A stretch of DNA of 64,000 nucleotides from NCBI RefSeq assembly GCF_009914755.1, contig NC_060945.1. One strand, 5' to 3'. Source of the DNA: the human T2T-CHM13v2.0 reference genome, Homo sapiens. Positions 1 through 64,000 of the stretch are shown here, piece after piece. The notes below the pieces were generated by a model that had not been told where the DNA came from, did not search any database, and worked only from the letters and a program-made list of their open reading frames with translations. A program made the translations under genes and the position numbers. Every line of letters starts with the position of its first letter. The first letter of the stretch is position 1.

Positions 1-548
<548 letters not shown>

Positions 549-1326
549 TCAACAGAAGACCAGGAAGGTCATTTATGGTACATTATCGCACTGACCTCAA
601 GACCACTGGCAACGGGGACAGCTCAGCATGCTGCTACAGCCAAGCCTCCACCTCATATCAGATGGAGCAAAGGAAGGCTCAGAGCAAAGCAGGGATCATG
701 AGCCCATCTGTGCCAAGAGCCACAAGAAAGGACAGAAAGTCTCTGGATGGTTTCGCAAGCAGCTGCTGCTCGCACAATGGACAGGGGTCTGTTGTAGAAG
801 GAAGACTCACTTCTCCCCATACTCCCTTTTATACTGTTCCAACTACCAAGGACACTATTACTGATTTTAAATTTTATTATGAAATGAATCATACAACATA
901 CATAACACATATATGCCCAGTTATAAGATTAATAAATCATCAAGCACCTGTGCACTTACACCCAGTTGAGAAGTTGTGGCCATGAGAGGCACCACCTCCC
1001 ATTCCCAAAAGTAACCACTATGCTGAGATTATGATCATTATTTTCCTTCTTTTCTTTAGGGTTATACCACTATATATAAATCTGAAACAACCTATTTAGT
1101 TTGAATATACACTATTTGTATATTCCCTATTAATTGCTTTTTCTCCACTACTTATATTTTGAGAATTCACCCTTATTGGTGCATGCAGCCATAATCTGGC
1201 TTGTTCATAGCTGTCTCCCAGCACCTAGTGCAGTGGGCAAATGGCAGGCACCCTATAAATATCAGTTGACATACAGAGTAGCCACCACGTCCCAATCTAA
1301 CTCCTGACTTTTCCCCTTATATTGTA

Positions 1327-1347
1327 TGTGTGTGTGTGTGTGTGTGT
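1327..1347. repeat. (TG)n microsatellite
   Basis: Run of about 10 TG dinucleotides. Confidence 0.9.
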
Positions 1348-1527
1348 AATCAAGTATTTCTGAAATGCAGTATAATCCAATTAGTCTATTTTAGGTATTC
1401 ATTGCTATAACATTTTCCCTCATCCTTTTACCACTGAATACAGAAACTGATAGCTCATATATTTTGAATTTGTTAAAAGACTCTTCCCCGTGTGTGTGGA
1501 TTTTGCCTGTAGGAACACAGGACTCAC

Positions 1528-1680
1528 CGCTGTAGATACTTGCAGAAGCACTGAAGCTCCTGGAGGGTCTCCTTTGCAGTCTGGAAGATTTCCTCCACGA
1601 GAAACAAGTCCACTAAGTGGGCACAGACATCCTCACAGCAACGGGCCACACGGACCCTCTGGTCTGTCTCTACTGCATTC
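1528..1680 (-). CDS. MCM3AP: MCM3AP exon 16 (CID region); the gene continues beyond the window start
   Basis: tctag|[19 protein letters not shown]...CKYLQ|gtgagt; 153 nt, cumulative 3734. Confidence 0.95.
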
Positions 1681-1762
1681 CTAGAAACAGGGCAATCAGC
1701 ATGGAAGACACTGCACTTGGGGCCCACAGACACTGAGGGCTTGCTTGAAAAGTGCAAGAGTC

Positions 1763-2676
<914 letters not shown>

Positions 2677-3381
2677 GTGCAAGAGTCTGCATCCTCAGTA
2701 TTAAAATGTAATTCTATCTTCATTGTAAAAGAAGCTTTAATACTTAAACTACAGACACCTAGAAAGACAGGGTAAAAAGAATTAAGTGGAACAGGGTGCC
2801 AAATTATAGGTCCATAGGGGCCCTCGTAACAGTTAAGAAATAAACCTTTATCTTAATAAAATAGTCAGAATTTTTAATTATTTTAGAGACAGGGTCTCAC
2901 TATGTTGCCCAGGCTGGAGTACAGTGGCCACCACAGGTGCAGTCATAGCACACTACCTGGAACTTCTGAGCTTAAGTGATCTTTGCACCTCAGTCTCTTG
3001 AGTTGCTGGGACTACAGGTGCCTGGCGTAGAATTTGTAAATTACCATGCAGACAACCACAAAATCTTCTCATCAGCAACATCTGACTTGTGCAATCAATT
3101 GGAAGTGTCTCAAATATATGATAAATGCCAGTGGCTAATAAGGATGGCTGACTATGATCATGTGGTGGCAGCCCTCATATAAAAGAGAATTTTTTATAAT
3201 AAAATTCTATTAGCCAAGGGAGCACAGAGGACTGCATCAAATACATTTGGTCACAAAATCAAAGTAGCTTAGACAGGCAAGATCCATTTCCAATAGCCCA
3301 TCCTCAGTGGTGCAAGACACAGCCTAGGGCAGAGCCAAAGCTCACTCTCCTGGCACAGCAAGACACCAGCGTTTCACTTAC

Positions 3382-3495
3382 TTCAACTCCTGGGAGCAGG
3401 TTTCCCTCACAAACTCCATCATCACGCGTTCCATCAGCTCCACGGCCAGGCCCTGGCTCAGCTCACTTAACACCAGCTCTCTCTCTTGTTTCAAC
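3382..3495 (-). CDS. MCM3AP: MCM3AP exon 15 (CID helix region, ENY2 binding)
   Basis: tgtag|[23 protein letters not shown]...SQEL|gtaagt; 114 nt. Confidence 0.95.
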
Positions 3496-3868
3496 CTACA
3501 GGGAAGAGAAAAAATACACAAGGGTAATGTTTAAGAATAAAAATAAGTGCTGTTTGTTTTACTCCCTGGCCACGCAGACAGGGATTGAGGTGTGCTGCCT
3601 GAGTCGGTAGGCCACCCCTACTCCAGCTCCCCTGACACCACCTCCCTTCCCCTGCCTTTCCTGGCTGGGAAGGGCCACTGCTCACGGGTAGGTGTGGCCT
3701 GAGGAGCTCCATCCATCCCCTGGGCTGAAGCATAGGAGGGCATGAGTGGGTCAGCAGGGGTGGAATGGTAGCACAGTGGACAATAGCAGGAGCATCGTGG
3801 CCAGGGTCAGTTCTTGCCTGTGTCCACACTGAGCTCCTTATTCGGCTGCATGGACAAGACACACTTAC

Positions 3869-4000
3869 CTTTCCTCTTCAGCCCGCTGCCTCTCCTGCTC
3901 CCTTCGCTCTCTTTCCTTAGACACTTCTTCAGCTGCAATGTGCCTCAAAATGCCCGTGGTTGCAGCTGTTAACAAATCCTCCATAGCAGCATTAGAAACA
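3869..4000 (-). CDS. MCM3AP: MCM3AP exon 14
   Basis: tttag|[16 protein letters not shown]...RQRAEEE|gtaagt; 132 nt. Confidence 0.95.
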
Positions 4001-4391
4001 CTAAACGGAGCAAAGGGGATAGCATTCAAAATCAGAGTCAAGGCCGGGTGCGGTGGCTCACGCCTGTAATCCCAGCACTTTGGGAGGCTGAGGTGGGCGG
4101 ATCACAAGGTCAGAAGATCAAGACCATTCTGGCCAACACAGTGAAACCCCATCTCTACTAAAAATACAAAAATTAGCCAGGCGCGGCAGCACACGCCTGT
4201 AGCCCCAGCTACTCAGGAGGCTGAGGCAGAAGAATTGCTCGGACCTGGGAGCGGGAGACTGCAGTGAGCCAAGATTGCGTCACTGTACTCCAGCCTGGGC
4301 GACACAGCGAGACTCTGTCTCAAAAAAAAAAAAAAAAAGAAAGAAAAATATCAGAAAAAAGCCAAGTCATTGACAAGGGAAAAAAAACACA

Positions 4392-4639
4392 CAGGTTGAG
4401 TGTCCCTAATCCAAAAATCTGAAATCCAAAATGCTCCAAAATCTCAAACTTTTTGAGCACAACATGTCATGCTTTTCAAAGGAAATGCTCATTGGAGCAT
4501 TTTAGAATTCAGATTTTCAGATTTTTAGGTAAGAGATACTCAACTGGTACATATAATACAAATATTCCAAAATCCAAAAATATCTGTCATCTAAAACCCT
4601 TGTGGTTCCAAGCGTTTTGAAGAAGGGATATGCAACCTG
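4392..4639. mobile_element. Tigger4/MER46-family DNA transposon relic
   Basis: Terminal inverted repeats CAGGTTGAG...CAACCTG followed by TA; internal atccaaaatgctccaaaatc. Confidence 0.75.
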
Positions 4640-4689
4640 TACTTGTTTGGCTGCCAGCAGAAAAATTAAGCCCACTGTTAGAAACACAC

Positions 4690-6630
<1,941 letters not shown>

Positions 6631-6708
6631 TATGAGAGGAAACTTCTGGAGGACTGGGTGCAGCTCCCCGCAGCACGTAGCAGGAGGGGAGCACGAGATG
6701 CCACTCAC

Positions 6709-6809
6709 CCCAGGGCGGCAGCTGCGTAGGCAGCACCCGCAGAGCCAACTTCCTCACAGTCCCTCTGCAGGGCCTCCTGGATGAGCTCGTCCACCACCTG
6801 CGCCAGGTC
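6709..6809 (-). CDS. MCM3AP: MCM3AP exon 13
   Basis: cacag|[33 protein letters not shown]|gtgagt; 101 nt. Confidence 0.95.
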
Positions 6810-7217
6810 CTGTGGAGAGACCAGCATGGGGTGTAATGGAACGTCCCACCCAGGGCAGAAATGCTGGGTAACATGTTGTCACCGGACAGTCTGCAGGCGT
6901 CTCGTGACAGAAGCACAACCCCTGACACGGGGTCGGCTAGGCTGTTGCAGGAAAGGTGTCCCCTAGCGAATGGAAAGGTGCCATCTGGAGAGGAAGGCGC
7001 CCTGCGGATGGCCACACAGCGCCCTGGCCTAGCCATCTCCAGTCTACGTCAAGCAGCCTCTGTTTCTGTGACCACTCTATGCTCCCCCTAAGCACTCCCT
7101 GATCCCCAGATGGGCTGGTGCCCAGTGCCTGCCCCGAAGCAGCCAGAGTGGCACAATCCAGTCTCACAACCATGGAGTCGACAGGCTCTACTCAATATCA
7201 AGGCACCTGTCGGGACC

Positions 7218-7632
7218 ATGCCCACCCTGAGGCCACAACCATCAAGGGGCACATCCACCCCCAGGCCAGGCTGGTCAAGGGGCTCACCCACCCCCAGGCC
7301 ATGCCCATCAGGGTGCACAGCCAGAGACCACACACACCAGAGGGGACACGACCACCCCGAGGCCACGCCTATCAGGGGGCACAGCCACCCCAAGCCATGC
7401 CCATCAGGGGGCACACCCGCCAGGGGACACGCCCATCCCAGGTCACACCCATCAGTGGGGACACCCAACCCCAGGACATGCCCTTCAGGGGACACACCCA
7501 CACTCAGTCCATGCATATTGGGGTCCCATCAGGGGGACATGCCCACTCCAGGCCACACCCAAGGGGACACACCCACCCAGGCCACACCCACCAGGCGGAC
7601 ACGCCACCCCAGGTCACACCCATCAGGGGGCG
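7218..7632. repeat. Diverged ~30-34-bp tandem repeat (~13 units) in MCM3AP intron 12
   Basis: Recurring ACACCCACCCCAGGCCACACCCATCAGGGGGC-like units. Confidence 0.8.
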
Positions 7633-7913
7633 CACAATGCTGCCAATGATCCCGTCAGGAATAGACGGGTGTTGAGTTCAGACACACGGGCTCAGGCCGG
7701 TGCTGTGACAGGAAGCTCCTGAGATGAAGACGGACTCCAGAATGAGCCTGAATAGGTGGGCCCTACCTGAGGCTGAGTGACTCTAGGCAGGACCCCTCTC
7801 TGGACTCTCCTGAGAGACCAGGCGCCACAGCCCCACCTCATGGGGTGATGACTAAGGACGTTTGCGCACAATGGGCTTCCCAGAGTCCAGACCTAGAAAA
7901 AAAGAGTCCCTAC

Positions 7914-8116
7914 CTCGTCAGAGTACATGGGCACGGGCTCTGGAGGCGGTGGTTCAGGCTGCACAGACAGCTGGAAGAGGCTGGGCGCCACAGACGGGGT
8001 CAGTGCCAGGACAGGAGGCAGAGGCACTGGTGAGGGCGCAGGGGCTGGTAGAGACTGTGGGAGACTGGACAGGGGTGCATCCGGCTCTACACCACACTCC
8101 TCTCCTCTCCCTCCGC
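7914..8116 (-). CDS. MCM3AP: MCM3AP exon 12 (Pro-rich linker)
   Basis: tccag|[14 protein letters not shown]...PMYSDE|gtaggg; 203 nt. Confidence 0.95.
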
Positions 8117-8512
8117 CTGGAAGGAAACATACAGGACAAAACATAGCTGCAGACACAGGGTGCCTGGCACCACGGGGACCGAGGTCTGTGCAGGGACAGC
8201 CCCAGGCCACCCACAGTGACCCTGAGGACTGGCCTGCCCTCCAGGAGACCAGCTACGTGGGACAACATACGCTTTGCATGAAAAACAAGCCCCAGGATGT
8301 CAGGGAGCCAGGAGGAGGGCTTCAAAGCCCTCAGTCCACTCCCAGTGAGAACCATCTGAGCATGAGGAAGAGCCACACCCCTGGGCCCCAAGACAAGACA
8401 GGTGCTCAGGCTCCTGGGAGGCGTCCTGGCGAGAAAATGCAGATGCCCAGGCTCCTGGGAGGCGTTCTGGTGGGAAAATGCAGCTAGTCCCCTCACTACG
8501 ACTGCAGCTTCA

Positions 8513-8791
<279 letters not shown>

Positions 8792-9573
8792 TCACCAGGG
8801 GAGAAGACAGCTTCGCCCTCAGTGCCCTGCTGAGTACTGCAAGCCCCTTGGGCGTCACCACAGCCATGTGTAAATAACAGAAAGCACAGGCGCCAGGTCC
8901 CACTGCCGCCCACCCTGGAGCCTCTGTAGGTCCCTAGAACCACTAAGCCCAGCGTGTTAACAGACGCACGCTGACTCACTCCTGCCTCCTTGCTGGCTCA
9001 CCCAAAACCGTCTAATTTTCTGAGGACAGAACTGGAAGGAGGAGACAGAACTAGAAGGAGACAGAACTGGAAGGAGGAGACAGGCAGGAGGCAGGTGAGG
9101 AGTTAGAGGAGACAGGGTGGGGAACTAGGCACCGGGTGTTGAGTGTAAGCTGCCAGTTTCTGAGAGAGCGTCTGTGAGTCTCACCACTCTGACTGGTAAG
9201 TACCGGAGAAGACTCCGGCTGGCCTGCGGGTGCCTCCATCCCAGCCGTCAGAGGTTGTCCGTCATTGGCTGGCAAAGGCAGTCAAGGGAAAGAATAAAGA
9301 AGGCCCTAACTTTTATCTTTAGGTTTGTCAGCAAGTCATGAAAAGGACTGATTTTGGAGTCACAAAGAACTTGGTCTGAGCCCTCAATGTGCTGACAGCC
9401 AGGATGTGACCTTGGGAACACCCCCAGCCATTCTGAGTCTCGTGTGTTCACCTGCATGGCAGAGGGAATGCACCTTCTTCAAGTCAGGCAAGCAGCCAGC
9501 CCTTCACAGCCCTTCATCAGAATTAACAAGAAAAAAGGAGACAGGGGCCCCACAGTTCCATTCTCAGCTCTTA

Positions 9574-9753
<180 letters not shown>

Positions 9754-10131
9754 TCACTGCAGTCTCAGACGAAGGCCCAGTCAGACACATGCAGTCAGCC
9801 CATGACCACAGCCATGGCCAGCATGGGGCACATGGGCTCCTCCTGGGCTGAGTCCACCAGAAGGCGCTTTGGCAACACGGAACCCAAGCTTAGAGATCAT
9901 AGGCGGTCTGCTCAGGGGCAGTGCTCAGGAATGCGTGCCAAGCAAACACTCTCATAGAGAAGGATGGCTTGTGAAGGTTTTATTCATAAGAGAAATCATG
10001 AAACAAACTGTCCATCAACAAGACCAGGTGAAGTCAGCTGTGCAGCATCCACATGACAAAAGGCCAGGAAGGTGCTGCAGAGGACCCCGGAGACCATGGA
10101 ATGCCAGCAGGAAACCAATCCCGTGGAATGA

Positions 10132-12012
<1,881 letters not shown>

Positions 12013-12984
12013 AATATTAACTACAAGTGGCAAGTTGTGGAAAACCTTTTCATTTACTCCAGAATATCAGTTCTGTTTGGCAACCTGCAGATCTGACAAG
12101 GAGCAAACCTGCAAAAGACCTTCTGACTGTGACATGACTGTGGGTTTAGTCACTGTTTACAGGAGGCCCTGATGTGTGACCAAAGAAATGACCTGGAGCC
12201 ACAGATCAACCAAGGCAGGTCCCAGGATCTCCCAGGCAGCATCCTCCCCACGCTGTGGCCACTACGGGCTTGTGGCAAGGAATCCTGGCAGCCTCCTTGG
12301 AGCCGCTGCCAGAATGGGCAGCAGAGTGTGTGCGAGGTGAGGTGGCGCTCTGTGCGGTGGGCCGCGGTCCTGGTCACATTGCACTGAACGGAATCATGCA
12401 GGGCCTAGAACAGCAGGTGCTACAGGGGCTGCTCTGTCCTCATCCCCAAGTTCCGTGGAAGTGGAACAAAATAACCGACTGGAAACCCCAAGACACAGTT
12501 TACTCTGCGCAAACCCCAGGGGAGGGACTGGCCTTCCCATTGCCTCTGCAACCCTAGCACACGGCAAAGCACAGACACTGAGGCACCCACTGAAAGGAAC
12601 TTAGCGCCATCAGCCTCACTCCAGAAACTTCGATTTAAAACATGAAGCATTTCAAAGTCAGAGATTTTGTGCATATGATATGAGATTTTTGCTTTTTAGT
12701 TAGCTTTCATGGATGATGATAGTGCTGAATTCAACCTATGTTTTCCCAAAGAGATTTTTCTTATTTGAACCATGGAACAGTATTTTCCATTGCACAGCCT
12801 TTCCGGATGGTGACCAACAGTGATAACCCCTATAAAACAGGGCAACACCGGTAACCCCTTCGTGGGGCTGCTGCAAGGGTGACACAGCATCAGCCTGAGA
12901 CCTCCTTTGAAAAGCTTGGAATAAGAAAGCACCCAAACAGCACAAGAACCACCTGCTTTCTTCCAACTCTGCAAGCACAGCTCA

Positions 12985-13473
<489 letters not shown>

Positions 13474-13757
13474 TTACTAACTACCACGCTTGGATTGGTT
13501 TGACAAAGGTTTCCTTCAAAACAATAATGAATAGAATAAACAAATTCAAAAAGCAATTTAGGAATCAGTTATCAAAAAGTTACTTTAAAGTAATGCCAAT
13601 GGACTGTCAGCTGTGCTGGATGGTAAAGTCTAAAAAACAGAAAACTTAACTCTTTTTGTTTAGAAATGAATTGATTTTGACTGAATTATTCGTGATGGAG
13701 AACAAATGCTTGTCACGTAGAAAAAGACAATACAGCAATCTTTCATAACCAGTTTAA

Positions 13758-13943
<186 letters not shown>

Positions 13944-15152
13944 TAGGGTCTTGCTTTGTCACCCAGACTGGAGGACAGTGGCATGATCACAGCTTACTGC
14001 AGCCTTGACCTCCTGGGCTCAAGGGATCCTCCCACCTCAGCCTCCCCAGTCGCTGGAACTACAGGCACACATCACCACACCTGGTTAATTTTATTTATTT
14101 ATTCATTTTTGTGGAAGGGTCTCACCATGTTGCCCAGGCTATACAAGGCTTAATTTTAAAATTTAAAATCAGCCGGGCATGGAGACTCTAACTGTAATCC
14201 CAGCACTTTGGGAGGCCGAGGCAGGTGGATCACCTGAGGTCAGGAGTTCCGGACAAGCCTGGCCAACATGGTGAAACCCTGTCTCTACTAAAAATACAAA
14301 AAAATGAGGCGGGCATGGTGGTATGTGCCTGTAATCCCAGCTACTCAGGAGACTGAGGCAAGAGAATCGCTTGAACCCAGGAGGTGGAGGTTGCAGTGAG
14401 CCAAGATCGCACTACTGTACTCCGGCCTGGGCAACAGAGCAGGACTCGGTCTCAAAAATAAAATGAAATAAAAAATTAAAATCAACCACACATCTAGATA
14501 TTCTGTCACACAGTTCTTGAGGAAAATACAAAGAAAAAAAAAAGAGGTTCACCATTGATAGGGGATTCTTAGAACTAAAGGGGACACTGTCCACCATAAG
14601 TCCAGCTTAACCACAAGCAGAGGGTCCACCACAAGCAGAGGGCCAGAGAGCTCGCCAGACTTCGCATGTAAGTGACTAATTATGGATCAGACCAGGGTTT
14701 TACATTCATTCATTCTCACTACCCCATTCTTCGCATTTTTGTTTTACATAATTTTTTCCTCTCTTATTCTGAGATCTTTGACAAAACTATCTGGGAACAG
14801 GGAACTGCTAACAACCTTGCAGGGCACCTGGAACTCCCTCTCCTGGTTCACTCACCTGTCTCATGAGGAGGATTCCTTCCTCATTTTCTCACTGGTGAGG
14901 AGAAACTATTTTCAGAAATGAACATGTGGGGCCTACGTCAGATGTGCTGGTCCCAGGGCACACCCCCATCGCTCTTCCCCCAGCTCAGCTCAGCCGACTG
15001 CAAAGCCAGACCAAGGTCCTCTACTATCATCCCAACATCTGCTACCAGACAGAATGCTGCACTATTGGCTACTGCCACTCCTGAAAGCTCTTCTCCTGTT
15101 TAAAGCCTGCCTTTTCAGCCACCTTAGGACAACTTTTGGATGTGAAAATTCA

Positions 15153-15500
<348 letters not shown>

Positions 15501-15571
15501 TCAATTTCTCACTTTTCAATTTGAAACAAAGCCCATGATGCACATTTTAATAGGACTTTGTAGTGACTTAA

Positions 15572-15892
<321 letters not shown>

Positions 15893-15923
15893 TAAAATAT
15901 ATAACAGAGTAATAAAAATATCA

Positions 15924-16178
<255 letters not shown>

Positions 16179-17665
16179 CTAGAGACATGAAGCCGAGACA
16201 GGATGCCCATGTGGCATACCTTGGGCCAGGCATAGTTATGCCTGAAAATGAGGGGGAAAATCACATACACACCCACACAAGATCAGTATTTGAGAATATA
16301 TTTTTTCAACATAAAATTTCTGTTAAAAGGTGACAATCAAAATTCAAAGACAAATAGAGAAATTTGATTTTGGCAAATATGACAAGGAGTTAAGATATGA
16401 GTGCGTCATGACAAACAGGAGGAATGTTAAGTGAAGGCACATCTGCTAGCCTCCAAAGCAGAGAGACGGGACAGGGAAGGGCCTCAAGCACTTAAAAGGT
16501 CTCAGGCCCGCTCACACACCAGATTAAGTCTACACAGAGCAGAAGTGAAACAGAGACAGGCGGTGAGGACTGCTGAGGACACAGCATCAGGGGCTGGCTG
16601 CCCACCTGGGGCCTGGAATTGCATCTCCCACCTCAAAAGGAGGCTGAAGACGTGGCCAAGGGAAGAGGCAGAGATGTACACAGGACAAGGCCCTGGGCAT
16701 GTGCCTCTCCTGGGGCAGGGGCCCTACAGTGACACGAGTTGCTGGGCTGGGGACCCCGCACCAGGCGAAGGGTGTATAAAGCCACCAGCCAGGAAGAGGA
16801 GAAGCCCATAAGCAAAATTCACAAAGTCCAAAAGGATCTATATTGGTGCAGCTTTCTGGGGCAACAATTTGGGAAGATACATGGATAATGTTCAGGAAAG
16901 GTCATACCCTCTGATGCAGTAATTTAATTCTTAGGATCTGAAGAAAATAATCTAAATACCAGAGAAGCATTACATACAAGATGCCAAACAATATTACTAA
17001 TAGAACTAAAAATTTAGAAGCAGCCTATCTACTAATGGTAAAAATGCAGAGTTTTGACAGAGCTACTAATAAAATAATATGCTGTCATTTTTAAATGCTC
17101 ATAGTTTACCCTAACAAAGGAAAATGTTCATGACATAATTTTAAGTGGAAAAGATACACATAAAATTGTATCTAGAGCATAATCTCGAATGTGTAAAACA
17201 TAAGCATAGAAACAGACAGGAATAAGATCGTAAAAAGAAAAAAGTTAGCTGGATGTGGTGGCTCACGCCTGTAATCCCAGCACTTTGGGAGGCGGAGGTG
17301 GGCAGATGACTTGAGCTTAGGAGTTCGGGACCAGCCTGGGCAACACGGCAAGACCCCATCGCTGCAAAAAATAAAACAGTAACTAGGCGTGGTGGAGCAT
17401 GCCTGTAATCCCAGCTACTCTGTAAGCTGAGTGAGAGGAGAGGATCACCTGAGCCTGGGAAGTTGAGGCTGTAGTGAGCCATGATTGGACCACTGCACTT
17501 CAGCCTAGGTGACAGAGTGAGACCCTGTCTCAAAAAAAAAAAAAAAAAAAAAAGAATTTGAAAAACAACTTTATTTAAAATAACTTGCATCTATACCTTA
17601 TCATGTATAGGTACCAATTACAGAGTGAACATCTCACAATGCAAAACAGCTTAATATGATTGTTA

Positions 17666-17929
<264 letters not shown>

Positions 17930-19013
17930 TCAAGTAAAAGGTAAGAATGTACCACATGGTTAGCACGAACCTACAGAAGTGTATTCTCATAATGATAAAA
18001 AGAAATTAAAACTTAAAACACACACACACATTACAAAAGAAAAGAAAAACATTTGTAAAACTCAGAGCCTCAGACAAAGAGGACTTATGGTCTATTATGC
18101 CAGGCAGTGGGACATCAAAGCTCCCAAAGACCCGAGTCCACCTCTCTCTAACAGTCACAGACCCTCACTGCAGACTAAGAGAAAGACCCCCGAGTCACCT
18201 CTCCAACAGTCACAGACCCTCACTGCAGATAAAAGCAGGGGAGTGTCCTCACTTTCAGCCGGAGTTTTCTAACTCCTGTAATGACCTCAATGACAAAAAA
18301 TCATGGTGCAGGATGTTTACTAAAAGGATTGACTTGTAACAACTGCAAATATTCAAAATATATCACTATTCTAAAACTGTCTCAGTATTCACCATGACTT
18401 TAATATAAGAATCATATAATGGACGTTAACTGGGTTCTTACCTGAATGAGTAAACTGCTATTACACTTAAGTTACAATGTAGCTTGCAAGGAAAAGGAAA
18501 TGCAACAACTTCACACTCAAAATATATACTTATTGTTTTCATGTTGAAAAATTCTAATACCTGGGCCCGGCCTGGTGGCTCACGCCTGTAATCCCAGCAC
18601 TTTGGGAGGCCAAGACTGGCAGATCACCTGAGGTCGGGAGTTCGAGACCAGCCTGACCAACATGGAGAAACCCCATCTCTACTAAGAATACAAAAATTAG
18701 CCGGGCGTGGTGGCGCATGGCTGTAGTCCCAGCTACTCAGGAGGCTGAGGCAAGACAATCACTTGAACCCGGGAGGCGGACGTTGCAGTGAGCTGACGTT
18801 GCGCTCACTCTGTCATGGTACTCCACCATGGGTAACAGAGCAAGACTCCATCTCGAGGAAAAAAAAAAAAAGAAAAATTCTAATACCTAATAATAATTTT
18901 TAGAATATAAAAATCACTGTATCAATGATATGATGTTTGATGGCAGCTTTTATTACTATATGTTATTATATTAAGGAAACATGGTGATTATTCAAATTAT
19001 CCACAGCTTTTAA

Positions 19014-19293
<280 letters not shown>

Positions 19294-19296
19294 TAA

Positions 19297-19524
<228 letters not shown>

Positions 19525-20120
19525 TAGAGATGGGGGTTTTGCCATGTTGGCCAGGCTAGTCTTTAACTCCTGACCTCAGGTGGTCCCTCATGCCTCAGCC
19601 TCCCAAAGTGCTGGGATTACAGGTGTGAGCCACCATGCCCAGCCCGGCTGAAATTTAAGAGAAAAAAATTGGCTAAGAGAAGTACCTGTGTTTTTTCCTT
19701 TTATTTTTGGTCCCTGCATATATTTTTAGTGTTAATGGAATACTTACTTTTTAGTAGGTAATACATTCACACAGTTCAACATTGTAACAGTGTAAGAATG
19801 CCCTGTCCAAGACGGAGCACTCCACCATAACCTCTGCCCCTCGGAATCCCGCTCCCTCTACAGACAGGAGCCCATTCTTTTGCATCCTCCCACTACTATT
19901 TTATACATACATTAGCAAACATATTTGCACATTTATGTACACATACACGCAACACTCACTCCAAGAAGACAGGCAGACTATGAAGATCAGACACAGCATA
20001 TCACAGGCTCTGAGACTCAACAGCAATAGAGCCCAATGGAAAGGAGTTGCTCCTGCCCTGATGGCACCCAAGATGACGACCTCACCAGGCCCCTAGAACC
20101 TCTGCCACCAAGTGCCATAC

Positions 20121-20311
20121 CTTGCCGCATGATCCTGTCTCTCTGGTCAAGCAGGCGGTACTTCTCCTTGGATGTCTCAGCCACAGTGCCTATCAGGGTA
20201 CTGAGGGAGAGCACACATGGCCCGAGGCCCTCGGAGCCCTCGGAGGCTGAGTCAAAAGAGTCTCCCTCGAATTGGTGGGCCTTTAGAAGACTTGGCTTCT
20301 TCACTGGAGAG
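20121..20311 (-). CDS. MCM3AP: MCM3AP exon 5
   Basis: tatag|[10 protein letters not shown]...DRIMRQ|gtatgg; 191 nt, cumulative 1858. Confidence 0.95.
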
Positions 20312-21228
20312 CTATAAAGTAAACACCACGCTGAGGGCCCTCGTCCCAGGAAGGCCTTCAGAGCATTTTCATTTCTGAACACGTCCCCTCATCTTTCAAG
20401 ATTTTCTGGTCCTCTAAAGCTGAGAAACTACAAGCACTGAAATGAGATGAGTTTTGATAAGGATGGTAATGAGCACAAAAGCGTTATTCACATTACTCAC
20501 TGACTTTAATATAATTTTGAAATATTTCATACTTTTGAAAAACAAAATAGCCTGGGCAACATAGGGAGACCCCATCTCTACAAAAAATTTAAAAATTAGC
20601 CGGGCATGGTGGCATGTGCCTCTAGTCCCAGCTACTCGAGAGGCTGGGGTGAGAGGATTGCTTGAGCCTGGCAGGCAGAGGTTGCAGTGAGCTGAGATTA
20701 TTACACTGCTGCTCTCCAGCCTGGGTGACAGAGTGAGACTCTAACTTACCACCCCCCGAAAAAAAAAAAAAGATAGGCTCATTTAAACAGCTAAAATGAA
20801 CACTTACTGATTTCTATTTCAAAGAAATAAACTCAGCATGAAAAAAGTCTTTAATATCATAAGGAAATATTAAGCCTACATGTTTTAAAACAGAAATTAT
20901 TTTGGTAGAAGGACATACTAAAAGGAATCAGGCATTCTCTCTCAGCTTCCCCATTTTCTAGCTTTCATCATTTTCTGAACTTGAATGTCAAAGATTATGT
21001 CAAACCAGCAACTAAACTGCTCATCACAAAACGGAAAGTGAGGAAAATACATTGGCCAAAAGATGAAAAGATGGATTCAGCCGGAGATCTGTCAAAGTAG
21101 GCCTGGTGTGAAAAGCAAAAGCCTTTGAGAACAGAGTTCCCCAGACAGACAAGGTAGCCAGGGCACTTCACATCACATGCCGGTTAACACAACTAACATG
21201 GCCGACCGTGTCTGCTTCACTGTGATAA

Positions 21229-21579
<351 letters not shown>

Positions 21580-21768
21580 TCAGGAAAAAAAAAAAAAAAA
21601 AAGTAATGCTGGAAACTGCTGAAAGTGATTATTAGAAATGCATGGTTTGGCCGGGCATGCATCTCTAGTCAGGAGTTCGAGACCAGCCTGGCCAACATGG
21701 TGAAACCCCATCTCTACTAAAAATACAAAAATATTAGCTGGGCGTGGTGGAGCGCACCTGTAATCTCA

Positions 21769-21939
<171 letters not shown>

Positions 21940-22589
21940 TTATTGCTTATACATTTATATGTCAAGTGGAACTGCACTTAACTGCAGTGGGATTCAGGAC
22001 GAGTTAGATGAGCAAGGAGATTTCCTACTACAATCCTGTGAGGCAGGCAGCGACCCGCCACAGGGCGCCAGCCTGCGTGTGTCCCACAGAGCAGGCACTC
22101 TGTGCAAGGACAGAAGTTCTGCTGTCCTAAGTGAGCAGCCTCCCCTGGATCTCCTGTAGCTGCAGCTGAAAGGTCTGTACCAGCTATAACAACTGTGTGA
22201 TGAGATTCTCCCATAGAAAATGCCAAGATGGAAACAAGAAAAAAAGGCCAGCCCCAAAGGAAGGCTTTCTCAGCAACCTTGGCCCTAGGGTATATGAGAA
22301 CAAGACAGGACAGAATCACTGCTCTCCACCATCTCTGCAGCTGGCAGTTACCAGTGTCAGAAAATTCTCTCTTCTGGCTGGGACCACCAGCCCCACACAG
22401 ACCCACCTCCTAACGGCCCATGCTGGCAGGAGGGGCAGAGCCCCTGCCCCTCCACCCCCAACCATCCCTAGCAACTGGCTTTTGTCTCCTCACCACTCCC
22501 CACAGTCTTGCACCCTGACTCAGGTGTCGCTATAGGGCGCTATTTCCTGGTCCTTCCGGAATAAGGTCATTAGGAGGGACCGATCCCAC

Positions 22590-22734
22590 CTTTTATTCAG
22601 GAGGCTGCTAGCACCAGTCCTCCCTGCGGCCTTGCCAAGAGGAGAGTGCTGAAAGGGTGCATCCTCTGTGCTCGGGCTGACTTCACCGTCACCTGGTTTC
22701 TTCTCCTTCAGGGAAAAGGGTTTCTTATTGGGGC
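22590..22734 (-). CDS. MCM3AP: MCM3AP exon 4
   Basis: cacag|[12 protein letters not shown]...SLLNK|gtggga; 145 nt, phase consistent. Confidence 0.95.
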
Positions 22735-23093
22735 CTGTGGACATAGGAGGCAGAAAAGAGTTTATGCAATCACAGATCACCTGGAACTGGATTTTTTCAC
22801 TCTGTTTCTAAGAAAGTAATATTATTTTCATTGTCACAGGAGGTTAGAGAAGAGCCCAAGGAAATAACTGTGAGATGCAAATCCACTGAGAGCCAGCCTC
22901 CTCCACTGGCTGGGGAAAGGGCTCACGCTCAAAGGGTTTGGACCAAGAGCATGAGAAACTGAAAAGAGGGCCATGCACAATGGCTCATGCCTGTAATCCC
23001 AAGATCAGACTGGGCAACATAGCGAGATCTCATCTCTATAAAATAAATAAAAATAATTTTTTTAAAAAGTGAAAAGAATAATTGAAAACTCAC

Positions 23094-23172
23094 TTATTTT
23101 CTTCCTGTGCCAAAAGATAGCCATGTCTTTATGCAAACTTTTCCCCTTCTTTCTAGCCAGGGCTGCAGATGC
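23094..23172 (-). CDS. MCM3AP: MCM3AP exon 3
   Basis: ttccag|[26 protein letters not shown]|gtgagt; 79 nt. Confidence 0.95.
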
Positions 23173-23568
23173 CTGGAAAACAGTCCACAACCGCCATGTG
23201 TGAGTATATCAGGAAACCAAAGGAAATGGGATTGAAAACTCAAATGCAGTAAGCACAACAGACCATTCAAAGGCACCAGGAGCTCCTGTCCTTTGCACGA
23301 CAGTGATTTCTCCACCCACACGTCTGCTAACTGCATGGTCTCTGGCTGCGGCAGCAGCAGTATTCATCTCCCTTACCTGTCTCACAAGCATGTATTTGCT
23401 CTTTCCCCCTTTTTTTTTTTGAGACAGAGTCTCGCTCTGTCAGCCAGGCTGGAGTGCGGTGGTGAGATCTCAGCTTACTGCAATCTCCACCTTCAGGGTT
23501 CATGCATTCTCCTGCCTCAGCCTCCTGAGTAGCTGGGACTACAGGCGCCCGCCACCACATCCGGCTAA

Positions 23569-23715
<147 letters not shown>

Positions 23716-25119
23716 TAACAACTTTGCTTCATAGAACTCACAAACTTGGCCTTGTTGGCATTTGGTGAGATGATTCTCACCAGCTGATCACACATACAGA
23801 GACAGAAAGTTTGCGAAGTCACAATTAAGCACAAAAGGGAGCTGCAGAATAACACACATGGGATGCCACTTACCACAGAAAACACACACAAAACCAACCA
23901 CGTTAGTCTCCGTGTAGATACACTCATAAAAATGTCTAAAAAAATACACATCACACTAGTTAACTGGACTGCTCCTGAGTAACAGGAGAGATGAGGATAT
24001 TCAGTTTTGTCTGTATCAATGAATTGTTTATAAAGGCAGTCTATTTACATATTAGTTATGTCATAAAATATTTAAGGTTCAGCTGGGAAAATAAGCACAT
24101 TGCAACAGGCAAAAAATAACTGTAAAAACAAAAGGGGGTTGGGCATGGTGGCTCATGCCCGTTATCCTAGCACTTTGGGAGGTGGAGGTGGGAGGATCAC
24201 TTGTGCCCAGGAATTTAGGACCAGCCTGGGCCACATAGTGAAACTTCATCTCAAAAAAATAAATAAATAATAAAATAACAATAAAATAAATAGTAGTAAT
24301 AAATAATAAAAACAAGGCCAGGCATGGTGGCTCACGCCTGTAATCCCAGCACTTTGGGAGGCCAAGGTGCGTGGAACACTGAGGTCAGGAGTTCGAGACC
24401 AGCCTGGCCAACGTGGTGAAACCCCCTCTCCACTAAAACTACAAAAATTAGCCAGGCATGGTGGTGCACACACAATCCCAGCTACTTGGGAGGCTGAGGG
24501 AGGAGAATCGCTTGAACTGGAAAGGTAAAGGTTGAAGTGAGCCAAGATTGCGCCACTACAATACAGGCTGGGAGACAGAGCAAGGCCCCGTCTCAAAAAC
24601 AACAACAACAAAAATGAGAGCCGGTACAATGACTCAGGTCTGTAATCCCAACATTTTGGGAGGCTAAGGCAGGAGGACAGCTTGAGGACCGGAGTTCGAG
24701 ACCTGCCTGAGCAACACAGTAAGACCCCATCTATACAAATGTAAAAATACAAACTTTTTTTAATTAAAAAAATTAAAACTAAAAACAAATTAGGATTACC
24801 ATATGACCCAGCAATTCCAATCCTAAGAATATACCCCAAAAAACTGAAAGCAGGGACTCAAATAAGTCATATGCCAATGAACATTATTCACAATAGCCAA
24901 AAAGTAGAAACAACCCGCGTCTGCCAACAGACGAATCAACAAAACGTAGTCCATCCACTCAATGTAGTATCATTCACTTTATAAATTTATACTTTATAAA
25001 TTCCTATAGAACGTAATTTTGTCTATGAGAATACTCAGAAAAAATAGTGACGATATAAAGCTATATAACATAAGCAGTCCACGTTCACTGCACCCTAGAA
25101 AGTATTATGCATACATTTA

Positions 25120-25727
<608 letters not shown>

Positions 25728-26211
25728 TAGCCAGGATGGTCTGGATCTCCTGACCTCATGATCCGCCCACCTTGGCCTCCCCAGGTGCTGGGACTACAAG
25801 CGTAAGCCACCACGCCCGGCCAATTTCACTTTTTCTGTATTGTTTGAACGTTTACAGCGATCATCTTCTATGACCAAATAAAACAAAAACAAAACCAAAA
25901 AACTCAACTTCCAAAAGTACTATGTGGTTAGAGCCTTTCAGAAGAATTTCTGAATTTCTAAAGCCTTTCAGAAGAATTTCACTTCATGAGAACAACTCTC
26001 CCAGCATTTCTAGAGTACTATATTCTGTAGGGACCTAGAATATGCCAAGTTATGAAATAAATAGTGCTATCCCAGCCTATGCTAATAAGATATTTGAGTA
26101 CTTTCTCTATATTATAGTAAGCAAACAACTGAGGGACCAAAAAAAAAAAACAGGTTTTAAAGTGACAAGGTTCAAATCTAGGGTAACAAATGGCAAGATG
26201 GGAGTACTCAC

Positions 26212-26435
26212 ATGATCAAAGAAATGTACCACTGCAAGCTTTTTGCTGCGCCTGGTAAAGATGCGCTGCACTTTAGCAATTTTGCCAAAATGGTTCTCCA
26301 GAATGGTCCTGTCGTTGAGGTAGTCAGGGATATTCTTGCACTGGATGGCTGTGACTTCAGAGGGAGACAAGCCCCCAAGACTGTCTGTGCTCTCGCTTCT
26401 GTTACTCTGACGCGCCGGAGTTCCTCTTAGAGAAT
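26212..26435 (-). CDS. MCM3AP: MCM3AP exon 2
   Basis: cctag|(D)SLRGTPARQ...VVHFFDH|gtgagt; 224 nt, cumulative 1443. Confidence 0.96.
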
Positions 26436-26664
26436 CTAGGGGTTCAGAGAATGGACACTTAAACCATCAGATGTTTCCAACAACAGGAGGCACCAACTGT
26501 GTCGAAGCAGAGGAAATTTTCAGATGTAAGACCTGCTCCGATGACATGTTAGAATCCCTAATGTTTATGGGAGATTTATCTGAAAAATCAAGCTAACACC
26601 CAGAGAAACGTATTGAAAACCTGCCTGCAGGATTTACTCTATGTGCTACATTTTCAGAGCTCAC

Positions 26665-27883
26665 CTTCTTTCTTCTCTCTACTTTCAGTTTCTTCCTCTT
26701 TATTCACACCTGGAATCCGGGAAGGTGCCAGGACAGACTGATTCCCTCCTGGGATAGCCATGTGGTCACTTTCTGCAGACTCAACAAAGCCAGTTTCCTT
26801 TTTGGCCTCCTTGTTGCCCAGACGACCTACTTCCTTATTGCTTTTGAAAACATCCTGTATCGTCCGACCAAATAAAGTACCTCCCCGGGGTCGATTCAGG
26901 CGGACAGGTCGTTTGTCTGGAGGATGATCGCCCCGGGACAGAGGATCCGAATCTTCTGCTGGCTCGTGGCCATGTCTCCTTGGGGAGCGATCCTGGTCCT
27001 CCTTCCTTTTCAGTCCTTTCATTAGGCTGGGAAGTGGTTCCACCTGGGAAACAGCTTCTTCACACCCCTGCCTGACACCTGCTTTGCTAGCCTGGAAAGG
27101 TTCGCCCAAAACCGCAGATGATACAGGGAAGCTACTGAAGCTATTATTAGAACTTCCAAATATTGACTTAGGTCCTCTCTTCTCTTCCTCTACATTTTGG
27201 TTTGACAAAGCAGGGGTAAAGGCAGATAATGAATTATTACTACTAACAGGTTTTGAAAAGGTAAAATTTGAAGTGGTAGCTGAACTACTTGTTACTTGAG
27301 GAAAAGAGAAAGGGGCCAGGCCTCCAGGTGCACTACTAATTGGGTGGGAAAATGTAAAAAACCCAGAAGCAATTTGGCTCTGGGTTTTCTCTGGCTCAGA
27401 TTCAGCCCCCAGTATTGGTTTGAACACTGCATTTTCCAGAGGTTTAAAGCTGAATTCTGTTTTCCCAAAACCAGAGTTCACTATTTCTCCAGCTTCTTGT
27501 CCAAAAGCAGAAGTGCTTGGGAAAGCCCCAACACTGGTGGGTGATTTAAAACTAAATCCTGTGTTTCCCAGCACAGATAAACTTGAAGGCCCAGAGGTAG
27601 CCACAAAGGTGGAAGTGTGCTCAAGTCCAGAAAAGGGTCCAACACTTGAGGTTTGGGTGAACCCTAATGTTTGCACTGAAGAGGAATGACTTACTCCAGA
27701 AGACGCTGGAAAGCTGGATACCTGTGAAAATCCCGAGCTCTTCCCAGATAAGGTACTGTTTTGTCCAAAAAGAGAAGGTTGACCAAATCGAAATGGCGGC
27801 TTAGATGGAAGTGTTCCTACATTACTAGAAGACGCCGAAAAAGCACTAGGCTGCTGCCCACTGAAAGGATTAGTTGGGTTCAT
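26665..27883 (-). CDS. MCM3AP: MCM3AP/GANP coding exon 1 (FG/FxF nucleoporin-like N-terminus)
   Basis: ATG at 27883 reads [16 protein letters not shown]...; contains FG motifs (FRFGQ, SLFGQ, SAFGQ, SGFGK, SIFGS); donor G|gtgag at 26664; 1219 nt, phase 1. Acceptor tttcag| opens the exon at 27991. Confidence 0.97.
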
Positions 27884-28747
27884 CTTCTGCTCCAATTATT
27901 AGAAGGTAATTAAGTATTATGTGTACAAAATTAATTGGCTTCCTGAAACAGCCTGTAGCACTAGGGAGTTCCCCTTCGTCTTTAGAACAAGCTGAAAGAG
28001 AAAAATTCAGATCATCATAGCTATGTTCTGCTACAAGTCTAAGAAAAGAATTTTTGAACACTGTCATACTAAAAGGATAACTATTTCAAAGGCAGGCAAA
28101 GGGTTATTATTTTCTGAGAGCCGATAGGTTATTTTGTTGGAGGGTGGGGTAGAGAGTGGTACAAATAATTACTTTGTTACAGAGGTTTAAAGCGTGATCC
28201 TTTAAGATTAAAAAAAAAAAAGCCGAATCTTTTTACTGAGTTAGTAAATTCATGAAAAACCTCCATTGGCAGTAAGAAAATGAATGCTGTTCCACCTTAC
28301 AACTTAGAGACGAATTTCTCCCGACTTCCTCCAATCTCTACAGCCGGAGAATTCACTGTAACGCTGTCAAAACCTTAGCGTTTCGGGATCTCCTCCCACC
28401 TGGCTTCCCTCGGAGCGGCTGGAGCGCTAAGCACTTTCTCACATTCCTTCATCGCGCCCTGGCGGCCACCCTCGAGCGGGCTGGAAGGACGAGGGCGCTG
28501 CCACGAAGCTGAGGCCTCTCGGCGGGGACGGCGTGCCCGGGGAGCCTAATCTTCCACCCAGCACAGCCCGAAACGGCGGAGGCCACGCGCTGGGCCCAGG
28601 CCGGCCTGGCCACTGTCCCGCCCCGGGCTCGCCAGGGGTCGCCGGCGCCGCAACGCTCCGTTAGCGACGATGTGGAGGCCCGGGCGCGCGGAGCTGCGTG
28701 GGGGAAGGAAACGGCGCCCCTGGCGCCGGCCCAGCCCCCACGCTCAC

Positions 28748-28880
28748 CGTCTCGCCCCAGGACCCCGAGGCCCGCGCTGCCCACTGGCCCCTCGGAAAGA
28801 CTTGAGGCGCAAGCACAGGCTGCTGCCGCGACACTCAGCGCTGCGCACCGCGGGCAGAAAACGCCGCGGACCGACTTCCG
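28748..28880 (-). other. MCM3AP: Probable non-coding first exon of MCM3AP (5' boundary uncertain)
   Basis: Strong donor ACG|gtgagc at 28747 inside the CpG island; matching acceptor at 27992 upstream of the ATG. Confidence 0.55.
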
Positions 28881-28939
28881 GTTCGCTCAGCACTACCGGA
28901 TTCCGCCCCGCCCGCTGCGATCCGGTTCCGCTCCCCACA

Positions 28940-29012
28940 ACCCGCTCTGTGGCGGGGCTTCCGGTCGGGAGGGTCCGCCAGCTCTCGCGTCCTTTGCTGG
29001 GTCCAGACACCG
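28940..29012 (+). other. YBEY: YBEY non-coding exon 1 (start approximate)
   Basis: Donor CCG|gtacgt at 29013; the next acceptor ccccag| opens exon 2 at 29467. Confidence 0.7.
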
Positions 29013-29510
29013 GTACGTCCGGGCGGGTTTTTAGTCTCCCAAGCGAGAGCGTCGCATTCACCCGCGTGGGTCTGCGGGCGCCCCAGACCCCAGAGGACCC
29101 GGCCCCCAACGCTTACCTGTCCCCTCTCCTGTCCCTCCCCCATTCCAGCCCCTTCTCTCCCCAGCCGTTGCCCCTCCCCGCACCCCGCCGCGTCCGCGCG
29201 CCTCTCTCCGCGCGCACCCCCAACCCGCCCCCTTTTCTCTGGGAACCGCTCCTTCCGCTCCGCCCGCCTGGAGTCCTTCTGGCCGGATTCCGCGGCATCC
29301 TTCCATAGACCCTCGTTGTTGCTTCCTCCTTGTGGTAAATGTAAATTCCCTTAAGATTTTCAATCAGTTCCACCAAATAAAGTGATCTGATTGCGCGTGC
29401 ATCTGTATTTTTACAGACCGTATTATCACTTGTACTGATTGGTCTTCTCTTACACTTTAACCCCAGGTTCCGTTGCAAACATTTTTAAAGGGCTGGTTAT
29501 TCTTCCTGAA

Positions 29511-29720
29511 ATGAGTTTGGTGATTAGAAATCTGCAGCGAGTCATCCCCATCAGGAGAGCGCCACTTCGCAGTAAGATCGAGATTGTAAGGAGGATTTTA
29601 GGAGTGCAGAAATTTGACCTGGGGATCATCTGTGTTGACAACAAGAATATTCAGCACATTAATAGAATCTACAGAGATAGAAATGTCCCAACCGATGTGC
29701 TTTCTTTTCCATTTCATGAG
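29511..29720 (+). CDS. YBEY: YBEY (rRNA maturation factor / YbeY metallo-endoribonuclease family) coding part of exon 2
   Basis: MSLVIRNLQ...[21 protein letters not shown] carries the YbeY N..YR....TDVLSF motif; donor GAG|gtaaaa. Confidence 0.97.
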
Positions 29721-30442
29721 GTAAAAAAAAAATGTTCCTCTTCTTGTCTAGCCCATCTTCCCAGAGTAAATTTCCTGTCGTTTTGTTTTGTTTTGTTTTG
29801 TTTTTTAATTGAGACGGAGTCTTGCTCTGTCACCCAGGCTGGAGTGCAGTGGTGCGATCTCGGCTCACTGCAACCTCCCTTCCTGGTTCAAGTGATTCTT
29901 TTGCCTCAGCCTCCCCAGTAGGTGGGACCACAGATGCTGGCCACCACGCCTGGCTAATTTTTTTTTGTCAGTATTTTTAGTAGAGACGGGGGTTTTACCA
30001 TGTTGGCCAGGCTGCTCCTGAACTGATCTCAGGTGATCTGCCTGCCTCGGGCTTCCCAGAGTGTTGGGATTACAGGCGTGAGCCAGAGCACCCGGCCTAA
30101 ATTTCATGTATTAATTATATTATAGGCTAGGCTCCATGGTGCCTATAAGTATATATGTTACAGACATGATTTTTAATTTTAATTTTGAAAATTTTCAAAT
30201 ATACACAAAAGTAGAGAGAGCAGTATATTCAGCCTCCACTGATCGAGGCCCATCACCCAGAGTCTACAATTACACTGGTAACCCAGCAGGAAAAAGAAAG
30301 GTGACAGCCGAGCGCGATGGCTCATACCCATAATCCCAGCACTTTGGGAGCCCGAGGCGGGTGGTTCACCTGAGGTCAGGAGTTCGAGATCAGCCTGGCC
30401 AACATGGTGAAACCCTGCCTCTACTAAAAACACAAAGAATTA

Positions 30443-30607
<165 letters not shown>

Positions 30608-31055
30608 TCAGGAAAAAAAAAAGAAAAGAAAAAGGTGACTAGCGTCCACCCCCCTTCCCCTCCTAATGCTCTCAGTGAATTAGAAGAGAGAAGCAAACTG
30701 CTTCTGCAATATTTTTGCAGTTTTAAGTGGGATTCGTTAATGAATATGTGCACATTGGAAAAATTAAAACAACACTGAAAATAAACAGACTGGGGTAAAT
30801 ATTTCCAACAAACTCAATGTAATAGCAGTCAGGTTATTATCTACATTCTGTAGATGACTTCATTCAAGGCTTCCCACATTGTAGCAGCAGGAATTGGAGC
30901 AATCCTTTGGGAAAGCAACTTGGCATTTCAAACACACGTATCCTTTAGTCCTGTGGTGACACACCCAAGACAATAAACCAAAAGGCAGAAGAGGCCGGGT
31001 GCAGTGGCTCACGCCTGTAATCCCAGCACTTTGGGAGGCCGAGGTGGGTGGATCA

Positions 31056-31313
<258 letters not shown>

Positions 31314-31316
31314 TCA

Positions 31317-31469
<153 letters not shown>

Positions 31470-31899
31470 TTAGCCGGGCATGGTGGTGTGCAGAGCTGTC
31501 GTCCCAGCTACTCAGGAGGCTAAGGTGAGAGGATCGCCTGAGCTCAAGAAACTGAGGCTGCAGTGAGCCAAGACTGCACCTCTGCACTCCACCCTGGGCC
31601 ACAGAGTAACACCCTTTTTCAAAAAAAAAGTTACCATTTTCTGTAATAGGAAAATAAGAGGAGCATCCTAAATATCCAGCCATAGGTGACTGGCTTAGTG
31701 TGAACAGTCCTTAACTAAGTGGACTGGTCTTTATAGTCTTTATGTGGAAAATGTGAAAGACTCTTTAGGACAAAATACCAAGTGGAAAGAACAGGAATAT
31801 ACAGTCGTGTCCATGTGATGATTTAACTCTGTAGAAGTTGTGGATCTGCGTGATTCTGCATTGGGAGGGATGAAAGAAATGAAAAGCCATTTGACAAGG

Positions 31900-33588
<1,689 letters not shown>

Positions 33589-33680
33589 ATGGAAACAATT
33601 TAGGGCACTTGTGTACGGTTGGCTGGGCAACCCACCCGCCACAGGCCCAGCTGCCACTCTGGCCTGAGACATGCATCTTA

Positions 33681-33827
<147 letters not shown>

Positions 33828-34157
33828 TTAGGCCAGACGCGGTGGCTCACGCCTGTAATCCCAGCACTTTCGGAGGCCAAGGCGGGTGGATCACCTGAGG
33901 TTGGGAGTTTGAGACCAGCCTGACCAACACGGAGAAACCCAGTCTCTACTAAAAATACAAAATTAGCCGGGTGTGGTGGCGCATGCCTGTAGTCCCAGCT
34001 ACTCGGGAGGCTGAGGCAGGAGAATTGCTTGAACCCAGGAGGCGGACACTCCAGCCTGGGCAACAAGAGGGAAACTCTGTCTCAGGAAAAAAAAAAAAAA
34101 AAGAAATACAAAAATTAGCTGGGCACGGTGGCATGCACCTGTAATCCCAGCTACTCA

Positions 34158-34262
<105 letters not shown>

Positions 34263-34399
34263 TCAAAAAAAAAAAAAAAAAAAGTGATTTGGTCAGAGAT
34301 AAGTGCTTATTTGCCTTGGGATTAACCAGGATGAAACCTGTCAACCTGTGGTTGGGTTACGTTTCCTGTTCTCTAAGTCTACATTTCCTCATTTTTTAG

Positions 34400-34528
34400 C
34401 ATCTGAAAGCAGGTGAATTTCCCCAGCCTGATTTTCCAGATGACTACAATTTGGGAGACATTTTCCTAGGAGTGGAGTATATCTTCCATCAGTGTAAAGA
34501 AAATGAAGATTACAATGACGTCCTGACT
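34400..34528 (+). CDS. YBEY: YBEY exon 3
   Basis: ttttag|[27 protein letters not shown]...DVLT|gtaagc; LGDI motif; 129 nt, phase 0-0. Confidence 0.96.
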
Positions 34529-34897
34529 GTAAGCGGGGATGCTGAAATCATATAACCTGGCTCATGGAACATGGGCCTTGCAAAGGGGTCAAGATCACAA
34601 CCCTGCATCCATGTGTGTCCGTGGGTACCGTAAGGGCTACTGGGGGAAGAACCTGTAAGCAGGGTGTGAGGAGCACCCAGGCTGGGTAGGGACTGCATGC
34701 CCCATGCCACAGTTGAAGGAGGGAGAGAACACGCTGTGAAAACACAGAAGCTCCCAGAGAAGCCTTCTCAGCTTTTATCTCTGGAGTAGAGCAGACTATG
34801 TTGAGCTAACACAGACCTGCTGAATCAGCTTCTTTCTGAGCTGCCAGAAGTACAGAAGTTGGAGCCTCCACCACCTTCCAGATCTGTTTCTCCTCAG

Positions 34898-37800
34898 TGT
34901 AATCCACCTATGGGTTCTTCCTGCCCACTGCACAGACAAAACCAATTCACTGCAATTGTGGTATTGCAGTAGAGAAAGAGTTTAACACAGAGCTAGCCAA
35001 GCAGAAAGGCTGGAGTTATTATTCAACTCAATCTCCCAGAGAACTCAGAGGCTACAGTTTCTACAGGCAATTTGGCAGGCAGGGGCTAGGGAATGCCTGC
35101 TGCTGATCGGCTGCAGACGGACCATGGGGTGTCAACGATTTTTGTCCCCTGAGTCCGCCTCTGCGTGGAGCCACGGGATCAGCTGAGTCATGAGTCTCAG
35201 GTCCAGGTGGAGTCTGTAGGTTGCCAGAACTCAAAAGTCTGAAAAACATCCCAAAAGACCATTCTTAGGTTGTACTATTGACGTTATCTTATTGGGGAGC
35301 AATTGGGGCGGTCACAAATCTCGTGACCTCTGGCTGCGTGAGTCCTGAGCAGTAGGGAATTACAGCAGGGCAAGCTGGGGAAGCAAGGCCTGCGGGCTGG
35401 TTCTCCTCAGGACACCTACATCTGAGCAGAATTCAGGCCCCTCCCATCATCCTAATCTTGTGGCCCTTCACAAGCTTCACAGAGGTGGCTTCGGTCTTGA
35501 GCAAGGAGGGGATTCGTTTTAGGGAGGGATGATTACTATTCTTGATTTAAAGTTAAACTCTAGATTAAATTCCTCCCGTGGTTAGCTTGGCCTGTGCCCG
35601 GGACTGAGTGGGGACAGCCACGCAAGTTAAACTCTAGATTAAATTCCTCCCGCGGTTAGCCTGACCCGTGCCCGGGACTCAGTGGAGTCAGCCACACAAG
35701 TTAAACTCTAGATTAAATTCCTCCCGCGGTTAGCCTGACCCATGCCCGGGACTCAGTGGAGTCAGCCACGCAAGTTAGACTCTAGATTAAATTCCTCCCG
35801 CGGTTAGCCTGACCCATGCCCGGGACTGAGTGGGGACAGCCACACAAGTTAAACTCTAGATTAAATTCCTCCCGCGGTTAGCCTGACCCATGCCCGGGAC
35901 TCAGTGGAGTCAGCCACGCAAGTTAGACTCTAGATTAAATTCCTCCCGCGGTTAGCCTGACCCGTGCCCGGGACTGAGTGGGGACAGCCACGCAAGTTAA
36001 ACTCTAGATTAAATTCCTCCCGCGGTTAGCCTGACCCGTGCCCGGGACTCAGTGGGGACAGCCACACAAGTTAAACTCTAGATTAAATTCCTCCCGCGGT
36101 TAGCCTGACCCGTGCCCGGAAGTGAGTGGAGTCGGCCACACAAGTTAAACTCTAGATTAAATTCCTCCCGTGGTTAGCCTGACCCATGCCCGGGACTCAG
36201 TGGGGACAGCCACGCAAGTTAAACTCTAGATTAAATTCCTCCCGCGGTTAGCCTGACCCGTGCCCGGGACTCAGTGGGGACAGCCACACAAGTTAAACTC
36301 TAGATTAAATTCCTCCCGCGGTTAGCCTGACCCGTGCCCGGGACTCAGTGGAATCAGCCACACAAGTTAAACTCTAGATTAAATTCCTCCCGCGGTTAGC
36401 CTGACCCATGCCCGGGACTCAGTGGAGTCAGCCACGCAAGTTAGACTCTAGATTAAATTCCTCCCGCGGTTAGCCTGACCCATGCCCGGGACTCAGTGGA
36501 GTCAGCCACACAAGTTAAACTCTAGATTAAATTCCTCCCGCGGTTAGCCTGACCCGTGCCCGGAAGTGAGTGGAGTCAGCCACACAAGTTAAACTCTAGA
36601 TTAAATTCCTCCCGCGGTTAGCCTGACCCGTGCCCGGGACTCAGTGGAGTCAGCCACACAAGTTAAACTCTAGATTAAATTCCTCCCGCGGTTAGCCTGA
36701 CCCATGCCCGGGACTCAGTGGAGTCAGCCACACAAGTTAAACTCTAGATTAAATTCCTCCCGCGGTTAGCCTGACCCGTGCCCGGGACTCAGTGGAGTCA
36801 GCCACACAAGTTAGACTCTAGATTAAATTCCTCCCGCGGTTAGCCTGACCCGTGCCCGGGACTCAGTGGAGTCAGCCACACAAGTTAAACTCTAGATTAA
36901 ATTCCTCCCGCGGTTAGCCTGACCCGTGCCCGGGACTCAGTGGAGTCAGCCACACAAGTTAGACTCTAGATTAAATTCCTCCCGCGGTTAGCCTGACCCG
37001 TGCCCGGGACTCAGTGGAGTCAGCCACACAAGTTAGACTCTAGATTAAATTCCTCCCGCGGTTAGCCTGACCCGTGCCCGGGACTCAGTGGGGACAGCCA
37101 CACAAGTTAAACTCTAGATTAAATTCCTCCCGTGGTTAGCCTGACCCATGCCCGGGACTCAGTGGGGACAGCCACACAAGTTAAACTCTAGATTAAATTC
37201 CTCCCGCGGTTAGCCTGACCCATGCCCGGGACTCAGTGGAGTCAGCCACACAAGTTAGACTCTAGATTAAATTCCTCCCGCGGTTAGCCTGACCCGTGCC
37301 CGGGACTCAGTGGAGTCAGCCACACAAGTTAAACTCTAGATTAAATTCCTCCCGCGGTTAGCCTGACCCGTGCCCGGGACTCAGTGGAGTCAGCCACACA
37401 AGTTAGACTCTAGATTAAATTCCTCCCGCGGTTAGCCTGACCCGTGCCCGGGACTCAGTGGAGTCAGCCACACAAGTTAGACTCTAGATTAAATTCCTCC
37501 CGCGGTTAGCCTGACCCGTGCCCGGGACTCAGTGGGGACAGCCACACAAGTTAGACTCTAGATTAAATTCCTCCCGCGGTTAGCCTGACCCGTGCCCGGG
37601 ACTCAGTGGAGTCAGCCACACAAGTTAAACTCTAGATTAAATTCCTCCCGCGGTTAGCCTGACCCGTGCCCGGGACTCAGTGGGGACAGCCACACAAGTT
37701 AAACTCTAGATTAAATTCCTCCCGCGGTTAGCCTGACCCGTGCCCGGGACTCAGTGGGGACAGCCACACAAGTTAAACTCTAGATTAAATTCCTCCCGCG

Positions 37801-40105
37801 GTTAGCCTGACCCATGCCCGGGACTCAGTGGGGACAGCCACACAAGTTAGACTCTAGATTAAATTCCTCCCGCGGTTAGCCTGACCCGTGCCCGGGACTC
37901 AGTGGAGTCAGCCACACAAGTTAAACTCTAGATTAAATTCCTCCCGCGGTTAGCCTGACCCATGCCCGGGACTCAGTGGAGTCAGCCACGCAAGTTAGAC
38001 TCTAGATTAAATTCCTCCCGCGGTTAGCCTGACCCGTGCCCGGGACTCAGTGGAGTCAGCCACACAAGTTAGACTCTAGATTAAATTCCTCCCGCGGTTA
38101 GCCTGACCCATGCCCGGGACTCAGTGGAGTCAGCCACGCAAGTTAGACTCTAGATTAAATTCCTCCCGCGGTTAGCCTGACCCGTGCCCGGGACTCAGTG
38201 GAGTCAGCCACACAAGTTAAACTCTAGATTAAATTCCTCCCGCGGTTAGCCTGACCCGTGCCCGGGACTCAGTGGGGACAGCCACACAAGTTAAACTCTA
38301 GATTAAATTCCTCCCGCGGTTAGCCTGACCCATGCCCGGGACTCAGTGGAGTCAGCCACGCAAGTTAGACTCTAGATTAAATTCCTCCCGCGGTTAGCCT
38401 GACCCGTGCCCGGGACTCAGTGGAGTCAGCCACACAAGTTAAACTCTAGATTAAATTCCTCCCGCGGTTAGCCTGACCCATGCCCGGGACTCAGTGGAGT
38501 CAGCCACACAAGTTAAACTCTAGATTAAATTCCTCCCGCGGTTAGCCTGACCCGTGCCCGGGACTCAGTGGAGTCAGCCACACAAGTTAGACTCTAGATT
38601 AAATTCCTCCCGCGGTTAGCCTGACCCATGCCCGGGACTCAGTGGAGTCAGCCACACAAGTTAGACTCTAGATTAAATTCCTCCCGCGGTTAGCCTGACC
38701 CATGCCCGGGACTCAGTGGAGTCAGCCACGCAAGTTAGACTCTAGATTAAATTCCTCCCGCGGTTAGCCTGACCCGTGCCCGGGACTCAGTGGAGTCAGC
38801 CACACAAGTTAAACTCTAGATTAAATTCCTCCCGCGGTTAGCCTGACCCGTGCCCGGGACTCAGTGGGGACAGCCACGCAAGTTAGACTCTAGATTAAAT
38901 TCCTCCCGCGGTTAGCCTGACCCGTGCCCGGGACTCAGTGGGGACAGCCACGCAAGTTAAACTCTAGATTAAATTCCTCCCGCGGTTAGCCTGACCCGTG
39001 CCCGGGACTCAGTGGAGTCAGCCACACAAGTTAGACTCTAGATTAAATTCCTCCCGCGGTTAGCCTGACCCGTGCCCGGGACTCAGTGGAGTCAGCCACA
39101 CAAGTTAGACTCTAGATTAAATTCCTCCCGCGGTTAGCCTGACCCATGCCCGGGACTCAGTGGGGACAGCCACGCAAGTTAGACTCTAGATTAAATTCCT
39201 CCCGCGGTTAGCCTGACCCGTGCCCGGGACTCAGTGGGGACAGCCACGCAAGTTAAACTCTAGATTAAATTCCTCCCGCGGTTAGCCTGACCCATGCCCG
39301 GGACTCAGTGGGGACAGCCACACAAGTTAAACTCTAGATTAAATTCCTCCCGCGGTTAGCCTGACCCGTGCCCGGGACTCAGTGGAGTCAGCCACGCAAG
39401 TTAGACTCTAGATTAAATTCCTCCCGCGGTTAGCCTGACCCGTGCCCGGGACTCAGTGGGGACAGCCACACAAGTTAGACTCTAGATTAAATTCCTCCCG
39501 CGGTTAGCCTGACCCGTGCCCGGGACTCAGTGGAGTCAGCCACGCAAGTTAGACTCTAGATTAAATTCCTCCCGCGGTTAGCCTGACCCGTGCCCGGGAC
39601 TCAGTGGGGACAGCCACGCAAGTTAGACTCTAGATTAAATTCCTCCCGCGGTTAGCCTGACCCGTGCCCGGGACTCAGTGGAGTCAGCCACGCAAGTTAG
39701 ACTCTAGATTAAATTCCTCCCGCGGTTAGCCTGACCCGTGCCCCGGACTCAGTGGGGACAGCCACGCAAGTTAAACTCTAGATTAAATTCCTCCCGTGGT
39801 TAGCCTGACCCGTGCCCGGGACTCAGTGGGGACAGCCACGCAAGTTAGACTCTAGATTAAATTCCTCCCGCGGTTAGCCTGACCCGTGCCCGGGACTCAG
39901 TGGAGTCAGCCACGCAAGTTAGACTCTAGATTAAATTCCTCCCGCGGTTAGCCTGACCCGTGCCCGGAAGTGAGTGGAGTCGGCCACGCAAGTTAGACTC
40001 TAGATTAAATTCCTCCCGCGGTTAGCCTGACCCATGCCCGGGACTCGGTGGAATCAGCCACCCCAGACCTCTCTCACTGTTATCATTTTTGCACAGGTGG
40101 TTTCA
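34898..40105 (-). mobile_element. Solo LTR8-family (ERV1) LTR hosting the 74-bp minisatellite
   Basis: TG...CA termini (tgtaatccacctatgggttcttcctgccc... and ...tttgcacaggtggtttca) match the recalled reverse complement of LTR8/LTR8A ends; near-TSD tcag/gcag. Confidence 0.75.
35550..40061. repeat. 74-bp minisatellite (VNTR), 61 copies
   Basis: Unit AAGTTA(A/G)ACTCTAGATTAAATTCCTCCCG(C/T)GGTTAGCCTGACCC(G/A)TGCCCGGGACTCAGTGG(AGT/GGA)CAGCCAC(A/G)C; first unit at 35550, last at 39990 (4440 = 60 x 74). Confidence 0.98.
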
Positions 40106-41520
40106 GCAGCTTGATGCCAAAAAAAATAAAAAAGGAAAAGTATTCTGAAAAGCCATGTATGAGTGAATCATACTTAACTTGGCCTCCTTTGGCTGCACAG
40201 CCATGCCCTGAATCGCCCTTGTGGATCCAAGTGCATCCGTGTGGCTTGAGGCAGAGCTTCCCAGCCAGACCCAGTGTGAAAGGATGGGACGGCCACACAG
40301 GAACCTGGGCCCCAACTGCTCCCTCCAGACCTGGGTGGGACTTGCCCGCCATGCACACCCTGCTGGGGAAGAGGGAGTTTCTGAGAGTGACAGGAAGTGG
40401 CCCAGCCGGAGATTCAGCCCTGGGATCTCTGTGGCCAGCAACTGTGGGCGGGGGGGTATGTGGACATCTGCTTCCATTTTCCCCAAACCTAAGATTCTGT
40501 TCCCTGGTCTTCCCCTGGCATTTCTTCCTCGGGCCCAGAGCCCTCTCCTTGGGGCTCCCTATTACCCTGAGGGGAGGGCCAGCCCACCAGCCCAGGACCC
40601 CATCCTCATAGCCACAGGCCAGGCCAGCTCTGCTCAGGGCTGGCTCTCAGTTGCACTCTCCATCTACCCTGCCTTGTCCTCCATGTCTCCAGGCACCTCC
40701 CGCCAGCCCCAAGGATACCCACCTCCCAGACCTCCCTCCTCCCTCCACCCAAACCCCAGGGGAGTGCTACCCCTATGGCCCATGTGGCTCCATAAACCCC
40801 CTTGGTGCTGTGCCTGCTCAGGGTCCACAGGCCCTCCCTCCTCTTCCTCCTCCTCCTCCTCTTCCCCCAGCTCTGGGCTCCATCCGGGTGCCCCTCCCCT
40901 GTGGGCTTTAATCCAGCCCTCTCTCCAGGGGGACATGGCGACTGTGGGTCTTCCTGACTCACCAGCAGCTGCACCTCCCTCCGCCTCCGCCTTCATACCT
41001 CTCCCCCACTCCCTGTGCTGCCTGTGCCCCAAAGCTTTACCCAGAGTGTTCAGTAAAATCAGGGGCCACCGGAGGCCCCATCCTCTGACTGGGGGTTGGA
41101 CCTGGGGTGTGGGCTGTGCGCTTGCCTCGTCCCTCTTAGGGCAGGGAGGCCACCCCTGGCCGGTGCCCCACTGCCCCACCACCCCGTGGCACCCACCCCT
41201 CCCCACTTCTTCATATTCCATCCCCCCTTGCCCATTGCTCCTGCGGCTGGGCAGTTCCATCCTGGGGGCCCCTCCCCAGCACAGTGCTGGCCCAGACAGC
41301 AATCCACGTTGACTAAAGACTCTCAAAGGGGCTTGCTTGCTTTCCATTTTAGATGGAAGGGAACTGAAGCTGAGTGCCTGTAATTCCTGCCCAGGGGTCT
41401 CACAGCAACCCTGGGGTCCTGCAGCCACATACCAAGAGCAGCCTGTGGCCCTGGGGTGGCCCTGAAGGGGCAGGTTCCTGTGGGGTCATCCTCTGAGCCG
41501 GTTTAAAATTATTCTGACAG

Positions 41521-41589
41521 GTGACGGCCACCCACGGACTCTGTCACTTGCTGGGATTCACACACGGCACGGAGGCAGAGTGGCAGCAG
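41521..41589 (+). CDS. YBEY: YBEY exon 4 (metal-binding HxxxHxxxxxH)
   Basis: gacag|[23 protein letters not shown]|gtaagg; the HGxxHLxGxxH YbeY signature; 69 nt. Confidence 0.97.
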
Positions 41590-42071
41590 GTAAGGAGCCC
41601 ATCCATCCCACTACCGAGGGGGTGCGTGGGGGAAGGAGGCTCCCCCAGGCCCCTGCCAGCCCCCACCCTCCATCCTGACCGCCCCCGCAGGAACTGGACC
41701 TCAGACCTGCCCTTGTAAAAATGACACAGATGTTTGCTTTCAACACCGGGCTCCCCTAATACTTCCAGCTGAATGTGTTCACTAAGGAAAGCGGTCTGAG
41801 TGCAGAGGCCGAGAGCCACAGCTGACACTAGCAAGTGGCGCTTGGTCAAAAAGGTCCAATCAGCTAGAGACTAGGCCAGACCCAGGGCGGAGGCGGGAGC
41901 TCTGCGTGGAGTGAGTTCCGGGTTGGTTTCCTCCAGACCCATGCGCTCCGCCTACGGAGGCCCACGTGGGCTCCGGTCCACATGGTTAACAGGCACACAA
42001 GCCCGTGTTGGGAGCAAACTGCTTCTCTGAAAGTCATGAAAAACCTTTTTCATTAAAAAAAGAAAAAGTTT

Positions 42072-42683
<612 letters not shown>

Positions 42684-42898
42684 TTATTCTCCCGGCCTGT
42701 GGCGGTTCGTGCACTCGCTGAGCTCAGGTTCTGGTGAAGGTGCCCGGAGCCGGGTCCCGCCCTTCGGCCTGAGCTAGAGCCGCGCGGGCGGCCGGGTTCC
42801 CCCAAACCCTGTGGGAGGGGCATCCCGAGGAGGCGACCCCAGAGAGTGGGGCGCGGACACCTTCCCTGGGGAGGGCCAGCGCGCTTCCTTCCTTCCAG

Positions 42899-42994
42899 AT
42901 GTTCCAGAAGGAGAAGGCGGTGCTGGACGAGCTGGGCCGACGCACGGGGACCCGGCTGCAGCCCCTGACCCGGGGCCTCTTCGGAGGGAGCTGA
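42899..42994 (+). CDS. YBEY: YBEY exon 5 (last coding exon)
   Basis: ttccag|MFQKEKAVLDELGRRTGTRLQPLTRGLFGGS*; total 70+43+23+31 = 167 aa. Confidence 0.96.
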   Translation: MFQKEKAVLDELGRRTGTRLQPLTRGLFGGS

Positions 42995-43062
42995 GGGCCG
43001 CGTTCCTTCTGAAAGCGGGACGCGGGAGGGGTGGAGGCTGCGGGGAGCCGGGGTCGCACACA

Positions 43063-43146
43063 AATAAATAACGAATGAACGTACGAGGGGAACCTCCTCT
43101 TATTTCCTTCACGTTGCATCGGGTATTTTTCATTATTGTAAATAAA
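43063..43146 (+). terminator. YBEY: YBEY polyadenylation signals
   Basis: AATAAA at 43063-43068 and 43141-43146, downstream of the stop codon. Confidence 0.7.
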
Positions 43147-43791
43147 ACGGTTCCGAGCCGTGGCATCGAGAGGGCGTCTGGAGTTCAGGGAACGCGTGGC
43201 CCCCGCCCGGGAGCACCGCGCAGCGCTCGCCTCTCGCCCTTCAAGGGGGTCCCTGCCCGGAGCCTGCGCCCCCGGAGAGGAAGGGGCTCGAGGGGCTTGG
43301 GTGCCGCAGCGCGTCCTTCCGTAGAAAAGGCTTGCGTCAGTATTTCCTGCTTTACCTCCTGAGTATTGGAATATTCGAGTAAACCCTGGAGTTTCAGCGC
43401 CAGCGCACGCCTCTTCATCAGGGCAGCGCGTCGCGAGCGCGCTGGTTCCCCGGGGCCTCCCGGCCACGGACACCGCTCTAGCCAGGGCCACGGCGAGGCC
43501 GCCGAGCAGCACCTCAGAGACCTGCGTGAGTTCTAAAGCCTGGGGCTACTACAATTCTGCTCATCTGTTTGTCCTGTGAAATGATTCAGGGACATGAAAA
43601 TGCCTTCCCACTGGACTTGCGTCCTGTCTTAGCCTGGACTTGTCCCCTTGGGAACACGGGCCAGGCCCCTCTGTTCCTGAAGTCGCTGCACCACCGCGCC
43701 CTTCGGTGAAGAGCGTTCTGTTTACTGTGAGACATAGCTTCATGTCGAAAAAGTACTCGTGAAAACAGAAAATGGAGTCAGCTTTAATCCA

Positions 43792-46820
<3,029 letters not shown>

Positions 46821-47002
46821 CCCTACTTCTTTAGTGGGAGTCTGTGCCACAGCTGTGGCACACAGGTGTCCCTAGTTATTAAATTAGACTTTGTGGTATT
46901 TTCCCCATCAGGATGTTCACACTTCCATGTGGCTAAAGCTATTGATCTTTTCTGTTCTGGCTCCTGAGCTGAGATTTTCTTAAACTCTTTCTGGATGAAA
47001 TC

Positions 47003-47008
47003 TTTATT
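47003..47008 (-). terminator. C21orf58: C21orf58 proximal polyadenylation signal
   Basis: TTTATT on the + strand = AATAAA on the - strand, about 375 nt past the stop codon. Confidence 0.6.
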
Positions 47009-47380
47009 TCATCAGGCTGGTGGCGTCCACGGCCTCAACTTTACCTCCGTGATGGAAGAGGGGGATCTGAGGCTCCCAGGTGGGCCGGCGCCGCCCTACA
47101 GGAAAGGAGGGGTCCCTGGGAGGGGCTGCTGCCCTGGTGGGGTTCACAGGCCCCTCACTGCAGGGGACCCGGAGCAAGGGATGCCCCCTGGAATGGCCCC
47201 GTGACCGGAAAGCGAGCCTGCCCAGCTTCCCCAGGAGGAGCCTGCAGTCCACACTCGCGTAGCCACTCCGGGTGGTGGCAGGGTCTCTCCCTGCTCCCTT
47301 CCATAGTCCCGCCACAGCCCACAGCCCTGAGGAAGCCTGGGGGTGGAGGGTGCCCCGGCCAGGGTCTCTGTGACTCACAC

Positions 47381-47605
<225 letters not shown>

Positions 47606-47785
47606 CTAACTGGGGCTGGATCCCATGTGATAGGCAGGATGGCAGGGTCTAAGCATCCTCCCAGAGGAGGCTCCTCCCCCGCCCCAAATTGTGCAACCCA
47701 TTCCTCATCTGGGCTGGGACTCGATGGGGATGGGAGCTTCACAGCCAGACTGTAGACCTGAGCCAGGAATGCCCTTTCAGAGCTA

Positions 47786-48004
<219 letters not shown>

Positions 48005-48049
48005 CTATTTGTTAAAGTGATAGAGCATTATAGGACCAGAGAACACGTG

Positions 48050-48336
48050 TGTCTGTACACTGTGCAGGTCCCCGGGGCAGGCTCTGAGTCCGTCTGCACA
48101 CGGTGCGGGTCCCCGGGGCGCGCCCTGAGCCCGTCTGCACACGGTGCGGGTCCCCGGGGCGCGCCCTGAGCCCGTCTGCACACGGTGCGGGTCCCCGGGG
48201 CGCGCCCTGAGCCCGTCTGCACACGGTGCGGGTCCCCGGGGCGCGCCCTGAGCCCGTCTGCACACGGTGCGGGTCCCCGGGGCGCGCCCTGAGCCCGTCT
48301 GTACACGGTGCGGGTCCCCGGGGCGCGCCCTGAGTC
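48050..48336. repeat. 41-bp CpG-rich minisatellite, 7 copies
   Basis: CGTCTGCACACGGTGCGGGTCCCCGGGGCGCGCCCTGAGCC at 48091, 48132, 48173, 48214, 48255 and 48296, plus a degenerate copy at 48050. Confidence 0.95.
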
Positions 48337-49014
48337 TCTACTAAAAATACAAAAATTAGCCAGGCGTGGTGGTTCAAGCCTGTAATCCCAGCTCCTTGGG
48401 AGGCTGAGGCAGGAGAATCGCTTGAACTCAAGAGGCAGAGCTTGCGGTGAGCCAAGATCGCGCCACTGTACTCCAGCCTGGGCAACCAGGGCGAAACTCC
48501 GTCTCAAGAAAAAAAAAAAATTAAAACATCTAAGCCAGTTGTAGTGGTGCACGCCTGTAGTCCCAGCTACTCAGGAGGCTGAGGCAGGAGGATCACTTGA
48601 GCCCAGGAGTTCGAGGCTGTAGTGAGCCATGATCATGCCCCTGCACTCTAGCCTGGGTAACAGAGCAAGATACTATCTCCCCAGAAAATAAATAATAAAA
48701 TATCTGTTCATCTACAGACACCATGAAGAGAGTGAAAAGGCAACCACAAGAAGGATGGAACACTCAAAATGCACATATCAAAAAAGGGCTCATTACAGAA
48801 ATTATAAAGAATCCCTAGAAACCAATAAGGGAGGCAGGCAACCTGAAAGAAAAATGGGCAAATTACTTAAATGGACACTTTACAAAAAAGGATATTCAAG
48901 TAGCCAATAAGGCCAGGCACGGTGGCTCATGCCTGTGATGCTCGCACTTTGGGAGACCGAGACAGGAGAAGTCCTTGAGACCAGGAGCTGACACCAGTCA
49001 TAGCAAGACCTCAT

Positions 49015-49017
<3 letters not shown>

Positions 49018-49049
<32 letters not shown>

Positions 49050-49052
49050 ATA

Positions 49053-49104
<52 letters not shown>
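49018..49104. repeat. Compound (CA)n(TA)n(T)n microsatellite
   Basis: Directly visible at an Alu tail / target-site junction. Confidence 0.9.
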
Positions 49105-49105
<1 letters not shown>

Positions 49106-50624
49106 GAGACAGAGTCTTGCTCTGTCGCCGAGGCTGGAGTGCAGTGGTGCGATCTCGACTCACTGCAAGCTCCGCCTCCTGGGTTCACGCCATTCTCCTG
49201 CCTCAGCCTCCTGAGTAGCTGGGACTACAGGTGCCCGCCACTGCGCCCGGCTAATTTTTTGTATTTTTTGTAGAGATGGGGTTTCACCGTGTTAGCCAGG
49301 ATGGTCTCGATCTCCTGACCTCATGATCCACCTGCCTTGGCTTCCCAAAGTGCTGGTTTTTTTTTTTTTTTTTTTTTTTTGAGACGGAGTCTCACTGTGT
49401 CGCCCAGGCTGGAGTGCAGTGGTGCAATCTTGGCTCACTGCAAGCTCTGCCTCCCAGGTTCATGCCATTCTCCCACCTTAGCCTCCTGAGTAGCTGGGAC
49501 TACAAGCACCCGCCACCACGCCCGGCTAATTTTGTTTTTGTATTTTTAGTAGAGATGGGGTTTCACTGTGTTAGCCAGGATGGTCTGGAACTCCTGACCT
49601 CATGATCTGCCCGCCTCGGCCTCCCAAAGTGATGGGATTACAGGCGTGAGCCACTGCGCCTGCCCTACACAAAATTTTTCAAATTAGTTGACTGTGCCTG
49701 TAGTCCCAGCTACTTGGGAGGCTGAGGTGGGAGGAGTGCTTGAGCCCAGAAGTTGAGGCTGCAGCGAGGTATGATTGCACCACTGCACTCCAGCCTGGGC
49801 AATGGAGTGAGACCCTGTCTCTTAGAAAAAAAAAAACCTCAAAAAACAAAAACAAATGGCCAATAAATATATGAAAAAGTGAAATGCAAATTAAACCAGA
49901 ATGAACTTCCATAAGATGCCCACCACGCTGGCAAAAATGAAAAGTGTGAAAATGCCAAGTGTTGGTGAAGTGCTCTGGCGACTGAAATTCTCATTCATGT
50001 ATGTGGAGTGTAAATGGGCACAAACCTTTTGAGAGACTGTGTGGCTGTATTTCCTGACACAGCCATTTCAGTCCTAGGCATGCGTTCCATTAGAGGGCAA
50101 AAAGGACTGTGCAGATGTAAGCCCGGAATCTTGAGCGGGGACGGAAGCAACCCAAGTGTACATCAGTAGATAGATAAATGGAGGCAGAAATGTGGTCTAT
50201 CCATACAATGGACTGTTACTCATCTGTGACCTGCTGCAATGTGGGTGATCCTTGAGGACATCACACTAAGCGAAATAAGCCAGTCACACAAAGACAAATA
50301 CTGTGTGGCTCCACTCACAGGACACAGCGAACACAGTCAGACTCATAGAAACAGAACACAGGACGGTGGTTGCCAGGCACTGGCAGGTGGGGATGATGTA
50401 GTCACACAAAGACAGATACTGTACGGCTCCATTCATCTGACACATCGAACACAGTCAAACTCGTAGAAACAGAACAGAGGAAGGTGGTTGCCAGGCACTG
50501 ACGGGAGGGGGTGACGTAGTCCGACGGGTGGAGTCTGAGATTTGCAAGATAAAAATGTTCTGCGGCACAGCAGTGACTACAGTTAACGCTACTGAACTTT
50601 GCACTTAAGTGGTCACAATGGTAA

Positions 50625-50966
<342 letters not shown>

Positions 50967-51087
50967 TAAATTAACTTTTAAAAAAAGAATCTTGGCCAGG
51001 CGCGGTGGCTCACGCCTGTAATCCCAGAACTTTGGGAGGCTGAGGTGGGCGGATCATGAGGTTAGAAGATCGAGACCATCCTGGCTA

Positions 51088-51273
<186 letters not shown>

Positions 51274-51580
51274 TCAAAAAAAAAAAGAAAAGAATCTTGA
51301 GTGCTGGGTGCTATAATCCCAGCTACTTGGGAGGCTGAGGTGGGAGGATCGCTTGAGGCCAGGAGTTTTGGACCTGCCTTAGGTGATATAGCAACACTGT
51401 GACTCAAAAAAAAAAAAAAAGACTCATGAGATGGGAATATAATCCTGGATTATCTGGGCAAGCCCAGTGCAATCACAGGGTCCTTAGAAAGTGGTGAGAT
51501 AAAATGACTGTCAATCTAGATTTGAATATGCAGCAAAACTTGCATTTAAAAATAAAGGTAGGGCCGGGCATGGTGGCTCA

Positions 51581-51883
<303 letters not shown>

Positions 51884-51941
51884 TCAGTATCTACTTTCCT
51901 GCAAATGTTTTTTATTTCCATTTATTTATGTATTTATTTAG

Positions 51942-52573
<632 letters not shown>

Positions 52574-53296
52574 TAGGCTCAAGCGATCTTCCTGCTTCAG
52601 CCTCCCAAAGTGCTGGGATGACAGGCATGAGCCACTGTGCTGGCCGTTAACCACTGATTTTAAATGCTGCATTTTCTCTCATATGGCATACAAGCATAGG
52701 CACACACTCACCCATTCACACACACCCCTACCTCGGTATGCTTTTTAGAACCTATGGCATACAAGCATAGGCACACACACACCCACACACACACCCCTAC
52801 CTCAGTGTGCTTTTTAGCACCTAACAGACTATCACTAAACTTCATCTGGAAAAATCGACAGGTAATAAGGAAAGACAGGACTACCCTTCTTTATGATGGC
52901 ACAAGCTATGCTCTCTGCCACTCCAGGGGCTCCTCATATGGATCACAATAGGAAAGGTATCCCCTGGATGTGGGTTACATGGCCGTCCTGGGCCAGATCT
53001 GGCTTGGATTGCAATATATGATAGAGCTACAGTAATTAACCAAGTCAGCACAGGGGTTGGGATAGGCAGGTCACTGGGACAGATTTGAGGACAGCTGTCA
53101 GGTGATTCAGCCATTCTACACACGTCTGCCCCTAGACTACCAATTCCATTAGTCATTAGGGCAATGCAAATCAAAGCCACAATCAACCACCACTGCATCC
53201 TGTTAAAATGGATAAAATGAGAAAGACTGACCATACCACATGTTGCCAAGGTTGTAAATAACTAGAACTCACAAACATTACTAGTGAGAATATTAA

Positions 53297-53491
<195 letters not shown>

Positions 53492-53534
53492 TGATTTAAC
53501 TTTTAAGAAACTGCTGCCCAGGCGCGGTGGCTCA

Positions 53535-54858
<1,324 letters not shown>

Positions 54859-55519
54859 ATCCACCAACAGGTGAATGCATAACAAACTGATATATTCACA
54901 CAATGCAATACTACTCAGCAATTAGAAGGAACCATTTATTGATACACCCAACGACAGTGATGAATCTTAAAACAGTCATGCTGAGAGAAGCCATACAAAA
55001 AAAGAGTACATACTGTGTAGACCATTTCTACAAAAATCTAGAAAATGCAGGCCAGGCATGGTGGCCCACGCCTATAATCCCAGCACTTTGGGAGGCTGAG
55101 GTGGGTGGATCATGAGGTCAGGAGTTCAAGACCAGCCTGGCCAAGATGGTGAAACCCCGTCTCTATTAAAAATACAAAAAATTAGCAGGGCGTGGTGGCG
55201 GGTACCTGTAATCCCCAGCTACTCCAGAGGCTGAGGCAGAGAATTGCTTAAACCTGGAGGGGCAGAGGTTGCAGTGAGCCGAGATCACGCCACTGCACTC
55301 CAGCCTAGGCGACAGGCAAGACTCTGTCTCAAAAATAAAATAAAATAAAATAAAATAATCTAGAAAATTCAAACTACTACATAGTGACGGAAAGCTGCTC
55401 AGCAGTTGCATGGGGGTGTAGGAGGAGGGATTAAAAAGAAACACGAGGAAACTTTGGAGGTGATGGATATGCTCAGTCTTGATTGTAGTGATATAAGTAT
55501 ATGTTATATGTATATGTTA

Positions 55520-55810
<291 letters not shown>

Positions 55811-56743
55811 TCAGAACAAAAAAAATAAAAATAAAAAAAAAAAACAAAACTTGTCAAATTGGGCCGGGCACAGTGGCAAACGCCTATAATCCCAGCACTT
55901 TGAGAGGCTGAGGTGGGCGGATCACCTGAGGTTGGGAGTTCAAGACCAGCCTGGCCAAAATGGCGAAAACCCACCTCTACTGAAAATACAAAAATTAGCA
56001 AAGCATGGTGGTGCAGGCCTACAGTTCCAGCCACTTGGGAGGCTGAGGCAGGAGAAGTCGCTTGAACCCAGGAGGCAGAGGTTGCAATGAGCTGAGATCA
56101 TGCCATTGTATTCCAGCCTGGGCAACAAAGTAAGACACTCTCTCTCTCTCTCTCTAAATAAATAAATAAATAAATTTTAAAAATCAAGTATTTAAAAGCT
56201 ATTATTATTATTATTATTTTTGAGACAGAGTCTCACTCTGTCGCCCAGGATGGAGTAAAGTTGTGCATTCTTGGCTCACACTGCAACCTCCGCCTCCCAG
56301 GTTCAAGCAATTTCTCCTGCCTCAGCCTCCCAAGTAGCTGGGATTACAGGCATCCATCACCATGGTGAGCTGGTTTTTGTATTTTTAGTAGAGATGGGGT
56401 TTCACCCTGTGGGCCAGGCTGGTCTCGAACTCTTGACCTCAGGTAATCCACCCGCCTCAGCCTCCCAGTGTTGGGATTACAAGCGTGAGCCACCGAGCCG
56501 GGCCCTAAAAATTATTTTAAAAGAAGCATCTTAATAATGGTTTTTGAATGGATGATGATTGGATGAGTTGGAATTGGAGCCCAATTATTTTACCTCCTAG
56601 TTATCTTTCTTATACCTCTTGTTTCCTTCCCTGTGAGATATCATTTATATAAGGATTTCTTAAAGTTAAAATTATTTTCATGTTGAACAGCCAAAAGCTG
56701 GCCCTAAGTGACTGTCCTGCTTCCAGGAACATTTTCCCTTTCA

Positions 56744-56902
<159 letters not shown>

Positions 56903-56964
56903 CTAGGAACAGCCAGGTGATTAGCTATCTGCATATGTCCTTGAAGAAAGTGTCTCCAGTATCT

Positions 56965-57467
56965 ACCACCCATCCATCCACCCACCCATCCAACCAACCA
57001 ACCAACCAACCATCCACCCATCCATCCAACCAACCAACCAACCAACCAACCATCCACCCATCCATCCAACCAACCATCCACCCACTCATCCATCCACCCA
57101 TCCATCCACCCACCCATCCATCCAACCAGCCAACCAACCATTCATCCACCCACCCATCCACCCATCCAACCAACCACCCACCCATCTATCCACCTACCCA
57201 TCCATCCAACCAGCCAACCATCCAACCAGCCAACCAACCATTCATCCACCCACCCATCCATCCAACCAACCAACCATCCACCCACCCATCCATCCACCCA
57301 CCCACCCACCCATCCATCCACCCATCCACCCATCCACCCACCCATCCATCCACCCATCCACCCATCCACCTACCCAACCAACCAACCAACCAACCACCCA
57401 CCCATCCATCCACCCACCCATCCATCCAACCAGCCAACCATCTACCTACACATCCATTCATCCATCC
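56965..57467. repeat. Complex (CCAT/CCAA/CCAC)n tetranucleotide satellite
   Basis: About 500 bp of CCAN tetramers, directly visible. Confidence 0.95.
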
Positions 57468-57672
57468 AAGGAGAACTTTAAATGATTAACCCCAGACACT
57501 GAATAAATGGTTGAATGGAAAGGTACTTCAGTCTAGATATCACTTAGGATGTAGTATTTTTAATGTTTCCCACATTTCCTGTCTTTAGCGGGGTGGGCTG
57601 AGGCCTGGTTCCACCAATTCTGCTTTAATAGGAGCAACCAACACTTGGTATGGTGTTTTTGTTTTTTTTTGA

Positions 57673-57837
<165 letters not shown>

Positions 57838-58400
57838 TAGACGGGGTTTCACCACGTTGGCCAGGCTGGTCTCGAACTCCTGACCTCAGGAGAGCCACCC
57901 ATCCAACCAACCAACAGTGTCCAGGCAGGGGAAATGCAGTAGCGGTTGGCCACCTTGGCCTCCCAAAGTGCTGGGATTACAGGCATGAGCCACCGTGCCC
58001 GGCCTGGTCAGTCTTTTTAATTGTAGCCACTTTAATAGAGATGCAGTGGTGGCTCACAGTGGCTTTAATTTGCATTTCCCTAATGACGGATGGTGTTGAG
58101 CATCTGGGGCAGACCCGTGGGTAGGATGGCCGCATCCCAACAGGCGTTCTCAATTCTGTCCCAGTGACCTCTCTATCCCAGCCCCCATAACAACTTGGTT
58201 AATTACTGTCCTCCATCATATACTGTAGTACATATATAGAACACGTCATGAAAATGAACTTTGGTTTCTCCTCTGAGTGAAAATAAATTATAGCCAAATA
58301 TTCGAGCATGAAAGGCCTTCTGTTTTATCCTCTTCTAGCTGTGTGAGGCTGCCTGGCCTTGTCCCTTCTTCCTCAGTTCACAGAAAGGACGGCAGAGACC

Positions 58401-58717
58401 AAGAGTTGGCAAACTTTTGCCAAGAGCTACATCGTAAACAGCTTCCAAAGCAGGACACACCGTCAGCTCTTGAGTTGGCCATTGCAGCATGAAAGCAGCT
58501 ACGGACAATGTGGAAACAAATGGGCCTGGCCCAATAAAACTTTATTTATGAACACTAAAATTAGCATTTCATATAATTTTCATATGTTGCAAAATATTAT
58601 TATTGTATTGGCTTTTCCCCAAACATGTAAAAATGTAAAACCATTCTTGGCTTGCAGGTTGTGTGAGAATAGGAGGCAGGCCAGCTCCGGTCTGAAGCTG
58701 TGGTTTGCCCACCCCTG
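58401..58717. mobile_element. MER58B-type hAT-Charlie relic
   Basis: TIR-like ends gttggcaaact...ggtttgcccacccctg; internal ccaataaaactttatttatgaacact. Confidence 0.7.
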
Positions 58718-59932
58718 GCACAGACCCATGAGGCTTTCTTAGAGCTGCCGTGCCCGTCCTGGCTGATGGGACCTCCTACCTCAGGGGCTCTGAGTCCAGC
58801 TGCCAGGAAGCTCATCTTAGTGACCCACAGCCCCTGCTCACCCACCTGGTGTCACTGGGGCTGAGAGTGAAACCTGCAGGCATAACTGGCCCTGATGGAT
58901 ACACAGTAAGCATAGATGTGTTTGGGATGAGGAAGATGGGGGGTCCACAGCAATGACCCCCCGTACTCCCTTCTGTCCTGGGAGGAGGTTCCTGGTGCTG
59001 GAAGACAGGAAGGCACAGGCTGGGAATATCCAGAACCTGGTGAAGGCCACCCATCTGCAGAGGAGGGTCTGGGGCAGGTCCTTCGGAGGCTCCCCTTCCC
59101 TCTGTACCCTCCACCATGTGCTGCTGCCAGGGTCCCCTCCCAAAGGGCAAAAGCCTTCCAGGTCATAGACTCTGCTGCCCTGTCTAGAAATTCCCACCTC
59201 AGCCTCTTCTCTTCCACCTTCCCTGCACCCCAGTCACACGAATCCCACCAAAGCCTTGACCTCCGGGCCCCCAGCTTCCATCCCACCTCTGGGTGCCTGG
59301 TTTCCCTCTGATCCATTTTTTGCTTCAGAAAGTCAGAGTTGTTTTCTGCTGCCTGCCACCCAGAAGGCTGAACAGCTGTAGGAAGCTCTCAGAAGTGGAG
59401 CACTATTTACCTTTAACATTCTGCCCTTGACATTGGGGCCTTAAGCATCTCCTGGGCATGATAAAGTTTTTTTTTTTTGTTTTTTTTTTTGAGATGGAGT
59501 CTTGTAATCTCCTCTTTCTGGGCTCAAGCGATTCTCCTGCCTCAGCCTCCTGAGTAGCTGGGACTACAGGCATGCACCACCACGCCCAGCTAATTTTTGT
59601 ATTTTTAGTAGAGACAGGATTTCACCAAGTTGCCCAGGCTGGTCTCAAACTCCTGACCTCAGGTGATCCGCCCGCCTCGGCCTCCCAAAGTGCTGGGAGT
59701 AGAGATGTGAGCCACCGCACCCGGCCAGTGATAAAGTTCTGAGGAGTTGACACACTTCCCCAAATTCAGGGCCGCCCGCTGAGCTCTCCTGATACTTCTG
59801 CCCCTAATGCAACATTTAAGGCCAGGGCTGGGGTTTGGGAGACAGAGCTGGGCCCCAGCCTTCCTCTGTGATGAGGGGTAAGCAGTCCGGGGAGGCCCAG
59901 GCAGTGCCCAGGCAGGCAGCTGGCCCCCTTCA

Positions 59933-60376
<444 letters not shown>

Positions 60377-60780
60377 TTATGTGCATGAGGGTGGCCTCCT
60401 GAAATTGACCCAAGCGTGTCAGCTAGTTTCCAGTTGTTTTCTTTTTCCAGCCCCAGGGTCTGTTCTCTCTTTCAAGCCAGTTCCAGGCCTACTTTTTTCT
60501 AGGTCTCCCCCTAGAAAAGCGGCCCCACCTCCCCTGCATCTCTGCCACTCGGATGCATCTTTGGTGAGTGCCGTGGGAGCAAACCTCCAGGCATCCCAGA
60601 ATTTCAGGTCCTCCTGGAATTGGGCCCTTACTCAACATTTCCAGTCCTGATGGAAACCTGCACCCAGGCAGGTCTCTAAGCTAACAGTGTCCTTGCTGGG
60701 GCCTGGCCCTGAGAGTCTGGAAAGGTCTTCCCTAATACTCCCCGACCTGGTGCCTTAAGGCTGAGCAGCTATCTCTGCTA

Positions 60781-60918
<138 letters not shown>

Positions 60919-61690
60919 TTACCAAGGAACGCGTAGAGGCTGTCGCTGCAAGCACTCGGACTGGATGGTACTGCACCCATGTCGGAAGGCCCTGCCTCAC
61001 CCACACTCCCAGGATGGGGGAGGCCTGGGAGGATCCTGGTCTTAGGTTATCCCAGATAAAGAGGGACCAGTGTTGGGTAAGGAGGGCAAGGGGCAGCATC
61101 AGGGGAGGGGTAATCCAGGGAACTCAGTGCTGGAGGATGGTCATCTCATTCCTGGAAGGGAGGCTGAAAAGACGCGACCAGGTTCCTCCTGAGTGCATTT
61201 CATACAGAGTGCCCTGGGCTCCAGGAGGTCAAGGGCTCTACAGGGCTGGCTGCAGCCTGACCTTGGCCACCTGGAGCCACCCTCTGGCCCCAAGTGGTCT
61301 AGAGTCTGGTCTGATCCCCAAGTATCTGCACATCCCTCAAGTCTGCCCCCTAGTCCGGGCGTGGTGGCTCATGCCTGTCATCTCAACAGTGGGAGGTTGC
61401 ACTGGGAGGATTGCTTGATCCCAGGAGGTCGGGGGTGCAGTGAATTGTGATCAGGCCACTGCACTCCATCCTGGGCAACAGAGCGAGACCAACCCTGTCT
61501 CAGGAATAAAAAAAAAAAATCTGGCCAGGTGCAGTGAGTCACACCTATAATCTCAGCACTTTAGGAGGCCGAGGTGGGTGGATTACTTCAGGCCGGGAGT
61601 TTGAGACGAGCCTGGCGAACATGGCAAAACCCCTTCTCTACTAAAAATACAAAAGTTGGCCAGGCATGGTGGAGCGCACCTGTAATCTCA

Positions 61691-61897
<207 letters not shown>

Positions 61898-62284
61898 TTA
61901 GGCACAGGGGTCCTGCCCCTCACCCAGCATCACACTGGAGAGGGGCCGTTGGGAACCCTAGCCAGCCCTTGGGGGGGTCCCCAAACCCTCTGCCCCAGGC
62001 ACTGGTAGCCATTCTATTCCCTCGCACTGGCTCTGCAGTCAGGGGACCTGGTTTGGGATTTTCTCTCTGTATTTGAGACTGGGCTCTGCCCTTGGCAGCT
62101 GAGCCCCCACAGCTCACAGCTTGCCCCACGTTCCAAAGAACAAGAAATGCTCCTCTGGCCTCCTCAGCTTCTCCCTGGACGTCCCCGGGTAACAGTGAGG
62201 ACAGCAGCTCCTCCCCAACCAATGGACAAGCTCAGGGTCTGGAACCAGAGCAACTGGGTCTGATCTGGGTGCGACCACTGCCAG

Positions 62285-62345
62285 GGTGAGCAACCTCTCT
62301 GCCTCCATTTTCTCATCTGCAAAATGGGAACAATGAAGGTGCCCC
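62285..62345. mobile_element. MIR core fragment
   Basis: aacctctctgcctccattttctcatctgcaaaatggg. Confidence 0.65.
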
Positions 62346-62509
62346 TTTTTGGGGTTTGCAGACTAAAGGTGATAAGGAATGGGGGTGTCTTCAACTCTGA
62401 ATGTAAAGGAAAAGCGTTGAGGACAATCTCGCCGGTACCAGGAGTGGGGGTGATTCCCAGAGTTGCTGTCCCCACCTCCCCCTGGAGGTGGCTCCCCCTG
62501 GAGTGGCTA

Positions 62510-62758
<249 letters not shown>

Positions 62759-63330
62759 TCAAGCCCCTCCGAGGATCTCCCTGAGCTGCCTCTGTAAGCC
62801 TGACCTCTAGCAAATTCATGTGTTCCATCCACAAGTCTAGGGGCGGATGCTCTGAGTGGTCCCTTCAGGCAGATTTCTGAAGAGCAACCCTGGGAGACAC
62901 CTCACTGGTGAGGCCTCCAGGCTTCCCAGCCAGTGCATGCCTAGATCACCCCCCACCTGAACCCTGAGCTGAGCAGCTACCTGCTGGGTGTGTCCAGGGG
63001 TGAGTCCCTCTCATGGCGGCCTGTGGGCCAGGATGCAGGGCTGGCGAAAGGTGGGCAGCAGGTCCCTCAGGCAGCAGGAGAGGGAACAATGCAGGCAGGG
63101 GGTGCAGAGGTGCCCCCAGGCACCGAGGCTCCCCAGACCCTGTGCTCAGTGGCCTGCGAGGACAGGCAGGTCGGTCATGGGCCACCCAGACCCTCAGAGA
63201 ATGTGAAGACTAAGTCTGAGGATGGGTCCGCTGGGCTGCCAGCCCCAGGCCTAGCCCTTGGGGCCCTGCATTCTGCACCTGCAGGGCTGTCTCGAAGAGT
63301 CCCTCCAACGCCACAGCCTGCGAGTTGTTA

Positions 63331-63735
<405 letters not shown>

Positions 63736-64000
63736 TCATCCCCAGGTGTGGCCAGCTGGGCTTCATGGGAAGGCAAAAAAGTGGGCAGCAGCTGAGGCAG
63801 AGGGGCAGAACCCTCAGACCTGGGGGAAGGGCAGTCGTGACCCCCTATGCACCACCAGCCTCAGGACCCAGTCCAGAAGAACCTGTGTGTCAGGGGAGGG
63901 CGCCCCACCTGTGTACTGCCTCCAGGGTGTTAATACCTCCCTCCTAGGGACCCTCAGAGCAAGCAGGGAAGACAGGGTGGGGAGACACTGGGAGGACAGG

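What the first reader, a model, noticed from the sequence alone, without database searches (positions are those of the whole stretch)
34898..40105. 4.5-kb, 61 x 74-bp minisatellite grown inside a solo LTR in YBEY intron 3
Seen: 61 units with exact 74-bp periodicity and no net indel; roughly 3-5 CpGs per unit (CCGCGG, CCCGTG, CCCGGG, CACGC), so on the order of 200+ CpGs; flanked on both sides by LTR sequence with TG/CA termini. Known: LTR8-type LTRs carry enhancer sequence near their 5' (U3) end, and 21q22.3/YBEY expression has been tied to a breast-cancer GWAS signal. Inference: one U3 segment has been amplified about 60-fold. Copy number is probably highly polymorphic and poorly seen by short reads, so it is a candidate hidden eQTL or mQTL for YBEY, MCM3AP or C21orf58.
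Basis: partly seen in the sequence, partly recalled or inferred. Interest (0 to 1): 0.7.

Follow-up and report, generated by a model that had tools for sequence, protein, structure and literature searches.

The report
Minisatellite grown inside an old retroviral LTR
An ancient, solitary retroviral end-piece (LTR8 group) in an intron of the human YBEY gene has had one 74-base stretch copied 61 times in a row, an ordinary kind of repeat whose one visible effect is an early stop site for some YBEY transcripts.

Summary
TRF finds one array at 35550-40061: 74 bp x 61.0, 96% matches, 0% indels. It has 245 CpGs, GC 0.551 and CpG o/e 0.72.

The array sits inside a 5208-bp element, 34898-40105, with TG...CA ends. 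The 652-bp flank is a dispersed repeat: 1374 first-look candidates, 40 scored, 69-76% identity.

Two print anchors place it in the LTR8 group (HUERS-P1, ERV1). These are the LTR8B in PSG5 intron 2 and the LTR8 at the THOLE locus. The subfamily is not resolved.

The LTR lies on the minus strand, antisense to YBEY. The amplified piece is U3, about LTR positions 70-150 of about 785. It is single-copy in all 23 other copies examined.

Family age is about 60 My at 2.2e-9. This copy has drifted GC-ward.

Each unit carries ATTAAA on the YBEY strand. Two RefSeq YBEY mRNAs end 15 nt after the first one and encode a 121-aa truncated protein.

The unit has no AP-1 heptamer. Length polymorphism, methylation and the eQTL idea could not be tested.

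Verdict: a new member of a known kind, of modest interest.

The parts
34898..40105 (-). Whole solo LTR of the LTR8 group (HUERS-P1, ERV1), 5208 bp. It would be 768 bp with a single unit. LTR sense is the minus strand: 5' (U3) start at 40105, 3' (U5) end at 34898.
   Evidence: Ends align with the ends of 19 family copies and of the print-named THOLE LTR8. The flank is a dispersed repeat. Orientation follows from the THOLE 5' LTR, its AATAAA and the primer-binding-site-like 18-mer after its end.
40062..40105 (-). LTR head: the first 44 nt of U3 (TGAAACC...).
   Evidence: Aligns with the first ~45 nt of the family copies and of THOLE LTR8. The window then lacks about 32-35 nt that the family copies carry before the unit.
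35550..40061 (.). Minisatellite, 74 bp x 61, derived from a U3 segment (about LTR positions 70-150 of about 785). CpG-island-like by sequence.
   Evidence: TRF; unit statistics, 245 CpGs, o/e 0.72; homologous segment single-copy in other copies.
34898..35549 (-). LTR body: the rest of U3, then R and U5, 652 nt.
   Evidence: 69-76% identity to 40 scored genomic copies. 61-63% to the PSG5 and PSG9 LTR8B. 66.8% over 196 nt (E 5e-19) to the R-U5 piece of THOLE LTR8.
40106..40109 (.). Upstream half (in LTR sense) of the 4-nt target-site duplication (GCAG on the + strand).
   Evidence: Matches the other half (34894-34897) at 3 of 4 positions. Among 19 family copies, 13 match at 3 or 4 of 4; the control offset gives 1 of 19.
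34894..34897 (.). Downstream half (in LTR sense) of the 4-nt target-site duplication (TCAG on the + strand).
   Evidence: and the junction sequences.
35015..35023 (-). Decayed poly(A)-signal region of the LTR itself (AATAATAAC), at the place where THOLE LTR8 has AATAATAAA.
   Evidence: Read by eye. The region lies inside the 196-nt match.
35564..35569 (+). First ATTAAA hexamer on the YBEY sense strand. The same hexamer is present in 61 of 61 units.
   Evidence: The RefSeq exon ends at 35584, 15 nt after the hexamer.
34400..35584 (+). Alternative terminal exon of YBEY (NM_001006114.3, NM_001314026.2). It reads through the exon-3 donor, crosses the LTR body antisense and ends in the first array unit.
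   Evidence: RefSeq table. The resulting protein is 121 aa and shares its first 114 residues with the 167-aa select form.
35184..35190 (.). The only exact AP-1 heptamer (TGAGTCA) in the element. It lies in the LTR body, not in the array.
   Evidence: 10 matches in the window, about the 10.08 expected by chance, and 0 in 35550-40061.

Best explanation
Identity. This is a solitary LTR of the LTR8 group (HUERS-P1, class I / ERV1). It inserted antisense into what is now YBEY intron 3 tens of millions of years ago. The provirus was later lost by LTR-LTR recombination, which is inferred from the solo state and the flanking repeat.

Origin of the array. At this locus alone, a 74-bp stretch of U3 was duplicated. 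It then grew to 61 copies by slippage or unequal exchange (inferred). Later exchanges mixed the unit variants.

Local drift. This copy lies in GC-rich distal 21q and has drifted towards G+C. That has made the array a 4.5-kb CpG-island-like block.

Effect. The one consequence that can be shown is on the opposite strand. Every unit reads ATTAAA in the YBEY sense. Two curated YBEY mRNAs that fail to splice at the exon-3 donor are cleaved 15 nt after the first hexamer, giving a 121-aa protein without the C-terminal third. I therefore read the array as a mostly neutral LTR-derived minisatellite that doubles as an intronic polyadenylation site with 60 back-up copies. Whether copy number changes anything is not shown.
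For: Array: TRF and unit statistics.

Dispersed family: 1374 first-look candidates, 40 scored, 69-76% identity.

Termini and 4-nt target duplications: 6 of 19 copies match 4/4 and 7 of 19 match 3/4, against 1 of 19 at 3/4 or better in the offset control. The window copy matches 3/4.

Naming by print:
- Frost 2023 (PMC10113160, passages) puts an LTR8B in PSG5 intron 2.
- The window flank hits PSG5 and PSG9 once each, 61-63% over about 630-650 nt, followed by one copy of the unit at 82-83%.
- The PSG5 hit lies between the N-domain exon and the next Ig exon.
- PMC6862598 (passages) names the LTR8 at the THOLE locus and prints its primers. Each primer occurs once in the genome.
- That LTR8 hits the same PSG element in the opposite orientation. 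Its R-U5 piece matches the window at 66.8% over 196 nt, E 5e-19.

Orientation: THOLE LTR8 has AATAAA and a primer-binding-site-like 18-mer 4 nt after its end.

Unit copy number elsewhere:
- The unit is single-copy in 20 of 20 fetched copies (3 carry partial deletions), in PSG5, in PSG9 and in THOLE.
- A two-unit query gives 35 matches in this array and 17 elsewhere, each of the 17 covering one unit only.

GC-ward drift:
- Unit GC 0.551 against 0.442 in the family.
- 4.0 CpGs against 0.45.
- Body GC 0.505 against 0.440.
- 11 weak-to-strong against 3 strong-to-weak columns.

Poly(A) site.

No partner LTR in the window.
Against: - The first direct blastn of the window flank against the THOLE LTR8 amplicon found nothing. 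The link appeared only through the PSG element and with word size 7.
- LTR8 proper shares only the first ~45 nt, about half of its left piece and the R-U5 end with this family.
- Identity to the print-named LTR8B is low (61-63%), so the subfamily (8, 8A, 8B or another HUERS-P1 LTR) is open.
- The window's target duplication is imperfect (3 of 4).
- The window copy is further from the 20 copies (K2P 0.348) than they are from each other (0.268). Its own divergence therefore gives no usable date.
- Nothing here measures how often the intronic poly(A) site is used, or whether units beyond the first are ever used.
- RefSeq lists no enhancer or silencer inside the array.
- Length polymorphism is unknown.
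Confidence: 0.75

Rival explanations
1. One reading: the array is an amplified U3 enhancer (or a copy-number-dependent CpG island). Its length varies among people and acts as a hidden eQTL or mQTL for YBEY, MCM3AP or C21orf58, possibly behind the 21q22.3 breast-cancer signal.
For: - LTR8B copies are working trophoblast enhancers in print (PMC10113160 passages; PMC12969887 passages).
- The array meets sequence criteria for a CpG island.
- In LTR10A/F, tandem-repeat length tracks AP-1 binding and is polymorphic (preprint 10.1101/2021.10.28.466196, passages).
- rs35418111 is a YBEY eQTL (PMC8122893).
Against: - There is no exact AP-1 heptamer in any unit.
- In PSG5 the heptamer lies outside the segment homologous to the unit.
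- RefSeq lists no functional element in the array, though repeats are hard to assay.
- The index SNP lies in PCNT, and print already offers two candidate functional SNPs.
- No print on this array turned up in three searches.
Confidence: 0.12
2. A purely neutral subtelomeric minisatellite. The use of ATTAAA by YBEY transcripts is incidental read-through noise with no biological consequence, and the LTR origin is irrelevant.
For: - The expansion is unique to this locus.
- Variant units are intermingled without higher-order structure; runs tests are not significant, with 278-1289 of 2000 permutations at or below the observed value.
- The truncated protein lacks the C-terminal third.
- No Rfam family and no 13-mer hotspot motif (0 of 14 window matches fall in the element).
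Against: - Two transcripts ending there are curated as BestRefSeq.
- CpG density is nine times that of sister copies, which asks for some explanation, though biased gene conversion would do.
Confidence: 0.4
3. Not an LTR at all: a satellite or segmental artefact whose flanks only mimic TG...CA ends.
For: RefSeq soft-masking does not cover 34294-42042.
Against: - The flank has hundreds of dispersed relatives with the same ends and 4-nt target duplications.
- It is homologous to two print-named LTR8-group elements.
- The mask lists no block of 100 nt or more between 34294 and 42042; I took it to cover mainly young repeats.
Confidence: 0.02

Closest known systems
LTR8B solo LTRs in the PSG gene cluster (PSG5 intron 2, PSG9)
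   Same: Homologous over the whole length, including one copy of the 74-nt segment. Both are intronic solo LTRs of the HUERS-P1 group.
   Different: Only 61-63% identical to the window copy. The segment is single-copy there. The PSG LTRs lie sense to their host gene, while this one is antisense. PSG5 has an AP-1 heptamer near the LTR start that the window lacks there. Enhancer function is shown in print for PSG, not here.
LTR8 of the HUERS-P1 provirus at the THOLE/CSF1 locus (PMC6862598)
   Same: Same first ~45 nt and the same R-U5 end (66.8% over 196 nt). It gives the orientation and the tie to an internal region with a primer-binding-site-like 18-mer.
   Different: 691 bp according to the paper, against 761-807 bp in 12 sister copies. 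Central U3 is not alignable. It is a proviral LTR, not a solo one. Print calls it hominoid-specific, so it is younger.
VNTR inside LTR10A/LTR10F (preprint 10.1101/2021.10.28.466196, passages)
   Same: A tandem repeat grown within the U3 of an ERV1 LTR, a proposed source of regulatory length variation.
   Different: The LTR10 repeat is 28-30 bp, carries AP-1 motifs, reaches at most 33 motif copies in the reference and is a trait of the whole subfamily. Here the unit is 74 bp without an AP-1 heptamer, has 61 copies and expanded at one locus only.
Intronic polyadenylation sites supplied by retroelements (for example MER65 giving the poly(A) signal of PSG genes; PMC12969887 passages)
   Same: A retroviral LTR provides the hexamer that ends host transcripts.
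   Different: There the LTR's own sense-strand AAUAAA is used at the normal gene end. Here an ATTAAA on the antisense strand of U3, repeated 61 times, ends a truncated isoform.

Membership tests
Retroviral solo LTR (ERV1 type) | TG...CA termini | tested here: met
   In LTR sense TGAAACC...GGATTACA. The same ends are seen in the family copies.
Retroviral solo LTR (ERV1 type) | 4-bp target-site duplication. The 4-bp rule for class I is recalled knowledge. | tested here: inconclusive
   Window: 3 of 4 positions match. Family: 6 of 19 copies match 4/4 and 7 of 19 match 3/4, against 1 of 19 at 3/4 or better in an offset control. By eye two more copies (L021, L022) are 4/4; the script misplaced their ends.
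Retroviral solo LTR (ERV1 type) | Dispersed copies of the same bounded unit | tested here: met
   1374 first-look candidates, 40 scored, on many chromosomes. LTR length is 761-807 in 12 copies.
Retroviral solo LTR (ERV1 type) | Solitary: no partner LTR, no primer binding site or polypurine tract next to it | tested here: met
   No second copy in the 64-kb window. The flank after the 3' end does not resemble the 18-mer that follows THOLE LTR8, and the flank before the 5' end is pyrimidine-rich in LTR sense (read by eye).
LTR8 group (HUERS-P1) | Homology to an element that print calls LTR8B | tested here: met
   One hit in PSG5 intron 2 and one in PSG9, 61-63% over about 630-750 nt. Print: PMC10113160 passages.
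LTR8 group (HUERS-P1) | Homology to an element that print calls LTR8 | tested here: met
   R-U5 piece 66.8% over 196 nt, E 5e-19, and the first ~45 nt align. Central U3 does not align, and the first blastn found nothing.
LTR8 group (HUERS-P1) | Subfamily call (LTR8, LTR8A, LTR8B, or LTR35/73/19B/19C as listed in PMC5753468) by a curated repeat library | not testable with these tools
   No RepeatMasker or Dfam library is available here. The soft-mask table carries no family names and does not cover the element.
Minisatellite / VNTR | Head-to-tail copies of a 10-100 bp unit | tested here: met
   74 bp x 61.0.
Minisatellite / VNTR | Copy number varies among people | not testable with these tools
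   Only one human assembly is on hand. Nothing in print in three searches. Supplementary VNTR tables are closed.
CpG island (thresholds recalled: over 200 bp, GC above 0.5, o/e above 0.6) | Sequence criteria | tested here: met
   4514 bp, GC 0.551, o/e 0.72.
CpG island | Unmethylated in the germline or in tissues | not testable with these tools
   No methylation data here.
AP-1-driven LTR enhancer (as in LTR10A/F and active LTR8B) | AP-1 heptamer in the repeated unit | tested here: not met
   0 matches to TGASTCA in 35550-40061, and one in the LTR body at 35184-35190.
Intronic polyadenylation site | Hexamer 10-30 nt upstream of an annotated transcript end inside an intron | tested here: met
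   ATTAAA at 35564-35569. NM_001006114.3 and NM_001314026.2 end at 35584.

The most novel reading that the evidence does not exclude
Array length is a common structural polymorphism. Through 61-fold redundant antisense ATTAAA sites and/or length-dependent CpG methylation, it sets the share of truncated (121-aa) against full-length YBEY mRNA, and it is the unseen variant behind the 21q22.3 YBEY eQTL and breast-cancer signal.
Probability: 0.05. Interest if true: 0.6.

Novelty: new member of a known kind. Interest (0 to 1): 0.3.

Why it matters
LTR-derived tandem repeats are a known but poorly genotyped source of regulatory variation. This one is large (4.5 kb, 245 CpGs). It sits in a gene whose expression is tied in print to a cancer-risk locus, and it already supplies the 3' end of two curated transcripts. 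If its length varies and tracks isoform choice or methylation, it would be a concrete case of a structural variant hidden behind a SNP-tagged eQTL. If it does not, it is one more subtelomeric minisatellite. The GC-ward drift and CpG gain of this copy, compared with 20 sister copies, also make a tidy natural example of how location reshapes an old insertion.

Tried and rejected
Approaches that gave nothing or were dropped:
- Soft-mask as evidence against an LTR. The RefSeq mask skips 34294-42042. I took the mask to cover mainly young repeats and dropped the argument once one search showed the flank is dispersed.
- Direct blastn of the window flank against the 805-bp THOLE LTR8 amplicon: no hit at E <= 0.01. 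The relation showed only through the PSG element and with word size 7 on the separate LTR8 pieces.
- Locating LTR8B exactly by the sgRNAs of PMC12969887.
- One search used an ungapped match and misplaced 3' ends. One search had wrong end-gap settings. Even misplaces the 5' end of L011, L021 and L022 and is off by one in L014, so its counts are lower bounds.
- AP-1 heptamer in the unit: absent.
- 13-mer recombination-hotspot motif (recalled): 14 matches in the window, none in 34898-40105.
- Rfam families in 34000-41600: none.
- Higher-order structure of the array: none. The five polymorphic columns are intermingled. Columns 63 and 65 are fully linked, and two of the five are CpG/CpA.
- Print on this array: 'YBEY'+'VNTR' gave 0 papers. 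'YBEY'+'tandem repeat' gave 11 papers, 10 listed, none on this locus by title and abstract. 'LTR8'+'VNTR' gave 10 papers, 9 listed, none about an LTR8 repeat by title and abstract. Supplementary VNTR or eQTL catalogues could list it, and I could not see them.
- Dating this copy from its own divergence: rejected, because the copy evolves faster than its sisters.
- Identifying the tRNA behind the THOLE 18-mer: not done. That it is tRNA-Pro is recall.
- A recalled lead, unchecked: I remember YBEY as spanning roughly 11.4 kb in GRCh37/38, against 14.2 kb here (28939-43111). That would fit a shorter array in that reference. No tool or paper here confirmed it.

Full report
1. The observation

Tandem Repeats Finder reports one array at window 35550-40061: period 74, 61.0 copies, 96% matches, 0% indels, score 8044. 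I cut the array into a fixed 74-nt register from 35550.
- All 61 units stay in phase, with 0 to 12 differences between any two (mean 3.16, or 4.27%).
- There are 26 distinct unit sequences, the commonest seen 11 times.
- 58 of 74 columns never vary.
- The edge units are the most diverged. The first differs from the others at 7.8 positions on average and the last two at 6.2 and 5.3, against 2.4-3 for most inner units.
- Units hold 2-6 CpGs, 245 in all. GC is 0.551 and CpG observed/expected is 0.72, against 13 CpGs and 0.32 in the 652-bp flank.

The + strand begins TGTAATCC and ends GGTTTCA. In the select YBEY transcript the array lies between exons 34400-34528 and 41521-41589, that is intron 3.

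2. The flanks are a dispersed repeat with LTR hallmarks

The 652-bp flank (34898-35549) found 1374 first-look candidates in the T2T genome. The 40 that were scored match at 69-76% identity, many over the whole query. A subset lacks query positions of about 469-517.

I fetched 20 of these copies with short flanks and 17 extra 76-nt junction stretches. The copies share the window's ends: in LTR sense TGAAACC at the start and GATTACA-like at the end.

A fitting alignment placed both ends in 19 copies and compared the 4 nt outside them.
- 6 of 19 match at 4 of 4 and 7 of 19 at 3 of 4.
- The next 4 nt further out, used as control, give 1 of 19 at 3 or better.
- By eye two more copies (L021, L022) are perfect. 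The script misplaced their 5' ends.
- The window copy matches at 3 of 4.

A 4-nt duplication is what class I (ERV1) integration leaves; that rule is recalled knowledge. Twelve copies with good ends measure 761-807 bp, median 785. The window element with a single unit would be 768 bp. No second copy of the flank lies in the 64-kb window, so it is a solo LTR.

3. Family name, from print

No repeat library is on hand, so I used two loci that papers name.

(a) PSG5 and PSG9.
- Frost et al. [quoted passage not shown] They state that LTR8B and MER11D elements lie at each PSG gene.
- I fetched PSG5 and PSG9. The window flank hits each gene once, at 61-63% over about 630-650 nt. Each hit is followed directly by one copy of the 74-nt unit at 82-83%.
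- In PSG5 the hit lies between the open frame of the N-domain exon and that of the next Ig exon, so it is in intron 2.

(b) The THOLE locus.
- PMC6862598 (passages read) describes a HUERS-P1 provirus with two LTR8 upstream of CSF1. The upstream LTR8 is 691 bp and is split after 453 bp by an Alu. The paper prints primers for it.
- Each primer occurs once in the genome, 805 bp apart on chromosome 1.
- A first blastn of the window flank against that amplicon found nothing.
- The amplicon's post-Alu part does hit the very PSG elements that the window hits, at 69% over about 120 nt and in the opposite orientation.
- With the whole LTR8 in hand and a shorter word size, its 242-nt right piece matches the window at 66.8% over 196 nt (E 5e-19). 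It matches all 20 sister copies at 62-70%. Its 445-nt left piece matches them over only about 235 nt.

PMC5753468 (passages) lists LTR8, LTR8A, LTR8B, LTR35, LTR73, LTR19B and LTR19C as the LTRs of HUERS-P1.

My reading is that the element belongs to the LTR8 group. It is closer in build to the PSG LTR8B type than to LTR8 proper. The subfamily needs a library run. No inner gene was needed or touched.

4. Orientation, and which piece was amplified

The THOLE LTR8 reads on the + strand of chromosome 1. It carries AATAATAAA about 115 nt before its end. Four nucleotides after its end comes an 18-mer beginning TGG, a primer-binding-site-like sequence; that it fits tRNA-Pro is my recollection.

The window matches this R-U5 end with its minus strand. 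There the hexamer region has decayed to AATAATAAC. So the LTR is antisense to YBEY, with its U3 start at 40105 and its U5 end at 34898.

The alignment shows the following.
- The window's first 44 nt (40105-40062) are the LTR head.
- The family then has about 32-35 nt that the window lacks.
- Next comes the 74-nt segment homologous to the unit, at about LTR positions 70-150.
- The unit next to the LTR body (35550-35623) keeps family-like states that the inner units have lost.

The segment is single-copy in 20 of 20 fetched copies (3 have partial deletions there), in PSG5, in PSG9 and in THOLE. A two-unit query gave 52 matches. Of these, 35 lie in this array and 17 lie elsewhere, each of the 17 covering one unit only. 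All 18 first-look candidates were scored.

5. Age

Among the 20 sister copies the mean pairwise Kimura distance is 0.268 (190 pairs), or 0.257 without CpG sites. That is about 0.13 per lineage. It gives about 60 My at the customary 2.2e-9 per site per year (the rate is recalled). Slower rates give ages older than primates, which print contradicts.

Two caveats apply. The 20 copies were chosen as the best matches to the window, and alignment noise inflates distances.

Print brackets the family's activity.
- HUERS-P1/LTR8 is reported only from higher primates, and the THOLE copy only from hominoids (PMC6862598).
- LTR8B predates the PSG expansions of Old and New World monkeys (PMC10113160).

I place this insertion at very roughly 40-60 My. 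The window copy itself is further from the 20 copies (0.348) than they are from one another, so its own divergence is no clock.

The present units differ by 4.27% on average, which would mean a common origin within roughly the last 10-20 My if they evolved independently. Exchange within arrays makes that a loose figure, and the first duplication cannot be dated without orthologous loci.

6. Drift towards G+C

- The unit has GC 0.551 and 4.0 CpGs. The homologous 74 nt of the 20 copies have GC 0.442 (0.324-0.500) and 0.45 CpGs.
- The window's LTR body has GC 0.505 and 13 CpGs. The copies have 0.440 (0.414-0.472) and 3.5 (0-6).
- In an inner unit, 56 columns agree with at least half of the copies. 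In 11 columns the window has G/C where at least 60% of copies have A/T, against 3 columns the other way. For the edge unit the figures are 7 against 1.

By eye, some of the unit's CpGs are kept where sister copies show TG or CA, and some are new. GC-biased gene conversion in distal 21q, a hypomethylated state, or both would fit. Neither was tested.

7. What it does

On the YBEY sense strand every one of the 61 units reads ATTAAA, first at 35564-35569.

RefSeq's NM_001006114.3 and NM_001314026.2 (BestRefSeq) do not splice at the exon-3 donor (34528). They run on through the LTR body and end at 35584, 15 nt after that hexamer. Their reading frame stops at 34555.
- The protein is 121 aa and shares 114 residues with the 167-aa select form.
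- The part it lacks includes an [11 protein letters not shown] stretch. I recall this as the metal-binding motif of the YbeY family.

So the shown effect is an intronic polyadenylation site made from antisense U3. That the other 60 hexamers serve as back-ups, and that copy number matters, are inferences.

Against the amplified-enhancer reading:
- The exact AP-1 heptamer is absent from the array and occurs once in the LTR body, at 35184-35190.
- In PSG5 the heptamer lies near the LTR start, outside the unit's homologue.
- RefSeq lists no enhancer or silencer within 34898-40105. The nearest is a tiled reporter region at 40192-40486.
- Rfam finds nothing, and the 13-mer hotspot motif is absent from the element.

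8. What is known, and novelty

Tandem repeats inside LTRs are known. The LTR10A/F repeat is 28-30 bp, carries AP-1 motifs, reaches up to 33 motif copies, and is polymorphic and family-wide (preprint 10.1101/2021.10.28.466196, passages). LTRs that supply host poly(A) sites are also known, for example MER65 in the PSG genes (PMC12969887, passages).

This array differs in three ways. It is a single-locus expansion of a normally single-copy U3 segment. It is large and CpG-rich. It acts, as far as shown, through its antisense strand.

In PMC8122893 (abstract and passages), rs35418111 lies in a PCNT intron, tags the 21q22.3 breast-cancer locus and is a YBEY eQTL. Nothing in the main texts searched mentions this array. 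Supplementary tables were closed.

9. Verdict

The feature is real, and the LTR8-type call is correct at group level. It is a new member of a known kind. Interest is modest (0.3) unless the length proves variable and tied to YBEY isoforms or expression.

Noticed in passing
window 34400-35584 (+): Two curated YBEY mRNAs retain intron 3 sequence, cross the LTR antisense and end in the first array unit. They encode a 121-aa protein that shares 114 residues with the 167-aa form.
   Followed up: partly
window 34898-35549 compared with L007-L026: This LTR copy is markedly more G+C- and CpG-rich than 20 sister copies. It is also further from them (K2P 0.348) than they are from each other (0.268), which suggests locally accelerated, GC-biased change in distal 21q.
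   Followed up: partly
window 40117-40140 and 40192-40486: An A-rich run follows the LTR directly on the + strand. About 90 nt beyond the LTR, RefSeq lists a tiled reporter region scored as activating in HepG2 and repressive in K562.
   Followed up: no
L006 1047-1070 (chr1 THOLE locus): Four nucleotides after the end of the print-named LTR8 lies an 18-mer beginning TGG that looks like a primer binding site. From recall it fits tRNA-Pro, as the name HUERS-P implies. I did not match it to a tRNA gene.
   Followed up: no
one search hits, e.g. C8:26431868-26432460, C6:76586307-76586895: A subset of family copies lacks about 50 nt (query positions ~469-517) that the window and other copies have. 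This points to two subfamilies or a recurrent deletion.
   Followed up: no
window 35550-40061, unit columns 63 and 65: Two variable columns two bases apart are in complete linkage across all 61 units (22 units of one pair, 39 of the other). The two types are intermingled along the array.
   Followed up: partly
window 33705-34020: TRF reports a 137-bp, 2.3-copy repeat with an Alu-like consensus. It lies inside a masked block at 33692-34293, which is probably tandem or nested Alus.
   Followed up: no
window 28894 versus 34898-40105: In LTR sense (minus strand) the element lies 6-11 kb upstream of the MCM3AP start, on the same strand. No RefSeq transcript listed over 33000-42000 starts in the LTR.
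   Followed up: no
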